DNA of 64,000 nt from Candidatus Buchananbacteria bacterium RIFCSPHIGHO2_02_FULL_39_17 (GTDB lineage Bacteria > Patescibacteriota > Patescibacteriia > Buchananbacterales > UBA6539), in the NCBI GenBank assembly GCA_001817425.1, contig MHII01000012.1, positions 77 through 64,076 of the forward strand. Reading direction: 5' to 3'. The translations under genes were made by a program, and so were the position numbers. This document shows, in pieces, positions 1 to 64,000 of this stretch. Each line of letters starts with the position of its first letter. The stretch's first letter is position 1. The notes beneath the pieces were generated by a model. It made no database searches and was not told the origin of the DNA. It saw nothing but the letters and a program-made list of their open reading frames with translations.

Positions 1-89
1 TTCGTCAACTAAAATCATTGCCAAGAAATTAGATTTTTGGTAGAATTAAAGTGCTTCATTTTTAGCAGTTAATTTAATTATTTAAAAAT

Positions 90-2651
90 ATGGGATTAAA
101 TAATTTGTTAGTGGACAAGGTTTCCCTAAGGTTAAAACAGATTATTTTTGTTTTGACTTTGGTGATTATTTTTTTGCCTTTAGTCATGAATAGCAATTTC
201 TTTTTTCCTTTTATCATCATCAAAAACGTTTTTTTTCATATCTCAGTTGAGATTATTTTTGTTGCCTATTTAATTTTAGCCTACCTTGATCGTCAATACC
301 GTCCAAATTTTAATCGGATCACTTTAGTTTTTTTGGCCTTTGTCGCCGTGGCCATTATCAGCAGTTTGTTTGGTCTGGGTTTTTATCGAAGTTTTTGGGG
401 GAATTACGAAAGAATGGCCGGTTTATTTCATCTTTTTCATCTATTTTTATTTTTCTTTGTTTTAGCGAATGTCATCAAGTCAGACAAAGATTGGCATTCA
501 TTTTTTACCTTTTCGGTTTTTGCCAGCCTGGTTATGAGTTTTATTGCCTTGGGGCAATGGCTCGGTGTTCCTTTTTTACTTAAGTCTTCCGGCGGCAGTC
601 GGCTTTCCGGCACGGTTGGTAATCCGACTTTTTTTGCCGCCTATCTGCTTTTTCATTTATTTTTTCTCCTCTATTTTTTCGCCGCCGAAAAAAAATTTAA
701 CCTTAAATTATTTTCTTTAAGTTTTTTAGCGCTTGATGGTTTTTTAATTATTTCTTCAATTTTTGATTTATTAGCCAGGGCGTTAGTGACCAATGGCATG
801 GCAAAAAGCCTGGACTGGGGTTTATTTAATTTAATTAAAGTGCCATTTTTAGGCGAAGCCATGCGCAGTTTGTCTAGTAGCCCTGAATATCAGGCCTATC
901 TGCCGTATCGTCGCGGCATTATTATTTTTGTGATTTCTTATCTTATTTTTCAGGGGTTAATTCTTTTAATTTGGCTTTTCCGCTCTAAAAAATTTAGTGT
1001 CACCGCTTTAATTTTAGTTAGTTTTATTTTTGAATTTATCATCTTTTTTAATACCCAAACGCGTGGTGCGATTATTGGCTTAGCGATCGGAATTTTTATT
1101 TTAGCGCTGGCGGCGCTCTTTGTCATTAAGGACAAAAAATTAAAACTTGTCAGTTTGCTTTGCTTATTAATTATTTTAATTTCACCGCTGGCGCTTTATT
1201 TAGGCAGAGATACAGAACTAATTAGAAATATTGGTCCATTAAGTCGTTTGGCCACCATCTCGCCTACTAACATCACCACGGAATCGCGCTTACTGGCCTG
1301 GAATGCTAGCTGGCAAGGCTGGAAAGAAACGCCTAAGTCGTTATTGATCGGTTATGGTTTGGAGCATTATTATTATGCCTTTAACAAATATTTTCCGGTA
1401 AAAATTTATAAGGACGCCGGTTCTCAGGTTTGGTTTGACCGAGCCCACAATGTCATTTTTGATATTGGTGTCACGACCGGGATGATTGGTTTAGTGATTT
1501 ATCTTTCGCTTCTCATTTTTGCGATTTTAGCCCTGATTAAAAATTTTTCTCAAGAAAAATTTTTAAGTTCAAGCTGGCTTTGGGTTGGCTTAATTGTGGC
1601 TTATTTTATTCAGAACTTTTTTGTCTTTGACACTTTAAACAGTGAAATACCTTTTTATTTATTTTTAGCTTTTGTCGTATTTCTGACCGGCAAAAATGCG
1701 TTAGTCAATGATCATTCAGAAAAAAAATCAAATCCGAATTATATCTATCTTGCAACGCTAGTCGTAGTTCTAATTTTTATAACTTTTGCGATTAATGTCA
1801 AAACTTTATCGGCCAATAATTATATTTTTCAAGCGTTACGGCCGAAGGAGGGTACCAAGCAAACAGTTCAGGATTCAATTAAATTTTTTAAAACGGCGCT
1901 TGAAAAATCTTTAGTCGGTCGCTATGAAGTCAGGGAGCAACTCTCTTACTATCTTGATGGCTTGATTAAAAAAGACGATATTTCGCCAGCTTACGCCGCG
2001 GAATTAGTCGATTACGTCAGCGAAGAATTAAATAAAAGCATTGCTGAAGAACCTAAAAACGTTAGACATTACCTTTTACTGGCCACTTTTTATAATGGCA
2101 TGACTAAAGTTAACCAAAGATATCCGCAAAAAGCCATTGAATTATTTGAAAAAGAAGTTGACTTGAATGCCACCCGACCCCAGATTTATTATGAAACTGG
2201 ACAGGCCTATTTGTTTCTCAATAATATTGATGAAGCAATTAAATATTTCAACCGCGGTTTAGCGCTTGCCCCCTGGGTCATTGATGACAATTGGAATTTA
2301 TTAGTTATTTACACGCTTTTTGGCAAAGATGATTTAGCCCAAAACCAATATCAGAAAATGATTAATGAGTTGGGCTGGCAGCCGGACATTGATGATTATC
2401 AAAAATTAGTTGATTTGTATGTTAAGGTTAAAAAATTTGATCAAGCGATTCAGTTTCAGGAGAAAATTATTGAATCAGTAAAATCAGCGGATAATTTTGC
2501 CAAATTAGCAGCGCTTTACGCTAAAATTGGCAACAACATTAAGGCCAGAGAATTAACAGACATGGCTGTTAAGATTGATCCAAATTTTACCCAAGAATCA
2601 GAAAAATTTTTGCAGCTTTTAGAATCAGGAGAATTACTTAACAAAGAATAG
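90..2651 (+). CDS. Polytopic membrane protein, O-antigen ligase (Wzy_C)-like, with C-terminal TPR repeats
   Basis: Many hydrophobic helices in the first ~550 aa. C-terminal ~300 aa has TPR-like helical repeats (YYETGQAYLFLNNIDEAIKYFNRGLALAP). The architecture matches O-antigen ligase/PglL-like proteins fused to TPR domains. Confidence 0.45.
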   Translation: MGLNNLLVDKVSLRLKQIIFVLTLVIIFLPLVMNSNFFFPFIIIKNVFFHISVEIIFVAYLILAYLDRQYRPNFNRITLVFLAFVAVAIISSLFGLGFYRSFWGNYERMAGLFHLFHLFLFFFVLANVIKSDKDWHSFFTFSVFASLVMSFIALGQWLGVPFLLKSSGGSRLSGTVGNPTFFAAYLLFHLFFLLYFFAAEKKFNLKLFSLSFLALDGFLIISSIFDLLARALVTNGMAKSLDWGLFNLIKVPFLGEAMRSLSSSPEYQAYLPYRRGIIIFVISYLIFQGLILLIWLFRSKKFSVTALILVSFIFEFIIFFNTQTRGAIIGLAIGIFILALAALFVIKDKKLKLVSLLCLLIILISPLALYLGRDTELIRNIGPLSRLATISPTNITTESRLLAWNASWQGWKETPKSLLIGYGLEHYYYAFNKYFPVKIYKDAGSQVWFDRAHNVIFDIGVTTGMIGLVIYLSLLIFAILALIKNFSQEKFLSSSWLWVGLIVAYFIQNFFVFDTLNSEIPFYLFLAFVVFLTGKNALVNDHSEKKSNPNYIYLATLVVVLIFITFAINVKTLSANNYIFQALRPKEGTKQTVQDSIKFFKTALEKSLVGRYEVREQLSYYLDGLIKKDDISPAYAAELVDYVSEELNKSIAEEPKNVRHYLLLATFYNGMTKVNQRYPQKAIELFEKEVDLNATRPQIYYETGQAYLFLNNIDEAIKYFNRGLALAPWVIDDNWNLLVIYTLFGKDDLAQNQYQKMINELGWQPDIDDYQKLVDLYVKVKKFDQAIQFQEKIIESVKSADNFAKLAALYAKIGNNIKARELTDMAVKIDPNFTQESEKFLQLLESGELLNKE

Positions 2652-2713
2652 GTTAAGGTTAATCAGCAGACTAAATTAGATATTAATTTTCTTAATTTTC
2701 AGCCATAAAAAAC

Positions 2714-4969
2714 ATGGCTTTAATTTCTAAAAAAATTAGATTAAAATTTTTTTTATTTGTTTTTTTATTTCAATTTTTCGTGTTTTTTTATAATTCAGAT
2801 GTTTTGGCTAAAAATGAACAAATCGACTATCGTCTAGGCGAGGTTTTGTTAAAGTTTAAGGGCGATGAGGAGATCTATAAATTAAAATTTTCCGTCGAGA
2901 CTGACGTTGGGCAAATTATTAATCAATACACAAATTTCGGTGAAATTGAAAATATCAGCCCAAACTATTTAGTTAGGGCTACGGCTTTTCCTAATGACCC
3001 GGACTATTTGTTGCAGTGGTACTTAAATCCAATTAACGCGAAAGCGGCTTGGTCAAAAGCCTTGGTGGTCCGGGAACAGGAATTTAATAGTCGGCAGTCA
3101 GTCATTGCTGTTTTAGATAGCGGTGTTGATTTAAATCATCCAGATTTAAAAGGACAAATTTGGCGCAATAAAAAAGAAATCGCTAATGACCAAGTTGATA
3201 ATGATAATAATGGCTATACGGATGACATCACTGGTTGGGATTTTGTTGAATGGGATAATGATCCCAATCCATCTTTTACTTTCGGTTTTGATGAAAGTGC
3301 GATTAAGCATGGAACAATTGTCGCGAGTCTCGCCGCGGCGACCTCGCATAATAATCAGGGCATTGCCGGCGTTAGTTGGTTCAGCCAAATTATGCCCTTG
3401 CGCGTTTTAGACAGCAGTGGGGCTGGGGATATCTATACGGTTATTCAGGCGATTAATTATGCGGTTAGTAACGGCGCGGATATTATTAATATGAGTTTTA
3501 TTGGTAGCCATTTTGAAGCTAATTGGTTTTCGGCCATCAGAAATGCTTATAATAAAAATGTGTTGGTGGTGGCCGCGGCGGGTAATACTGATCCAGCGGT
3601 CAATGGCGTTAATCTTGATCTTCATAAGTATTATCCAGTTTGTTTTGACGGGGATAATGGTGAAAATTTTGTCATTGGCGTGGCGGCCGTAGGCAAGGAT
3701 CTAAAGAAATCAAGCTTTTCCAATTATGGCAGTTGTATTGACATTACGGCGCCAGGCGAGGATTTTTATGCGGCCCAGGTTTATAATCCTAAATTTAGCG
3801 GCTTTAGCAATTATTATGATGGCTATTGGTCCGGGACTTCACTGTCCGCGCCATTAGTCAGCGGTACCCTGGCTTTAATTAAGGCTTTGCGACCTTCTTT
3901 AACTGCCTCGCAAATCAGAGATTTTGTTTTTGAAGGTGCTTCTGATATTGATCAATACAATGCCGAATTTAAAAATAAATTGGGAGCGGGAATGCTTGAT
4001 GTGGCTAATGCAGTGGAAGTCACCTTGGGCAAAAGAGTGTCTAAAGAAAAGGGCGGTGAAGATAATTATATTTTGGTGGGCTTAGGTTCAGGATCTTTTC
4101 CGCAATTAAAGATTTTAAGAACTGATGGTTCAGTTTTTAAAGAATTTTACGCCTATAGTCCGACTTTTAACGGGGAAGTGAAAGTGGCGGCGGGCGATGT
4201 TAACGGTGATGGTCAAGATGAAGTGGTCACCGGAACCGGCAGTGGCGGCGGGCCTCATGTTCGGATTTTTAACATTGAAGGTCAGTTAATTTCCCAATTT
4301 TTTGCGGCTGATAAAAAATTGCGCGGTGGGATTAATATCGCCGTGGCTGACATCAATGGGGATAACATTGACGAAATTATTACTGGTGCGGGCAAGGGGA
4401 GCGAGCCAGAAGTTAAAATTTTTGACTCGCAAGGTAATCTTTTAAAAAAGTTTTTGGCTTATAACCAAACTTTTCGGGGCGGAGTTAAGGTTGCGGTCGC
4501 TGATTTTAACCATGACGGTAAGAACGATATTGTGACTGGGGCGGGCAGTGGCGGCGGGCCTCATGTTCGAGTTTTTAGTTCAGATGGCGAATTAATTTCC
4601 CAATTTTTTGCTTTTAATAAAAATTCTAGGGGTGGGGTTAATGTTGCCGTGGCTGACTTGCACGGTGACGGCCAGCCTGAAATTATTGCTGCGATTGAAA
4701 ATAATGCGGTGCCAGAAGTCAGGGTTTTTACTTATCTTGGTTCGCCGGCGGGCAGTTTTTTTGCCGCTAATCCGAATTCTTTAACCGGTGTTAATATTTC
4801 TGCCGGCGATGTTGACAATGACCGAATTGCCGAAGTTATTACCGGCTTAGGCGTTGGCGGCAATTCGGAAATTAAAATTTTTGATTTACAAGGGAAAACT
4901 AAATTTGAATTTTTTGCCCACACCTTAAATTATCTTGGCGGCGCTAGGACCGCTGTCTTGCGCTATTAA
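2714..4969 (+). CDS. Secreted subtilisin-like serine protease (peptidase S8) with C-terminal FG-GAP/VCBS-type repeats
   Basis: N-terminal signal/TM segment. Catalytic Asp (VLDSGVD), His (HGTIVASLAAA) and Ser (GTSLSAP) motifs. Five or more repeats of VADxNGDGxDEIxTGxGxGGGPHVRIF, typical FG-GAP. Confidence 0.8.
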   Translation: MALISKKIRLKFFLFVFLFQFFVFFYNSDVLAKNEQIDYRLGEVLLKFKGDEEIYKLKFSVETDVGQIINQYTNFGEIENISPNYLVRATAFPNDPDYLLQWYLNPINAKAAWSKALVVREQEFNSRQSVIAVLDSGVDLNHPDLKGQIWRNKKEIANDQVDNDNNGYTDDITGWDFVEWDNDPNPSFTFGFDESAIKHGTIVASLAAATSHNNQGIAGVSWFSQIMPLRVLDSSGAGDIYTVIQAINYAVSNGADIINMSFIGSHFEANWFSAIRNAYNKNVLVVAAAGNTDPAVNGVNLDLHKYYPVCFDGDNGENFVIGVAAVGKDLKKSSFSNYGSCIDITAPGEDFYAAQVYNPKFSGFSNYYDGYWSGTSLSAPLVSGTLALIKALRPSLTASQIRDFVFEGASDIDQYNAEFKNKLGAGMLDVANAVEVTLGKRVSKEKGGEDNYILVGLGSGSFPQLKILRTDGSVFKEFYAYSPTFNGEVKVAAGDVNGDGQDEVVTGTGSGGGPHVRIFNIEGQLISQFFAADKKLRGGINIAVADINGDNIDEIITGAGKGSEPEVKIFDSQGNLLKKFLAYNQTFRGGVKVAVADFNHDGKNDIVTGAGSGGGPHVRVFSSDGELISQFFAFNKNSRGGVNVAVADLHGDGQPEIIAAIENNAVPEVRVFTYLGSPAGSFFAANPNSLTGVNISAGDVDNDRIAEVITGLGVGGNSEIKIFDLQGKTKFEFFAHTLNYLGGARTAVLRY

Positions 4970-4978
4970 TTATCAGCG

Positions 4979-5428
4979 ATGATTAATTTTCAATTAGTTT
5001 TTAGAAATTATTTAGATCAGCACAAGCTTTTTAAACAGTTTGTCAAATTTTGTATTGTCGGTGGGACTTCGGCGGCATTTAATTTTTTGATTTACTATTC
5101 CGTGACGGAGTGGTTAGGGGTTTGGTACGTTTATTCTTCAATTGTTGCTTTTTTAATTTCTGCAGTATTTAATTTTTTGGCAAATAAAAACTGGACTTTT
5201 AGAAATACCGATATCGGCTGGGCGATGATAAACCAGTTAAGTAAATTCGCCACGGTGATGATCTCTGGCCTAATTATTAATACCGCCATTATTTATTTTT
5301 TAACTGATTGGTTCGGATTTGATTATCGTCTATCCTGGGTTTTTGCCACGGGCATAGTCACTTTTTGGAATTTTAGTTTCAATCGGTTTTGGACTTTTCG
5401 CCATCGTCAAAATTTATCCCTTGAATAA
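4979..5428 (+). CDS. GtrA family polysaccharide-synthesis membrane protein
   Basis: ~150 aa with 4 TM helices and the FVKFCIVGGTSAAFNFLIYY GtrA signature. Sits with GT2 and DUF2304 genes. Confidence 0.7.
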   Translation: MINFQLVFRNYLDQHKLFKQFVKFCIVGGTSAAFNFLIYYSVTEWLGVWYVYSSIVAFLISAVFNFLANKNWTFRNTDIGWAMINQLSKFATVMISGLIINTAIIYFLTDWFGFDYRLSWVFATGIVTFWNFSFNRFWTFRHRQNLSLE

Positions 5429-5526
5429 ATAAATTAGTTATTTTATAATTATAATAAAGGTTAAGATTAATACAGTGTTTGTTTAAAGGCATAAGATAAT
5501 ATTATACAAATTCATTTTGAGATTTT

Positions 5527-5560
5527 CCGCCCAAGGCGGATCCGCCTCTGGCGGAGAGGA
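5527..5560. mobile_element. GC-rich double-hairpin element, family 2, flanked by an 11-bp direct repeat
   Basis: ccgcccaaggcggatccgcctctggcggagagga lies between two copies of tttgagatttt (5516-5526 and 5561-5571). Confidence 0.65.
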
Positions 5561-5576
5561 TTTGAGATTTTAAACT

Positions 5577-6599
5577 ATGGCTAAAAAACCAATATTTGAA
5601 AAACCCAATATTTTAGTCACTGGCGGCGCTGGTTTTATCGGTTCGCACCTTTGCGACGAACTGATTAAAACCAGTAAAGTTATCTGCGTTGATAATTTTA
5701 TTTCCGGCGATGAAGTGAATATTGACCATTTGCTTCAGAATCCTGATTTTGAATTTATCAAACATGATATTAATCAACCTATTATTTTGGAAGATTATCG
5801 GGAATTGGAGAAATTCAAAATTAAATTTCAAGGGCTTCAGGAAATTTATCATCTGGCTTGCCCGACTTCACCGAAAGATTTTGAAAAAACAAAAATTGAA
5901 ACGGCTTTAGCTAATTCGGTTGGCACCAAAAATGTTTTGGATTTAGCCCTAAAATACAAAGCTAAATTTTTACTTGCTTCTTCGTCGGTCGTCTATGGCC
6001 CGAGAAACCAGAAAAATCTTTATTTTAAAGAAGATTATAACGGTGCAGTTAATCATTTGAGTCCCCGGGCTTGCTATGACGAGGGCAAAAGATTTGCTGA
6101 AACTTTGGCATGGACTTACGGTGAAGTTTATAATTTGGATACTAAAATTGCCAGAATTTTTCGGACCTATGGGCCTAAAATGAGACTAAAAACCGGCGAG
6201 ATGATTCCTGATTTTGTTTATAATGCCATCGAGGGAAGCGATTTGGTAATTTATGGGGATAAAAATTTTTCTTCTTCTTTTTGCCACGTGACTGATATTG
6301 TCGTTGGTTTAATGAAATTAATGAAGAGTTCGGAAAGCGGGCCATTTAATTTTGGCAGCGATATTGAATCAAAGTTAGTTGGTTTTGCCGAAAAAGTCAT
6401 TAACCTGACTGGTTCAAAATCAAAAATTATTTTTAAAGAGCCATTGCTTTTTATGACGCCGCTTGGCCTGCCGGATATTAGTTTAGCTAAAGAACGTTTA
6501 TCCTGGTTTCCCGTGGTTTTGCTTGATGAAGGCATTAAGGGGACGATTGATTATTTCAAAGCTTATCGGACGATTGTTCGCCCCGGCACTAAATTTTGA
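5577..6599 (+). CDS. NAD-dependent epimerase/dehydratase, UDP-glucuronate decarboxylase (UXS)-like
   Basis: Rossmann motif VTGGAGFIGSHLCDEL and SDR-family Y..K region (YDEGKR). Length and family fit UDP-xylose synthase-like enzymes. Confidence 0.65.
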   Translation: MAKKPIFEKPNILVTGGAGFIGSHLCDELIKTSKVICVDNFISGDEVNIDHLLQNPDFEFIKHDINQPIILEDYRELEKFKIKFQGLQEIYHLACPTSPKDFEKTKIETALANSVGTKNVLDLALKYKAKFLLASSSVVYGPRNQKNLYFKEDYNGAVNHLSPRACYDEGKRFAETLAWTYGEVYNLDTKIARIFRTYGPKMRLKTGEMIPDFVYNAIEGSDLVIYGDKNFSSSFCHVTDIVVGLMKLMKSSESGPFNFGSDIESKLVGFAEKVINLTGSKSKIIFKEPLLFMTPLGLPDISLAKERLSWFPVVLLDEGIKGTIDYFKAYRTIVRPGTKF

Positions 6600-6600
6600 T

Positions 6601-7296
6601 ATGAATGTCCAGGTTGTTATTCCGGCTTACAATGAAGCAAAAACAATTTTTGAAATTATTAGAAAACTTAAAGATCAAGTCAGTCAAATCATTACGGTTG
6701 ATGACGGTTCAACAGATGACACCGGTGAATTAGCCAAACAGGCCGGAGCAAAAGTCTTAACTCATTTTTTAAATCGTGGCCAGGGTGCAGCACTGCAAAC
6801 TGGCATTTCTTTTGCTTTGGCGAATGGGGCGGAAATTATTGTCACTTTTGACGCCGATGGTCAGCATAATCCCGATGAGATTGATCAGGTCATTAAACCA
6901 TTATTGTTGGGTGAGGTAGATGTAGTGCTGGGTTCAAGATTTCTGGAATCAAGAATTAAGAATCAAGAATTAAGAATCAAGAATGTTCCTTTAATGAGGT
7001 TCGTTGTCTTGAAACTGGCGGCTTGGTTTACCCGGCTTTATACTGGTCTTAAAGTGACCGATGCCCATAATGGTTTTCGGGCTTTTTCGGCAAAAGCCGC
7101 CAGTTTAATTGAAATTAAGCAAGACGGGATGGCGCATGCTTCAGAAATTATTGAACAAATTAAAAAACAAGGCCTAAAATTCAAAGAAGTGCCGGTGGAA
7201 ATTAATTATACCAACTACTCATTGGAGAAGGGTCAAAAGTTAAGCAATTCCTGGAGGATTGTTTGGGATTTAATCATTAAGAGAATATCAAAATGA
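6601..7296 (+). CDS. Glycosyltransferase family 2 (dolichyl-phosphate mannose/glucose synthase-like)
   Basis: VVIPAYNEAKTI, DDGSTDDT and DADGQH motifs. Likely start is ATG 6601, just after the upstream TGA; the ORF track extends it to 6523. Contains an in-frame heptamer repeat tract at 6959-6998. Confidence 0.8.
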   Translation: MNVQVVIPAYNEAKTIFEIIRKLKDQVSQIITVDDGSTDDTGELAKQAGAKVLTHFLNRGQGAALQTGISFALANGAEIIVTFDADGQHNPDEIDQVIKPLLLGEVDVVLGSRFLESRIKNQELRIKNVPLMRFVVLKLAAWFTRLYTGLKVTDAHNGFRAFSAKAASLIEIKQDGMAHASEIIEQIKKQGLKFKEVPVEINYTNYSLEKGQKLSNSWRIVWDLIIKRISK

Positions 7297-7679
7297 TTAT
7301 AAAAATAATTATTCTTTTGTTTGTTATTTTTGTTTTGTGGCGAACAACTTCTCGTTATTTAAGAGGCGATATCACGGTTCGCGAGTTGATGATTTGGGTT
7401 ATATTTTGGCTTTTAGTCGGTCTGGCCGTCGTTTTACCGCAAAAAACTGATATCATTGCTCAATGGCTGGGAGTCAGCCGCGGCGCTGATTTATTAGTTT
7501 ATTTGTCAATTATCGTTTTATTTTTTGTGGTTTTTAGAATTATTGTCAAATTGGAAAAGATTGATCAGGAGGTCACGAAAATAGTGAGGGAGGCAGCCTT
7601 AGAAAATGATAATAAATCCAAAGTTCAAAATCAAAATGTCAACTCAATGTCAAATGACAAAATTCAAAATAATATTTGA
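7293..7679 (+). CDS. Small membrane protein, DUF2304-like (GT2-associated)
   Basis: ~128 aa with 3 TM helices, 4-bp overlap with the upstream GT2. The GtrA-GT2-DUF2304 arrangement is common. Confidence 0.5.
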   Translation: MIIKIIILLFVIFVLWRTTSRYLRGDITVRELMIWVIFWLLVGLAVVLPQKTDIIAQWLGVSRGADLLVYLSIIVLFFVVFRIIVKLEKIDQEVTKIVREAALENDNKSKVQNQNVNSMSNDKIQNNI

Positions 7680-7714
7680 CATTTGGATTTTGGATTTGAT
7701 TTGACATTGGTCAT

Positions 7715-8791
7715 TTGGATTTTGTTATTTTGCGTATGGCCGACAGAGTATTAATTATCATTTTATGCTACAACGGCGCGGATTATCTCCGCGACTGTTT
7801 GTCTTCACTTAGTAAACTTAATTATTCTAAAGATAGTTTTGAAATTTTAGTCATTGACAACGCTTCAACTGATAATTCCGTTGCAACAATTAACAGTTTA
7901 CAATCAACAATTAACAATTTAATTTTAATTCAGAATAAAACTAATCTTGGTTTTGCCACCGGCAATAATATTGGCCTGCAATATGCCATTAACCATAATT
8001 TTGATTATGTTTATTTGTTAAACCAAGATACGGTGGTTGAGCCAGATTTTTTGGAAAAAGCTGTTGAAATCGGGGAGTCAGATATTCAAATCGGCGCGGT
8101 GCAATCAAAACTGCTTTTATTTCAAGATAAAACTAAAATTAACAGCATCGGCAATGAAATTCATTATTTAGGCTTTGGTTTTGCCGGCGGTTACCAGTTG
8201 CCAGATCAGGAGTTAGAAGTCAGAGAGATTACCTATAGTTCCGGCGCCGCCAGCCTGTACCGCATCTTAGCGTTAAAACAAGTTGGCCTCTTTAACCCTG
8301 ATTTTTTTATGTACCACGAAGATACTGATTTGGGCTGGCGGCTGTGGCTTTTTGGTTTTAAAATAATTTTAGCGCCAAAATCTGTGGTTTACCATAAATA
8401 TGAGTTTTCCCGCAGCATTCAAAAATATTATTTTATGGAACGGAACCGTTATTTGGTGCTTTTACAAAATTATAAATGGCAAACTTTGTTGTTAATTGGT
8501 CCAGCTTGCGCCTTGATGGATGTGGTGATGTTTTTTTACTCATTTTTTGCCGGCTGGTGGCGGGAAAATTTAAAAGTCTGCTGGTATTTTTGCCACCTAA
8601 AAAATTGGCAAAAAATAATAAAGACCAGACGTCGGGTCCAATCTAAACGAAAAATCACTGACCGGGAAATGGTTGAACGTTTTGTCGGTAAAATTGAGTT
8701 TCAGGATTTGGATAATCCGTTACTGACTAATTTAGTCAACCCGGTTTTTAATTTATATTGGCAAATAGTGAAGAGATTGATTTTTTGGTAG
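7715..8791 (+). CDS. Glycosyltransferase family 2 (rhamnosyltransferase-like)
   Basis: ILCYNGADYLRDCLSSL and DNASTDNS motifs plus a DxD-region. An alternative start is ATG 7736. Confidence 0.75.
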   Translation: MDFVILRMADRVLIIILCYNGADYLRDCLSSLSKLNYSKDSFEILVIDNASTDNSVATINSLQSTINNLILIQNKTNLGFATGNNIGLQYAINHNFDYVYLLNQDTVVEPDFLEKAVEIGESDIQIGAVQSKLLLFQDKTKINSIGNEIHYLGFGFAGGYQLPDQELEVREITYSSGAASLYRILALKQVGLFNPDFFMYHEDTDLGWRLWLFGFKIILAPKSVVYHKYEFSRSIQKYYFMERNRYLVLLQNYKWQTLLLIGPACALMDVVMFFYSFFAGWWRENLKVCWYFCHLKNWQKIIKTRRRVQSKRKITDREMVERFVGKIEFQDLDNPLLTNLVNPVFNLYWQIVKRLIFW

Positions 8792-8896
8792 GAAATAAAT
8801 TTTGAATTTTGAAATTTGAATTTTGAATCAATTTTGAATAACCGAATTTTGAAAAATTAAGATATTAGAATTTGAATCGAAATTCAAAATTAAAAA

Positions 8897-9238
8897 TTAG
8901 ATTTTTTTTACCTCTCTTTCTACCCATTTCTCGTATTCCAGATTAGACTCGGTTTTCCAACCCTCAATTAATGGAATTTTATAAGGGTGGAGTTTTTTTA
9001 TTTCATTTTTAACTTTTTGCCAGTTTTCTTTTTTAGTTTTAAAAATCGCCGCGATTTCTTGGTCATTAACAATTTTGCCTTGCCACCAATAACTTGATTT
9101 AATTGGGAAAAAATTGGCGCAAGCAATCAATCGCTTTTTTAATAATACCGAAGCGATTTTTTTCGCGGTTTTTAAATTAGGAAAAGTAGCGTAAATATTA
9201 ATAATCATATTTATTTGATTTTTTCTACTTGTTGTCAT
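8897..9238 (-). CDS. cutA: Divalent-cation tolerance protein CutA
   Basis: ~113 aa. The pattern IINIYATFPNLKTAKKIASVLLKKRLIACANFFP...YWWQGKI matches the CutA1 family. Confidence 0.65.
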   Translation of the reverse strand: MTTSRKNQINMIINIYATFPNLKTAKKIASVLLKKRLIACANFFPIKSSYWWQGKIVNDQEIAAIFKTKKENWQKVKNEIKKLHPYKIPLIEGWKTESNLEYEKWVEREVKKI

Positions 9239-9283
9239 CCTGAATTTATTTCAGGATCTCATTCAATAGATTCTGAAACAAGT

Positions 9284-9532
9284 TCAGAATGACACACTCT
9301 TGTCAATCAATTTTGCCATTTCCGTATCTTTGTCCGTCACCTTGCCTTCGCTGTGCGTGGTTAAAGTGATTTTCACTTTTTTGTAGCCGTAAATTAAAAT
9401 ATCAGGATGATGGTTATTCGCCTCGGCGATTTCCCCGACTTGATTGACAAAAGCCAAAGCTTCTTTAAAATTTTGAAATATAAATTCTTTAGTTAAACAA
9501 TTATTTTGATTGAGCCAGTTATCATTACTCAT
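9284..9532 (-). CDS. Pterin-4-alpha-carbinolamine dehydratase (PCD/DCoH)
   Basis: 82 aa with the conserved E..NHHPD motif (EANNHHPD). Confidence 0.8.
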   Translation of the reverse strand: MSNDNWLNQNNCLTKEFIFQNFKEALAFVNQVGEIAEANNHHPDILIYGYKKVKITLTTHSEGKVTDKDTEMAKLIDKSVSF

Positions 9533-9595
9533 ATTTTTAAATATTGGATGAGTGAGTTAAAAAATTTGACTTATTTTTTTATTCAAAATCCTCTT

Positions 9596-9791
9596 CAATT
9601 AACCTCGATCGACGCACAATAGATTTGAAAGTTCGATACGGTATTTCTTTACCATGAATTGGAACGATGACATTTAATGTCGGAATACTAATTTTGCGAT
9701 ACTTGGCATGACTGCCGCTTTGCGAAACAAAAAAGAAGCCCTTTTATTTAAGGACTTTTAGAACGGATTTAAGTGGAATTGGTCTAGGCAT
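9596..9791 (-). pseudogene. hicA: hicA-like toxin gene, frameshifted
   Basis: Minus-strand ATG at 9791 gives MPRPIPLKSVLKVLK then a stop. After a frame change the reading continues GFFFVSQSGSHAKYRKISIPTLNVIVPIHGKEIPYRTFKSIVRRSRLIEEDFE, the HicA/YcfA fold signature. The start overlaps the hicB stop codon; no coding frame is recorded for the feature, only the strand. Confidence 0.55.
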
Positions 9792-10002
9792 ATTTAAGTG
9801 TTACTGAGGCGATGGCTGGCTGTTCAATCCTGCTTGACTTAGGCAGTCTTTCATCTTCAAGATATAATTCTAAGGCATCTTGAAGATTATCAAGAGCCTC
9901 TTTTTTTGTATTACCAAAACTTGCCACGTCAACATCTAAACATTGAGAAACATAGTATTTACCCTCTTTCCAAATCACTGATTTTAAAGCTATTTTTTTC
10001 AT
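9784..10002 (-). CDS. hicB: HicB-family antitoxin
   Basis: MKKIALKSVIWKEGKYYVSQCLDVDVASFGNTKKEALDNLQDALELYLED is the HicB/UPF0150 N-domain pattern. The true start is probably the internal ATG at 10002; the ORF track starts at 10110. Confidence 0.6.
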   Translation of the reverse strand: MKKIALKSVIWKEGKYYVSQCLDVDVASFGNTKKEALDNLQDALELYLEDERLPKSSRIEQPAIASVTLKYA

Positions 10003-10195
10003 ACATTCTATTATACTAATTAAGAAAAAATAAGTCAAATTTTTGAGTGAATCGGATAACCGTATCGGGTGATGTAAATTTATTTTTTTAATCTTACTTT
10101 TAAAGAACAAAAATAAATTTATTTCACCTAACTATTATTATGCGAACTTGTTAATTTTTTTAAAAATTTTAGATCATTAATAATATTTTTTTATT

Positions 10196-10561
10196 TTACA
10201 CCTTAACAACTTCCTCGTCATCTGGTCGCCAAGCAGGATCAAATATGCATAAAAATTTTAAATCAGCATTTCCCTTATTTTTGAGATATTGTTTGGCGCT
10301 TGGTGGAATATAAATCGCTTGGCCGGGGTGCCCCTCGGCCGATTCATCATTGATATAGATTATCCCTTCTCCCTCTAAAATATAGTAAACCTCCGAAGTT
10401 TTCATTCTGTGAGGCAAGGAAATTTCGCCCGATTTGACAATGGCATGAGCTAAGCTGTAGCGAATTTTCAATTCCTCATTTTTTGGATGCAAAACTTCGC
10501 GCAAGATTGAATTATCGCCAGCAATAATTTCTGGACAATCTTTTAAGTCTTTTATTAGCAT
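10196..10561 (-). CDS. Cupin domain protein
   Basis: GEGIIYINDESAEGHPGQAIYIPPSAKQY is the cupin_2 two-motif pattern. Confidence 0.6.
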   Translation of the reverse strand: MLIKDLKDCPEIIAGDNSILREVLHPKNEELKIRYSLAHAIVKSGEISLPHRMKTSEVYYILEGEGIIYINDESAEGHPGQAIYIPPSAKQYLKNKGNADLKFLCIFDPAWRPDDEEVVKV

Positions 10562-10711
10562 ATTTTTATTATCTTAACATATTAAATTTATCACTTTTAA
10601 ATCTAAAAGTCCAATTGATTTTTAAAAAGAAATTTGCTAAAATTACTATATTATTTTTGTTTTTACATGATAAAACCTACAAGCTACTTTCTACAAGCTA
10701 CGAGCTAAAAT

Positions 10712-11860
10712 ATGAGAATTGCCATTATTACCCCCACTTTTCCGTCGTATGCCGGCGGCATTGGCAAGGTCGCGGCGTTTAACGCGCGAGAACTGAAAAA
10801 GCTTGGCCATCAGGTCACGGTTTTTACTCCTGACTATGAACCGGTTAAAGAAGAATTTACTGATTTAGAAATTAAGCGCATTAAGCCGCTTTTTAAATAT
10901 GGTAATGCCGCTTTTATTCCGGCTTTGGGTAAAATGCTCAAAGGTTTTGATATTATTCATCTCCATTATCCATTTTTCGGCGCCGCCGAAATTATTTGGC
11001 TCCATAATTCAAAATTCAAAATTCAAAATTCAAAATTGATTCTACATTACCATATGGATGTAGTCGGGCGCGGATGGTTAAAATTAATTTTCAAATTTCA
11101 CAATCAATTTATCTTGCCTAAAATTGTTAAAGCCGCGGATAAAATCATTTTCACTTCATTGGATTATAGTAAAAATTCAAATTTGGCAAAATGGTTGAAA
11201 AATCAGCCGTCAAAATTTGTGGCAATCCCCAACGGCGTTGACAGCCAAAATTTTTTACCTCAACTAAAAAGTCAAACCTTGCTGGAAAAATACCAGATTA
11301 ATCCTAGCGATAAAATTATCCTTTTTGTCGGCGGTTTAGACCAGGCGCATTATTTCAAAGGCATTGAATATTTACTCCAAGCGGTTTCGCGCCTGCGCCA
11401 AACCGCTTATTTTTGGAAATTAATCATTGTCGGCGAAGGTGATTTAAAAAATTATTATTCTGATTACGCCAATCAGTTAGGGCTTGATAATGAAGTAATA
11501 TTTAGTGGTTATGCTCCGGACGAGGATTTACCCAATTATTATAACTTGGCTGATGTTTGCGTTTTGCCCTCCATTGACAAATCTGAAGCTTTTGGCTTAG
11601 CTTTAATTGAGGCGATGGCGTGCGGAAAACCGGTCGTGGCAACAGATTTGGCCGGCGTGCGAAGCGTGGTTGAAGACGGGGTTAACGGGCTTTTGGCCCA
11701 GCCGAAAAATGCCGCTGATTTGGCGGCAAAAATTAATTATTTATTAATTAATCCCGAAATTGCCCAAGAGTTTGGCCACAACGGCCGGAAAAAAGTGGAA
11801 GAAGAGTATGAGTGGGGGAGGATCGGGAGAAAGCTAGATGAATTATATAAGAGTTTATAA
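10712..11860 (+). CDS. Glycosyltransferase family 4
   Basis: C-terminal EAFGLALIEAMACGKPVVATDLAGVRSVVEDGVNGLL (GT4 E-X7-E region). Contains an in-frame (attcaaa)x4 heptamer tract at 11006-11036, encoding NSKFKIQNSK. Confidence 0.8.
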   Translation: MRIAIITPTFPSYAGGIGKVAAFNARELKKLGHQVTVFTPDYEPVKEEFTDLEIKRIKPLFKYGNAAFIPALGKMLKGFDIIHLHYPFFGAAEIIWLHNSKFKIQNSKLILHYHMDVVGRGWLKLIFKFHNQFILPKIVKAADKIIFTSLDYSKNSNLAKWLKNQPSKFVAIPNGVDSQNFLPQLKSQTLLEKYQINPSDKIILFVGGLDQAHYFKGIEYLLQAVSRLRQTAYFWKLIIVGEGDLKNYYSDYANQLGLDNEVIFSGYAPDEDLPNYYNLADVCVLPSIDKSEAFGLALIEAMACGKPVVATDLAGVRSVVEDGVNGLLAQPKNAADLAAKINYLLINPEIAQEFGHNGRKKVEEEYEWGRIGRKLDELYKSL

Positions 11861-11866
11861 AAATTT

Positions 11867-11961
11867 CCCTCTTAAGATAAGAGGGGAGAGGGGAGTTATG
11901 AGTGTAAGTTTTAAAAAATTAATAACCCCATCCACCTCCCCCTTAATTTAAGGGGGGAGAG
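11867..11961. mobile_element. MITE-like derivative (~95 bp) of the DUF559 element, with hairpin termini and no ORF
   Basis: The left end ccctcttaagataagaggggagaggggagttatgag and right end taaccccatccacctcccccttaatttaaggggggagag closely match the two ends of the DUF559 element at 61224-61656. Only ~20 bp lies between them here. Confidence 0.6.
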
Positions 11962-13146
11962 ATGATAGATATGAAATTTTGTCTAATCCACTCACTATAT
12001 TATCCTTATGCCAAAGGCGGCGCTGAAGTGGTGGTTGAAATTATTTTAAATGAACTTTTGGCGCAAGGCCATCAAGTGATTTTAATTACTTTAGGTCGAA
12101 GAAAAGAAATTCAGCGTCAGGGCAATTTGATGATTTATCGGATTAATCCGTTTAATATTTTTTCTTTTTTAGATATTGACCGTCGGCCGATTTGGCTTCG
12201 GTTTATCTGGCATCCAATGGATGTTTTTAATATTTCCAGTTATTTTGCGGTTAAAAAAATTCTAAAACAGGAAACGCCAAAAGCGGTTTTAACCCATAAT
12301 CTCAAAGGCTTGGGTTACTTAATTCCTAAAGCGATTAGAAGAGTTGGGCTGAAGCAGATTCATACCATTCATGACGTTCAATTGTCTCGGCCGTCCGGCT
12401 TGATTTATTTTGGCCAGGAAAAGCCGTTTTTAATTTTAGATAAAATGTATGAAAAAATCGTTAAGCGGTTATTCGGCAATTCAGATGTGGTCATTTCGCC
12501 TTCGCGCTGGCTGATGGGCTATTATCAGGCGCGCGGGTTTTTTTATGAATCAAAAAAAATAATCTTGCCTAATCCGGTGATTTTTAAAAAAGTGGAAAAA
12601 AGGGATGAGACGATGGAGCAAGGCCAGGGTGGAAAAATTACTTTGCTTTATGTCGGCCAATGGGAGAGGCATAAAGGCATTTTATTTTTAGTTAACGCTT
12701 TAAAAAAGATTAAATTAGAAAATTGGCAGATTTTAATCGTTGGCAACGGCGGTGCCAAACTGAATTTAGAAAAACTGGTTGGCGGCGATTTACGTTTTAA
12801 GCTGGTTGGTTGGGTGGAGCCGGAGAAATTATCTGATTATTTTCGCCAATCCGATCTCACCCTTGTCCCGTCGCTTTGTTATGAAAATTCGCCGCAGGTG
12901 ATTAATGAAAGCTTAGTCGCCAATGTGCCAGTCGTGGCCGCGGATATCGGCGGCGTTTCGGAAATTGTCAAAGACAATTACAATGGATTTACTTTTGCGC
13001 CGGGAAACGAAAAAAACCTCATTGAGGTTTTGGAATATTTTTTGAGCCATCCCCAGTTTATCTCTGACTTAAAGCGAAATTGTTTTGTTTCGGTGCGGGA
13101 TTATTCAGTCGGTCATTATATTAAAAAATTGTTAAATTTGATTTAA
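11962..13146 (+). CDS. Glycosyltransferase family 4
   Basis: ENSPQVINESLVANVPVVAADIGGVSEIVKDNYNGFTF is a GT4 C-terminal motif. The start codon directly abuts the end of the MITE-like element. Confidence 0.75.
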   Translation: MIDMKFCLIHSLYYPYAKGGAEVVVEIILNELLAQGHQVILITLGRRKEIQRQGNLMIYRINPFNIFSFLDIDRRPIWLRFIWHPMDVFNISSYFAVKKILKQETPKAVLTHNLKGLGYLIPKAIRRVGLKQIHTIHDVQLSRPSGLIYFGQEKPFLILDKMYEKIVKRLFGNSDVVISPSRWLMGYYQARGFFYESKKIILPNPVIFKKVEKRDETMEQGQGGKITLLYVGQWERHKGILFLVNALKKIKLENWQILIVGNGGAKLNLEKLVGGDLRFKLVGWVEPEKLSDYFRQSDLTLVPSLCYENSPQVINESLVANVPVVAADIGGVSEIVKDNYNGFTFAPGNEKNLIEVLEYFLSHPQFISDLKRNCFVSVRDYSVGHYIKKLLNLI

Positions 13147-15242
13147 TTTTTTGAGTATTTGAAGATAAAAATTTTTCCCTCATCAATGTTAAAAATTTTA
13201 TCGGCAGTTTTGACGGCTTGTTGGCGGATTTTTTCCGAATTATTCCAGTATTGATTTAAAACAAAGTAAGCTTCGTTAACTTGGGCTTCGGCCATGGCTT
13301 TTGCCATGGTTTCTTTTTTTGCTCCTTGATAAATCATCTCTAAATATAAATCATAAAGTGTTTGTTTGGGGCCCATGGGCATGGAATAATAAAATTGATT
13401 GTCATAGTATTTTTTAAAGCCAAATTCTTTAATCGCTGCGGCGCCGATCATTTGATTGGCTAAAACAATATGCTCCGGCGCACTGATTTGTTCAATTAAA
13501 TTAACCGCTTTTAAATCAGAAGTGGAAACGTTGAAAAATTTTGCCGGTTCATACTGATTTAGCCGTGGATAGGAAAGATAAAAAGAAATCGTAAAAGTGC
13601 CGGTTAAAAATAAGATTAAAAAAGTTTTAGCGACTAAATTTTTAGTCCAGAATTTTTTGATTAGATAATAGCCACCGACAAAAAATATCGGCAGTAAGAT
13701 ATAAAAAACAATGGTCAAGAGCCGGCTGATAAAAGCATTCTTGTCATTGTCGCGTAAAGCCGAAAAGACCAAAAAATATTTTACGATTAAATAATTAATA
13801 AAAATAATGGCGGTGGCGGTTAGATAAGCGGCGTTATTTCTCAATAATTTATGTTTCGCCAAATAATATAACCCAACGCCGATAATTAAGCCGGCCATTA
13901 GAATTTTGTTTGTCAAAAAAAGATAAGCGAGGTCAAGCGGTAAATCAAAATGGTTAACCCAGCCAAAGATTTTAAAATCAGAGAGCTTGACCCCGATCGA
14001 ACTTAATTTTAAGGCCTCACCGTTAACAACTAAAGCCAGGGGAATAAATAAAGTAAAAACTAAGGCCGCCAAAACGTAAAGGCTTAAATGCCGGTGGTAG
14101 CTCTTATAAAGAATTTTAAAAAGCTGAAGTAAAAAAATAGTGATTAAAAGCGGAATGCCGGCTAGGGGGTGAATGGCAATCGTGGCAATGGTTAGAAGGT
14201 GCAAAACAATAGGCGAGAGTTGGTTGCGGAAATAAAGCAAGGACAAAAAAATTGTTAAAATAAAAAATAAATTAGCCAGATTTTGCGGGGCGGTCATAAT
14301 AAAACCAGCATAGGGGATGGCCAAGGGCAAAGCGGTTAAAACCAAGACGTAATTTTTTTTCAGCCAATGGGAAAAAACATAAAAAATCGTCAATGGCAAA
14401 AACAGTGAATATAAAACCGGCACTAGCCAGCGGTCTAAAAATTCAAAATTAATCAAAGTTAATTTATTTAAAAATATAATCAGCGCATATTGGCCAAGAT
14501 AGTAAAGCGGTTTTGGGCTAATCGTGCCGGTTTGGGCAATAATTTTTTCTGTGGCTTGGTGAATAAATGGATCAAAACCATAGCCAATTCGGTAGATAAT
14601 CGCGGCGACACTCGTGCTGAAAAAAGTGTGAATAATAATTAAAATTAAAGGCAGTTTAGTCCGATGAGACCGGAAAAGAAAAACAAGCAAGATTAAACTG
14701 GCAAAGAAATAGAGGGAAAAAATTTTAGGGGGAACAACTTGCCACGGCGACTGGATTGATTCTGTAGTTTGGCTCAAAAACAATAGCCAAAAGCCGAAAC
14801 TGATTAAAACGAGATATGAAATTACCAAAGCGGAATTACTTTTTGGCTCGCGCCGGCCATCAAATTGATCAAGATATTTTTTTATGATTTTTTTTAAGGA
14901 AAATTTTTCTCTGATTTCAATTTGATAATAGGGGATAAATAAAACAGCGGGGAGTAAAACCAGAACAAGATAAAAAACATAGTTATTAAATTGGTAAAAA
15001 TAAATTAGTAAGCCACCCAAAAAAGCAATAATGGTTGTAAGTAAAATTGAACCAAAAATAGTAGACCAGCCGCCTTTGTTAAAAAAAATCGAGCCAGTGA
15101 TTTGGCTGACGAAAAGCAAGTAGAATGTTCCTGTGATAATTCCCAAAATTAAAATTTGCCAGTTTTGTTGATTGAAAATCAAAACTAGACAAAGCAGAGA
15201 ACTTAAAGTCAGATATTTGATTTTACTGATTTTAGCCTCCAT
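13143..15242 (-). CDS. Large polytopic membrane protein, probable GT-C-type glycosyltransferase or related
   Basis: About 14 predicted TM helices followed by a ~200 aa soluble C-terminal domain. No specific catalytic motif was confirmed. Confidence 0.35.
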   Translation of the reverse strand: MEAKISKIKYLTLSSLLCLVLIFNQQNWQILILGIITGTFYLLFVSQITGSIFFNKGGWSTIFGSILLTTIIAFLGGLLIYFYQFNNYVFYLVLVLLPAVLFIPYYQIEIREKFSLKKIIKKYLDQFDGRREPKSNSALVISYLVLISFGFWLLFLSQTTESIQSPWQVVPPKIFSLYFFASLILLVFLFRSHRTKLPLILIIIHTFFSTSVAAIIYRIGYGFDPFIHQATEKIIAQTGTISPKPLYYLGQYALIIFLNKLTLINFEFLDRWLVPVLYSLFLPLTIFYVFSHWLKKNYVLVLTALPLAIPYAGFIMTAPQNLANLFFILTIFLSLLYFRNQLSPIVLHLLTIATIAIHPLAGIPLLITIFLLQLFKILYKSYHRHLSLYVLAALVFTLFIPLALVVNGEALKLSSIGVKLSDFKIFGWVNHFDLPLDLAYLFLTNKILMAGLIIGVGLYYLAKHKLLRNNAAYLTATAIIFINYLIVKYFLVFSALRDNDKNAFISRLLTIVFYILLPIFFVGGYYLIKKFWTKNLVAKTFLILFLTGTFTISFYLSYPRLNQYEPAKFFNVSTSDLKAVNLIEQISAPEHIVLANQMIGAAAIKEFGFKKYYDNQFYYSMPMGPKQTLYDLYLEMIYQGAKKETMAKAMAEAQVNEAYFVLNQYWNNSEKIRQQAVKTADKIFNIDEGKIFIFKYSKN

Positions 15243-15360
15243 TTTTTCATTTTATCAAAAATATTGAAATTTTGCTATAATATAAATAGAATTAAGAATC
15301 AAGAATCAAGAATCAAGAATTAAGGTCATTTTACTTTGATTTTTCATCTTTAATTTTAGC

Positions 15361-16932
15361 ATGTTCAAACCAATAACCATCTTAATTATTTTAGCCATTA
15401 TTTTTGGCGGTATTTATTTTTGGCTGGTAACACCAGTAGTGACTGACGCTAATTTATCGCTACGGTTTGATTGGCCGGATGAGGCCGCCAATTATTTTTG
15501 GATTAAAAATTATGCCCAAACCGGTCAGTTTGCCGTTTTTGAGCCATTGAATTTAGTCGCCAAAAACCAGATTCATCCGCGCAGTTTTAACGTCCGTGAC
15601 GACGGTTCATTAGTGCCCGGCAGTTTTTTGGGCTTGATTTTATTTTATGGTTTATTGGGAAAAGTTTTTGGCAGTTTATTAATAATTTATTTCACGCCAA
15701 TCTTTGCCGTTTTTGGCGCTTTAGCTTTTTATTCAATTATTAAAAAATTTTTTGATCAAAAAATTGCCTTGATTTCGGCCATTTTGCTTTTATTCCATCC
15801 GGCCTGGTGGTATTATTCAGTCACTTCACTTTTGCCTAACGTGGTATTTATTTCCCTAGTTTTAATCAGCCTTTATTTTTTATTAAAGATAGAAAAAACG
15901 AAATTTTTAAATTTAATTTTATCTGCTTTTTTCGCCGGCCTCGCCGTTTTAATCCGGCCCGCGGAGTTAGTTTGGCTCTTAGCCATTTATTTAGTCTTTA
16001 TCATTTACCAGCGAAAGAAATTAAACTTGATTAGGTTAACAATTTTTCTGGCTTTGATTTTTCTTTTGATTTTGCCCGTTTTATACCATCAGCAGATTTT
16101 ATTTGGTGATTTTTTAGTTTCCGGCTATGATCAGTTGCAAACAGATGAAATTAATTTTTGCCAGACTTGTAAAGTAGTCCAGTCAATTCTTTTGCCTTTT
16201 GGCTTTCATCCGGCTCAAGCAGTTTATAACTTTTGGACTCATTTTGTCAGCCGGTTTTGGTGGTGGTCGCTTTTAGCGATTTTAGGTTTAGTCGCTTACT
16301 TAGTGAACCAAAACCGGCAGAAAACGGAGATTTTTGTTTATCTCCTTTTAAGCTTGTTTGTTTTTGGCTGGCTGATTATTTATTACGGCAGTTGGCAGTT
16401 TTCTGATTTATTGACTGTTCATTTAAATACCTTGGGTCTATCTTATGTCCGCTATTTTTTGCCGCTTTATATTTTAGCTTTGCCATTTGTCGCTTTGGGT
16501 CTGCTTTGGCTGATTAGTATTTTTAAACATCAGTTTCAAACACTCGCCTTAATTATTTTAACCAGCATTTTATTTTATCATTCGGCTAACCTCGTGCTTT
16601 ATCAGAAAGCTGACAGTATTATGCCAGTGAGAAATCGGATTTTAAGTTATCAGCAGATTGCGAGTGAAGTTAATAATTTGACGCCGGCTGAATCAGTGAT
16701 TGTCACCATCAGAAAAGATAAAGTTTTTTTTCCCGAGCGCCGAGTGATTCACAGTTTTGACGCTTTAGCCGACAATCAGGAATTACAGGAAATCATTTTG
16801 CCGTTAATTAATCAGACAGCGGTCTATTATTATGCCTTAGAGCCAGAGTCATCATTAGAAGTCGGCAATTTAAAATTAGCAGAAATTAAAAAATTTGGTC
16901 AGGAAATTTTATATCAAGTACAATTAAAATAA
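15361..16932 (+). CDS. GT-C glycosyltransferase (family 39/83, ArnT/PMT-like)
   Basis: Polytopic, with an acidic DE motif in the first extracytoplasmic loop (RFDWPDEAANYFW), as in ArnT/PMT. Confidence 0.5.
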   Translation: MFKPITILIILAIIFGGIYFWLVTPVVTDANLSLRFDWPDEAANYFWIKNYAQTGQFAVFEPLNLVAKNQIHPRSFNVRDDGSLVPGSFLGLILFYGLLGKVFGSLLIIYFTPIFAVFGALAFYSIIKKFFDQKIALISAILLLFHPAWWYYSVTSLLPNVVFISLVLISLYFLLKIEKTKFLNLILSAFFAGLAVLIRPAELVWLLAIYLVFIIYQRKKLNLIRLTIFLALIFLLILPVLYHQQILFGDFLVSGYDQLQTDEINFCQTCKVVQSILLPFGFHPAQAVYNFWTHFVSRFWWWSLLAILGLVAYLVNQNRQKTEIFVYLLLSLFVFGWLIIYYGSWQFSDLLTVHLNTLGLSYVRYFLPLYILALPFVALGLLWLISIFKHQFQTLALIILTSILFYHSANLVLYQKADSIMPVRNRILSYQQIASEVNNLTPAESVIVTIRKDKVFFPERRVIHSFDALADNQELQEIILPLINQTAVYYYALEPESSLEVGNLKLAEIKKFGQEILYQVQLK

Positions 16933-16962
16933 TTTTTTAATTTCGAATATAGAAATTCAAAG

Positions 16963-17481
16963 TTGATGAAAAAAAATTTGATAGAACTAATTAATATGGT
17001 CTTAATTTTTTCGGCCATTGGCTTGATCTTGTGGTTAGTGAACCAAAATTTTCCGGCCTCTGGGGAACTTCAAATTAAATCAGCTTTAGCAAAAGATTTG
17101 CCGATGATTTCAAAATTAGGCCCAGAAGGCCGGATTAAGATTAAAGATAATTTGACGCTTGTTTTAGACGGTCCGGTTTATTTTGACTTGCGGTTTTTGC
17201 CATGGTTTAAAAAAGCTAGAATTTTTATTCAATATCAACCCAAGGGCAGAAATTTGGAAGGCTTAGGCCGGCAAATTGGTCCGGGTTTTAACTATGAAGT
17301 GCAAAAAGCTTTATTGATTTCTGATTTTGAGGATGGCTTTAGCCAAGCCGTATTTGATTTTGATTTGACCCGGGTCTATCAGCGAAAAAATATTACCCGT
17401 TTTTTAATTGAAACTAAACCAAGCAGTCAGTTGGCCGGAGAGCTAAGAATTAAGGAATTAAAAATAATTTTAAGCCGATGA
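16963..17481 (+). CDS. Hypothetical protein with N-terminal TM anchor
   Basis: ORF only; one N-terminal hydrophobic helix. Confidence 0.3.
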   Translation: MMKKNLIELINMVLIFSAIGLILWLVNQNFPASGELQIKSALAKDLPMISKLGPEGRIKIKDNLTLVLDGPVYFDLRFLPWFKKARIFIQYQPKGRNLEGLGRQIGPGFNYEVQKALLISDFEDGFSQAVFDFDLTRVYQRKNITRFLIETKPSSQLAGELRIKELKIILSR

Positions 17482-17681
17482 GGCTATTCAAAATTTTTCA
17501 ATCAAAGACAAAAATCTTTCCGGCAGTTGCAAAAATAATTTTTTATTATAGTTTTTTTATTTTTCTTATTCTTTTTTTATTAGATTATCTGGCGCCCGGA
17601 TTTGTCACGAATTATTTTAATCCAGTTTATCTATTGATTTTAGCTGTGATTTCAGGTATAATAATAATCCAAACAGATTAA
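17478..17681 (+). CDS. Small hypothetical membrane protein
   Basis: 67 aa with two hydrophobic helices; 4-bp overlap with the upstream ORF. Confidence 0.25.
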   Translation: MRLFKIFQSKTKIFPAVAKIIFYYSFFIFLILFLLDYLAPGFVTNYFNPVYLLILAVISGIIIIQTD

Positions 17682-17727
17682 TTTGCTTATTAGCTTATCT
17701 CGCTTACTTCTTAATCTTGCTTAATAT

Positions 17728-18180
17728 ATGATTAATGGAGTAGAAGTCAGAAAACTAAAAATTTACCATGATACGCGCGGCTGGTTAACTGAAATTTATC
17801 GGCAAGATGAAACTAACTATCGGCCGGTGATGGCCTATTTGTCGGAAACTAAGCCGGGCGTGGTCCGCGGGCCGCATGAACACAAAAATCAATCAGATTT
17901 TTTTGTTTTTTTGGCGGGCAAATTTAAATTATATTTGTGGGAAAACAGGAAAAACCAGAAAAATTACCGAAAATTTCAGACATTTATTGTCGGCGGGAAA
18001 AATCCGTGTTCGGTTTTAATCCCTCCGGGTGTAGTCCATGCCTATCAATGTGTCTCCCAACCCCCGGGTTTAATTGTTAATTTTCCTAACCGATTATTTA
18101 TGGGCAAGGGCAGAAAACAGAAAGTTGACGAAATCAGGTGGGAAGTTGATTTAAAATCGCCGTTTATCGTCAAAAATTAA
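17728..18180 (+). CDS. dTDP-4-dehydrorhamnose 3,5-epimerase-like cupin (RmlC-like)
   Basis: Cupin pattern HEHKNQSDFFVFLAGKFKLYLWEN...VLIPPGVVHAYQCVS. rmlB, rmlD and rmlA lie nearby. Shorter than canonical RmlC. Confidence 0.5.
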   Translation: MINGVEVRKLKIYHDTRGWLTEIYRQDETNYRPVMAYLSETKPGVVRGPHEHKNQSDFFVFLAGKFKLYLWENRKNQKNYRKFQTFIVGGKNPCSVLIPPGVVHAYQCVSQPPGLIVNFPNRLFMGKGRKQKVDEIRWEVDLKSPFIVKN

Positions 18181-18497
18181 TGATAAAAATTTACCATAAA
18201 TTAGTTTGTGATAAGATTCCAGAGATTTGTAAAAAAGATGATGAAAAGCCGGTTTATTATGTTTTAAGCCAGAAAAGATTCAGAGAGGAATTAAAAAAGA
18301 AATTAATTGAAGAAACTGAAGAATTGACCCGAGCCAAGAAATCAGAATTAAAAAATGAAATTATTGATGTGTACGAAATTTTATTGAATTTAGCCAGAGT
18401 TAATCGCCTGAAATGGTCTACGATTGAAAAGCACCGTTTAGAAAAAAATAAACCCGACCTCAAAGCAAGCTTTGAGGTATCTGGGCGGGGTTTTTAG
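18180..18497 (+). CDS. MazG/HisE-like nucleoside triphosphate pyrophosphohydrolase
   Basis: N-terminal KLVCDKIPEI resembles the KLVRDKIPEI signature of MazG-like all-alpha NTP-PPases. The 3' end runs into a GC-rich hairpin element. Confidence 0.45.
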   Translation: MIKIYHKLVCDKIPEICKKDDEKPVYYVLSQKRFREELKKKLIEETEELTRAKKSELKNEIIDVYEILLNLARVNRLKWSTIEKHRLEKNKPDLKASFEVSGRGF

Positions 18498-18646
18498 GAG
18501 CAGAGTCCCGCCACGGCGGGACGTATTGTTTTACAAACTCTCCTCATCCTCGGTCGCTTTAGACGACCGAGATATTCGGAGAACACCTAATAAAAAACGA
18601 GGCGGATTTAGGAAACGTTATTTTTTGGAAAAAAGCCAAAAATAGT

Positions 18647-20341
18647 ATGGAGTTTATTTTAACCCCAGTGGAAATCTGGCAATTGGCAGTAATTAAACTG
18701 TTTTTTTATTTATTTTTGATTTTTGGCATCATTTTATTTTTTAAATGGCCTAAGCCATTTTTATTTGTTTTATTAATCTCTTTATTTTTGGGGGGCACTT
18801 ATTTATTTTTAATTTGGCAGGCGCAATTGCCTTGGTGGAGTTTGCAGGGGGATGAGATTTTTGTCACTTCGTTTCTCCAGAAGGTCGCTTCCGGCAATTT
18901 CTTTTCTGATTTTTTTTATAAAAATTTGCCGTTATTTTATCCGCCGCTTTATTTTTGGCTGGTTGGCGGCTTAGCCTCATTTTTTAAGTTAAACGGCATA
19001 CAAGCGGCGCAGTTGGGCGTGGCTTTAGTTTTATTTTTATCGCCATTTTTAGTTTATTTTTGCCAAAAAATTTACTGGCGGCTTTCCAAAAAAGAAGGCA
19101 TTCCGGCCTGGAAATTAGCCGTTTTGACCGCCTCGGTTTTTCTGGTTTGGGATTGGACGGCGGTGATTTTAAAACCTTATGAATTCATTTCGGCGATTTT
19201 AATTGTTTTTTGGTCAATTTTTTTATTCCAGGATTTATATTTTAAAACTTTATCGCGGCTAAAAATTATCATCTATGGTCTGGGCGGCGGGCTTTTATTT
19301 TTGACTTTCCATTTCTGGTTTTTTCCTTTGGCTTTAGCAATTTTATTATTTAAATTATTTGTTGATGTTTCACATCTTTATTTTTACAGCCGCCTGAGCT
19401 TGATTGTCCTTTTAATCTTAATCATTGCTTGGCCGTTTTTATACCCTTTGATTAATTCGCTTTGGCAAAACGGCGGACAGAATTTTCAGCCCTTATTTTT
19501 TATCCCCAGCGATTTAAATTTAAAATTGCCATTTTTTGATTTTTCCATTTTAGGTTTAATTTCAATTTTTGGTTTGCTTTCAATAATTTTTTATTGGTCA
19601 AAACCGGCGGCTAAGGCGATGGGCATTTTGCTTGGTTCAATATATTTTTGGCAATTTCTGAATTTAATCGGCATTATCTTTTGGCAGGTTTCCGTTTTGC
19701 CGGCAAAACCTTTTTTGTTTTTAGGTACGGTAGTTTTAGATCTTGCTTTTGGTTATGGCATTATTCAGTGGCTGGAATCAAAAGGCGAAAACAAAAATCT
19801 GCAGACAGCCGCTTTCATTATTGGCTGGTTAGTTTTGTCAAGTCAGCTTTTGGGTGGAAATTTTGTTGATGATCCAGTTGTCCAGAAACGTTTGGTTGAA
19901 ATAAAAAAACCAATTCGTGAGGAATTTACCGATTTAATTAGAGAGCTTAAAACCGTTTCTAATTTAAATAATTTGGTTTTACTTTCAAGCAATATTCCGG
20001 AGATTTCGGCTTATTTGCCCTTGAATTATTACCTTAGCTATAATATCCATTTTTCTCATCCGGCGGCGAATTTTATTGATCGCTATAATTTTGTCACTGA
20101 TTTAGCGGCCAGTCAGAGTCCGGATCAATTTTATCAAAAAATAAAAAAAGCGCCGTTTCAGCCAATTGATAATTTATTATTTTTAAAAGGCAATGGTTTT
20201 TATCCAATCAATTTTTGGTACGAAAACTATCCAACCGGCGGTATTGAGCAAGAAATTAGAATTCCGTCTGACTTGATTAGTGAACAATATTTTGCTAAAA
20301 TTTTTGAAGACAAATACTTTGTTTTTTATAAGGTAAAATAA
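18647..20341 (+). CDS. Large polytopic membrane protein, GT-C-like
   Basis: More than 10 TM helices, a GDE motif in the first loop (WWSLQGDEIFVTSF), and a C-terminal soluble domain. Confidence 0.4.
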   Translation: MEFILTPVEIWQLAVIKLFFYLFLIFGIILFFKWPKPFLFVLLISLFLGGTYLFLIWQAQLPWWSLQGDEIFVTSFLQKVASGNFFSDFFYKNLPLFYPPLYFWLVGGLASFFKLNGIQAAQLGVALVLFLSPFLVYFCQKIYWRLSKKEGIPAWKLAVLTASVFLVWDWTAVILKPYEFISAILIVFWSIFLFQDLYFKTLSRLKIIIYGLGGGLLFLTFHFWFFPLALAILLFKLFVDVSHLYFYSRLSLIVLLILIIAWPFLYPLINSLWQNGGQNFQPLFFIPSDLNLKLPFFDFSILGLISIFGLLSIIFYWSKPAAKAMGILLGSIYFWQFLNLIGIIFWQVSVLPAKPFLFLGTVVLDLAFGYGIIQWLESKGENKNLQTAAFIIGWLVLSSQLLGGNFVDDPVVQKRLVEIKKPIREEFTDLIRELKTVSNLNNLVLLSSNIPEISAYLPLNYYLSYNIHFSHPAANFIDRYNFVTDLAASQSPDQFYQKIKKAPFQPIDNLLFLKGNGFYPINFWYENYPTGGIEQEIRIPSDLISEQYFAKIFEDKYFVFYKVK

Positions 20342-20428
20342 GTCAAAAATCAAAAATCAAAAGGCAAAAGTCAAAAGTTTAAGTCAAAATTCAAAAGCTG
20401 TAGTTTAATTACTTTTAACTTTTGAATT
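20342..20428. repeat. Partial copy of the caaaag-rich ~100-bp intergenic repeat that also flanks rmlA
   Basis: caaaaggcaaaagtcaaaag...acttttaacttttgaatt matches the start and end of the 22957-23059 arm. It ends ~6 bp before the HIT-gene ATG. Confidence 0.55.
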
Positions 20429-20431
20429 AAT

Positions 20432-20866
20432 ATGTCAGATTGTATTTTTTGTAAAATTGTGGCGGGTCAAATTCCGGCAGCTAAAATTTACGAGGACGAC
20501 AAAGTCTTGGCTTTTTTGGATATTAATCCGATCAATCCCGGCCATACTTTGGTTATTCCTAAAATTCATTTTTCCAATTTAACCCAAACGCCAGTTGAAG
20601 TTTCACAGAATTTAATTATGGTAATCAAAAAAATCAGTCCAGCCATCATGAAAGGCGTAGGCGCCCAAGGTTTTAATTTAGGGTTAAATAATGGTTCAAT
20701 CGCCGGCCAAATTATTTTTCATATGCATTTTCATTTAATACCGCGATTTGCCGATGATGGCCATAAACTTTGGTCTGGCCGGCAATATCAGCTAGGCGAA
20801 ATGGAAAAAGTTGCAGAAAACATAAAAAAATTCCTAATTCCTAATTCCTATTTCCTATATGGCTAA
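20432..20866 (+). CDS. HIT family hydrolase (histidine triad)
   Basis: HIT motif HMHFHLIP and the N-terminal CIFCKI zinc-binding-like motif. Confidence 0.8.
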   Translation: MSDCIFCKIVAGQIPAAKIYEDDKVLAFLDINPINPGHTLVIPKIHFSNLTQTPVEVSQNLIMVIKKISPAIMKGVGAQGFNLGLNNGSIAGQIIFHMHFHLIPRFADDGHKLWSGRQYQLGEMEKVAENIKKFLIPNSYFLYG

Positions 20867-21866
20867 GTTATTGGTAACAGGTGGAGCTGGCTTTATTGGC
20901 TCAAATTTTATCCATTATTGGTTGAAAACTCATCTTCAAGATGAGATTATTAATTTAGATAAATTGACTTACGCCGGCAATTTAGAGAACTTAAAAGACA
21001 TTGAAAAAAATCCAAATTATAAATTGGTGGTCGGCGATATTACTAACGTTGATATTGTTGGTAGTTTAGTTAAGGATTGCGATGCGGTCGTTCACTTGGC
21101 GGCGGAATCTCATGTTGACCGTTCAATTATGGATGCCGCTGAATTTATCCGGACCAATGTTTTAGGCACGCAAATTCTGCTTGACGCGGTTAAACAATAT
21201 GATAAACGTTTTCACCATGTTTCCACTGATGAAGTTTTCGGTGCCCTAACCCTAGAATCAAAAAATAAATTTAATGAAAATACGCCCTATCATCCAACTA
21301 GCCCTTACGCCGCTTCCAAAGCCGCTTCTGACCATTTAGTCAGGGCATTTATTTACACTCACAAAATTGCGGCGACTATCAGCAATTGTTCCAATAATTT
21401 TGGCCCATATCAATTCCCGGAAAAATTTATTCCCTTGGCCGTCACTAATTTGTTGGTCGGCAAAAAAATACCGGTGTATGGTGATGGCTTGTATGTCCGC
21501 GATTGGCTTTTTGTGGAAGATCATTGTCGCGGCATTGATTTAATTTTAGAGAAAGGGAGAATCGGTGAAACTTATTGCCTTGGCGGTATGACTAGTGAAA
21601 TCAATAATTTAGAGGTGATAAAAAAGATTTTAAAAATTTTAGGCGAAAGTGAAGATAAAATTGAGTTGGTCAAAGATCGGCCTGGGCACGACCGACGTTA
21701 TGCGATTAATTGGTCAAAGGCCAAACAAGAATTGGGCTACCAACCCCAGTTTGACTTTGACCGTTATTTAGAAAAAACTGTCCAATGGTATCAACAAAAC
21801 AAAAATTGGTGGCAAAATATTAAGTCCGGCAGTTATAAGGATTACTATGAAAAACAATATCAATAA
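20859..21866 (+). CDS. rmlB: dTDP-glucose 4,6-dehydratase
   Basis: MAKLLVTGGAGFIGSNFIHYWL, the catalytic YAASKAASDHLVRAF (Y..K) motif, and ~335 aa length. Confidence 0.9.
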   Translation: MAKLLVTGGAGFIGSNFIHYWLKTHLQDEIINLDKLTYAGNLENLKDIEKNPNYKLVVGDITNVDIVGSLVKDCDAVVHLAAESHVDRSIMDAAEFIRTNVLGTQILLDAVKQYDKRFHHVSTDEVFGALTLESKNKFNENTPYHPTSPYAASKAASDHLVRAFIYTHKIAATISNCSNNFGPYQFPEKFIPLAVTNLLVGKKIPVYGDGLYVRDWLFVEDHCRGIDLILEKGRIGETYCLGGMTSEINNLEVIKKILKILGESEDKIELVKDRPGHDRRYAINWSKAKQELGYQPQFDFDRYLEKTVQWYQQNKNWWQNIKSGSYKDYYEKQYQ

Positions 21867-22098
21867 AGATGATCAGTGATTTTAAAATAAAGTTGAGTTA
21901 CAAAGTAATCAAATAAATTAGAATTTTTAATTTTGATTTCCCGCAATTACGGGATCCTCGATTTTTCATCCCGCCACGGCGGGGGAAAAATCGGGACAAT
22001 TTTGAATATTAAAATATTGAATTATTCAATCAAAATTCTGATTTAAAAATTCAAAATTATTTAAACTTTAATCAGATAAAAAATTATTATCCTTATTT

Positions 22099-22953
22099 AT
22101 GGCCAATCAACGGAAAATCCTTATCCTTGGCGCAAACGGCATGCTGGGCCACGATCTGGCTGAAATTTTTTTTGATCAAAAACCAATTCTTTGGGATATG
22201 CCAAATCTTGATATTACTGATGAATTTGCGGTCAAACAAAAATTAGCTGATTTAATGCCTTCTTTAGTGATTAATGCCGCTGCCTATACTGACGTTGATG
22301 GTGCTCAAAATCAGCCAGATTTGGCGTTTAAGGTCAATGCCGACGCCATTGGCTACTTGGCAGTTGCCTGTCAGCAATTAGGGGCGATTTTGGTGCATTA
22401 CAGCACTGAATACGTTTTTTCCGGTAACAAGGATACTGGTTATCAAGAAGACGACAAAACTGATCCGTTAAATATTTATGGCCAGTCTAAAGCCAAAGGT
22501 GAAGAGATTTTAAAACAAAATTGTGAAATGTTTTATTTAATTCGTTCAAGCTGGCTTTACGGCCGTTCACCCCAAGTCGGCAAGCCGCGCGGCTTGAATT
22601 TCGTCCAAACTATGCTAAAATTGGCAGGTGAGGGTAAAGAGATTAATGTTGTTTCCGACCAGTTTGGCAAGCCGACTTATACTTTAGACTTAGCTAAAAA
22701 AACCCGGGAAATTATTGAAACTCAAAAGCCCTGCGGCATTTATCATGCGGTTAACGAAGGTGTTTGCAGCTGGTATGAATTTGCCAAAAAAATTTTTGAA
22801 ATAAAAAATATTTCCGCAAATTTAAATTCAATTAATTCAGATCAATATCCTTTGCCTACGCCACGGCCAAAATACAGCATTTTAGTTAACACCAAATTAG
22901 AGCCGTTGCGGAAGTGGGACGAGGCGTTGCGAGATTACCTACGGCAAAGTTAA
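22099..22953 (+). CDS. rmlD: dTDP-4-dehydrorhamnose reductase
   Basis: KILILGANGMLGHDL, YGQSKAKGEE, ~284 aa. Confidence 0.85.
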   Translation: MANQRKILILGANGMLGHDLAEIFFDQKPILWDMPNLDITDEFAVKQKLADLMPSLVINAAAYTDVDGAQNQPDLAFKVNADAIGYLAVACQQLGAILVHYSTEYVFSGNKDTGYQEDDKTDPLNIYGQSKAKGEEILKQNCEMFYLIRSSWLYGRSPQVGKPRGLNFVQTMLKLAGEGKEINVVSDQFGKPTYTLDLAKKTREIIETQKPCGIYHAVNEGVCSWYEFAKKIFEIKNISANLNSINSDQYPLPTPRPKYSILVNTKLEPLRKWDEALRDYLRQS

Positions 22954-22956
22954 AAG

Positions 22957-23059
22957 TCAAAAGGCAAAAGTCAAAATTGCAATTCAAAATTCAAAAGTAA
23001 AAAGTAATAATTTTGATTTTTAACTTGAACTTTTAATTTTTAACTTTTAACTTTTGAAT
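22957..23059. repeat. Left arm of the 103-bp inverted repeat enclosing rmlA
   Basis: Its reverse complement matches 23824-23926 at 102 of 103 positions. Built from caaaag/acttttaa units. Confidence 0.85.
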
Positions 23060-23064
23060 TTTTT

Positions 23065-23781
23065 ATGAAAGGCATAATTTTAGCCGGCGGGACCGGTTCG
23101 CGCTTGGATCCGCTGACTCGAGTCACCAATAAACATTTACTACCGATCTACGACCGGCCAATGATTTATTATCCGATTCAGACTTTAGTCAAAGCTGGCA
23201 TCACTGACATTATGATTGTTTCCGGCAAAGGCCATGCCGGGCAGTTTTTGGAATTACTTCAATCTGGTAAAGAATTGGGCGCGAAGTTTTCCTATGGCGT
23301 GCAAGAAGAAGCCGGCGGCATTGCCCAAGCCTTGGCCGTCTGCCAAGATTTTGCTGACAATGATAAAATTGTGGTAATGTTAGGCGATAATATTTTGCAA
23401 AATGATATTTCTAATGCCGTCAAAGATTTTGAAAAACAAGATAAGGGCTCAAAGATATTTTTAAAAGAAGTGGAAAATCCCAAATCTTTTGGCGTGGCGC
23501 AAATTGCCGGCGACAAAATCATTGAAATTGAAGAAAAACCAAAAAACCCCAAAACCAATTTAGCGGTTATTGGGGTTTATCTGTATGATAGTCAGGTTTG
23601 GCAAGTGATTAAAACTTTGAAACCTTCAGGGCGAGGCGAATTGGAAATCACTGATGTTAATAATTTTTACGTTAAAAAAGGGGAAATGACTTTTGAAATT
23701 TTGCGCGGCTGGTGGGGAGACGGAGGTGAGTCATTTGATAGTTTATTGGCGGCCGGGAATTTGGTTGCCAAGAAAAAATAA
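23065..23781 (+). CDS. rmlA: Glucose-1-phosphate thymidylyltransferase-like sugar-phosphate nucleotidyltransferase (short form)
   Basis: MKGIILAGGTGSRLDPLTRVTNKHLLPIYDRPMIYYPI is the nucleotidyltransferase signature. Adjacent to rmlB and rmlD. Confidence 0.7.
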   Translation: MKGIILAGGTGSRLDPLTRVTNKHLLPIYDRPMIYYPIQTLVKAGITDIMIVSGKGHAGQFLELLQSGKELGAKFSYGVQEEAGGIAQALAVCQDFADNDKIVVMLGDNILQNDISNAVKDFEKQDKGSKIFLKEVENPKSFGVAQIAGDKIIEIEEKPKNPKTNLAVIGVYLYDSQVWQVIKTLKPSGRGELEITDVNNFYVKKGEMTFEILRGWWGDGGESFDSLLAAGNLVAKKK

Positions 23782-23823
23782 TTTTTCAAGCACCAAATCC
23801 AAAATCACAAGCTCCAAATAATA

Positions 23824-23926
23824 ATTCAAAAGTTAAAAGTTAAAAATTAAAAGTTCAAGTTAAAAGTCAAAATTATTACTTTTTACTTTTGAATTTTGAA
23901 TTGCAATTTTGACTTTTGCCTTTTGA
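23824..23926. repeat. Right arm of the 103-bp inverted repeat enclosing rmlA
   Basis: Reverse complement of 22957-23059 with one mismatch. Confidence 0.85.
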
Positions 23927-23983
23927 ATTTTAACTTTGATGCTTATTTATAATTTGGAATTTATTTGAGATTTAATATTTCAA

Positions 23984-25357
23984 TTATTGAATTTCTAGTT
24001 GATAAATTCCCGCCGTTTGGCCAATTGCGCCTTGAAAATAAAGATTTTTTCCGTTTTGGTCCAGAAAAATCGAATTAATCTTTAAAGCTTCAACCAAGAT
24101 AATGTCATTTTTAATTTCGCCGCTACTATAATTTTCCAATGCTCGAATTTGATTGCCTGTTTGATAGATTAAATATGAACCGAGCGGATGCCAAATCACA
24201 TCATCAATCGTTTCGCTTAAGCGGGTGATTAATTCCTTTTCTTCACTTTTTAGATTAAGAACTTTTATTTCAAAATCAGTAAAGTACAACAACTGATTAA
24301 AATTTTTTGACCAAGATATTTTTTTTGCTTGATCGGTTAAGATGATGCTTTGGTTGATGTCGGCCGAGTCAAAAATTTGGCTTTTTATGACTAATAAGTC
24401 ATTATTTTTTTTATCTGATAAAATTAAAAAATTTTCTAAAGAATCTTTGAATTCATAAATAGAGAATTTTGGCAATTTTATTATTTTTAAATCATTTTCG
24501 CTACCATCCTCAATCGGTTTATTTTTTAAATAAATTTCGCCTTTTTCTTGGCTAATTAAGTAAAACTGATCATTAATAATTTCAAAATCAAAAACGTTAG
24601 CCTCCGCTAGATTGACGGTGTTGGCGATTAGATCGATTTGATAAAGCGCATTTTTCCTTAAACCATATAAGAAGAAATCATTATTTTTATTCCATTTAAT
24701 CTTTTCAAAATTTAACTTGGTTAGGGTCGTTAAATCCTTGATTTTTAAGGTTTCGGCATCTACGATCAAATATCGGTTAAAACTGCCGATGGTCATTTTT
24801 AAAAGCATTTTTGTTTTGTTCGGTGACCAACTGATAAATTCCAGTTGCTGATAATTTTTTTTATCAAATTTTTTAATATCAAGATTAACTTGATTTTTTA
24901 AGTTATAAATTTTTAGTTCTTCAATGCCGCGATTGATTACGGAGTAAATTATTTTTTCCTGATCCGGCACTAAAGAGAGTATATTAATTTCGCCGTTAAT
25001 GATATTAATGGGTAGGTTTTTTTTAAATAAAATAACATCTCTTTTGAAAGTGGTTAAATTGCTTTTAATTTCTAGTTTCTGTTGCCAGAAAGAATATCCG
25101 TTTTTTTTAATTTCTACGAGATATTGATCAGGTAAGAGGCGGCTAAAACGCGCTGGCGTTTGGCCTTGATATTTTTCGTCAAAATAAATTTCTGCTCCTT
25201 TTGGCATTGAATCAAGGTAGAGGATGCCGGTTTTTTCGAATTTATTTTTTTTGAAATTATAACGGTAGCCGGTGCTGTAAATAATTAAGGCTGGGGCAAT
25301 CGCCAAAAAAATGGCGAAAAATGAAAGGTATAAAATTCGGCGATATTTGAGATTCAT
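23984..25357 (-). CDS. Membrane-anchored PEGA-domain protein with a beta-propeller-like C-terminal region
   Basis: N-terminal TM helix, a PEGA-like segment (YLDSMPKGAEIYFDEKYQGQTPARF...YLVEIKKNGY), then a long beta-rich repeat region. Confidence 0.4.
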   Translation of the reverse strand: MNLKYRRILYLSFFAIFLAIAPALIIYSTGYRYNFKKNKFEKTGILYLDSMPKGAEIYFDEKYQGQTPARFSRLLPDQYLVEIKKNGYSFWQQKLEIKSNLTTFKRDVILFKKNLPINIINGEINILSLVPDQEKIIYSVINRGIEELKIYNLKNQVNLDIKKFDKKNYQQLEFISWSPNKTKMLLKMTIGSFNRYLIVDAETLKIKDLTTLTKLNFEKIKWNKNNDFFLYGLRKNALYQIDLIANTVNLAEANVFDFEIINDQFYLISQEKGEIYLKNKPIEDGSENDLKIIKLPKFSIYEFKDSLENFLILSDKKNNDLLVIKSQIFDSADINQSIILTDQAKKISWSKNFNQLLYFTDFEIKVLNLKSEEKELITRLSETIDDVIWHPLGSYLIYQTGNQIRALENYSSGEIKNDIILVEALKINSIFLDQNGKNLYFQGAIGQTAGIYQLEIQ

Positions 25358-25472
25358 AGGCAGCTTTTAGTTTGTAGGTTAATTAATTTGACTCTTGAAA
25401 AGAGGGAGAAAAAATGTTAGAATTAAGAGGTAAATAATAGTTAAATTTTAGCAGGAATTTAATTTTATTGCT

Positions 25473-26777
25473 ATGAGTAATTATTTAATCTCGGGCGGCC
25501 AAAAGCTGAAAGGCGCTTTGACGACTAATACTTCTAAAAACGCGGCCGTGGTTTTACTTAACGCCGCTTTGTTAAATCAGGGTCAAACCCATCTTTTAGG
25601 CGTGCCAAAAATTGAAGAAGTCTACCGAATAATTGAAGTTTTGAAAAGCATCGGCGTTGAATTTAAATGGTTTAATGGCCATAATTTATTAATTAAGCCG
25701 CCTAAACATTTTAAATTAAATCAGATTAATTATCAGTCAGCGATTAAGACCAGAAGCATTTTATTTTTGTTGGCCGCTTTGTCATCTTATCAAAAAAAAT
25801 ATCACGTGCCCCATCCCGGCGGCTGCGATTTAGGCTCAAGAACAGTCAAACCGCATCTTTTTGCTCTGGAGAATTTTGGCATTAAAATCAAAACTCAGCC
25901 GAAATATTACCAAATCACATTTAGTAAATTAAAGGCGGCTCGGGAAATTATTTTGTATGAATCCGGCGATACGGTAACAGGAAATGTGATGCTCGCCGCC
26001 GCCAAAATTCCCGGTAAAACCCTGATTAAATTTGCCTCTGCTAATTATCAGGTTTGTGAATTAGCTTATTTTTTGCAAAAGCTGGGCGTGAAAATCAAAG
26101 GCATTGGCACGACGACTTTGGAAATTTGGGGCAAAAAAAATATCAAGCAAAATATCAGTTATCATTTAAGCGAAGACCCGATTGAATCAATGCTTTTTTT
26201 GGCGATTGCGGCCACGACCAATTCGGTCATCACCATTCGTCGCTGTCCAATTGAATTTTTGAAACTGGAATTGCTTAAATTGGAAAAAATGGGGTTTAAA
26301 TATAAAATTTCGAAAACTTATTTAGCTGTTAATGGCAAGACGATCTTAGCCGACATTAAAACTTTTTCCAGCAAGCTTCGGGCACTAGCGGAAAAAATTT
26401 ATGCCCGGCCTTACCCGGGATTAAATATTGATAATCTGCCTTTCTTTGCGCCCATTGCCACCAAAGCCACTGGCAAGACTTTGATTTTTGATTGGGTTTA
26501 TGAAAACCGGGCAATTTATTATACTGAATTAAATCGCTTAGGCGCTAAAGTTGAATTAGCTGATCCCTACCGGGCGATTATTACCGGTCCGACTAATTTA
26601 AAAGCAGCGGAAATTGTTTGTCCACCGGCACTGCGACCAGCGACAATAATTTTAGTGGCGATGCTGGCCGCCAAAGGCAAATCGATTTTGAGAAATGTTT
26701 ATTCTATTGAACGCGGCTATGAGGATTTATGCCAGCGGTTAGCCAAAGTCGGCGCGAAGATTGAAAAAATTGATTAA
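25473..26777 (+). CDS. murA: UDP-N-acetylglucosamine 1-carboxyvinyltransferase
   Basis: The N-terminus ISGGQKLKGALTTNTSKNAAVVLLNAALL matches MurA. The active-site Cys region is HPGGCDLGSRTVKPH. Confidence 0.85.
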   Translation: MSNYLISGGQKLKGALTTNTSKNAAVVLLNAALLNQGQTHLLGVPKIEEVYRIIEVLKSIGVEFKWFNGHNLLIKPPKHFKLNQINYQSAIKTRSILFLLAALSSYQKKYHVPHPGGCDLGSRTVKPHLFALENFGIKIKTQPKYYQITFSKLKAAREIILYESGDTVTGNVMLAAAKIPGKTLIKFASANYQVCELAYFLQKLGVKIKGIGTTTLEIWGKKNIKQNISYHLSEDPIESMLFLAIAATTNSVITIRRCPIEFLKLELLKLEKMGFKYKISKTYLAVNGKTILADIKTFSSKLRALAEKIYARPYPGLNIDNLPFFAPIATKATGKTLIFDWVYENRAIYYTELNRLGAKVELADPYRAIITGPTNLKAAEIVCPPALRPATIILVAMLAAKGKSILRNVYSIERGYEDLCQRLAKVGAKIEKID

Positions 26778-26793
26778 TTTATTTTTTAAAAAA

Positions 26794-28092
26794 ATGCCAA
26801 ATAATCAAAATCAGAAACCAAAATCAAAATTTACTAAATTTTTTTTAGTCAGTTTATCGGCGACAATATTATTAATTTTAGTTTTTGTTTTTGGTTATGC
26901 TTTGGGCGATTTTTCTCTAGCAAAAAAAGTTGGTTTATTTGAAAAAGGCGGCCAGCTTTTAAATGCGGAAAAACTGCCTGATTATTTAAAAAATGATGTT
27001 AATTTTGATCAGTTCTGGCAGGTTTGGCGGTATCTTAAAGATAATTATGTTAAAACTAATATCACGGACACTCAACTTTTCTATGGCGCTTTAAGCGGTT
27101 TGGTCGGCGCTTTAAATGATCCTTACTCGGTATTTTTTGATCCAGAAATTTCAAGGAAGTTTAATCAGGAGCTGGCTGGCAGTTTTGAAGGCGTTGGCGC
27201 GGAAATCGGTTTGCGTGAAGGCCGATTGACCGTGATTGCCCCTCTGGCTGGAACGCCAGCGGATAAGGCCGGATTAAAAGCTGGAGATTTGATTGTGGAA
27301 ATTGACGGCAAAGATACTTCAGGCATTGCCCTTGACTATGCGGTGAGCCTAATTCGGGGCGAGAAAGGAACGAAAGTGGCTTTGACCGTTTACCGCAACG
27401 GCGATGATGAACCGCGGAAGCTTGAAATTATCCGCGATAAAATTGAAATTGACAGCGTCAGATTTTCGCGCAAAGATAAGACCGGCAAAAGCGAAGGGGA
27501 TGAAGGATTCGTCCTTAAGGAAGGCAACATCGCTTATGTTGAATTGCTCTACTTTAATGAAAACACTTTAGCTGATTGGAACCAGACGGTTCAAAATATT
27601 TTAGCCATTAATCCAAGCGGCATTATTTTAGATTTGCGCAATAATCCGGGCGGATTTTTGGGAACAGCCATTGAAGTCGCCGGTGAATGGGTAAATGGTA
27701 AAACCGTGGTGGCCGAGCAACTAAGAAGCGGCGAAAAAATTGAGCACAAAGCCAATCGCCAAGCGCGTTTCGTCGCTATTCCCACCGTAGTTTTAGTCAA
27801 TAAAGGCAGCGCTTCAGGGTCAGAAATCGTGGCCGGCGCTTTGCAGGATTATAAGGCGGCGACTATCGTCGGTGAAACAACTTTTGGCAAAGGTTCGGTC
27901 CAGGATTTAAAAGAGTTTTCTGACGGTTCGTCAGTCAAATTGACCATTGCCGAATGGCTGACGCCGAACGGCAAAAACATCAATGAGCAGGGGATTAAGC
28001 CGGATATTGAGGTGAAAATGACTAAAGAGGATTACGATGCGGACAAAGATCCGCAGTTAGATAAAGCCCTTGAAATTTTGCGGGCAAAATAA
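26794..28092 (+). CDS. ctpA: Carboxyl-terminal processing protease (peptidase S41)
   Basis: PDZ segment GLKAGDLIVEIDG and the S41 catalytic region GSASGSEIVAGALQDY. Start chosen at ATG 26794; the ORF track's 26761 overlaps murA. Confidence 0.8.
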   Translation: MPNNQNQKPKSKFTKFFLVSLSATILLILVFVFGYALGDFSLAKKVGLFEKGGQLLNAEKLPDYLKNDVNFDQFWQVWRYLKDNYVKTNITDTQLFYGALSGLVGALNDPYSVFFDPEISRKFNQELAGSFEGVGAEIGLREGRLTVIAPLAGTPADKAGLKAGDLIVEIDGKDTSGIALDYAVSLIRGEKGTKVALTVYRNGDDEPRKLEIIRDKIEIDSVRFSRKDKTGKSEGDEGFVLKEGNIAYVELLYFNENTLADWNQTVQNILAINPSGIILDLRNNPGGFLGTAIEVAGEWVNGKTVVAEQLRSGEKIEHKANRQARFVAIPTVVLVNKGSASGSEIVAGALQDYKAATIVGETTFGKGSVQDLKEFSDGSSVKLTIAEWLTPNGKNINEQGIKPDIEVKMTKEDYDADKDPQLDKALEILRAK

Positions 28093-28179
28093 AATTTAAT
28101 ATGAGTAAAAAAGAAAAATGGGAAATAATTGCTCACGAATATTATCGTGTAGTTTGTTTCCCATTTTTAGGTTAGTGAT

Positions 28180-29640
28180 ATGAAAATTAATATCGATCCA
28201 AAAGCTGAATTATTTGAGTGGGGGCCAATTGACGGTAAGTTAATTTATACGGATTATTTTAACGTTGCTTTTACTGAATATGCTAATAAAGTTTTTATTA
28301 GTTGGCCTGATATTTTATGGATTGGGCTTAAAGAAAAGGTAACGTGTATTATTGACTATGCTGAATTGAGAAAAAGCGGTGAAAGGAATTTTAAGGCTTT
28401 TATCTTAAACGATAAAAAATTCAAAAATAATTTTATTTGGTGGCAGAAGGCAGTAAAATCACTTTTAACTTTTCAAAAAAATATCAGTCAGAAATCATTA
28501 AAAAAAATGAGTCAAGAACAATTGGCCGACTGTTATGATCAATGGGCAAAATTATTTCTTGATTTTTGGACAATTGGCGAACTGCCAGAGCTAGCAGGTT
28601 GGGGTGGTGAGGTGATTTTAAAAAAGGCTTTAGAAAAATCAGTGCCAGAAAAATATCTCAGCACGGCTTTCGAAAAATTATTTGCCTTAGAAGAGCTTTC
28701 TTTTTACCAAAAATCGGAATTAGATTTATTAAAAATTGGCAAATTTTTGAATAATAAGTCAGTATTAGAAAACCAACTTGAGAATTATCAAAAAAATCAT
28801 TTTTGGATTTTAAATAGTTATTATCATACTAAAATTTTAAACAAAAATTATTTTAAAAATGAACTGCTTAATTATTCACCAAAGCTACGTAAAGAAAAAA
28901 TAGAGGAATTATCGGATTTGCCAAAAAAGGCAATGAAAGAAAAAAATAGAATTGCCAAAATATTTCAGCTAGATAAAAAAACTCTTAAAATAGCTAAACG
29001 CCTTAGTTTTTGTATGTGGTGGCAAGATTCGCGCAAGTTTTATATCTTTTTAGCTAATTATTATATTGATTTATTTTTAAAAGAATTTTCCAGTCGATTT
29101 AAAATTAATTTTGATGATTTACATTATTATAATTGTTACGAAATTTTAGATTTAGCTAAAAAAGGTAAAAAAATACCGACAACAGAAATCAAAAAACGTT
29201 ATAATAATTTGGTTGTTTATTACTCTAAAAATTATAACTCCTTAAAATATGTTTTTGGAAAAGAGGCGGCGGCAGTTACTTCAAAGTTTTTAAACGTTAA
29301 GGTTGATAAAAACATCGCCGAATTAAAAGGAGTGGTTGTGAGTCGTGGTCGCACTATTAAGGCTATAGTCAAGATCTTAACCAGCCCGTCTCAAGCTGAT
29401 AAGCTTAAGGAAGGCGAGATTTTAGTGGCGCCGATGACTTCCCCTGACTATATTTTGGCCATTAAAAAGGCCAGTGCCATTATTACCGATGTTGGTGGCA
29501 TGACTTCTCATGCCGCAGTGGTATCACGTGAATTAGGTATACCCTGTATTGCTGGAACAAAGATTGCCACAAAAGTTCTTAAAGATGGAGATTTGGTCGA
29601 GGTAAATACCAATAATGGAATAATCAAAAAATTAAAATAA
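28180..29640 (+). CDS. PEP-utilizing-enzyme mobile (phosphohistidine swivel) domain protein with a large unknown N-terminal domain
   Basis: The C-terminal ~90 aa carry GGMTSHAAVVSRELGIPCIAGT, the PEP-utilizers phospho-His motif. The N-terminal ~380 aa is helical with no recognised motif. Confidence 0.55.
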   Translation: MKINIDPKAELFEWGPIDGKLIYTDYFNVAFTEYANKVFISWPDILWIGLKEKVTCIIDYAELRKSGERNFKAFILNDKKFKNNFIWWQKAVKSLLTFQKNISQKSLKKMSQEQLADCYDQWAKLFLDFWTIGELPELAGWGGEVILKKALEKSVPEKYLSTAFEKLFALEELSFYQKSELDLLKIGKFLNNKSVLENQLENYQKNHFWILNSYYHTKILNKNYFKNELLNYSPKLRKEKIEELSDLPKKAMKEKNRIAKIFQLDKKTLKIAKRLSFCMWWQDSRKFYIFLANYYIDLFLKEFSSRFKINFDDLHYYNCYEILDLAKKGKKIPTTEIKKRYNNLVVYYSKNYNSLKYVFGKEAAAVTSKFLNVKVDKNIAELKGVVVSRGRTIKAIVKILTSPSQADKLKEGEILVAPMTSPDYILAIKKASAIITDVGGMTSHAAVVSRELGIPCIAGTKIATKVLKDGDLVEVNTNNGIIKKLK

Positions 29641-29648
29641 TTAATGAT

Positions 29649-30491
29649 ATGAAAAAGTTAACTGATTTAATATTAAAAAAAGCTAAGAAACAAAGAAAAA
29701 GAATTGGTATTGGAATTATAAAAATTGATAATGAAATTTTAACCAGCTTAAACAAAGCAAAGAAAATAGTTGATGTGGTTATTTATGGCAGAAAAATTCC
29801 TGGTCTTAATTGTATAGAATTTTTCGACTACGGTAAGGCAGCTAGACAGATGGTCAAAGATTTCAAGGAAGAAAAAATTGATCAATTCGTTCGAGGTCAA
29901 TTTGATGATTTTTATGTTACTGATGAATTTAAAAGACAATTTAATATTAATCCAAGGGAGAAAAGAATTGACGTGAGTTTTATGGAGGATGCAAGTGGGT
30001 GGCAATTTTTTATAACTGGTATATCAAATCCTGACCTCAACGATTTAAAAGATAAAATCAGAGTAATTACTGGTTTAACCGGTTGGCTTAAGAAGCAATT
30101 TGATCTGGAATTAAAAGTAGCAGCGATGGCAACTTGCCGGCCCGGCAGTTATGGTAAAAATAAAGAAATGGATAAAACTTATGATGAAGCTGAGGCAGTA
30201 GCAAAATATTTGAAAAGAAGAAATATTAATACTAGAAATGTCAATATAGAAATAGAAGAAGCTAAAAAATGGGGAGCTAACCTTGTTTTACCGGCGAGGG
30301 GAATGATTGGTAATCAGATTTTTAGAACCATTTTGTATCTAGGCGGCGGCAAAAATTATTTTTGTCCAACGATTTTTTCGGGCAAAGGAGTTTATGCCGA
30401 CAATTCACGGAATGAAAAAGATTGGTTTTATCATTTAATTTTTGCCCAGTATTTGGCGAATTATAAAAATTATGAAAGACAATCGGATTAA
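29649..30491 (+). CDS. Phosphate acetyl/butyryltransferase (PTA_PTB) family protein
   Basis: The C-terminus ANLVLPARGMIGNQIFRTILYLGGG...DNSRNEKD follows the PTA pattern (D/N-L-V...GN...G..D.SR). The N-terminus RIGIGIIKIDNEIL resembles PTA. Confidence 0.45.
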   Translation: MKKLTDLILKKAKKQRKRIGIGIIKIDNEILTSLNKAKKIVDVVIYGRKIPGLNCIEFFDYGKAARQMVKDFKEEKIDQFVRGQFDDFYVTDEFKRQFNINPREKRIDVSFMEDASGWQFFITGISNPDLNDLKDKIRVITGLTGWLKKQFDLELKVAAMATCRPGSYGKNKEMDKTYDEAEAVAKYLKRRNINTRNVNIEIEEAKKWGANLVLPARGMIGNQIFRTILYLGGGKNYFCPTIFSGKGVYADNSRNEKDWFYHLIFAQYLANYKNYERQSD

Positions 30492-30502
30492 ACTGATTAT
30501 TT

Positions 30503-31477
30503 TTGGCTCGCAATGACAAAATAAAAACTATGTCCAAATTCATCAAGCCATTTTCTCAACTTTCCAAAACCGACGTGAAAATTGCTGGCGGCAAGGGTGC
30601 GTCTTTAGGTGAGATGACGCATGCCAAAATTCCAGTGCCGCCAGGCTTTGTTGTATTAGCCCAAGCTTTTGACCGGTTTTTAGCGGAAACTGATTTAGTC
30701 GTGGAAGTGGAAGCGAATTTAAACAAAATAAATTATAAAGACACAAATTCCATTAACAAAGCATCAAATGTGATTCGCGATTTGATTCATGACTCAAAAA
30801 TGCCGCTTGATTTGCAAAAAGAAATTTTAGCGGAATTTAAAAAATTAAAAGCGAAGCTTGTCGCCGTTCGATCATCAGCCACAGCCGAAGATTCCTCTCA
30901 AGCGAGCTGGGCCGGAGAATTAGAAACATTTTTAAACACGACTGAGAAAAATTTATTAGGCAAAGTCAAACAATGCTGGTCATCGCTTTTTACACCTCGC
31001 GCAATTTTTTATCGCTTTGAAAAAGGATTGCGTAATTCTAAAGTATCTGTGGCGGCGGTGGTCCAGCAAATGGTTGATTCAGAAATTTCCGGCATTGCTT
31101 TTACCGTTCATCCCGTGACTAAAACTAAAAGTCAAATGATCATTGAAGCTGGCTGGGGTTTGGGTGAAGCCATAGTCTCTGGCCAGATTACGCCAGACAG
31201 TTATGTCATTGATAAAACAGATTTTTCCATTTTGGATATTAATGTATCGCAGCAAACAAAAATGTTAGTCAAAAAAGGCTCGGCTGGCGGCAATGTCTGG
31301 AAGCCAGTGCCAAAAAATCAGCAAGAAGCTCAAGTGTTATCTGGCAAACAAATAATCGAGCTAGCCAAAATTTGTGCTGGCATTGAAAAACATTACAAAA
31401 AACCGCAAGACATTGAGTGGGCATTTGCTAAAGGTAAATTTTATATTACCCAAAGCAGGCCGATTACGACGCTTTAA
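30503..31477 (+). CDS. PEP synthase / pyruvate phosphate dikinase N-terminal PEP/pyruvate-binding (ATP-grasp) domain protein
   Basis: IAGGKGASLGEM...PVPPGFVV and VAVRSSATAEDSSQASWAGELETFLN match the PPDK_N signature. It is a stand-alone domain here. Confidence 0.7.
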   Translation: MARNDKIKTMSKFIKPFSQLSKTDVKIAGGKGASLGEMTHAKIPVPPGFVVLAQAFDRFLAETDLVVEVEANLNKINYKDTNSINKASNVIRDLIHDSKMPLDLQKEILAEFKKLKAKLVAVRSSATAEDSSQASWAGELETFLNTTEKNLLGKVKQCWSSLFTPRAIFYRFEKGLRNSKVSVAAVVQQMVDSEISGIAFTVHPVTKTKSQMIIEAGWGLGEAIVSGQITPDSYVIDKTDFSILDINVSQQTKMLVKKGSAGGNVWKPVPKNQQEAQVLSGKQIIELAKICAGIEKHYKKPQDIEWAFAKGKFYITQSRPITTL

Positions 31478-31497
31478 TGAAAAATAACTTCCTCTTT

Positions 31498-31545
31498 CTC
31501 CCCCTTAAATTAAGGGGGGGGGTGAGAGGGGGTTAAATTTCAAAA
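31498..31545. repeat. Hairpin element related to the DUF559-element termini
   Basis: ctcccccttaaattaaggggggg followed by gagagggggtta, cf. 11936-11959 and 61634-61656. Confidence 0.5.
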
Positions 31546-31805
31546 TGATAATTATGCAAAAAATTTGGCGGAAAAATTTTGAAATTCAGCGGAGTCATCC
31601 GCTTTTAGCTTATGATGCGCTGAAAGTGTGTTATGAATATGGCACGATTCTGCTTGGCCGCAAATTTTTTACTGAAATATTTTGGGTTAACGAAGGAGTT
31701 AATAATACCGGTACTTATTTTATTAAGAGCGAATTAAGAAAAGCTGCGGAATTGACTTTAAAAAAAATTATCCATCATTCGGGGTTGGTGAAAAAAATAA
31801 ATTAA
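31545..31805 (+). CDS. Hypothetical small protein
   Basis: ORF only, 86 aa. Confidence 0.2.
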   Translation: MIIMQKIWRKNFEIQRSHPLLAYDALKVCYEYGTILLGRKFFTEIFWVNEGVNNTGTYFIKSELRKAAELTLKKIIHHSGLVKKIN

Positions 31806-31855
31806 GCAAAATAAGTTTTAAGCAAGATAAGCGAGATAAGCAAATCAAGCTAATT

Positions 31856-32128
31856 ATGACCAAGAGATTGAATTTAAAAATACACGGATTAGTTCAGGGC
31901 GTTGGTTTTCGCTATTTAAGTCGGAAAGAAGCGGAAAAACGCGGTTTTACCGGTTCTGTCCATAATATAAGGGATGGCGGCGTGGAGATTGTCGCTGAGG
32001 GCGAAGAGACTGACTTGAAAAAATTTATTGACTGGTGCTACAATGGAGTTGGATCCGTTCAGGTTTCCAAAATAGATATTAACTGGTCCGAGGCGACTGG
32101 TGAATTCAGGGATTTTTTGATAAGATAA
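31856..32128 (+). CDS. acyP: Acylphosphatase
   Basis: IHGLVQGVGFRY and GSVHNIRDGGVEIVAEGE are the two acylphosphatase signatures. Confidence 0.8.
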   Translation: MTKRLNLKIHGLVQGVGFRYLSRKEAEKRGFTGSVHNIRDGGVEIVAEGEETDLKKFIDWCYNGVGSVQVSKIDINWSEATGEFRDFLIR

Positions 32129-32139
32129 CGTAGATAATC

Positions 32140-32595
32140 ATGAGAAAGATTATGAAAGTAATTTTATTAAAAAATGTTTCAAATCTTGGAGAAGAAAACG
32201 AGATTAAAGAGGTGGCCATGGGCTATGCTCGTAATTTTTTATTTCCCCAAAATTTAGCAATTGAGGCGACGCCACAAGCCCTGGCTCAATTAGAAGAAAA
32301 AAAAGCTAAACAGGAAAAAGAGGCCGAGGCGGATTTAGCCGCCGCCGAAGCTTTAGCCCAAAAGATTGACGGTGAAAGTTTTGAAATTAAAGTTAAAGCG
32401 AGCGGAGCCGGGACTTTATATGCGGCGATTGCTCCGGCGAAAATTGTTTCAATCTTAAAGGCCAAGGGTTTTTCAGTCAGGCCAAATCAAATTATTTTAA
32501 AAACAGCGATGAAAGAAGTCGGCGAATACGAAGCTTTAATCCAATTAGATCACGGCTTAGAAGCCAAAGTGACATTAATTGTTAGTACTGAATAA
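32140..32595 (+). CDS. rplI: 50S ribosomal protein L9
   Basis: [40 protein letters not shown] is the L9 N-domain. ~150 aa. Confidence 0.85.
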
Positions 32596-32645
32596 TAGAG
32601 ATAAAAATTAGCTTTTTAGCTTCCTTAGCTTTTTAGGTAAAAAAT

Positions 32646-32684
32646 CTACAAGCTACAAGCTACAAGCTACAAGCTACAAGCTAA
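32646..32684. repeat. Tandem heptamer (ctacaag)x5 immediately upstream of the pyrG start
   Basis: ctacaagctacaagctacaagctacaagctacaagcta ends 4 bp before the pyrG ATG. The same ctacaagct motif lies upstream of GT4 (10686-10705) and at the edges of the in-frame palindromic elements in murD and fpg. Confidence 0.8.
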
Positions 32685-32688
32685 AACT

Positions 32689-34317
32689 ATGTCCAAATTT
32701 ATTTTTGTCATGGGCGGGGTGATGTCTGGAGTGGGTAAGGGCGTGACTGCCTCATCAATTGGTAAAATTCTTCAGGCCCGCGGTTACCAAGTGACAGCGA
32801 TCAAAATTGATCCATATATTAATGTTGACGCCGGCACCATGAATCCGACTGAACATGGTGAAGTTTTTGTGACTGAAGACGGCGATGAAACCGATCAAGA
32901 TATTGGCCATTATGAACGGTTTTTAAATACCAATATTTTGCGGGACAACTACATGACCACCGGTCGGGTTTATCAGTCAGTCATTGCTCGCGAAAGAAAT
33001 TTAGAATATGGCGGTAAATGCGTGGAAGTCGTGCCGCACATCCCCGAAGAAGTTATCGCCCGCATCAAAAAGGCCGGCACCAAAGCCAAGGCCGATATTA
33101 CCATCATTGAAATTGGCGGTACGGTTGGCGAGTACCAAAACATTTTGTTTTTAGAAGCGGCAAGAATGATGCATTACCGTACCCCGAAGGATGTTTTAAT
33201 AATTTTGGTGAGTTTTTTGCCGATTCCGGGCACTTTAGGCGAGATGAAAACCAAGCCGACCCAGTACGCGGTCCAGCAGCTAAATTCCGCCGGCATCCAG
33301 CCGGATTTTATTGTTTGCCGCTCGGCCAAGCCAATTGACGGCCCGCGGCGCAAAAAACTTTCAATTTTTTGCAACATCCATGAAACTGACGTGATTTCCA
33401 ATCCGGACGTTGATTCAATTTATGAAGTACCGTTGGTTTTAGAAAAAGAACGTTTGAGTGATAAAATTATCAAAAAACTTGAACTAAAAGCTAAAACTAA
33501 AGATTTGAAAGAATGGCAGAAAATGGTTCGGACATTAAAAACCGCCAGCAAAATAGTAAAGATTGGCATTGTGGGCAAATATTTTGCCACGGGCGATTTT
33601 ATTTTGCCTGATTCTTATATTTCTGTCATTGAATCCTTGAAACATGCCGCTTGTGCCGATAAAGTGAAACTAGTCATTGATTGGATTAATTCTGACGCCT
33701 ATGAGAAAAGTCCGTCCGCCGTTAAAGAGCTTAATGGTTATGATGGTATTGTCGTGCCCGGTGGTTTTGGCAGCCGAGGGGTTGAGGGAAAAATTTTAGC
33801 GATTAAATACGCTCGGGAAAATAAATTGCCGTTTTTGGGACTTTGCTACGGGATGCAGCTCGCCTCCATTGAATTTGCTCGAAACGTCGCCAAGCTGCCT
33901 GACGCTCACACGACCGAAATCAAGCCTAATGCTAAAAATCCGATTATTCATATTATGCCGGATCAGGCAGAAAAGTTAGCCCATAAAAATTATGGCAATA
34001 CCATGCGCTTGGGCGCTTATCCCTGTGTTTTAGATAAAGATTCCGTTAGTTTTAAGGCGTACGGTAAAAACCGGATTAGCGAGCGCCACCGTCATCGCTA
34101 TGAATTTAATAATGACTATCGAGCGCGCTTAACTAAAAAAGGTTTATTACTCGCCGGTCTTTCGCCAGACAAAAAATTAGTGGAAATTATTGAAATCAGC
34201 GGTCATCCATTTTTTGTTGGCACCCAGTTTCACCCGGAATTAAAATCGCGCCCGTTAGCGCCCCATCCACTATTTAAAGCGTTTATCGCCGCGGCCAAAG
34301 CAAGAATTAAGAATTGA
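32689..34317 (+). CDS. pyrG: CTP synthase
   Basis: MSKFIFVMGGVMSGVGKGVTASSIGKIL, a GATase domain with GLCYGMQL, ~542 aa. Confidence 0.95.
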   Translation: MSKFIFVMGGVMSGVGKGVTASSIGKILQARGYQVTAIKIDPYINVDAGTMNPTEHGEVFVTEDGDETDQDIGHYERFLNTNILRDNYMTTGRVYQSVIARERNLEYGGKCVEVVPHIPEEVIARIKKAGTKAKADITIIEIGGTVGEYQNILFLEAARMMHYRTPKDVLIILVSFLPIPGTLGEMKTKPTQYAVQQLNSAGIQPDFIVCRSAKPIDGPRRKKLSIFCNIHETDVISNPDVDSIYEVPLVLEKERLSDKIIKKLELKAKTKDLKEWQKMVRTLKTASKIVKIGIVGKYFATGDFILPDSYISVIESLKHAACADKVKLVIDWINSDAYEKSPSAVKELNGYDGIVVPGGFGSRGVEGKILAIKYARENKLPFLGLCYGMQLASIEFARNVAKLPDAHTTEIKPNAKNPIIHIMPDQAEKLAHKNYGNTMRLGAYPCVLDKDSVSFKAYGKNRISERHRHRYEFNNDYRARLTKKGLLLAGLSPDKKLVEIIEISGHPFFVGTQFHPELKSRPLAPHPLFKAFIAAAKARIKN

Positions 34318-34336
34318 GATAAAATAATTTATAACA

Positions 34337-34372
34337 GTAGAGACGCACAATTGTGCGTCTCTACTTTGTTTT
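34337..34372. terminator. Bidirectional intrinsic terminator between pyrG and rpmA
   Basis: Perfect 12-bp stem gtagagacgcac-aatt-gtgcgtctctac followed by a T-run. Confidence 0.6.
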
Positions 34373-34377
34373 CATTA

Positions 34378-34662
34378 TTATTTTTTGGTCGGAATTATGT
34401 TAACAAATTGAGCCGGCTTAAGTTTGCCGGTGAATCTTTTGATTTTTTTTTGATTAAATTGAATAAAGCCGCCAATGGCAGCATAAAGCGTGTCATCAGT
34501 GCCTTTTTTAACATTTTTTCCCGGTCTGAATTTAGCGCCTCGTTGGCGAACTAAAATACTGCCCGCTTGAGCAAACTCACCGGCAAAAAGTTTAATGCCT
34601 AATCTTTGGGCTTGAGAATCGCGTCCCAGGGCGGTTGAGCCGCCGGCTTTTTTATGAGCCAT
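34378..34662 (-). CDS. rpmA: 50S ribosomal protein L27
   Basis: [29 protein letters not shown]...[13 protein letters not shown] is the L27 signature. It has a C-terminal extension and no adjacent rplU. Confidence 0.9.
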
Positions 34663-34768
34663 ATTTAAAAAATTAAAAATTAAAATCTAAAATTTGAAAT
34701 ATGTTTTTAATATTATACCAAATCAACAAAATTGTCAAGAAGTTTTGATTAATATATACTGGAAAAGT

Positions 34769-35659
34769 ATGAAATTTAGATATTTTTTATTCATTTTAAC
34801 ATCATTTTTGTTATTAGCTGGTTGTCAATATATTAGTCGAGATAGGGCTAAAATAGAGCCAATAAGCCAAGATAGAGTAACACAGCAAGATAAGCGAGAT
34901 CAACCCACCTCTGCTGAAGCTTCGGTGGACAAGCAAGATAAGGCGCCAACTTCAGTGTCGACTTCTTTAACTCCGGTTTTAAATCAGCCTAATCAAAGAA
35001 ATTCTCAAGTAAAGACAGAAGAAGAAAAAGATCCAGTGCCGTCGGTAGAAATACCGGAATTATTAGTAAGTTTTTTAGACTATCCAGTGCCGTTTGCGCC
35101 GCAAGCGCCATATGGTGTTTGGGATGCTTTGCACCAAGAGGCCTGTGAAGAAGCGTCCATGATTATGGCAAAAGCTTATTTTAAAAACGAGAGTTTAAAT
35201 TCTCATTTAATGGAGCAAGAGATTTTAAATTTAATAAAGTGGGAGAAAGAAAATGGTTATCAAATTGATGTTTCTGCGGCAGAGGTAATAAAAATTTTGG
35301 GCGAATATTTTAGCCTTAAGGCAGAATTAGTCAGTGAGGTGACGGTGGAAAACATAAAAAGTCAGCTTCGGGCGGGAAAATTAATTATCGTGCCGGCGGC
35401 TGGCCGCAAATTAGGTAATCCTTATTTTCGTCAGCCCGGGCCGATTTACCATATGCTTTTGATTCGGGGTTTTGATGAAGCCAAAGGTGAATTTATTGTC
35501 AATGATCCTGGAACCAAACGGGGCGAAGCTTACCGCTATTCTTATCAAAAATTAATTTTGGCGGTTGCTGACTGGGATCACGAATTGGGCGGTGATGGTA
35601 TGTCGGAATTGGAGATGGCACAAGGCAGAAAAGTGATGATCGTGGTGAGTAAAAATTAG
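34769..35659 (+). CDS. Putative lipoprotein with a C39-like (papain-fold) peptidase domain
   Basis: Signal and lipobox-like MKFRYFLFILTSFLLLAGCQ. The C-terminal region with a conserved Cys/His context resembles peptidase_C39-like domains. Start taken at ATG 34769. Confidence 0.35.
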   Translation: MKFRYFLFILTSFLLLAGCQYISRDRAKIEPISQDRVTQQDKRDQPTSAEASVDKQDKAPTSVSTSLTPVLNQPNQRNSQVKTEEEKDPVPSVEIPELLVSFLDYPVPFAPQAPYGVWDALHQEACEEASMIMAKAYFKNESLNSHLMEQEILNLIKWEKENGYQIDVSAAEVIKILGEYFSLKAELVSEVTVENIKSQLRAGKLIIVPAAGRKLGNPYFRQPGPIYHMLLIRGFDEAKGEFIVNDPGTKRGEAYRYSYQKLILAVADWDHELGGDGMSELEMAQGRKVMIVVSKN

Positions 35660-35865
35660 ATTTTTACATTTTTTTTAATTTTAAAAGTGAATAAAGTTTC
35701 GGTGGGCAGGGCATCAGACCCTGCCCACCGACCAAAGGAGTATCCTCCTTTGGAATCCTCTTATGATTAGTGTTCGCTCGCTACCGCTCGCTCACAGATT
35801 TTATTATTGACTCCGCCTCATCCCTGCGGCAGAGACCGCAGGGTATTCGGCGGATTTGCATAATA

Positions 35866-35903
35866 AAATAAGCGAAGTCTTTATCCTTCGCTTATTTTAT
35901 TAT
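35866..35903. terminator. Bidirectional terminator hairpin in the convergent gap
   Basis: aaataagcgaag-tctttatc-cttcgcttattt stem-loop, with T-runs on both sides. Confidence 0.5.
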
Positions 35904-35915
35904 AATAATTTTTAA

Positions 35916-36242
35916 CTAGTTTGTTGGTGGAGCCAATTCAACTTTAAAGGTAATGGCAAAAGGGTTTTTAATTTCTGACCAACTGATATTTTTTTTGCTG
36001 GTTTTTGCTTCAATAGCGGCTAGGGCCTCATTAACTTTTTTTAAATCAATTGTATCGGGAGCGACTTCTTGTTTTAATAATATAATTTCTTTTGATTGGG
36101 CAATGGTTTGATAAAGATTATTATAGAGAAAATAGCCAAGCAACGTCAAAACGCCGATAATCATGATTAAAATTATCAAATAAATATACTTTAGAGAAAA
36201 AATAATTGGCGCAATTTTTATTTTTGGTAATTTTAATTTCAT
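35916..36242 (-). CDS. Hypothetical single-TM protein, last gene of the pilus assembly operon (PilP-like position)
   Basis: 108 aa with one TM helix. Lies downstream of pilO in the operon. Confidence 0.3.
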   Translation of the reverse strand: MKLKLPKIKIAPIIFSLKYIYLIILIMIIGVLTLLGYFLYNNLYQTIAQSKEIILLKQEVAPDTIDLKKVNEALAAIEAKTSKKNISWSEIKNPFAITFKVELAPPTN

Positions 36243-36245
36243 AAA

Positions 36246-36809
36246 TTAATTTTTGGTGGTAGTTTTTGAGAGAGAATAAATTTCTCCCGCCAGATTAGTA
36301 TTGATTATTTCCGGATTATTTCTATTAGCTGATTGGTTGCTAAAAGTGATGGCGGAAACATTAAAATAATATTTAAGGTTTTGTAAATCGCTTAAGTATT
36401 TTAAAGTATTAAGAAAACTACCTGTGGCATTAAGGGTCAAGGGGAGTGGTGAATAAAACTTTTTTTCCAAAGTTTTGTCTTGAGTGGGCTGAAGCTTAAT
36501 TATTTGGCTTAAGCCGTTTGCCGCGGCCACCCGCTCCAAAGCCGTAATAAATTCTAATTCTTCTCCTTCTTTAATGAAAGCGGCAGCCAATTTTTCTTGC
36601 TGGGGTTTAATTTTTTCGAAATCTTGAATAGTTTTTTTGAGGAGTTGCCCTCGAAGATATTTTTTTTCTAAATCAACTCTTTCCTGATAGACGGCATCAC
36701 TAATTTTTTTAATATCCCGGATTGTTGGTAAAATGATAAAATAAACAACAATAAAGGTAACACTTAAAACAGCGGCAACGGAAATAATTATTTTTCTTTT
36801 AACGCTCAT
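36246..36809 (-). CDS. pilO: Type IV pilus assembly protein PilO-like
   Basis: N-terminal TM helix followed by a coiled-coil. Position after pilM and pilN. Confidence 0.5.
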   Translation of the reverse strand: MSVKRKIIISVAAVLSVTFIVVYFIILPTIRDIKKISDAVYQERVDLEKKYLRGQLLKKTIQDFEKIKPQQEKLAAAFIKEGEELEFITALERVAAANGLSQIIKLQPTQDKTLEKKFYSPLPLTLNATGSFLNTLKYLSDLQNLKYYFNVSAITFSNQSANRNNPEIINTNLAGEIYSLSKTTTKN

Positions 36810-36811
36810 AA

Positions 36812-37336
36812 CTACGGTTTAATATTAATTGTTGCCTTAAAAGTAAAGTCGACATTGTCTTTTTTGAGCAAATTCTCTAAGGGGATGGCGACTTCCGCGA
36901 AAAGATTTGATTCTTCAAAATTTTCTTTTAACTGAATGAGATTTTGGCGAGTTTTGGCTAAACCCGTAATTAAAATTTTATTGTCTTTAATACTTAAATT
37001 GTATAAGCCAACATCAGCGGGGATGAGCTGGTTTAATTGTATAAAAAATTCTACCCAATCATGATAATTTTTCTGGATACTAATAACGGCACCGAGGTCT
37101 TGATTAAATTCTTTAATATCTTTATTAAAAATATTGGCATAACGGGTGGTCATTGTTGTTTGCGCAACGATTTGATTAAAATGGTTTTGCAGAATTAATT
37201 TAGTCATCAATAAAGCAATCGCGATAATAATTGTGATTAAAAGAATTAAGATGATTAAATCTTTAATCATCAGGTAAAGTTGGGTGAGGTGAAATTCTTG
37301 TTTTTTTACCGGTGGCAATAAATTAAGAGTGATCAT
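36812..37336 (-). CDS. pilN: Type IV pilus assembly protein PilN-like
   Basis: Short cytoplasmic N-terminus, one TM helix and a periplasmic domain. Overlaps the pilM stop. Confidence 0.5.
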   Translation of the reverse strand: MITLNLLPPVKKQEFHLTQLYLMIKDLIILILLITIIIAIALLMTKLILQNHFNQIVAQTTMTTRYANIFNKDIKEFNQDLGAVISIQKNYHDWVEFFIQLNQLIPADVGLYNLSIKDNKILITGLAKTRQNLIQLKENFEESNLFAEVAIPLENLLKKDNVDFTFKATINIKP

Positions 37337-38397
37337 ATAAATTTTTCTTTTTGTAAGCTTCTAAGGGCTAAACCGATGGCTGAAGTGTAAGATAAAATTT
37401 TATTTTTAGACAAGGAAATTTTTTTGTCTAAAGATAAATTATTTAGGGGATTTCCGATTTTAACCGGCAGGTTTAACATTTCTTTTAAAACTTCGTCAAT
37501 TTTAAGAAAATTAGCGCCACCGCCACAAATAATGATTTCACTAATTTCATTGCCGCTGACAAAATTAGTTTTATAGAAAATAATCGCTTTTTTTATTTGT
37601 TCGGCTAAATTATTTATTGATCCCATCAAAACTTTAAGCATCGCCCCTTCGCATTTTTCTCGATCAAGGCCGCAGACCAGTTTTGCTTTTTCGGCTTTTT
37701 TTTCATCCAGTTTGAGGGTTTTAGCGATTGCCTCAGTGATTTTATTACCTGAAATCGGCAGGCTGACCGTGAACTGAATCGTATTTTTGTCAAAAATAAT
37801 TAAGCCGGTTCGCATGGCTCCAAAATCGATAATAATCTTTGCCCCTTTTTCTTTTTCGGAAAGTAAACTTCTGACAATGGCGGCCGCTTCGATTTCTAAA
37901 ACATACGGCGTTAAGCCGCAATTCTGTAGAACTGAATAATAAGAATCAACTAGATTTTTCGGGGTGGCGCCAACTAAAACAGAAGACCAGTCACTGCCTT
38001 GTTCCAAGAGTTGCCAATCAAAATAGATTTCCTCTGGAGCAAGAGGAATATGATTAATAATTTCTTTTTCAATCAATTTTGGGGTTTCCTCCAAATTTTT
38101 TTTATTAATTTGGTTTGGTAGAGTTAGAACTTTAATAAAAGTTTTTGTTTCCGGCAAAACGGAAATAACATTTTTTGTTTTTATTTTTTGGCCAGCCGCA
38201 GTTTTAATCAGTTGTTGAATTAGTTTTATTAATTTATCCGGCTGTTGAATTTCACCATTAATAACAATATCATTTGGTACCGCTGATTCATTATAAGAAG
38301 TCAAGATTATTTTTTTGCCGATTTTTTTGCATTTTGCCAGTCTGATTGTTCGATCACTAAGATCTAAACCAAACGCCTGTTGCATTTGTCCAAACAT
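37333..38397 (-). CDS. pilM: Type IV pilus assembly protein PilM (actin-like ATPase fold)
   Basis: GLDLSDRTIRLAKCKK, IIIDFGAMRTGLIIFD and ICGGGANFLKIDEVL are PilM/FtsA-like motifs. Confidence 0.8.
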   Translation of the reverse strand: MFGQMQQAFGLDLSDRTIRLAKCKKIGKKIILTSYNESAVPNDIVINGEIQQPDKLIKLIQQLIKTAAGQKIKTKNVISVLPETKTFIKVLTLPNQINKKNLEETPKLIEKEIINHIPLAPEEIYFDWQLLEQGSDWSSVLVGATPKNLVDSYYSVLQNCGLTPYVLEIEAAAIVRSLLSEKEKGAKIIIDFGAMRTGLIIFDKNTIQFTVSLPISGNKITEAIAKTLKLDEKKAEKAKLVCGLDREKCEGAMLKVLMGSINNLAEQIKKAIIFYKTNFVSGNEISEIIICGGGANFLKIDEVLKEMLNLPVKIGNPLNNLSLDKKISLSKNKILSYTSAIGLALRSLQKEKFI

Positions 38398-38485
38398 AGG
38401 TTAAATTTTATTTCAATTATCTAAAATTATACCAATTAATTTATATCGCGGCAAATTTTAACGCCTGTATCCTAAATTCCTAACT

Positions 38486-38516
38486 CTCCGCCAGAGGCGG
38501 ACTCGCCTCTGGCGAG
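38486..38516. repeat. GC-rich double-hairpin element, family 2, inverted copy
   Basis: ctccgccagaggcggactcgcctctggcgag. Its reverse complement aligns with 5527-5560, sharing an identical second hairpin and a covarying first stem. Confidence 0.7.
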
Positions 38517-39731
38517 CTAATATTGTTCTTCCCAGTGATCAATTTGAATAATTGGTGCGGTGGTATTATAGCTTGGGTCAATTACCGGCAAAAAATTTTC
38601 CGGAACATAATTTAAAATAATTGAGCCGCCGCTGGCGGTGATCCGAGCGTCAAAACCAGTTAAGCTACCGTTAACCGTAAAATTTGTGCCCGAACTGGTT
38701 ATTTCCAAATCATCAGCCGCGTAAATTAGCCCATTAATAGTAATAGTGCCGCCGGCAGTGGTAAATTCCACGTCGTCTTTTGATAAAAGGCCGCCACCAT
38801 AGATTGGGTCAGCCGTCACCGTCACAATTTGGCCGGAGAGAGTGATTTCAATTTCTTCATCGGCGATTAAAACACCGTTAATCGTAAAATTTTTGCCGAT
38901 GATTTCCGCTTCACCCGTGACATAAATAATGCCATTTAAAGTCGTACCGCTAGGCAAATTTTTAAATTGAGTTTCGGTATAAACAGTGCCAGAGGCAAGA
39001 GCGCGGTTTTTCCAAGAATTCGGATCAGTTGAATCAAAATCAATTTGCAGCATATCAATCGTGGTCGTCGGCGCGCTTTGATAGCTCGTACCGTTTAGAG
39101 TTAAACGGCCGCCGGAAACAACATTAATCACATTGCTGGCGCTGACGATGCCGTCATTGACCACTACCTCCGCCCCTTGAACTTTAAAGACCTGATTGGC
39201 GTGGAGGCGGCCGCCGTTAGCCGTTAAGACAATGCCTGAACCAGTAAAAGTAAAATTGCCGTTTTGCTGGGAACCGCGGCCGCCAGCAAAAGAACTAAAT
39301 TCCCATTCTTCACTGCTACCAGTCGGCCGGGTGATATAAGATTTAACTACTCGTTGGGAAATGTTATCGGCAATTTGATAAGTTGAGGTGGAGATAATCC
39401 AAGCTTCAGCCGTGGCTGTGTTTTCTACTCTGACTTGATAACTGGCGTTCGTCTCGCCAAAAATATTTGTCCGGCTGATATTATTCGCGCTGCTTAAGGT
39501 GCCAGCGATAAAAGCATTTTTGGTTGCTTGATTGTTTTGAATTTTCCAAATCATTTCATTAATGCCGGTTTCCGCCAAATAATAATTTTTTGTCGCCAAA
39601 GATTGAACCACGGAAATCTTATTTTCCGAATTGGTTAATGACAAAAGATAAGAACCAGTCATTAAAAGAGCGGTTAAAGTTAAAATGGAAACGATTAAGA
39701 CAAAGCCCTGATTTTTTGTTTTTTTTGTCAT
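38517..39731 (-). CDS. Large prepilin-type (type IV pilin-like) protein
   Basis: N-terminal KNQGFVLIVSILTLTALLMTGSYLL is the class III signal plus hydrophobic helix, followed by a ~370 aa beta-rich domain. Confidence 0.6.
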   Translation of the reverse strand: MTKKTKNQGFVLIVSILTLTALLMTGSYLLSLTNSENKISVVQSLATKNYYLAETGINEMIWKIQNNQATKNAFIAGTLSSANNISRTNIFGETNASYQVRVENTATAEAWIISTSTYQIADNISQRVVKSYITRPTGSSEEWEFSSFAGGRGSQQNGNFTFTGSGIVLTANGGRLHANQVFKVQGAEVVVNDGIVSASNVINVVSGGRLTLNGTSYQSAPTTTIDMLQIDFDSTDPNSWKNRALASGTVYTETQFKNLPSGTTLNGIIYVTGEAEIIGKNFTINGVLIADEEIEITLSGQIVTVTADPIYGGGLLSKDDVEFTTAGGTITINGLIYAADDLEITSSGTNFTVNGSLTGFDARITASGGSIILNYVPENFLPVIDPSYNTTAPIIQIDHWEEQY

Positions 39732-39732
39732 T

Positions 39733-40311
39733 TTAGTTGTTTCTGGGATTGATTACGGCTTTCATTTCAATTTGTTCAGCGCCTTTATTTAAATTTAAAA
39801 TAATATTAATATTTGAATTGCCAAAAAAATCAAGGCTGGTAAAATTTTCACCGATTATTTTTTCTTCTAAGATATTTTGAGTCGGCGCGCCAAAGGAATC
39901 AACATCATTCCAGTGAACGTAAATTGAGGGATCAGCATCAAAGTAATAAACAATAGTTTGTCGTTTTAATTGGTTATTGGCCAGTAAATATTTGAGGTAT
40001 TGGATTTGGGAAGTCGTGTGGCCGTCCTCAAATTCCAGCTCGTGGGCTAATAAGTTAGGGTCGGTGTCATCGGACGGAAGCGTGGTGACAATTTCAGCCG
40101 CTTGACGAATTTCCCGGGACATTAAATCAAGAACAATTCTGGCGTTTTGCGATAATTCGGCTTTAATATTGCCCTTGCGGAAAACTTTCTGGTTTAAAAG
40201 AAAAGTTGAGCTGACAACCATAATAATTAGCATGCCGATAATTACCGCAATTAGAAGTTCGGTTAAAGTGAACCCCGCACCTTTTAGATATATATTTTGT
40301 GATTTAGCCAT
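39733..40311 (-). CDS. Prepilin-type N-terminal cleavage/methylation domain protein (pseudopilin)
   Basis: KGAGFTLTELLIAVIIGMLIIM, G-F-T-L-x-E. Confidence 0.65.
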   Translation of the reverse strand: MAKSQNIYLKGAGFTLTELLIAVIIGMLIIMVVSSTFLLNQKVFRKGNIKAELSQNARIVLDLMSREIRQAAEIVTTLPSDDTDPNLLAHELEFEDGHTTSQIQYLKYLLANNQLKRQTIVYYFDADPSIYVHWNDVDSFGAPTQNILEEKIIGENFTSLDFFGNSNINIILNLNKGAEQIEMKAVINPRNN

Positions 40312-40398
40312 TTAAAACAAATGAAAATATTAATATTGAAAAATTATTTTAAACGAATTATCTAAAGCGCGAAGCGCAATATCTAAAAGGTGCGGGGT
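40271..40398. repeat. Long-range inverted repeat around the start of prepilin gene 39733-40311
   Basis: Arm 40271-40290 aaccccgcaccttttagata lies in the coding sequence for YLKGAGFT. Arm 40379-40398 tatctaaaaggtgcggggtt is its perfect 20-bp complement. Spacer ~88 bp. Confidence 0.8.
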
Positions 40399-40856
40399 TA
40401 AAAATCAGAAATAGCTGAACTTAATTGGGTTGATTTTTCCGAGGTGCCAACTGTTGAGGGCCAAAAAACCGTTACCGTAATTTTTTTCAGTCCAGTATCG
40501 TTGGCGCTAACATTAAAATTACTGTCAAGATATTCAACAATTGTCTGTCTTTGAAAAGCGTAATAAAAATCAGTCGGATCACTTGATAATCTTTGTTTGG
40601 CTTCAATCGTGCCAGTGCTGATATTGTCGTAGCCTAGGCTGATGACTTCTTCAATTTTTGCCACGGCTAAATTAGAGGCGGTAGTTAATCTTTGGGCATC
40701 GCCGGTGATTTTCAAGCTTAAAGGGAAAATTTGAACCACGGCAAAAAGGCCAACCATTAAAATCATTGTGGCAATGGCCGCTTCAATAATGGTAAACCCC
40801 GCACTATGTTGGCGTAAGTTATTTTTGTCAATTTTTATAAATGATTTTTTAAACAT
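40398..40856 (-). CDS. Prepilin-type N-terminal cleavage/methylation domain protein (pseudopilin)
   Basis: RQHSAGFTIIEAAIATMILMVGLFAVVQIF. Confidence 0.65.
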   Translation of the reverse strand: MFKKSFIKIDKNNLRQHSAGFTIIEAAIATMILMVGLFAVVQIFPLSLKITGDAQRLTTASNLAVAKIEEVISLGYDNISTGTIEAKQRLSSDPTDFYYAFQRQTIVEYLDSNFNVSANDTGLKKITVTVFWPSTVGTSEKSTQLSSAISDF

Positions 40857-40922
40857 TACTATTTTTTTGATTATTCTTTATGAATTTTGGTATCTACTGA
40901 ATTAACGCCAACATAGTGCGGG
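40797..40922. repeat. Long-range inverted repeat around the start of prepilin gene 40398-40856
   Basis: ccccgcactatgttggcg (40797-40814, codes RQHSAG) and cgccaacatagtgcgggg (40905-40922) are an 18-bp perfect inverted repeat. The 90-bp spacer contains the ATG. Confidence 0.8.
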
Positions 40923-40936
40923 GTAAACCCTTGTTT

Positions 40937-41419
40937 TTAATCAATAACTTCAACATAGCCTGATGGTTTGATGTTTATCGTGGATATTTGACTTCTGGTG
41001 TTAGTCAAGGTAATTGAGCCGGTTTCCGCCACCCCGCCTGTCGGATTGAAACTGACTAAATCATTAGTCAGGCCAGAGATTTGACTGATGGAAACTTCAG
41101 TGTCTAAATTAACTTCTTTATTGACGTTACTGGTTTCCGAATTAACGATTTGATATTTTTTAGTTAGGGGAAAGAGTTTGAGCTGATAAATTTTTTGTTC
41201 CGTGACAGCTAATTGCTGGGTAAGCCGTAAATTGGTGGCTAAGACCCGAGCCTCACTTTTTAATTTGGTGTTTTTTTGGTAGTTGACAAAAAGCGGGGCG
41301 CTAATAATTGAAATAAAAGCGATAATACCTAAAACCGCAGCAAGCTCAGTAATCGTAAACCCCGCACTTTGTTGGCGTAGGTAATTTTTGTTTATTCTTT
41401 TGAAAATATTTTTAACTAT
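40937..41419 (-). CDS. Prepilin-type protein; reading frame intact but no ATG start (ATA at the aligned start position)
   Basis: Manual minus-strand translation gives IVKNIFKRINKNYLRQQSAGFTITELAAVLGIIAFISIISAPLF...GYVEVID*. It aligns codon for codon with MFKKSFIKIDKNNLRQHSAGFT of the neighbouring gene. It is absent from the ORF track because it lacks ATG. Confidence 0.45.
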   Translation of the reverse strand: MVKNIFKRINKNYLRQQSAGFTITELAAVLGIIAFISIISAPLFVNYQKNTKLKSEARVLATNLRLTQQLAVTEQKIYQLKLFPLTKKYQIVNSETSNVNKEVNLDTEVSISQISGLTNDLVSFNPTGGVAETGSITLTNTRSQISTINIKPSGYVEVID

Positions 41420-41486
41420 TTATCATTTATTAATTTATTTTTTGAACCTAAAATTTTGAGGAATAAATGCCAACATAGTGCGGGGT
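41360..41486. repeat. Long-range inverted repeat around the start of the prepilin reading frame 40937-41419
   Basis: ccccgcactttgttggc (41360-41376) against gccaacatagtgcgggg (41470-41486), 16 of 17 complementary. Spacer ~90 bp. Confidence 0.7.
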
Positions 41487-41533
41487 AAATCCTTTTTAAT
41501 TTATTTTGATCTATCGTCATTAAACTTTAACGC

Positions 41534-42613
41534 TTAAATTTGTTGGCTTAAGGAATAAATCGGCATAATGATGGCTACGGCCATACCACCGACGCCAATG
41601 CCTAGAACAACCATTAACAGCGGTTCAATAATTGATGGCAGATTTTCCATAGTTTGGGCGACATCATCTTCATAAAAAATTGCTGATTCTTCCAAAATAT
41701 CATCCAAGGCGCCAGTTTCTTCGCCGACGGCAATCATTTGTAAAACAACCGGCGGGAAAAGTTTAAGATGAGGTTTGAGTGATTCTTTAATGCTAATTCC
41801 TTTTTTGATTTTTTCTTTAGCAATGAGGAGGGCTTCCTGATACAAAGCGTTGCCTAAAACGCGGGAAGTAATTTCAAAAGATTGAACAATCGGGATGTCG
41901 GTTTTTAAAAGTGAGCTTAAAGTTCGGCAGAATCTTGCCAGATTAACTTTTTTAATAATTGAGCCGGCAACTGGGGTTTTAATCAGGAAAGAGTGAAATT
42001 GTTTTTTTCCGCCCGGGGTGGCGACAAAACGATTAAAAATAATGATTAATACCGCCAGGCCAATTAAGACAAAAATTCCGTACTTTAAAACAAACTCACT
42101 GCTAAAAATTAGAATTCGGGTCGCGAGAGGCAAGGCGACATTGAGTTCCTTAAAAACTCCGGAAATCGTCGGAATGACATAGATGAGCATCAGAATACCG
42201 ATAATAACCATCATGGCCATGACGATTGAAGGGTAGATCATGGCGCCTTTAACTTTAGCAATAATCTCGTGATCTTTTTTCATTTGGACAAATAATTCTT
42301 TTAAAACATCCTCTAATTTACCAGAAGCCTCGCCCGCTTTAACCATATTAATAAAAAGTTCGCCAAAAATTTTTTGATATTTCTCCAGACCAAGGGAAAG
42401 CAAATTGCCTTTTTCCACGCCTTGTTGCAGATCAACTAAAATTGTTTTGAATGTTTTTGAGGTGGTCTGCTCCGCTAAAGTTTTTAAAGCGACCGAAAGC
42501 GATATGCCTGACTTGAGCATCACTCCAAGCTGTTGAACAAAAAAAATCTTTTGCGACAAAGTAATTTTTCGCGGTTTAGTGATCCACTGAATTATTTTAT
42601 TGTTATTAGCCAT
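41534..42613 (-). CDS. pilC: Type IV pilus / type II secretion platform protein PilC (GspF family)
   Basis: Two GspF-type repeats, 3 TM helices, ~359 aa, adjacent to pilB. Confidence 0.85.
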   Translation of the reverse strand: MANNNKIIQWITKPRKITLSQKIFFVQQLGVMLKSGISLSVALKTLAEQTTSKTFKTILVDLQQGVEKGNLLSLGLEKYQKIFGELFINMVKAGEASGKLEDVLKELFVQMKKDHEIIAKVKGAMIYPSIVMAMMVIIGILMLIYVIPTISGVFKELNVALPLATRILIFSSEFVLKYGIFVLIGLAVLIIIFNRFVATPGGKKQFHSFLIKTPVAGSIIKKVNLARFCRTLSSLLKTDIPIVQSFEITSRVLGNALYQEALLIAKEKIKKGISIKESLKPHLKLFPPVVLQMIAVGEETGALDDILEESAIFYEDDVAQTMENLPSIIEPLLMVVLGIGVGGMAVAIIMPIYSLSQQI

Positions 42614-42620
42614 TTTTTAA

Positions 42621-44408
42621 TTAATCTTTGGTTACCCTCAAGACTTCCTCGATGGTGGTAATTCCTGATTTTGATTTAATAAAGCCATCCTCTAAAATTG
42701 TGAGCATGCCTTGGTCTTTTGCCATTTTTTGGATTTCTTTCGCCGGTGAATTTTTGAGAATTAATTCAGAAATTTCTGAACTGACATTCAAGACTTCGTA
42801 AATGCCGATTCGGCCGCGATAGCCGTTCTGGTTGCATTTTTTACAGCCTTTGCCGCGATAAAAAAGCAGGGATTCCTTGGTTTGTTTTTTCGTGACCAGA
42901 TTTTCTTTTTCCAGAGTTTCTAAAACTAAAGCAAAATTAATTTGTTTTTCCAACTCCGCCAATTCGGTTTTATTTAAAGTATAACTTTCCATACAGTCTT
43001 GGCAGATGCGTCGAACCAGCCGTTGAGCCACAATCATAATGCAAGTGGAAGCGACTAAAAAGGCGGGTACGCCCATTTCGCTTAAACGAGGCAAGGTGGT
43101 GGGCGCGTCATTGGTATGGAGAGTAGAAAGAACTAGGTGGCCGGTCAGGGACGCATGAATAGCAATTTCAGCGGTTTCGTTGTCCCTGATTTCACCCACC
43201 ATAATGATATTTGGGTCTTGACGCAGAAAGGACCGGAGGGCGGAAGCGAAAGTATAGCCGATTTTTGGATTGACTTGAGTTTGATTTAAACCCGGCATCC
43301 GGTATTCAATCGGATCTTCAATCGTGGTGATATTAATTTCCGGCTTATTTAAAATATTTAAAACCGCATAAAGGGTGGTGGTTTTTCCTGAACCAGTCGG
43401 GCCGGTGACCAAAATTAGACCATGGGGTTTTTTAATATTTTTTCTGACGACTTCTAAGGCGCGTCTTTGAAAACCAAGCTGCTCTAAGCTAATGACGCTG
43501 GTTTGCTCGTTTAAAGCGCGCAAGACTACTTTTTCCCCGTCGTAAGTTGGGATAATGGAAACACGGAAAGAAACTTTATATTCGTTGGTCGCGACTTTGA
43601 AACGGCCGTCTTGAGGCAGGCGGTGCTCGTCTAATTTAAGATTGGAAAGAATTTTAATTCTGGCGACGATGCCGGCGTGGACAGATTTAGGCAAAGTCAT
43701 CACTGGGCGCAAGACGCCGTCAATCCGATAGCGGACCACAACTTCTTTTTCGGTTGGTTCAATATGAATATCTGAAGCATTTTCTAAAATGGTGTATTCC
43801 AGGAGCGTGTCAACAATCCGAATCACTGGTAAGTCATGGGCTAATTCTTTTAACTTTGAGCCGCCTTCAGCTTCTTCACCAGTTTTTTCTTGATCCTTAG
43901 TTAATTCCTGAAACTCGGCTTTTAAGCCTTTATGATAAAGTTTTATTACTTCATTTAAACTCTCCGGCGTGGTTAAATAAATTTTTATCTCCAAGCCGGT
44001 TTTTTTTGATAAAAATTCAAAAAGTTGCAAATCAGTTGGATTTAAAGTGGCAATTTTTAATTCGGTGTCCGTTTTATTAAAAGCGATAATTTTATGGGTG
44101 GCGGCAAGCGGTTCAGGGATTAAAAATAAGATATCTTTTCTAACGGTTTCATTTTTTAAATTAATAAACGGCAAATTATAGTAATTTGCCGCTATTTGGT
44201 AGAGCTGTTCTTGACCGATGACTTTTTGGCTAACTAAGTAGTCCTCAAGGGTTTGGTTTCTTTTTTTTGCCTCTTCAAGATAAAGATCAAGCTCTTGAGC
44301 GCCAACGGTTTTGGTTTCAAGCAAGACTTTTTTTAATTGATCTTCTTTGAACATATTTTTGATTAAAGCAATCATTAAATCATGAAAACTATTGCGGTTT
44401 AGACACAA
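42621..44408 (-). CDS. pilB: Type IV pilus assembly ATPase PilB (GspE family)
   Basis: Walker A GPTGSGKTTTLYAVL, Walker B/Asp-box and His-box, and C-terminal CxxC pairs (CQDC...CKKC). Confidence 0.9.
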   Translation of the reverse strand: MCLNRNSFHDLMIALIKNMFKEDQLKKVLLETKTVGAQELDLYLEEAKKRNQTLEDYLVSQKVIGQEQLYQIAANYYNLPFINLKNETVRKDILFLIPEPLAATHKIIAFNKTDTELKIATLNPTDLQLFEFLSKKTGLEIKIYLTTPESLNEVIKLYHKGLKAEFQELTKDQEKTGEEAEGGSKLKELAHDLPVIRIVDTLLEYTILENASDIHIEPTEKEVVVRYRIDGVLRPVMTLPKSVHAGIVARIKILSNLKLDEHRLPQDGRFKVATNEYKVSFRVSIIPTYDGEKVVLRALNEQTSVISLEQLGFQRRALEVVRKNIKKPHGLILVTGPTGSGKTTTLYAVLNILNKPEINITTIEDPIEYRMPGLNQTQVNPKIGYTFASALRSFLRQDPNIIMVGEIRDNETAEIAIHASLTGHLVLSTLHTNDAPTTLPRLSEMGVPAFLVASTCIMIVAQRLVRRICQDCMESYTLNKTELAELEKQINFALVLETLEKENLVTKKQTKESLLFYRGKGCKKCNQNGYRGRIGIYEVLNVSSEISELILKNSPAKEIQKMAKDQGMLTILEDGFIKSKSGITTIEEVLRVTKD

Positions 44409-44847
44409 GGAGTGAGATTTTAGGGAAACTCAGGATTGATTGAGATTTTCTTGCTTCCATATTATACCATAATTTTAATTTTTGGAGAAATTCAAAGCCA
44501 TTTGTAGTTGGTAAGCGGTCTATTTGGGTGGACAAATTGCCAAATTATTATTATGATAGTATTATCAAGACTCATCAATATGCCCCGATATCGAGCATCG
44601 GGGCTGGTTAATCTTTTCGCGGCCGGAAAAGTACCTCGTCCCCGCCTGCCGCCCGCCCGTTTTTAACTTCGCCAAAGGCGAGTGGGGGCGGGTCACCTTA
44701 ACACATTTTTTAAGATTAAAATGGTTTAGCTGGGTTTAAATTTTAGTTTTATAATCCCCAATTAAACAGGCATTGGCGGGCAGGCTGCCCGCCGGATCTG
44801 CTAACTGGCGGAGAAGGCGGATTAAGATGGAAAAAAATTATTAAATT

Positions 44848-45219
44848 ATGCCGATTTTTCAACATCAATTTAGCCTGACTAAAACTTATTGGCGTGACCG
44901 GTTTATTCTGATTAATTTGGCTATCAGTTTAATTTTAAATGCCAGTCTTTGGTTTTTTTTATTTCAGCAAGCGATCAATTTATTTGAGCTAAAACCCCTT
45001 CATTATAATATTTATTTTGGCATTGACTTGTTCGGCCAGTGGTATCGCATATTTTTATTGCCTTTAATCGGTTTAATTTTTTATTTAATTAACTCAGCCA
45101 TTGGTTTAGTAATTTTTCAGAAAGAAAAAATTTTTAGTTACTTTTTGATTGGGACAAGCAGTTTTGTTCAATTGATTTTAATCATCGCCGCGATTTTTAT
45201 CGTTTACGTTAACTTATAA
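44848..45219 (+). CDS. Hypothetical membrane protein (4 TM)
   Basis: ORF with hydrophobic helices, immediately upstream of mraY. Confidence 0.3.
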   Translation: MPIFQHQFSLTKTYWRDRFILINLAISLILNASLWFFLFQQAINLFELKPLHYNIYFGIDLFGQWYRIFLLPLIGLIFYLINSAIGLVIFQKEKIFSYFLIGTSSFVQLILIIAAIFIVYVNL

Positions 45220-45223
45220 AATC

Positions 45224-46267
45224 ATGGCCACTAATTTTTTTATTATTAAAATTTTTCTTTTGACAACAGTTTCTTTTATTTTGACTTTAATTTGGACACC
45301 ATTTTTGACCCATCTTTTGTATAAGTTCCGGCTCGGCAAAGGCATCAGGGATGAAAAAGTTGCCCCGATTTTTGCCATGATTCATAAAAAGAAAGCGGGA
45401 ACGCCGACGATGGGCGGCGTTTTGGTTTGGGGGACAACTTTATTTTTAATTATTTCAATTTTTTATTTATCAAAAATTTTTGACGGGATTTTTAGTGGCT
45501 TGAATTTTTTATCTCGGAGCGAAACTCTTTTGCCCTTAGGGGCGTTAATTGCTTCAGCGATCGTTGGTTTAATTGATGATTTGTTTGACATTTGGCGGAT
45601 GGGCAAGGATGGCGGTGGCCTTAGAATGCGTCATCGCTTTATGATTTATGGATTGATTGCCGGGGTTGGCGCTTGGTGGTTTTTCTATAAATTGGGTTGG
45701 ACGATTTTATATGTGCCATTTTTTGGTTATTTGGATATTGGTCTTTGGTATATTCCTTTTTTTATTTTTATCATCATTGGGACCGCTCATGCCGTGAATT
45801 TAACTGACGGTTTGGACGGTTTGGCCGGCGGGACACTCTTAGCCGCTTTTAGCACTTACGGCGCAATTGCCTTTGCCCTTGGCCGTTACGATTTAGCAAC
45901 TTTTTGCGGGGTGATTGCCGGCGCGCTTTTGGCTTTTTTGTGGTTTAACATTAACCCGGCGCGGTTTTTCATGGGTGACACCGGTTCAATGTCACTTGGG
46001 GTCACTTTAGGCATTATTGCCATGCTCACTAACGCCGCTTTGCTTTTGCCAATTATTGGTTTTATTTTCGTGGTTGAAACAGTTTCGGTTTTAATTCAGA
46101 TGTTCTGGAAAAAAGTCTTTGGTCATAAACTTTTTCTTTCTTCGCCGCTTCATCATCACTTGGAGGCTATTGGCTGGCCAGAGCCAAAAATTGTGATGCG
46201 TTTTTGGGTCATTGCCGCGGTTTCATCAATTATTGGTTTAATTTTGTTTTTGGTGGATAAAGTGTAG
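45224..46267 (+). CDS. mraY: Phospho-N-acetylmuramoyl-pentapeptide transferase
   Basis: NAVNLTDGLDGLAGG, FMGDTGSMSLG and HHHLE motifs. Confidence 0.9.
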   Translation: MATNFFIIKIFLLTTVSFILTLIWTPFLTHLLYKFRLGKGIRDEKVAPIFAMIHKKKAGTPTMGGVLVWGTTLFLIISIFYLSKIFDGIFSGLNFLSRSETLLPLGALIASAIVGLIDDLFDIWRMGKDGGGLRMRHRFMIYGLIAGVGAWWFFYKLGWTILYVPFFGYLDIGLWYIPFFIFIIIGTAHAVNLTDGLDGLAGGTLLAAFSTYGAIAFALGRYDLATFCGVIAGALLAFLWFNINPARFFMGDTGSMSLGVTLGIIAMLTNAALLLPIIGFIFVVETVSVLIQMFWKKVFGHKLFLSSPLHHHLEAIGWPEPKIVMRFWVIAAVSSIIGLILFLVDKV

Positions 46268-46271
46268 AATT

Positions 46272-49007
46272 ATGAATAAAGAAGAAAGTAAAAAACAGAT
46301 TAAAAGGCTAGTGGAAAAATATCAAAATTTTACCCCAAGCCAAAAAAGAGAATGCAATGAATCAATGATTTGCAAAGATTTTGTTTTGCCTCTTTTTCAG
46401 GCGCTTGGCTGGGACGTTTATAATAATTTTGGCCACGAAGTGGCTTCGGAAGCGCAAATTTCAGGTAAAAGAGCCGATTATGCTTTTTATGTTAATGACG
46501 TGATAAAATTTTTTGTTGAAGCAAAAAAACCGTCGGTTGATTTACGGGAAGAAAAATTAGCCGAGCAGGCGGTATTTTATGCTTGGCACAAAAGCGTGCC
46601 TTGGGCAATATTGACGAATTTTGAAGTGATTAAAGTTTTTAACGCCGAATGGGACGAACCGGATGTGGAAAGAAGTCTAATTTTTGAAATCAATTACAAA
46701 GATTTTTTGCAAGACGAAAAATTGTGGTGGCTTTCCAAAGAATCAATGGAAAAAGGCGAGTTAGATCAATATGCGCAGGAAAATTTTAAAAAACCGAAAA
46801 GAGAACCAGTTGATAAGCAATTAGCTAACGATTTAGTCAGATGGCGGACAGCGTTATTTAGCGATCTTAGTCAATGGAATCGCGATAAAAATTTGGGTGA
46901 AAAAAATATTGCCAAGGCCGTCCAACAGTTATTGGACAGCTTTATTTTTATTCGCACGACTGAAGACAGAAAAATTGAAGGGGAACGGCTTCGGGAACTA
47001 GTCAGAAATTGGGAGGAAGAAAAAAAGACAATTAATTTAGGAGATGAGCTAAAAAAGTTATTCCAGCACTATAATGACGGTTATGATAGCAGATTATTTG
47101 AATTATCAGTCTGCGATAAATTGGAATATGAAGACAGCTTGTTTGCCGATGTAATCAAGCAACTATATAAAAATAAAAAAGGCATCCGTTATGATTTTGC
47201 GTCAATTAATGCTGATGTTTTAGGCAGTATTTACGAACAATATTTGGGACAAATTCAGGAAAGCGAAAAAAATAAAAGTAAAAGAAAATCTCAAGGGATT
47301 TATTATACGCCAAGATACATTGTTGATTATATTGTCAAAAATACTTTAGGCGAATTATTGAAAGGCAAGTCTGGCTTTGAGGCTTCAAAGATTAAAATAT
47401 TAGATCCGGCCTGCGGGTCAGGGTCATTTTTGATTAAAGCTTTTGAAGTTATAGATAATCATATTCAGAGAGAAAATAACCAGATAAACGCGCAAAAATT
47501 CACCAATTACGCCAGAAAGGTCGCGATTTTAACGGCAAATATCTATGGCGTTGACTTGGATGAAGAGGCCGTGGAAATTGCTCAATTAAATTTATTGCTA
47601 AAAGTTCTTGAACAAAGAGAGAAATTGCCAAATTTAGGACATAATATTGAAAACGGCAATTCTTTAATCTCTGGTGAACCAAAAGAATTGGAGAAATATT
47701 TTGGCAAGGGCTGGAAAGCCAAAAAGCCGTTTAACTGGGAAGAAAAATTTTCCGGTGTATTTAAGCAAGGCGGATTTGATGTGATTATTGGTAATCCGCC
47801 TTATATTGATTCGGAGGAGATGGTTAAAAATGATAAAAATTTTAGAATTTATTGCACTGAATTTTATGAAGGTGCTAAGGGGAATTGGGATATTTTTTGT
47901 ATATTTGTTGAAAAAGCATTAAACCTGTTGAGGGTAGGAGGTTATTTAGGAATGATTATTCCTAATAAGATACTATCTGCCGATTATGCTGATTCCGTTA
48001 GAAAAATGATAGAAGAATATTCAGTAGTTTCTATAAATGATTATTCAGGTATAAAAGTTTTTGGCGCCAGTGTCTATCCTATCGTTTTAATAATACAGAA
48101 ATTAAAACCTATACAAGATCATAAAATTATTGTCAATTCTTATACTATAGATAAGGAAGTTATTAAAATAGAGGATAGTAAAAAAATTAGTCAAACGATG
48201 CTGAAAGAATACAAAAATAGTTGGTCTCCTATATTTAATTATTCTGAGAATGAAAATTTTATTGATAGAATTACAAAAAGTAGTCAGAGATTAAAAGAAA
48301 TTTGTGATATTCACGGTGCCGCTACAGTAAATGAGGCCTATGAATTAAAAAAGATAGTCAAAAATTTAAAAGATGAAGATAAAGATGAATACTTTAAATT
48401 TATTAACACTGGAACTATTGATAGATATACCTCTCTGTGGGATCACCAAAAAACCCAATATATCAAAGCAAGCTATCTTAGGCCAGTAGTTATAAAGAAA
48501 AAATTACGTGAATTATTGCCTAACAGATATTTAGATTCAACAAAAAGTAAATTGATTGTAGCTGGTATGACAAAAAAGATGGAGTGTTTTTTTGACGAGC
48601 GTGGAGAATATTTAGCAGGTAAATCCACTACAATAATCGAAAACAATAAATTAGATCTTAAATTTATTTTAGCATTATTAAATAGTAAGTTGTTGACATT
48701 TATTTTTAAAAATATTTTTAAATCGCTATCTTTGCAAGGAGGGTATCTAAGGATAGGCGCCCCTCAAATTAAAGAGTTGCCAGTCATTATGGCGAATAAA
48801 AATGAAATGTCGGTAATTATAAAATTAACTGATAAAATTTTCATTTTAAACAAAAAATTTCAAACAATAGACCCTATTTTATACAAGGAAGAATATGAAG
48901 AAAAGAAAAAAGAAATTGAAAAAACCGACCGAGAAATTGACCAAAAAGTTTATGAGCTTTACGGCTTGATGGCGGAGGAGATTAAGATCGTGGAAGGAAA
49001 AAAATAA
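46272..49007 (+). CDS. MmeI-family type IIL/IIG restriction-modification enzyme (PD-ExK nuclease, gamma-class N6-adenine methyltransferase and TRD fused)
   Basis: The N-terminus ADYAFY...FVEAKKP gives a D-X10-E-X-K nuclease motif. Methyltransferase motif I is DPACGSGSFL and motif IV is GNPPY. Length is 911 aa; MmeI is about 919. The C-terminal half (~47850-48900) is visibly more AT-rich than the N-terminal half. Confidence 0.75.
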   Translation: MNKEESKKQIKRLVEKYQNFTPSQKRECNESMICKDFVLPLFQALGWDVYNNFGHEVASEAQISGKRADYAFYVNDVIKFFVEAKKPSVDLREEKLAEQAVFYAWHKSVPWAILTNFEVIKVFNAEWDEPDVERSLIFEINYKDFLQDEKLWWLSKESMEKGELDQYAQENFKKPKREPVDKQLANDLVRWRTALFSDLSQWNRDKNLGEKNIAKAVQQLLDSFIFIRTTEDRKIEGERLRELVRNWEEEKKTINLGDELKKLFQHYNDGYDSRLFELSVCDKLEYEDSLFADVIKQLYKNKKGIRYDFASINADVLGSIYEQYLGQIQESEKNKSKRKSQGIYYTPRYIVDYIVKNTLGELLKGKSGFEASKIKILDPACGSGSFLIKAFEVIDNHIQRENNQINAQKFTNYARKVAILTANIYGVDLDEEAVEIAQLNLLLKVLEQREKLPNLGHNIENGNSLISGEPKELEKYFGKGWKAKKPFNWEEKFSGVFKQGGFDVIIGNPPYIDSEEMVKNDKNFRIYCTEFYEGAKGNWDIFCIFVEKALNLLRVGGYLGMIIPNKILSADYADSVRKMIEEYSVVSINDYSGIKVFGASVYPIVLIIQKLKPIQDHKIIVNSYTIDKEVIKIEDSKKISQTMLKEYKNSWSPIFNYSENENFIDRITKSSQRLKEICDIHGAATVNEAYELKKIVKNLKDEDKDEYFKFINTGTIDRYTSLWDHQKTQYIKASYLRPVVIKKKLRELLPNRYLDSTKSKLIVAGMTKKMECFFDERGEYLAGKSTTIIENNKLDLKFILALLNSKLLTFIFKNIFKSLSLQGGYLRIGAPQIKELPVIMANKNEMSVIIKLTDKIFILNKKFQTIDPILYKEEYEEKKKEIEKTDREIDQKVYELYGLMAEEIKIVEGKK

Positions 49008-49011
49008 AAAT

Positions 49012-49554
49012 ATGAAACCGCAGGAAAACAATTTTGCTTATATTGACGGAGCCAATTTGCATAATGCTATTAAAGAATTAGGCTGGCAGCTCGACTATGT
49101 CAGGTTTAGAATTTGGCTTTCCGAAAAGTACGGTGTGAAAAGGGTTTACATTTTTATTGGTCTCATTGCTAAATATAAGGATTTATATACTTATTTACAG
49201 GAATCAGGTTTTACCCTTATCTTTAAAGAAGTAGTGTATGACGGCGGTGGGAAACCAAAAGGGAATTGTGACGCTGATTTAGTATTGCAGGCGGCGCGTG
49301 ATACTTATGAAAATAATTTTGAAAAGGTAATTATTGTCGCCAGTGATGGTGATTATGCTAGCTTAGTAAAGTTTTTATTAGAAAAATGGAAAATTTTAGC
49401 CTTGTTGTCGCCGAGTGAGGAAAAGAAATGCTCAATCCTTTTAAAAAGAACGGGAGTTAAAATCGCTTACCTTAAAGATCAGCAATCTATTTTAAGTTAT
49501 GGAAAAGAAAAAGCCCCCGGTAGGGACGGAACCCCACAAGGGTCTTTTTCGTAA
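49012..49554 (+). CDS. NYN-domain (LabA-like) nuclease
   Basis: YIDGANL, DADLV and ASDGDY acidic motifs in NYN order. 180 aa. Confidence 0.65.
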   Translation: MKPQENNFAYIDGANLHNAIKELGWQLDYVRFRIWLSEKYGVKRVYIFIGLIAKYKDLYTYLQESGFTLIFKEVVYDGGGKPKGNCDADLVLQAARDTYENNFEKVIIVASDGDYASLVKFLLEKWKILALLSPSEEKKCSILLKRTGVKIAYLKDQQSILSYGKEKAPGRDGTPQGSFS

Positions 49555-49596
49555 TGATTAATTATAGTATATCACATTTAAAATATTTGTCAAGGT

Positions 49597-51111
49597 ATGA
49601 ATTTCACGGGTAGAAAAGTGACGGTCATGGGTTTAGGGCTCCACGGTGGTGGAGTCTCTTGCGCTAACTGGCTGATAAAGCACGGCGCTAAAGTGACGGT
49701 GACTGATTTGAAAACCAAAGAAGAGCTTAAGCCATCTTTAGATAAGTTAGCGATCAAACGATCAAGCGATCAAACGATCAAGTTAGTGCTTGGATATCAC
49801 CGTGAAAATGATTTTAGAAATGCTGATCTAATTGTTCAAAACCCGGGTGTGCCAAGGGAATCAAAATATTTGGCAATTGCCAAAAAATCTGGCGTGCCAA
49901 TTGAAAATGAAGCCAGCCTTTTTTTTAAATATTGTCCGGCAAAAATTATCGGCGTCACAGGAACGCGTGGCAAATCAACCACGTCAAGCTTAATTTATCA
50001 ACTTCTAAAAGTTAAAAGCTATCCCGACGTAAAGTCGGGATCCCGACCGAAGCGTCGGGACAAACTACAAGCTCGTAAAGTCTGGCTGGCCGGACTGCCC
50101 CAAAAGCCGATGTTAGAAATTTTAGATCAAATTAAGCCTAATGATTTGGTGGTTTTAGAGCTTTCCAGCTGGCAATTAGAAATTTTAGGCGAACAAAAAT
50201 TAAGTCCGCAAATCGCGGTTCTGACTAATATTTATCCCGATCATTTAAATCGCTATTTGGGTATGGCTGATTACGTTAAAGCTAAAATCAACATTTTTCA
50301 GTGGCAAAATAAAAATGATTTTGTCGTTTTGAATTTAGATAATTTTGAAACAAAAAAACTTGGCGGAAAAGTCAGGGCCAAAAGATTTTTGTTTTCCAAA
50401 AAATATTTTGCCGAACAAAACGGCAGCTTTATTAAAAATAAACAAATTTTTTTCCGAAAAGACGGCAAAACTTACAAACTTACTAACTTATCAACTTATA
50501 AACTTATTGGCGAGCACAATTTAGAAAATTTTTTGGCCGCGATCACGGTTGCCGGAATTTTTGGTGTTAAACCAAAAGAAATAACGGCGGCTTTGAATAA
50601 GTTTAAGGGTTTGCCGGGGCGAATTGAGTTAATCAGGGAAAAAAACGGCGTAAAATATATTAATGACACAACCGCGACCACGCCTGATGCCACCATGGCC
50701 GCTCTAAAAATATTTTTAGAGCGGCAAATCCCAAATTCTAAATCCCAAACCCTAAGTAAATTCAAAATTCAAAATTCAAGATTCAAAATTATTCTGATAG
50801 CTGGAGGAGCGTCAAAAAATATTCCTATTCAAAAATATCAAGAGTTAGCCGCAATGATAAAAAAAACTTGTAAGGCCGTGATTCTATTTGAGGGGGAAGG
50901 GAGCGATCAGATGGCCAAAGATTTAAAGGCCATAAAATTTAGAGAATTAGTGACCAATGTTTTAGGGATGTCTTCAGCGGTTGGCATTGCTAATAATTTT
51001 TCGCAAACAGGCGATATCATTTTACTCTCTCCGTCTTCAGCTTCGTTTGGTTTGTTTATTAATGAATTTGATCAGGGTGATCAATTTAATAAGATAGTTT
51101 CTGATATTTAA
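49597..51111 (+). CDS. murD: UDP-N-acetylmuramoylalanine--D-glutamate ligase
   Basis: KVTVMGLGLHGGGVSCANWL, the P-loop GVTGTRGKSTTSSL, and the Mur ligase C-domain. Three in-frame repeat insertions: 49745-49778, 50011-50071 and 50757-50793. Confidence 0.85.
   Translation: MNFTGRKVTVMGLGLHGGGVSCANWLIKHGAKVTVTDLKTKEELKPSLDKLAIKRSSDQTIKLVLGYHRENDFRNADLIVQNPGVPRESKYLAIAKKSGVPIENEASLFFKYCPAKIIGVTGTRGKSTTSSLIYQLLKVKSYPDVKSGSRPKRRDKLQARKVWLAGLPQKPMLEILDQIKPNDLVVLELSSWQLEILGEQKLSPQIAVLTNIYPDHLNRYLGMADYVKAKINIFQWQNKNDFVVLNLDNFETKKLGGKVRAKRFLFSKKYFAEQNGSFIKNKQIFFRKDGKTYKLTNLSTYKLIGEHNLENFLAAITVAGIFGVKPKEITAALNKFKGLPGRIELIREKNGVKYINDTTATTPDATMAALKIFLERQIPNSKSQTLSKFKIQNSRFKIILIAGGASKNIPIQKYQELAAMIKKTCKAVILFEGEGSDQMAKDLKAIKFRELVTNVLGMSSAVGIANNFSQTGDIILLSPSSASFGLFINEFDQGDQFNKIVSDI
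50011..50071. mobile_element. GC-rich double-hairpin element, family 1, inserted in frame in murD
   Basis: aaaagctatcccgacgtaaagtcgggatcccgaccgaagcgtcgggacaaactacaagct has two hairpins sharing the tcccgac/gtcggga stem and ctacaagct at its edges. It encodes KSYPDVKSGSRPKRRDKLQA, which is absent from canonical MurD. Confidence 0.7.
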
Positions 51112-51172
51112 GGCAAATTAATTATGATGTTTAATTCTAAATTATTGATTTTTAATTTTTAATTTTGAAACA

Positions 51173-52348
51173 ATGAATCGTCTTTTATTAGTTAGAAGAA
51201 AATTTAACCGCCGAAAAAATTTTAATCCATTTTCCAAGATTAAAATACGAAATTTTATCGGCAAGCCGGACTTAGTGCTGTTAGGAACTATTTTTGTTAT
51301 TTTAATTTTTGGTCTAGTAATGCTGACTTCCGCTTCAAGTATTAAATCTTATCGCGAATTCAACAGCACTTATTATTTATTTTTTCACCAAATCATTTTT
51401 GGTCTTTTGCCCGGCACGATTTTATTTTTTTGGTTGAGTCGCGTCTCGTATCACTTGTGGGAAAAATATTCTGTTTTGTTTTTTATTTTGAGCCTGATTA
51501 TTTTAGGTTTAGTTTTTATTCCTGGTTTAAGTTTAGAAATTGGGGAAACGAAAAGTTGGCTAAAAATTTTTGGCGCTTCAGTTCAGCCGTCAGAAATCAT
51601 TAAACTCTTTTTGATTTTATCGCTTGCTGGCTGGTTTTCCTATCGTGGTCGGGAAAAAAATCAGGACTTTTGGAATGGTTTGATACCTTTTGTTTTTATT
51701 TTAGGTCTGATTTCTTTACCCATCGCTTTACAGCCGGATTTAGGCACTTTGGTTGTCGTGGCCGTTATCGCTTTAAGCATTTATTTTGTTGCTGGTGCTA
51801 AAATTAGCCATCTGCTTGGTTTAGCGGCGGTTGGCCTTGGCCTTTTTGGTATTTTGATCTTTCAAACGCCTTATCGGGCCGAGAGATTAATGACTTTTTT
51901 AAATCCGGAACTTGATCCGCAGGGGATTGGTTACCAAATTAATCAAGCTTTACTCGCGGTTGGTTCTGGCGGTTTTTTTGGTTTAGGCTTTGGCCAATCA
52001 CGGCAAAAATTCGCCTATTTGCCCGAAGTCATTGGTGATTCAATTTTTGCGATTATTGCTGAAGAACTTGGTTTTATTATCAGCCTTAGTTTGATTTTTT
52101 TACTGGTTTTTTTTGCTTATCGGGGCCTTAAGTTGGCGCGGGGAATTAATGATGAATATGGTAAATTAATTGTCACCGGCATAATTGCCTGGTTTATTTT
52201 TCAATCTTTTTTTAACATCGCCGTGATGATTGGTTTAATGCCTTTAACCGGCATTCCGTTGCCATTTGTCAGTTATGGCGGTACGGCTTTAGCCACGCTT
52301 TTGGCGGCAACCGGAATTTTAGCTAATATTTCGCGGCAGGCCTCTTAA
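51173..52348 (+). CDS. ftsW: Cell division protein FtsW (SEDS family)
   Basis: 10-TM SEDS pattern. The conserved GIPLPFVSYGGTA region near the C-terminus. Confidence 0.85.
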   Translation: MNRLLLVRRKFNRRKNFNPFSKIKIRNFIGKPDLVLLGTIFVILIFGLVMLTSASSIKSYREFNSTYYLFFHQIIFGLLPGTILFFWLSRVSYHLWEKYSVLFFILSLIILGLVFIPGLSLEIGETKSWLKIFGASVQPSEIIKLFLILSLAGWFSYRGREKNQDFWNGLIPFVFILGLISLPIALQPDLGTLVVVAVIALSIYFVAGAKISHLLGLAAVGLGLFGILIFQTPYRAERLMTFLNPELDPQGIGYQINQALLAVGSGGFFGLGFGQSRQKFAYLPEVIGDSIFAIIAEELGFIISLSLIFLLVFFAYRGLKLARGINDEYGKLIVTGIIAWFIFQSFFNIAVMIGLMPLTGIPLPFVSYGGTALATLLAATGILANISRQAS

Positions 52349-52389
52349 TTAATCTTGATTTTTTCTCTCAAATTTGCTATTTTTAAAGC

Positions 52390-53442
52390 ATGAAAATTGT
52401 ATTTTCCGGGGGTGGCACCTTAGGTTCAGTCAGCCCCTTAATTGCTATTTTTCAAGAATTTAAAAAACAGCGGCCCGACGCTGAATTTTTGTGGCTTGCC
52501 ACGAGAAATGGTCCGGAGCAAAATTTAATCACCAGCTATGGCATACCCTTGAAAAAGATTTTTGCTGGAAAATTCCGCCGTTATTTTAGCTGGGAAAATT
52601 TTTTTAATCCGATTTTTGTTATTTTAGGTTTTTTTCAGGCATTTTTTATTTTGTTTAAATTTAAACCAGAGGCGGTCATTGCCGCCGGCGGCTTTATCGC
52701 TGTGCCCGTGGCTTTTGCCGCTTGGCTTTTGAAAAAACCAGTTTTCATCCACCAACAAGATATTGTCGCCGGTTTGGCCAATCGGCTAATGGCGCCGTGG
52801 GCAAAAAAAATAACGGTTACTTTTGAAAAATCATTGAAGGATTTTTCTAGCCAGAAAACGGTTTTAACCGGTAATCCAGTCAGAAATGATTTAGTGGCGC
52901 TAGATCGGAAGACTTCATGTGAGTTTTTTAAATTTGATCCCAATCTGCCGGTGGTTTTAATTATTGGCGGCAGCACGGGCGCTTTAAATTTGAATAATCT
53001 AGTTTTAGCCAGCATTAGTCAGTTAGTTGAATTTTGCCAAGTGATTCATTTAACTGGCGGTAAAATCAGTCAGCAATTTAAACATCCGCGCTATCAAGCT
53101 TTTGATTTTTTAACTCAAGATTTGAAGCAAGTTTATGCCGCCTGTGATTTAGTGGTGAGCCGAGGCGGAATGTCAGTCTTAACGGAGTTAGCCTATTTAA
53201 AAAAATCGGCCATTATTATCCCGATTTCTCAAAGTCACCAAGAAAATAATGCAATTGAATTTTTTCGCAATAATGCCGCTTTATTTTTGGCCGAAAAAAA
53301 TTTAACGCCTCAGAATTTTATTTCAGCTGTTAAGGAGGTAATTGGTAATCAGTCACTTTTAAGTAATTTAAGCCGGAATATTGGTAAAATGATGCCGACA
53401 GATGCAGCGACCAACATTGTCCGTTTAATTTTAAGTTTATAA
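52390..53442 (+). CDS. murG: Undecaprenyldiphospho-muramoylpentapeptide beta-N-acetylglucosaminyltransferase
   Basis: MKIVFSGGGTLGSVSPLIAI and a GT28 C-domain containing GGSTGA. Confidence 0.85.
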   Translation: MKIVFSGGGTLGSVSPLIAIFQEFKKQRPDAEFLWLATRNGPEQNLITSYGIPLKKIFAGKFRRYFSWENFFNPIFVILGFFQAFFILFKFKPEAVIAAGGFIAVPVAFAAWLLKKPVFIHQQDIVAGLANRLMAPWAKKITVTFEKSLKDFSSQKTVLTGNPVRNDLVALDRKTSCEFFKFDPNLPVVLIIGGSTGALNLNNLVLASISQLVEFCQVIHLTGGKISQQFKHPRYQAFDFLTQDLKQVYAACDLVVSRGGMSVLTELAYLKKSAIIIPISQSHQENNAIEFFRNNAALFLAEKNLTPQNFISAVKEVIGNQSLLSNLSRNIGKMMPTDAATNIVRLILSL

Positions 53443-53628
53443 TCAAATTAAACGGGAAGAAATAGAAGATAACTAAAATAGATTAAAAAATTCCAAATTC
53501 TAAATCCTAAATTATAAATAATATTAAAATTCAAATTTACAAATTTAAAAAAGTTTTATTCGTTTGGATTTTAGTTATTGGGATTTATTTAGGATTTAGT
53601 GCTTAGAATTTAGGATTTATCTTTATTT
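53443..53628. repeat. AT-rich palindromic element (ctaaatcc-unit inverted repeats) upstream of the patatin gene
   Basis: aattctaaatcctaaa...tttaggatttagtgcttagaatttaggattta. Shares its 3' ~30 bp with the element at 54538-54678. Both end ~5 bp before an ATG. Confidence 0.7.
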
Positions 53629-54537
53629 ATGTCTGACGACCAGTTAAAGAATAATAATTTAAAGCAAGAAAATATTCAAATTAAGAGAAAAACAGTCGGT
53701 TTAGCCGTTGGCGGCGGGTTTATCCGTTCAACGGCGGCCATTGGCGCCATTGAGGTCTTGCAGGAAAATAATATTCCGATTGATTTGGTTTCTGGTTGCA
53801 GTTCCGGGGCGGCGGTGGCCAGCGCCTATGCCGCTGGGACTCTAAGGCAATTTAAAGAGAGATTAATCCGCGGTCCGCGGCGAGAATATTGGCGAATTAT
53901 TTTTGAGCCAACCGTTCCGAAAGAGGGCTTACTGAAGGGAGAGCGCAATCGTAGATTTTTTGAAGAATTTGTCGGCGATAAAAATTTTTCTGATTTGCAA
54001 AAAAAGCTTTTAATTTTGACTACGGATTTAATCAGTATGAAAGAGGTGGTAGTTGATTCCGGACGAGTCGGACGGGCGATTCAGGCCGCGACTTCGGTTC
54101 CCGGAGTTTTTGTTCCAGTGAAGGATGGTAGTCGAATTTTAGTTGATGGCGGTAATTTTAATATTATCCCCTCAAAAATTTTATATCAAAAAGGCGTTGA
54201 TTATGTAATTGCCATTCATACGGCCCAACTGCCAAATCTAATTACTCGTTTTTTGTCAAACTTTAAACATCTTCATAAAAGAGACCAGATAATTGAACAG
54301 AAAAAAATTAAAAATCTGGATTTAAATATTTTGCAAATTGTTTTGCGAGCTGTAAAAATTTCCAGTGGTCAAATTAAGAATTTTTATTATTCAAATTTTC
54401 CTTACGATGCCTTGATTATTCCAGATATCACCGGGATAAAGCGCTGGCATATTGGCCGAGTCAACTATTTAGTTAATCAGGGTCGGAAAGCGGCTGAAGC
54501 GATGCTGCCGAAAATAAAAAGCGATTTAGGATTATAA
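53629..54537 (+). CDS. Patatin-like phospholipase
   Basis: Oxyanion GGGFIRS, nucleophile GCSSG (GxSxG), and the catalytic Asp in VDGGN. Confidence 0.8.
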   Translation: MSDDQLKNNNLKQENIQIKRKTVGLAVGGGFIRSTAAIGAIEVLQENNIPIDLVSGCSSGAAVASAYAAGTLRQFKERLIRGPRREYWRIIFEPTVPKEGLLKGERNRRFFEEFVGDKNFSDLQKKLLILTTDLISMKEVVVDSGRVGRAIQAATSVPGVFVPVKDGSRILVDGGNFNIIPSKILYQKGVDYVIAIHTAQLPNLITRFLSNFKHLHKRDQIIEQKKIKNLDLNILQIVLRAVKISSGQIKNFYYSNFPYDALIIPDITGIKRWHIGRVNYLVNQGRKAAEAMLPKIKSDLGL

Positions 54538-54678
54538 CTTAAAATTCTAAATTCTAAATCCGAAATCCTAAACAAATTCCAAATTCTAAACTCCAATTTT
54601 TTAAACAGTTTGTAATTTGTGATTTTGGATATTGTGATTTACTTAGAATTTAGTGCTTAGAATTTAGGATTTAATATT
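54538..54678. repeat. AT-rich palindromic element upstream of murC, paralogous to 53443-53628
   Basis: aaattctaaattctaaatccgaaatcctaaa...cttagaatttagtgcttagaatttaggattta. Confidence 0.7.
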
Positions 54679-56076
54679 ATGTTTGTTGATTTGGCAAAAA
54701 TTAAAAGGATCTATTTTATTGGTATTAAAGGGGTGGCAATGACTGGTTTGGCGGTGATTTGCCAAAAAATGGGTAAAGAAATTTTTGGTTCTGATGTGGC
54801 AGAAAAATTTATTACGGATAAAATTTTAGAAAAAAATCAGATTAAATCTTTTGAAAATTTTTCGATAACTAATTTAAATTGCCAGCCGGATTTAGTGGTT
54901 TTGGGCACATCTTTTAGTGATGAAAACCCTGAAGTGATTGAGGCAAAAAAGAGGAAAATAAAAATAATTTTTGATTCAGAGCTTCGGGGGCTATTAAGCC
55001 AAAAAAAAGAAACTATTGCGGTTGCGGGCATTCACGGCAAGACAACGACTACCGCCATGCTGGCTTATTTATTTTCAAAAGCCGGACTAAAACCGAGTTA
55101 TTTAATTGGTACCGGCGCGGTGCCTGATTTAGGCGGCAATTCAGATTGGGGGGTGGGGGATTATTTTATTGTTGAGGGCGATGAATATAGCCGAAGCAAA
55201 TACGATACAACGCCGAAATTTTTAGACTTGGAGCCAAAAATCAGCGTGATTACTAATATTGAATGGGAGCATGTTGATATTTATCCTGATTTGTCAGCAG
55301 TTGAAAAAGCTTTCACCGCCTTAGTTGAAAAAACTAAAGATTTAATTGTTGTCTGCGGCGATTGGCCTTCAGTCAAAAAAATTATTAAAAATAGCGATAA
55401 AAAAGTTGTGACTTATGGCTTGGGGGCGGATAATCTCTGGCAAGCGTTTGATCTTAAGCAACAATCTGACGGCACAATTTTTAAAATTAGAAAAGAAGGC
55501 GTTCGCTTAGGGGAGTTTAAAATTAAACTTTTTGGAGAGCATAATGCTTTAAACGCTCTTTCAGCCATTATTGTTGGTTTAGAGTTGGGCCTAGAGTTAG
55601 AACAAATTAAGCAGATTTTGAAAGATTTTTCCGGAGCGGAAAGGCGTTTTGATGTTTTAGAAAATAAGGGTGTCATTTTCGTTGATGATTATGGTCATCA
55701 CCCAAGTGAAATAAAAACCACGCTTAAAGCCGTTCGCCAACGTTATCCTAAAAATCAAATTTGGTGCGTATTTCAGCCCCACATGGCATCACGAACAAAA
55801 GCATTCTTAGCTGAATTCGCCCGGAGTTTTAGCGAAGTTGATCAAGTGATTTTTGCTGATATTTTTGCTTCAGCCAGAGAAAAATCTTTAGCGATTACGG
55901 CCAGAGATTTAACCAATGAAACCAAAAAATACCAGACTTCAGCGATTTACGGCGGCAGTTTGGATGAAATTACCAAATATTTAAAAAATAATTTAAAGCC
56001 GGGAATGATTTTAGTCACCATGGGCGCGGGGGATGTGTATAAAATTAGAGATAAACTAATTAATTTTAAATTTTGA
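54679..56076 (+). CDS. murC: UDP-N-acetylmuramate--L-alanine ligase
   Basis: IYFIGIKGVAMTGLAV, the P-loop GIHGKTTTTAMLA, and the DDYGHHP region. Confidence 0.9.
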   Translation: MFVDLAKIKRIYFIGIKGVAMTGLAVICQKMGKEIFGSDVAEKFITDKILEKNQIKSFENFSITNLNCQPDLVVLGTSFSDENPEVIEAKKRKIKIIFDSELRGLLSQKKETIAVAGIHGKTTTTAMLAYLFSKAGLKPSYLIGTGAVPDLGGNSDWGVGDYFIVEGDEYSRSKYDTTPKFLDLEPKISVITNIEWEHVDIYPDLSAVEKAFTALVEKTKDLIVVCGDWPSVKKIIKNSDKKVVTYGLGADNLWQAFDLKQQSDGTIFKIRKEGVRLGEFKIKLFGEHNALNALSAIIVGLELGLELEQIKQILKDFSGAERRFDVLENKGVIFVDDYGHHPSEIKTTLKAVRQRYPKNQIWCVFQPHMASRTKAFLAEFARSFSEVDQVIFADIFASAREKSLAITARDLTNETKKYQTSAIYGGSLDEITKYLKNNLKPGMILVTMGAGDVYKIRDKLINFKF

Positions 56077-56176
56077 AATTCGAATTTTGATTCAATATCT
56101 TAATATTTTAATTTTTAAAAATTCAGATATTCAAAATTGATTCAAAATTCAAAATTAAAAATTCAGATTTTTACGT

Positions 56177-57145
56177 ATGCTATTCAAACTCAAAGAAAAA
56201 TTACCAGAGATCAAAGAAAATGAGCCATTAGTGCCGCATACGACTTATAAAATTGGCGGGCCAGCCAAGTATTTCTTTGAAGCAAAAAATAATTCAGATT
56301 TAATCAAAGCTTTACGGGCCGCTGATCAATTTAAATTAAAATATTTTGTTTTAGGCGGCGGCAGTAATATTTTATTTTCTGACAATGGTTTTGACGGGTT
56401 AGTGATTAAACAAAGTAACGATGATTTTGAAATTAAAGGCAATAAAATTTTTGCCGAATCCGGAGCTGATGTCCAAAAAGTGCTGATGGCCACCTTAGAC
56501 GCTGGTTTAATTGGCTGGAGCTGGGCTGGCGGTTTGCCTGGCACCATTGGCGGGGCGATTCGGGGCAATGCTGGCGCTTATGGCAAAGGTATGTCGGATA
56601 TTACTGAATCAACGGAACTTTATTATCAGGGAAAAGTCCAATTTTTTTCCCGTGAGCAAATGAAATTTTCTTACCGTCACAGCATTGCCAAAATTATTCC
56701 CTGTGTGCTCATTGCCGCAGTTTTGAAATTAGAAAAAGGTGATGTGATAAAAGATCGAGCGCAGGTTAAAGATTATATTGATTATCGAATTAGAACTCAG
56801 CCGCTTGATTGCCCTAATGTCGGCTGTATTTTTAAAAATATTGATTTAACTAAAATTCAAGTTGATAAAGAAAGAATTAAAAAAAAGTTAGATATCACAG
56901 AAGTTGAATGGCAAAAGGCGACTAAGTATAATAAACTGCCGGTTAGTTTTATTTTTGAAAAAATGAATTTAAAAGGCAAAACTATGGGCGGAGCGCAGGT
57001 TTCAGAAAAGCATGGGGCTTTTATCATTAATATCGGCAAAGCCAAAGCCGAACACGTAGTGATGTTAATGTCAGACTTAAAAATGCGAGTTAGAAATGAA
57101 TTGGGTATTGCTTTAGAAGAAGAAATTGAATTAGTCGGTTTTTAG
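56177..57145 (+). CDS. murB: UDP-N-acetylenolpyruvoylglucosamine reductase
   Basis: FAD-binding N-domain HTTYKIGGPAKYF, GGGSNILF and C-terminal MurB motifs. Confidence 0.85.
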   Translation: MLFKLKEKLPEIKENEPLVPHTTYKIGGPAKYFFEAKNNSDLIKALRAADQFKLKYFVLGGGSNILFSDNGFDGLVIKQSNDDFEIKGNKIFAESGADVQKVLMATLDAGLIGWSWAGGLPGTIGGAIRGNAGAYGKGMSDITESTELYYQGKVQFFSREQMKFSYRHSIAKIIPCVLIAAVLKLEKGDVIKDRAQVKDYIDYRIRTQPLDCPNVGCIFKNIDLTKIQVDKERIKKKLDITEVEWQKATKYNKLPVSFIFEKMNLKGKTMGGAQVSEKHGAFIINIGKAKAEHVVMLMSDLKMRVRNELGIALEEEIELVGF

Positions 57146-57359
57146 TAGTATGCGAACCCGCCCAAGTTTTTTGTACAGCAAAAAATTTAGGCGGGTGAAT
57201 GCGCACATACGAATAATTTTATTGTATACGAATGGCGACACGCGAATAATTCGTAGGATTGGTAGATTCGCATATATTCGTAGATTCGTATTATATATAA
57301 TTAGATAAAAAAAGGTAACTCCTGATGAGTGAGTTACCATTAATTTTCCGGCGGCCGCG

Positions 57360-58097
57360 TTAAGGCCTTTTACTTTTGGCGAGTGCTTTTTCAATCAATT
57401 CTACTAATTCAGCTTCAAATTGATGAATTTGGCAGACCCCAGCATAACCAGAAGCTATTAGATCAGTGTGGAAATTAACATCAGGATTATAGGTTAAGAC
57501 AAGAAAAGGAGCAGCCACCCTTTCATTATCCAATCTTTCTAAAAGTTGGTACAAATTGATATACTGGCTGTCATGAACAACCAGAATATCAGGTTTGACT
57601 TCCTTAGTCATTAGATCAATGCGATTATTTTCCACGACAATCGTTACCTGAAAACCAAAACTCTCTAGAAAACTGGGTAAGGTGTAACGCATCCAGCCAT
57701 CAGTGTTCACCAAGAGCACAGAGATTTTTTTCCGTCCCAAAATTTTTTTGACGGCCGGCAAAAACATCTGGTCGTAGGGAATTGGTTTGGCAATAACCTC
57801 AACAAACCCCAGTTGCCGAAATTTTTCGCGTTCGGCTTCATCGCCCAGTCCCGTCACTAAAATTACGGGAGTAGTTATTCCTTCCTTGCGCAGTCTTGCC
57901 AAAAGATCAGTGCCGCACATCTTAGGCATTTTTTGGTCTGTGATCACCAAAGCAAAAGGTTGAGTCTCTGCCTTTAATATTTTAAAGGTTTCTTGGCCAT
58001 CAGGGGCGGTGACGACCTCATATCCTGCCTGCTTTAATTGATTTTCTGTTAATTCTCTTAAAGCTGCATTATCGTCAACTAAAAGAATTCTGTCCAT
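57360..58097 (-). CDS. Response regulator with receiver domain plus a second degenerate receiver-like domain, no output domain
   Basis: N-terminal REC with LLVDDN, a D in ITDQKMP and a conserved K (AKP). The second half has REC-like topology but lacks the canonical acidic pocket. Confidence 0.65.
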   Translation of the reverse strand: MDRILLVDDNAALRELTENQLKQAGYEVVTAPDGQETFKILKAETQPFALVITDQKMPKMCGTDLLARLRKEGITTPVILVTGLGDEAEREKFRQLGFVEVIAKPIPYDQMFLPAVKKILGRKKISVLLVNTDGWMRYTLPSFLESFGFQVTIVVENNRIDLMTKEVKPDILVVHDSQYINLYQLLERLDNERVAAPFLVLTYNPDVNFHTDLIASGYAGVCQIHQFEAELVELIEKALAKSKRP

Positions 58098-58221
58098 AGT
58101 TTTTCCTCCTAAGTCAAAGGACGAATTATTTTCTTAACTTAATAATATAGCTTAATAATCAACTCTTGTCAATATATTAAAAATTTTGTAAAATATTACC
58201 ACTATTTTGACTATTTAATTT

Positions 58222-60951
58222 ATGAAGTTATTTAATCTTATCCTCGGTAACCTTAATGAAAAATTAATCAAAGATTTAAAACAGCAAGTTTTGGTGATTA
58301 ATCATTTAGAAGAAAAAATTTCCGTTTTGACTGACGAACAATTAAAAGAAAAAACAACGTTTTTTAAGGAAGAATTAACCAAAGGAAAAACTTCAGATGA
58401 TATTTTGTCCGAGGCTTTCGCTTGCGTCCGGGAAGCTGCCAAGCGCACCATTGGTCAGCGCCATTATGATGTCCAGTTCTTGACGGGCATTGTTTTAAAC
58501 CAGGGCCAAATTGCCGAGCAAAAAACCGGCGAAGGAAAAACTCTTTCCGCCACTTTGCCGCTTTATTTAAACGCTTTGATTGGCAAAGGCTGCCATCTAG
58601 TGACGGTCAATGATTATCTCTCGCGGCGTGACTGCGGCTGGATGGGACCGGTTTATCATTTTTTAGGCTTAAGTTGTGGCGTCATTATCCATGAAACCGC
58701 TTTTTTATACGATCCAAGTTATAGTGACGAAAATGCCACGGACGAGAGGTTAATCCATTTACGGCCGGTTTCTAGAAAAGAGGCTTATCTGGCGGATATC
58801 ACTTATGGCACGAATAATGAATTTGGTTTTGATTATTTGCGCGATAATATGGTTTCAAGCTTAGACCAAATGGTTCAGCGCGATCTGCATTACGCTATTG
58901 TTGATGAGGTTGACAGTATTTTGATTGATGAGGCGAGAACGCCTTTAATCATTTCGGCACCGGATATGGATTCCACTGATAAATATTATCAGTTTGCCAA
59001 ATTAGTGACGCAATTAAAAGAAAATGAAGATTATAATATTGATGAAAAAATGCAGGCCGCGACTTTGACCGAAAACGGCATTACCAAAATGGAGAAATGG
59101 TTAGGGGTGGAAAATATTTATACGGAAGGCGGCATTAGCGAAGTTCATCATCTTGAGCAGGCTTTACGCGCCCAGACTTTATTTAAGCGCGATCGTGATT
59201 ATGTGGTGAAAGACGGTGAAGTGATTATTGTTGACGAATTTACGGGGCGGATGATGTTTGGCCGGCGCTACAGCGAAGGTCTGCATCAGGCAATTGAAGC
59301 CAAAGAGGGCGTCCAGATTCAGCGTGAAAGCCGGACTTTGGCGACGATTACTTTTCAAAATTATTTTCGTTTGTATCACAAATTAGCCGGTATGACCGGT
59401 ACGGCCGCCACCGAGTCCGAAGAATTTTCCAAAATTTATAATTTAGACGTTACCGTTATCCCCACCCATCAGCCAATGGTCAGGCAGGATTTGGCGGACC
59501 GGATTTATAAAAATCAAGAAGCAAAGTTTCAGGCGGTTGTCCAAGAAGTGAAAGAGCGTCACCAAAAAGGCCAGCCAGTTTTAGTTGGCACAATTTCTAT
59601 TGAAAAAAATGAATTGATCGCGGCTATGCTTAAGCGTGAAGGCGTGGAACTCCAAGTTTTAAACGCGAAATTTCACGAAAAAGAGGCGCAAATTATTGCT
59701 CAAGCCGGCCAGTTTGGCGCGGTGACGGTGGCCACGAATATGGCCGGACGCGGGGTGGACATTAAATTGGGCGGTGACCCATTTGACGAAAAAGAAGAAA
59801 AAAAAGTTAAAGAGGCTGGCGGTCTTTTGATTTTAGGCACCGAGCGTCATGAATCGCGCCGGATTGACAATCAATTGCGCGGTCGAGCCGGACGGCAAGG
59901 GGACCCTGGGGCGTCGCAATTTTATGTTTCTTTAGATGATGATTTAATGCGGATTTTTGGTGGTAGCCGGATTAAAGGAGTGATGGAACGTTTAGGCGTG
60001 CCGGATGAGATGCCGATTGAAAATAAAATGGTTTCGCATTCACTTGAGTCAGCCCAAAAAAAAGTGGAAGGTTTTCATTTTGATACCCGTAAGCATTTAG
60101 TGGAGTATGATGACGTTTTAAACAAACACCGGGAAACGATTTATAAAAAACGACGGGATATTTTAACCGGCGAAAATCTTAAAGAACAAATTTTAAAACT
60201 AATCAGAGAAGAGATTTCCGAAGTGGTTAATTTCCACACTCAAGCTGGCGACGAGACGACTTGGAATATGGAGGAGATTTACGAAGTGACCAATACGATT
60301 TTTCCGGTTACTTCCGGCGTGCGGCTGAAATTAAATGAAATTCAAGAAGAGGCGGGAAATTTATTGGCCGATCAAAGCAGCCGCGGCCGATTGATTAATT
60401 ATTTATATAAATTAGCCGTTGTCAGTTATAATTATTTAGAAGAACAAATTAGTCAGGTCTTAGGCCAAAAAGAAGCGATGAGAAATGTAGAAAAGGGGAT
60501 GATGATTCGCAGTATTGATATGTTGTGGATTGAACATTTGGAAGCCCTAGATCATCTGCGCGCCGGTATTGGTTTGCGCGGTTATGGCCAAAGGGATCCT
60601 TTAATTGAATACAAAAAAGAAGCCTTTGGGCTTTTTAAGGAATTATTAGTGATGATTAGAAAACAGGTGGTTTATAGTATTTATAAAGTCGGCGTGGCGA
60701 CTAAAGTCGCGCCGTCAATGATGGAGCAGATTCCGGGCTTAACTTTTTCCGCGCCGGCGAAAACCATGGAAAAAGATTCTTCACCAATTTTATCGGCGGC
60801 TAATGGCAAAACGCCGCAACAACGCGAAGTTGAGTCGCGCCAAGCCGGGCTGATTAATGACCAGTCCCATTACCACGGCCAAAAAGTCGGCCGCAATGAC
60901 CCCTGCCCGTGCGGTTCGGGACGTAAATTTAAGAAATGCCATGGAAAATAA
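58222..60951 (+). CDS. secA: Preprotein translocase ATPase SecA
   Basis: DEAD motor with GEGKTL Walker A and VDEVDSILIDEARTPLIIS, and a C-terminal zinc finger CPCGSGRKFKKCHG. Confidence 0.95.
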   Translation: MKLFNLILGNLNEKLIKDLKQQVLVINHLEEKISVLTDEQLKEKTTFFKEELTKGKTSDDILSEAFACVREAAKRTIGQRHYDVQFLTGIVLNQGQIAEQKTGEGKTLSATLPLYLNALIGKGCHLVTVNDYLSRRDCGWMGPVYHFLGLSCGVIIHETAFLYDPSYSDENATDERLIHLRPVSRKEAYLADITYGTNNEFGFDYLRDNMVSSLDQMVQRDLHYAIVDEVDSILIDEARTPLIISAPDMDSTDKYYQFAKLVTQLKENEDYNIDEKMQAATLTENGITKMEKWLGVENIYTEGGISEVHHLEQALRAQTLFKRDRDYVVKDGEVIIVDEFTGRMMFGRRYSEGLHQAIEAKEGVQIQRESRTLATITFQNYFRLYHKLAGMTGTAATESEEFSKIYNLDVTVIPTHQPMVRQDLADRIYKNQEAKFQAVVQEVKERHQKGQPVLVGTISIEKNELIAAMLKREGVELQVLNAKFHEKEAQIIAQAGQFGAVTVATNMAGRGVDIKLGGDPFDEKEEKKVKEAGGLLILGTERHESRRIDNQLRGRAGRQGDPGASQFYVSLDDDLMRIFGGSRIKGVMERLGVPDEMPIENKMVSHSLESAQKKVEGFHFDTRKHLVEYDDVLNKHRETIYKKRRDILTGENLKEQILKLIREEISEVVNFHTQAGDETTWNMEEIYEVTNTIFPVTSGVRLKLNEIQEEAGNLLADQSSRGRLINYLYKLAVVSYNYLEEQISQVLGQKEAMRNVEKGMMIRSIDMLWIEHLEALDHLRAGIGLRGYGQRDPLIEYKKEAFGLFKELLVMIRKQVVYSIYKVGVATKVAPSMMEQIPGLTFSAPAKTMEKDSSPILSAANGKTPQQREVESRQAGLINDQSHYHGQKVGRNDPCPCGSGRKFKKCHGK

Positions 60952-61249
60952 TATGGAAAATTTAGAAGAGAGAATCCAAAAAATTGAAGAGCGCAATCTG
61001 CGGGTGGAAGCCGATAAAACTTGGGAACAGAGCTGGACACGACGCGCTTTATTAGCGATTTTTAGCTATGTTGCCGTTGGGGCATATCTTCAGGCGATTC
61101 AAATCCCGCGGCCGTGGATTAACGCCATTGTGCCAGCCGCGGCGTTTATGATTCAGACCTTAACCTTGCCGTTTTTCAAAAAACTTTGGCTAAAATTTTT
61201 TTCTAAAAATGATTTTTTAAATCCCCCTCTTAAAGGTAAGAGGGGTTAG
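60941..61249 (+). CDS. Small hypothetical membrane protein
   Basis: ~100 aa with 2 TM helices. Overlaps the secA stop. Its last codons run into the left hairpin of the DUF559 element. Confidence 0.3.
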   Translation: MENNMENLEERIQKIEERNLRVEADKTWEQSWTRRALLAIFSYVAVGAYLQAIQIPRPWINAIVPAAAFMIQTLTLPFFKKLWLKFFSKNDFLNPPLKGKRG

Positions 61250-61656
61250 GGGAGTTATGAAGTATAATTATCATTATAATAACCATAAATTAAAAACTTT
61301 AAGACGAAACTTACGACAGAACCAAACTGATGCCAAAAAATTAATTTGGTCAAAACTTAGGAATAAACAATTAAATGATTTGAAATTTTATAGACAATAC
61401 AGTATTGGCTCGTATATTTTAGATTTTTATTGTCCTAAAAAGAGATTAGCGATAGAGATTGACGGCGGACAGCATAACGAAACAATTAATCTAAAAAAAG
61501 ATAATGTGCGATCAGAATATTTAAAACATCAGGACGTTAAGGTTATAAGATTTTAGAATAATGATATTATAAATAATTTAGAAGGAGTATTTGAAAAAAT
61601 TAAAGAAGCAGTATCGTTAATAACCCCCTCCATCTCCCCCTTATATTAAGGGGGAG
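61224..61656 (+). mobile_element. Mini mobile element with hairpin termini carrying a DUF559 (Vsr-like endonuclease-fold) gene
   Basis: The left end cccctcttaaaggtaagaggggttaggggagttATG and right end taaccccctccatctcccccttatattaagggggag are palindromic. The same two ends occur back to back at 11867-11961 without the ORF. Confidence 0.6.
61257..61649 (+). pseudogene. DUF559 endonuclease-domain gene interrupted by an in-frame TAG at the conserved RFW motif
   Basis: YRQYSIGSYILDFYCPKKRLAIEIDGGQHNE...DVKVIRF*NNDIINNLEGVFEKIKEAVSL. DUF559 proteins normally read RFWN followed by a tail, so TAG replaces the Trp codon. Confidence 0.55.
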
Positions 61657-61699
61657 AATAATAATAGGCGGCAAAATATTTTAATTTTGAAATTTAATA

Positions 61700-62452
61700 T
61701 TGAACAAATCTAAATTTATGGAAAATATCATTAAAGTCAAAAATGTGGAAATCGGCAAAGGTTTTGTCGTCATGGCCGGGCCCTGCGCCATTGAATCTTT
61801 GGCACAATTGGAAAAAACCGCGGAACTAATTAAAAAAAATACCCAGATCTTGCGCGGCGGGGCTTATAAGCCGCGGACTAAACCAAGTAGTTTTCAGGGA
61901 CTTAAAGAAGAAGGCTTGAAATTATTAAAGCAAGTCGGCGATAGATTGAATCTGCCGACCATAACAGAAATTTTAGATCCGCGGGAAGTAGCGTTAGTTG
62001 CAAGTTTTGTTGATATATTTCAAGTGGGCACCCGCAATATGGCAAATTACGCGTTATTAAAAGAAATCGGCAAAAGCGGCAAGCCCGTAATGTTAAAACG
62101 GGGAATGTCGGCAACAATTAACGAATGGCTTTCCGCCGCGGAATACATTTTTGCCGAAGGCAATCAACAAGTGATTTTGTGCGAGCGGGGGATAAGAACT
62201 TTTATGACCGAAACCCGTTTTACTTTGGATTTGGCCGGGGCGATGCTCGCGAAACAAAAATCCGGTTTGCCGGTTATTATTGATCCATCGCATGCCACCG
62301 GTATTCCAGCTTTAATTCCACCCATGGTCAAGGCGGCCAAAGCCGCGGGTTTTGATGGGATTATGGTGGAAGTTCATTATAATCCGAGTCAGGCCAAATG
62401 CGACGCCGAGCAAGCTCTGACACCCGACCAATTTAATGAAATGTTTCAATAA
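61700..62452 (+). CDS. 3-deoxy-7-phosphoheptulonate (DAHP) synthase, class I-beta core
   Basis: MAGPCAIES, LRGGAYKPRTKPSSFQGL, KRGMSAT, ILCERGIRTF and DPSH match Thermotoga/Bacillus-type DAHPS more closely than KDO8PS. The likely start is ATG 61718. Confidence 0.75.
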   Translation: MNKSKFMENIIKVKNVEIGKGFVVMAGPCAIESLAQLEKTAELIKKNTQILRGGAYKPRTKPSSFQGLKEEGLKLLKQVGDRLNLPTITEILDPREVALVASFVDIFQVGTRNMANYALLKEIGKSGKPVMLKRGMSATINEWLSAAEYIFAEGNQQVILCERGIRTFMTETRFTLDLAGAMLAKQKSGLPVIIDPSHATGIPALIPPMVKAAKAAGFDGIMVEVHYNPSQAKCDAEQALTPDQFNEMFQ

Positions 62453-62958
62453 TTTTTTTTAGCCATTGACATTTAATTAATGTTTTGATATATTTATTTT
62501 ACAGTTTTAGAATAAATGAGATGGGATTGGAAAAACTTGGATTTCCGGCAATGCAAACATTAGTCATTACTTTATTTTATTCAATTTTTCTTCTAGTTTG
62601 GATTTTGCTTTTAATTTATAGTATTGGACAATTTTGGAGATAAAAAAGGAGAAAATGACAATGAAGAATGCTATTCTCTCATTTGTCCCTTATGCACCTT
62701 GGATCAGAGAATTCACATCAAAAATGTCCAGAAGACAAAGTTTGTTTTTTGGGTAATGCATATTTTGATGTCATTCTCATGGGTACTAATCGCTATTGCG
62801 GTTATATCCGCCGTAGTTTACGGCATTTGACCAAGATAATCTGCTCTTGTTCAATAAGTTAGGGCAGATTTACCACATCAAAAGATTTGGTGCGGCTTTT
62901 TTATTTTATAAAAAAATGATAGGATATATTAGCAATTTAATTTCCTAACTTCTAAATC

Positions 62959-63948
62959 ATGCCTGAATTACCGGAAGTGGAAACTCTACGCCGCGAATTA
63001 AATTCAGCGATTAAAGGTAAAACCATTAAATCAGCAGAAATCAAATGGCCGAAAATGGTTAAGCCATTAACGCCGCTTGAGTTTGCCAAAAAAATAAAAG
63101 GCAAAAAAATCACGGCTATTAATCGCCGCGCCAAGGTTTTGATTTTATTTTTATCTGATGGTAATTTTTTACTCATCCATTTGAAACTCACAGGCCAACT
63201 CATTTATCAACCTAAAAAGCTACAAGCTATCCCGACGTTGCCGATGCGAAGATCGGCATTCCGACTTTACGTCGGAACAAGTCGGGATCCCGACCGAAGC
63301 GTCGGGACAAGCTATAAGCTAATCATCGGTGGTCACCCGCTTCCGCTTCGCTTCAGCGAGGCGAGTCCGCAAAAAGGCGGCACCGAAAATCTGCCCAATA
63401 AATTTACTCATATTATTATTACTTTTAACGATAGTTCAAAATTATTTTTTAATGATTTGCGAAAATTTGGCTGGATGCGGATAGTTAATAAGTTAGAAGT
63501 TGATAAGTTGTTAAGTGAGTACGGGGTTGAGCCTTTGACAAAAGAATTTAATTTGAAAAAATTTAAAGAAATATTAAAGAGATATCCGAACCGGAAAATT
63601 AAGCAGATTTTAATGGACCAAAGTTTAATCGCCGGGATTGGCAATATTTATTGCGACGAAAGTTGTTTTGGCGCGAAAATCTTGCCCACCAGAATCATTC
63701 AAACTTTAAAGGAAGAAGAAATTAAATTACTTTATCGCTGTATCCCAAAACTTTTAAAATTTGCCATTTCAAAAAAAGGTACATCAGCCAATACTTATAT
63801 CCAGCTTGACGGTAAGCCAGGCGGTATGGAGCCATATTTAAAAGTTTACGCTCGAAAAGGGGAGAAGTGCAAAAGGTGCGCCGGTGAAATTAAGAGAATT
63901 AAATTAAACGGCCGCGGCACTCATTTTTGTCCAAATTGCCAAAAATAA
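62959..63948 (+). CDS. mutM: Formamidopyrimidine-DNA glycosylase (Fpg/MutM)
   Basis: N-terminal MPELPEVE with the catalytic Pro2 and Glu3, an H2TH region, and a C-terminal zinc finger CKRC...CPNC. Carries ~170 bp of in-frame GC-rich palindromic insertions at 63216-63385. Confidence 0.85.
   Translation: MPELPEVETLRRELNSAIKGKTIKSAEIKWPKMVKPLTPLEFAKKIKGKKITAINRRAKVLILFLSDGNFLLIHLKLTGQLIYQPKKLQAIPTLPMRRSAFRLYVGTSRDPDRSVGTSYKLIIGGHPLPLRFSEASPQKGGTENLPNKFTHIIITFNDSSKLFFNDLRKFGWMRIVNKLEVDKLLSEYGVEPLTKEFNLKKFKEILKRYPNRKIKQILMDQSLIAGIGNIYCDESCFGAKILPTRIIQTLKEEEIKLLYRCIPKLLKFAISKKGTSANTYIQLDGKPGGMEPYLKVYARKGEKCKRCAGEIKRIKLNGRGTHFCPNCQK
63216..63320. mobile_element. GC-rich hairpin element, family 1, expanded copy, inserted in frame in fpg
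   Basis: aaaagctacaagctatcccgacg...gtcgggatcccgaccgaagcgtcgggacaagctataagct. Its 3' 40 bp are nearly identical to the murD copy and its edges carry ctacaagct. Confidence 0.7.
63349..63385. repeat. Family-2-like double hairpin inside the fpg coding sequence
   Basis: cgcttcagcgaggcgagtccgcaaaaaggcgg follows the ggcgag-tccgcNNNNNggcgg layout of 38486-38516 and 5527-5560. Confidence 0.5.
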
Positions 63949-64000
63949 AAAGGCTTAATATTTTAAGCCTTTGGATAAAGAACGTTATAGGTTTTGATTA

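What the first reader, a model, noticed from the sequence alone, without database searches (positions are those of the whole stretch)
63216..63385. The fpg (mutM) interdomain linker carries two different palindromic element families in tandem, both in frame
Between the N-terminal domain (…HLKLTGQLIYQPKK) and the H2TH region (KFTHIIITFND…) there are ~55 extra residues. They are encoded by a family-1 element (63216-63320), followed by a family-2-like double hairpin (cgcttcagcgaggcgag-tccgcaaaaaggcgg, 63349-63385).

The frame and the C-terminal zinc finger remain intact, so the protein is probably functional. This makes the locus a hotspot or permissive site for element insertion, and a natural experiment on how much insertion the Fpg linker tolerates.
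Basis: partly seen in the sequence, partly recalled or inferred. Interest (0 to 1): 0.6.

Follow-up and report, generated by a model that had tools for sequence, protein, structure and literature searches.

The report
Nested hairpin repeats inside Fpg loop
A DNA-repair gene (fpg) of an uncultured Patescibacteria bacterium carries, in frame in a surface loop, a 7-base tandem repeat invaded by small GC-rich hairpin repeats, one of which is a 20-base hairpin found unchanged in many bacterial phyla; it is a bacterial counterpart of the palindromic elements of Rickettsia genes and yeast mitochondria.

Summary
The extra DNA is real: an independent assembly has the identical sequence. The inserts lie in a beta-hairpin loop inside the N-terminal domain of Fpg, not in the interdomain linker. 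They occupy two separate sites, split by the conserved IIGGH motif.

Site A (63220-63321) is a (CTACAAG)3 heptamer run interrupted at CTA^CAAG by a 78-nt cluster of four hairpins (63230-63307). The cluster looks like one 39-nt double hairpin nested in the loop of another. Orthologs show the intermediate stages: empty site, heptamer run alone, run plus one 18-nt hairpin with no target duplication, and the window's form.

Site B (63337-63366) is a 30-nt hairpin-bearing insert found only in fpg. It occurs in five unrelated lineages with almost identical DNA.

About half of the related Fpg proteins carry something at site A. At least four hairpin families and five heptamer units use these two positions, so the hotspot idea holds.

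The terminal hairpin TCCCGACCGAAGCGTCGGGA occurs exactly in at least 118 genomic stretches across phyla. There it lies in heptamer runs, beside tRNA genes, or in frame in housekeeping genes. No linked transposase, Rfam family or paper was found.

Best reading: REP/RPE/GC-cluster-like miniature hairpin DNA that is translated and tolerated. How it moves is unknown.

The parts
62959..63948 (+). fpg/mutM gene, 329 aa, intact host of the inserts
   Evidence: ORF. Pfam Fapy_DNA_glyco 1e-31, H2TH 2e-23, zf-FPG 3.5e-11. MutM structures at E = 1.8e-53. AF2 model matches MutM with target-normalised TM 0.92-0.93.
63220..63229 (+). Left part of the in-frame heptamer run: CTACAAG CTA^
   Evidence: Joined with 63308-63321 it reads (CTACAAG)(CTA^CAAG)(CTATAAG)CTA. 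It is 33/33 nt identical to the uninterrupted run in ortholog P0012. The same unit forms tandem runs at 10677-10707 and 32646-32683.
63230..63307 (+). 78-nt cluster of four GC-rich hairpins (26 codons) inserted into the heptamer run at CTA^CAAG
   Evidence: Delimited by comparison with P0012 (no hairpin) and P0018/L001 (one 18-nt hairpin at the same point, no target duplication). Folding z = -6.2.
63230..63287 (+). H1: outer hairpin. Arms are TCCCGAC (63230-36) and GTCGGGA (63281-87); its loop holds two nested hairpins
   Evidence: Inverted repeats I5/I6 and centroid fold. The same architecture occurs in L071. The canonical un-nested form, TCCCGAC-GTAAA-GTCGGGA, is in murD.
63239..63258 (+). 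Nested hairpin a: TGCCGAT-GCGAAG-ATCGGCA (20 nt)
63259..63277 (+). Nested hairpin b: TTCCGAC-TTTAC-GTCGGAA (19 nt). Hairpins a + b total 39 nt, the length of a canonical double hairpin
63288..63307 (+). H0: TCCCGAC-CGAAGC-GTCGGGA, the 20-nt hairpin conserved across phyla
   Evidence: Identical at 50041-50060 in the window. Exact matches in at least 118 stretches of the genome collection, from many phyla. No stop codon in any of the six frames.
63308..63321 (+). Right part of the heptamer run: ^CAAG CTATAAG CTA
63337..63366 (+). Site-B insert, 30 nt / 10 aa (PLPLRFSEAS), between GGH and PQKGG. Contains the hairpin CGCTTCGC-TTCA-GCGAGGCG (63344-63363) and is bounded by a CCGC...CCGC direct repeat
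   Evidence: Absent from 85 of 104 homologs and present in 6. 29/30 and 28/30 nt identical in P0003 and P0011, with the differences in the loop triplet. Carriers are polyphyletic. Not found outside fpg in 1.32 Mb.
63367..63380 (+). CCGCAAAAAGGCGG: native codons for PQKGG, not an element
   Evidence: PQKGG is conserved across the lineage. The same or synonymous codons occur in empty-site orthologs L126, L130 and L124.
50022..50060 (+). Sister copy: canonical 39-nt double hairpin (H1 + H0) in frame in murD, between CTACAAG-type heptamer units (50014-21 and 50061-73)
32646..32683 (+). Uninterrupted (CTACAAG)x5.4 run, 6 nt upstream of a start codon (a similar run lies at 10677-10707, 5 nt upstream)

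Best explanation
The extra loop in this Fpg is built from layers of selfish or neutral repeat DNA that landed in a solvent-exposed, structurally tolerant beta-hairpin loop of the N-terminal domain. It is translated as a disordered peptide.

Shown:
1. An in-frame run of three CTACAAG heptamers (3 x 7 = 21 nt) occupies the loop in a set of orthologs.
2. An 18-20-nt perfect GC hairpin inserted into that run at CTA^CAAG without target duplication.
3. In the window's lineage the cluster has grown to four hairpins (78 nt = 2 x 39), with two hairpins nested in the loop of the first and the pan-bacterial hairpin H0 abutting it.
4. A separate 30-nt hairpin-bearing insert sits 15 nt downstream, directly against a native hairpin-like sequence.

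Persistence in the ORF follows from the sequences themselves. The hairpins have no stop codon in any frame. The canonical double hairpin is 39 nt. The heptamer run is open in the sense orientation. Selection removes any version that breaks the frame.

Inferred, not shown: the hairpin units spread as single-stranded DNA hairpins that are recognised by structure. They preferentially enter or abut existing hairpins, heptamer runs and the stem-loop boundaries of tRNA genes. The agent would be trans-acting: a Y1/HUH-type enzyme as for REP/RAYT, or a replication template-switch process. Short-patch homologous recombination between fpg alleles would help explain the patchy distribution.

The confidence of 0.7 applies to the 'layered repeat DNA, translated and tolerated' reading. 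The specific mobilisation mechanism (a Y1/HUH-like enzyme) deserves only about 0.3.
For: Location and tolerance
- The insert lies between strands E79-84 and E150-156. Residues 88-137 have pLDDT below 50 while the rest is mostly above 90.
- The core superposes on MutM-DNA complexes at TM 0.92-0.93.
- All catalytic and zinc-finger residues are kept.

Stepwise series at one codon position
- Empty: L126, L127, L128, L130.
- Run only: L125 and P0012.
- Run plus an 18-nt hairpin: L001.
- Run plus 78 nt: the window.

DNA-level conservation beyond coding constraint
- The run is 33/33 nt identical to P0012, against 71% nt and 51% third-position identity for the rest of the gene.

Dispersed family
- H0 is identical in murD and in at least 118 genomic stretches, against about 1 expected by my estimate.
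- 53 of 122 copies have a perfectly paired 7-bp hairpin abutting H0, against 1 of 122 in the control, with at least 5 compensated stem variants.
- Nested forms occur elsewhere: L071, L073, L077, L040.

Translated, not removed
- 16 of 122 copies lie in frame in long ORFs (by motif: DnaK, UvrB, RecG, MnmA, NusA, TsaD). None splits a gene out of frame.
- Cluster length is a multiple of 3 in 34 of 58, against about 19 expected.

Hotspot
- 51 of about 104 homologs are longer than baseline at site A.
- Other hairpin families sit at the same sites in L207, L208, L203, L004 and L002.

Real sequence
- An independent assembly is identical.

Precedent
- Intragenic REPs are reported often in replication and repair genes (PMC3733652).
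- Yeast mitochondrial GC42 double hairpins have conserved stems and variable loops, merge with one another, and transfer by flank recombination (PMC4478555).
Against: - No mobilising enzyme was found. There is no transposase, HUH enzyme or reverse transcriptase among 20 small window ORFs. No gene recurs within about 4 kb of H0 in 118 loci. H0 is absent from viral, phage and plasmid collections.
- The window holds only two copies of this hairpin family in 64 kb, so high copy number in this genome is not shown.
- Translation of the insert, enzyme activity and the position of the loop relative to bound DNA are inferred, not measured.
- The tree used for polyphyly is a simple NJ tree without support values, although pairwise identities agree with it.
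- The strong DNA conservation of the run and of site B could equally mean selection on a nucleic-acid structure.
Confidence: 0.7

Rival explanations
1. Selected function. The insert is kept because it does something. It could act as a basic, disordered, Arg-rich extension that helps Fpg bind DNA or partners. Alternatively the hairpins could act in the mRNA or DNA, for example in translational pausing between folding units, mRNA stabilisation or processing as for REPs, or as a protein-binding site.
For: - Insert DNA is conserved more than the surrounding coding sequence: 33/33 nt for the run, and 29/30 and 28/30 nt for site B, against 70-73% gene-wide.
- Stems are conserved while loops vary, at site B and in H1.
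- H0 is invariant across phyla.
- Di Nocera et al. note an excess of intragenic REPs in repair genes.
Against: - The closest relatives lack or replace each insert: P0002 is 85% identical outside the loop and has neither.
- Half of the homologs have the bare loop.
- The same loop carries unrelated sequences in other lineages.
- The peptide is predicted to be disordered.
- Arginine richness follows automatically from CG-rich codons.
Confidence: 0.12
2. Site B, and possibly the heptamer run, is not a transposing element. It is an fpg-specific indel polymorphism passed between lineages by short-patch homologous recombination, or gained once and repeatedly lost by slippage between the flanking CCGC repeats.
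For: - The site-B sequence occurs only in fpg at this site in 1.32 Mb of held sequence.
- It is flanked by a 4-nt direct repeat.
- Carriers are polyphyletic with near-identical insert DNA.
- The preceding His codon is CAC in 4 of 5 carriers and CAT in 7 of 8 non-carriers, which hints at a conversion tract.
- GC42 is known to move between yeast species by flank recombination.
Against: - Codons flanking the insert are otherwise as diverged as the rest of the gene.
- The 13-nt junction shared with the family-2 hairpin pair at 38497 points to kinship with a dispersed family.
- The repeated-loss version requires strong conservation in keepers alongside harmless loss in most lineages.
Confidence: 0.3
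3. The insert never reaches the protein. It would be skipped by programmed translational bypassing, as with phage T4 gene 60 or the mitochondrial 'byps', or excised from the mRNA. The matching AAGCTA motifs on either side (63217-22 and 63316-21) would serve as take-off and landing sites.
For: - GC hairpins in an AT-rich genome, flanked by direct repeats AAGCTAYAAGCTA.
- Skipping from the first AAG CTA to the second would restore the consensus KL-IIGGH.
- Precedent exists in mitochondria and T4 (papers listed; their details are from memory).
Against: - The insert is in frame and free of stops, so bypassing is not needed.
- Among 122 copies of H0 none interrupts a gene out of frame, while 16 are in frame.
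- Cluster lengths are enriched for multiples of 3.
- Older heptamer-run inserts have diverged at the amino-acid level like translated sequence, for example NKLQPKSYKL and NRLKAKGHKL.
Confidence: 0.03
4. Ordinary lineage-specific loop expansion by local duplication and point mutation, with no mobile or repeat DNA involved. An assembly artefact or pseudogene would be variants of this reading.
For: About 17 of the 56 extra residues are typical of the lineage (GGHPQKGG and neighbours).
Against: - The same sequences occur at unrelated loci in the window and in other genomes.
- GC content jumps from about 0.3 to about 0.58 across the insert.
- An independent assembly has the identical sequence.
- All catalytic residues are retained.
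Confidence: 0.03

Closest known systems
Rickettsia palindromic elements (RPEs; Ogata et al. 2000, from memory; classed as CGTC-tagged REPs in PMC3733652)
   Same: Palindromic repeats inserted in frame into housekeeping genes of a small AT-rich genome. They are translated as extra surface peptide and are absent from orthologs.
   Different: RPEs are roughly 100-150 nt and confined to Rickettsia. Here the units are 18-20-nt hairpins (39-nt doublets) that nest in one another, sit inside heptamer runs, and include a 20-mer shared across phyla.
REP / BIME / REPIN elements and their RAYT transposases (PMC3733652, PMC3116915)
   Same: GC-rich hairpins of 20-40 nt, often in pairs or clusters. Across copies the 5' flank reads (T/G)TAG, like the GTAG tag. 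Intragenic copies are reported especially in replication and repair genes.
   Different: The window copies have CTA, not GTAG, at the 5' flank, and CGTC is paired inside the stem. No RAYT or other recurrent gene lies nearby. REP families are species-specific, whereas H0 is identical across phyla. Nesting and the heptamer context are not REP features.
Yeast mitochondrial GC clusters (GC42; PMC4478555), Allomyces double-hairpin elements and sponge RHEs (PMC2800124)
   Same: Double hairpins of about 40 nt, GC-rich in an AT-rich genome. Target ends in AG. Stems are conserved and loops variable. Clusters merge and nest. Transfer between lineages occurs by recombination at conserved flanks. Occasional insertion into coding sequence.
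   Different: Those are organellar. GC42 carries a putative AG target duplication, whereas none is seen here. There is no sequence relationship.
Cyanobacterial small dispersed repeats (SDR; Elhai et al. 2008) and STRR heptamer repeats
   Same: From memory and citing papers: hairpin-forming elements of 21-27 nt that insert into one another and into other repeats, in genomes rich in tandem heptamers.
   Different: SDRs were reported only in Nostocaceae, and the sequences are different. The paper was not available to check details.
Heptamer direct repeats just upstream of start codons (TAACTGA in Beggiatoaceae, Cyanobacteria and Bacteroidetes; PMC4679880)
   Same: Short tandem 7-nt runs lying a few nt upstream of start codons, with the same unit at many loci and a patchy cross-phylum distribution. 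The window has 9 such runs 2-12 nt from a start.
   Different: Different units (CTACAAG, AATTCAA, AAAGTCA and others). In this window the runs also lie in frame inside genes and serve as landing pads for hairpins.

Membership tests
Fpg/MutM DNA glycosylase (host protein) | N-terminal catalytic Pro2-Glu3, Lys~57, and the three-domain layout: N-terminal beta-sandwich, H2TH, C-terminal C4 zinc finger | tested here: met
   Pfam hits to all three domains above cut-off. P2, E3, K59, R168, F170, C304, C307, C324 and C327 are invariant in A1. Model TM 0.92-0.93 to MutM.
REP (GTAG-tagged) elements | A 20-40-nt imperfect palindrome with an unpaired GTAG tetranucleotide at one end | tested here: inconclusive
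   The hairpins fit in size. Across 58 copies the 5' flank is T53/A70/G68 at -3..-1. The window's fpg and murD copies are preceded by GCTA instead.
REP (GTAG-tagged) elements | Association with a RAYT (Y1 transposase) gene flanked by the repeats (REPtron) | tested here: not met
   No recurrent gene within about 4 kb of 118 H0 loci. No Y1_Tnp hit among 20 small window ORFs. A single distant RAYT per genome cannot be excluded with these tools.
CGTC-tagged REPs (includes some RPEs) | Unpaired CGTC tag; 8-9-bp stem starting with A/T pairs; 4-5-nt loop; CCA-like tail (PMC3733652) | tested here: not met
   CGTC/GACG lies inside the 7-bp stem. Stems start with T/C-C-C, loops are 4-6 nt, and there is no CCA tail.
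Rickettsia palindromic elements | Sequence membership in RPE-1..8; about 100-150 nt; Rickettsia genomes | not tested
   No RPE consensus was available for alignment. Size, host and architecture differ.
Translationally bypassed inserts (byps / T4 gene 60 type) | The insert breaks the reading frame or carries stops, and has matched take-off and landing codons | tested here: not met
   The insert is in frame and stop-free. 0 of 122 family copies split a gene out of frame.
Known structured RNA families (Rfam 15) | Match to a covariance model | tested here: not met
   No relevant hit at E <= 10 in 62800-64000. Only tRNAs were found in 18 hairpin-bearing loci.
Window 'family-2' double hairpin (TCCGCC-NNN-GGCGGA + CTCGCC-TCT-GGCGAG; 5526, 38487) | Two abutting 6-bp hairpins with those stems, inside a heptamer run | tested here: inconclusive
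   The minus strand of fpg shares the 13-nt junction GCGGACTCGCCTC, found only at these two places. However, the first hairpin is native PQKGG codons, the second has a different 3' arm, and there is no heptamer run at site B.

The most novel reading that the evidence does not exclude
The fpg insert is one visible instance of an undescribed, pan-bacterial class of ultra-small (about 20 nt) self-nesting DNA hairpins built around an invariant 20-mer, TCCCGACCGAAGCGTCGGGA. These hairpins colonise heptamer tandem runs, the stem-loop boundaries of tRNA genes (where they mark partial tRNA duplications) and protein loops. They insert without target duplication and without any linked transposase. That would mean either a new kind of structure-targeted mobile element or the footprint of a conserved replication or repair process that writes hairpins into DNA.
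Probability: 0.3. Interest if true: 0.8.

Novelty: new variant of a known kind. Interest (0 to 1): 0.6.

Why it matters
- It gives a base-by-base evolutionary series (empty loop, heptamer run, one hairpin, nested double hairpins) for how tiny repeat DNA builds new protein sequence inside an essential-type repair enzyme.
- It shows that Patescibacteria, despite genomes of about 1 Mb, carry in-frame hairpin and heptamer repeats in many housekeeping genes. This affects gene calling, protein length comparisons and structure prediction for these organisms.
- It exposes a 20-nt hairpin conserved exactly across distant phyla with no known family, enzyme or vector. If that hairpin marks a common mechanism, it would link REPs, RPEs, cyanobacterial SDR/STRR repeats and mitochondrial GC clusters.

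Tried and rejected
- **Rfam:** the locus at E <= 10 and 18 hairpin loci gave nothing but tRNAs.
- **Literature search for the hairpin sequence:** no paper, on either strand, as DNA or RNA. Searches on CPR/Patescibacteria with palindromic repeats, REP or RAYT found no description. Elhai 2008 could not be read.
- **Carriage by phages or plasmids:** H0 is absent from IMG/VR and from phage records. The only plasmid hit is a chance one, E = 0.7.
- **A linked mobilising gene:** all-against-all clustering of 1,648 ORFs around 118 loci gave no recurrent neighbour, at most 5 loci per cluster. Pfam on 20 small window ORFs gave only housekeeping families. The larger window ORFs were not scanned.
- **Bypassing or splicing:** rejected because no copy breaks a gene out of frame.
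- **Site B as a dispersed repeat:** no other copy in 1.32 Mb, and the region does not fold better than shuffles.
- **H0 as a tRNA anticodon or T arm, or a cUUCGg tetraloop:** the register does not fit (reading of the sequence).
- **Target-site duplication:** none in the P0012/P0018 comparison or at tRNA sites, where TAG^CTCAG is split rather than duplicated.
- **Plain vertical inheritance of site B:** rejected by nearest-neighbour identities.
Full report
**1. What is at the coordinates**

The ORF 62959-63948 (+) is open and encodes 329 aa. Pfam finds the three Fpg domains:

| Domain | Residues | E-value |
|---|---|---|
| Fapy_DNA_glyco | 1-173, covering the whole 117-position profile | 1e-31 |
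| H2TH | 189-277 | 2e-23 |
| zf-FPG_IleRS | 301-329 | 3.5e-11 |

. Against solved structures the best match is G. stearothermophilus MutM (1l1t, E = 1.8e-53). Query residues 1-81 align to MutM 1-81 and query 148-329 to MutM 92-274.

These residues lie inside the N-terminal beta-sandwich domain, not in the interdomain linker. KFTHIIITFND is a strand of that domain and not the H2TH region.

An AlphaFold2 model built from 30 orthologs has mean pLDDT 81.6. Residues 88-137 fall below 50 and form an unstructured excursion between strands E79-84 and E150-156. The rest of the model superposes on MutM-DNA complexes with target-normalised TM 0.92-0.93 and rmsd 2.1-2.3 A. The catalytic P2/E3/K59, R168/F170 and the four zinc-finger cysteines are invariant columns of alignment A1.

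The insert starts about ten residues after the position of the intercalating Met77, which is Leu here, at the far end of the strand that follows it. I infer from this that the loop points away from the DNA. I did not measure it.

**2. The lineage baseline and two separate sites**

The 120 best homologs are Patescibacteria, several of them labelled Candidatus Buchananbacteria. Their modal length is 287-294 aa.

The alignment and loop-length counts show a baseline loop of 28 aa between TGQ and NKFTH...TGQLIFQPKKGKVVVGGHPQKGGTEALPNKFTH. About 17 of the 56 extra residues are therefore typical of the lineage, including the nearly invariant GGHPQKGG. The window has 69 aa in this stretch, 41 more than baseline.

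The excess sits at two sites separated by the conserved IIGGH:

- **Site A**, before GGH. Baseline is 15 aa in 53 of about 104 scorable proteins. The other 51 are longer, up to 71 aa.
- **Site B**, between GGH and PQKGG. Baseline is 13 aa in 85 proteins. Six proteins have +10 aa and four have other inserts.

**3. Anatomy of site A**

GC content rises from about 0.3 to 0.57-0.60 across 63230-63380. The sequence reads:

AAG CTACAAG CTA | TCCCGAC G T [TGCCGAT GCGAAG ATCGGCA] [TTCCGAC TTTAC GTCGGAA] CAA GTCGGGA | TCCCGAC CGAAGC GTCGGGA | CAAG CTATAAG CTA

If the GC part (63230-63307, 78 nt, 26 codons) is removed, the flanks join into (CTACAAG)(CTACAAG)(CTATAAG)CTA. The same heptamer forms uninterrupted tandem runs 5-6 nt upstream of two start codons in the window, at 10677-10707 and 32646-32683.

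The GC part consists of:

- an outer hairpin H1, with arms at 63230-36 and 63281-87;
- two further hairpins nested in the H1 loop: a (63239-58, 20 nt) and b (63259-77, 19 nt);
- hairpin H0 (63288-63307), which abuts H1.

Folding supports this arrangement. As single-stranded DNA the minimum free energy is -30.7 kcal/mol against -15.2 +/- 2.5 for shuffles (z = -6.2). As RNA z = -5.7. In both cases 0 of 200 shuffles fold as well.

A second copy lies in frame in murD at 50022-50060: TCCCGAC-GTAAA-GTCGGGA followed by the identical H0, again between CTACAAG-type units. That double hairpin is 19 + 20 = 39 nt, or 13 codons. The fpg cluster is 78 nt, and hairpins a + b also total 39 nt, so it reads as a double hairpin nested in the loop of another.

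**4. Orthologs show the intermediate stages**

Codon-level comparison of ortholog DNA gives this series at one position:

| State | Orthologs | Sequence at site A |
|---|---|---|
| Empty | L126, L127, L128, L130 | e.g. CCT AAA AAG GGT AGG GCA GTA ATC GGG GGT CAT |
| Heptamer run only | P0012/L205 | CCT AAA AAG CTA CAA GCT ACA AGC TAT AAG CTA |
| Heptamer run only (variant unit) | L125 | CTACCAG CTACCAG CTACAAG |
| Run + one hairpin | P0018/L001 | P0012-type run + TCCCGACTACCGTCGGGA (18 nt) at GCTA^CAAG, no target duplication |
| Run + 78-nt cluster | window | as in section 3 |

The P0012 run is 33/33 nt identical to the window's joined flanks, including the CTATAAG variant unit. Outside the loop the two genes are 71% identical at the nucleotide level and 51% at third codon positions. 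By my estimate 0.71^33 is about 1e-5.

The lengths add up: 288 + 5 = 293 (P0012), + 6 = 299 (P0018), and 293 + 26 + 10 = 329 (window).

Other orthologs carry different heptamer or octamer runs at the same place:

- CAAAAGT in L133;
- AGTTAAA in L131;
- AGAGAAC in L124;
- CAAGAAAA plus a decayed hairpin in L004.

Others carry different hairpins:

- CTCCCCCTT-GTG-AAGGGGGAG at site A in L208, and the same stem at site B in L207. This is the window's third hairpin family, which is intergenic at 11938, 31500 and 61633.
- GCCCCGC-CCGAA-GCGGGGC and others in L203.

Diverged derivatives of the CTACAAG run, such as NKLQPKSYKL, NRLKAKGHKL and PYKLKADGYGL, show that some runs are old and evolve as translated sequence. 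The hotspot or permissive-site idea is therefore well supported.

**5. Site B**

The insert is CCG CTT CCG CTT CGC TTC AGC GAG GCG AGT (63337-63366), encoding PLPLRFSEAS. It holds an 8-bp hairpin, CGCTTCGC-TTCA-GCGAGGCG, and is bounded by a CCGC...CCGC direct repeat.

The following tccgcaaaaaggcgg is the native PQKGG. Empty alleles have the same or synonymous codons. The region as a whole does not fold better than shuffles (z = -0.09).

The insert matches the window's at 29/30 nt in P0003, 28/30 in P0011, 25/30 in P0004 and 23/30 in P0008. The differences in the closest three fall in the loop triplet (TTC, CCC, CAA).

The carriers are not a clade. Each is 81-85% identical, with the loop masked, to a non-carrier, but only 71-74% identical to the nearest other carrier. 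The window's closest relative, P0002, is 85% identical outside the loop and lacks the insert.

The sequence occurs nowhere else in the 1.32 Mb I hold. On the minus strand it shares a 13-mer, GCGGACTCGCCTC, with the 'family-2' hairpin pair at 38497. That 13-mer occurs at only these two places in the window, and 0 of 100 shuffles gave two matches. Beyond this junction the second hairpin differs.

I conclude that site B is a recurrently acquired or recombined hairpin cassette lodged against a native hairpin-like sequence.

**6. The hairpin H0 is not private to this genome**

My estimate of the chance expectation is about 1 (596 Gb x 2 strands / 4^20).

Hosts include:

- many Patescibacteria classes: Saccharibacteria, Paceibacterota, and the Kaiser-, Vogel-, Yanofsky-, Magasanik-, Falkow-, Doudna-, Roizman- and Adlerbacteria;
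- Bacteroidota, including two isolates (Draconibacterium sediminis and Flaviaesturariibacter amylovorans) and Mb-size contigs;
- Omnitrophica, Marinimicrobia, Saganbacteria, Methylomirabilis, Acidobacteriota and others.

In Patescibacteria H0 is usually the 3' half of a double hairpin: (T/G)TAG | CCCCGACG-loop-GTCGGGG | H0 | C....

- Position -2 is A in 70% of copies and -1 is G in 68%.
- 53 of 122 copies have a perfect 7-bp partner abutting H0, against 1 of 122 in a control.
- At least five compensated stem variants occur.
- Nested hairpins sit in the first loop in L040, L071, L073, L074 and L077.

Three contexts recur:

- **Inside runs of 7-8-nt tandem repeats:** L038 (with the same CAAGCTACAAGCTA flank as the window), L071, L074, L080, L081, L108, L112.
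- **Beside tRNA genes:** the hairpins sit at ...TAG^CTCAG... or GGTAG^AGCA of a partial copy of a tRNA 5' end, a few nt upstream of the intact tRNA. Examples are L023, L034, L035, L076, L077, L093, L099 and L120. The intact tRNAs were confirmed by Rfam.
- **In frame in genes.**

On the in-frame copies: 16 of 122 lie in ORFs that are open for at least 240 nt on each side. By their motifs these are DnaK, UvrB, RecG (twice), MnmA, NusA, TsaD and a class II aldolase. None interrupts a gene out of frame. The hairpin units have no stop codon in any of six frames, and CTACAAG runs are open only in the sense orientation. Cluster length is a multiple of three in 34 of 58 copies, against about 19 expected.

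**7. What moves it**

I could not find an agent.

- No gene family recurs within about 4 kb of H0; the largest cluster appears in 5 of 118 loci.
- Twenty small window ORFs are housekeeping genes.
- H0 is absent from 2.9 million viral contigs, from phage records and from plasmids.
- Rfam has no family for it.
- No paper in the library contains the sequence.

Three features point to recognition of single-stranded hairpin structure rather than of a linear target: insertion without duplication, the preference for existing hairpins, hairpin loops and stem-loop boundaries, and the C-GAA-G loop. From memory, C-GAA-G is the core of the unusually stable d(GCGAAGC) DNA mini-hairpin. This is how Y1/HUH enzymes such as RAYTs work on REPs.

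I therefore rank a trans-acting enzyme of that kind first, a replication template-switch process second, and short-patch recombination as a contributor to the patchy distribution. All three are inference.

**8. Comparison with what is known**

- **REPs.** In-frame palindromic repeats in genes are established for Rickettsia RPEs and for REPs. Di Nocera et al. explicitly note REPs inside replication and repair genes (PMC3733652). Their GTAG or CGTC tags are unpaired and their families are largely lineage-specific. Here CGTC is in the stem, the window copies lack GTAG, and no RAYT is linked.
- **Yeast mitochondrial GC42.** This is the closest behavioural analogue. These are double hairpins of about 42 nt with an AG target, conserved stems and variable loops. 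They merge with one another and transfer between species by recombination at their flanks (PMC4478555).
- **Cyanobacterial SDRs.** These are nested 21-27-nt hairpins reported only in Nostocaceae. They are likely similar, but the paper could not be read.
- **Heptamer direct repeats.** Runs just upstream of start codons, with an unexplained cross-phylum distribution, have been described in Beggiatoaceae, Cyanobacteria and Bacteroidetes (PMC4679880). The window has about 35 period-7 arrays. Nine lie 2-12 nt from a start codon, and several are in frame in other ORFs.

**9. Verdict**

The hotspot interpretation holds.

The thing itself is a new variant of a known kind: REP/RPE/GC-cluster-like miniature hairpin DNA, translated within a tolerant loop. 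Its unusual features are:

- self-nesting units of about 20 nt;
- heptamer runs as landing pads;
- a polyphyletic site-specific cassette at site B;
- a hairpin conserved exactly across phyla with no known enzyme.

An independent assembly with identical sequence excludes an artefact. Interest is moderate to high, mainly for the stepwise series and for the pan-bacterial hairpin.

Noticed in passing
L023, L034, L035, L047, L050, L076, L077, L091, L093, L099, L109, L017, L007 (TAG^CTCAG); L048, L120 (GGTAG^AGCA); L009, L020 (T-loop); L024: Double hairpins ending in H0 sit inside a partial copy (10-45 nt) of a tRNA gene end, placed a few to about 30 nt from the intact tRNA. The split is exact and without duplication. 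This suggests insertion coupled to local duplication, or repeated rescue of hit tRNA genes. The mechanism is unexplained.
   Followed up: partly
window 7681-7703, 10677-10707, 23011-23063, 32646-32683, 34668-34694(-), 51130-51166, 53587-53619, 54643-54673, 56140-56165: About 35 period-7 tandem arrays occur in 64 kb. Nine end 2-12 nt upstream of a start codon, with different units (CTACAAG, TTTAATT, ATTTAGG, TTAGAAT, ATTCAAA and others). This resembles the unexplained heptamer repeats described in Beggiatoaceae, Cyanobacteria and Bacteroidetes.
   Followed up: partly
window 6946-6984, 7885-7919, 11006-11037, 20829-20857, 50726-50790: Heptamer runs lie in frame inside other ORFs. Examples are RIKNQELRIKN, TINSLQSTINN, NSKFKIQNSK, and in murD QIPNSKSQTLSKFKIQNSRFK. 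The AATTCAA unit is shared by two unrelated genes.
   Followed up: partly
window 50022-50060 (murD ORF 49597-51111): A canonical 39-nt double hairpin (H1 with loop GTAAA, plus H0) lies in frame just after the P-loop region of MurD, between CTACAAG-type units. It encodes SYPDVKSGSRPKRRDKLQA. Orthologous murD genes were not compared.
   Followed up: partly
window 5526-5555 and 38487-38516: The 'family-2' pairs of 15-nt hairpins (TCCGCC-NNN-GGCGGA and CTCGCC-TCT-GGCGAG) also sit inside short AT-rich repeat units (TTGAGAT; TCCTAAA). The first lies about 20 nt upstream of a start codon. The architecture matches site A but the stems differ.
   Followed up: partly
window 11938-11956, 31500-31518, 61633-61657; L207 and L208: A third hairpin family, (T)CTCCCCCTT-loop-AAGGGGGAG(A), is intergenic in the window, with a shared left flank AATAACCCC.TCCA. 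In other fpg orthologs it occurs in frame: at site A in P0049 and at site B in P0106, giving ...PPSLPLVKGEG... peptides.
   Followed up: partly
Alignment A1 columns ~90-105 (after RAKVLILxL; window residues ~65-70): A third variable loop in Fpg. P0031 carries LLPSRRRAFRLASERERSATRY, and P0066, P0068, P0119 and P0120 carry 5-6 extra residues, between strands E60-65 and E70-74. It may be another permissive site for the same kind of DNA.
   Followed up: no
window 63334-63336 and orthologs: The His codon just before site B is CAC in 4 of 5 insert carriers and CAT in 7 of 8 non-carriers. This could be a trace of a conversion tract, or the insert boundary may lie one base further left.
   Followed up: no
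window residue 77 of Fpg (about 63187-63189): The DNA-intercalating Met77 of MutM is Leu in this protein, in a conserved HLKLTGQ motif, while R168 and F170 (equivalent to R112 and F114) are kept.
   Followed up: no
window 40783-40879 / 41346-41442 and 4134-4668: A 97-nt direct repeat (74% identity) lies near two pilin-like genes with N-terminal methylation motifs. A 153/306-nt periodic internal repeat lies inside the large ORF 2714-4969. Neither is related to the hairpins.
   Followed up: no
L006, L089, L092, L095, L113 and L021, L031, L094, L114 (Bacteroidota): In Bacteroidota H0 has its own conserved flanks, such as ...gaacagctgtgctggtcgaaa|H0|gcaaaag... and ...gtcggagcgaagcggaga|H0|cggtcttgcagtcc..., followed by 7-9-nt tandem repeats. 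These look like lineage-specific composite elements built around the same hairpin.
   Followed up: no
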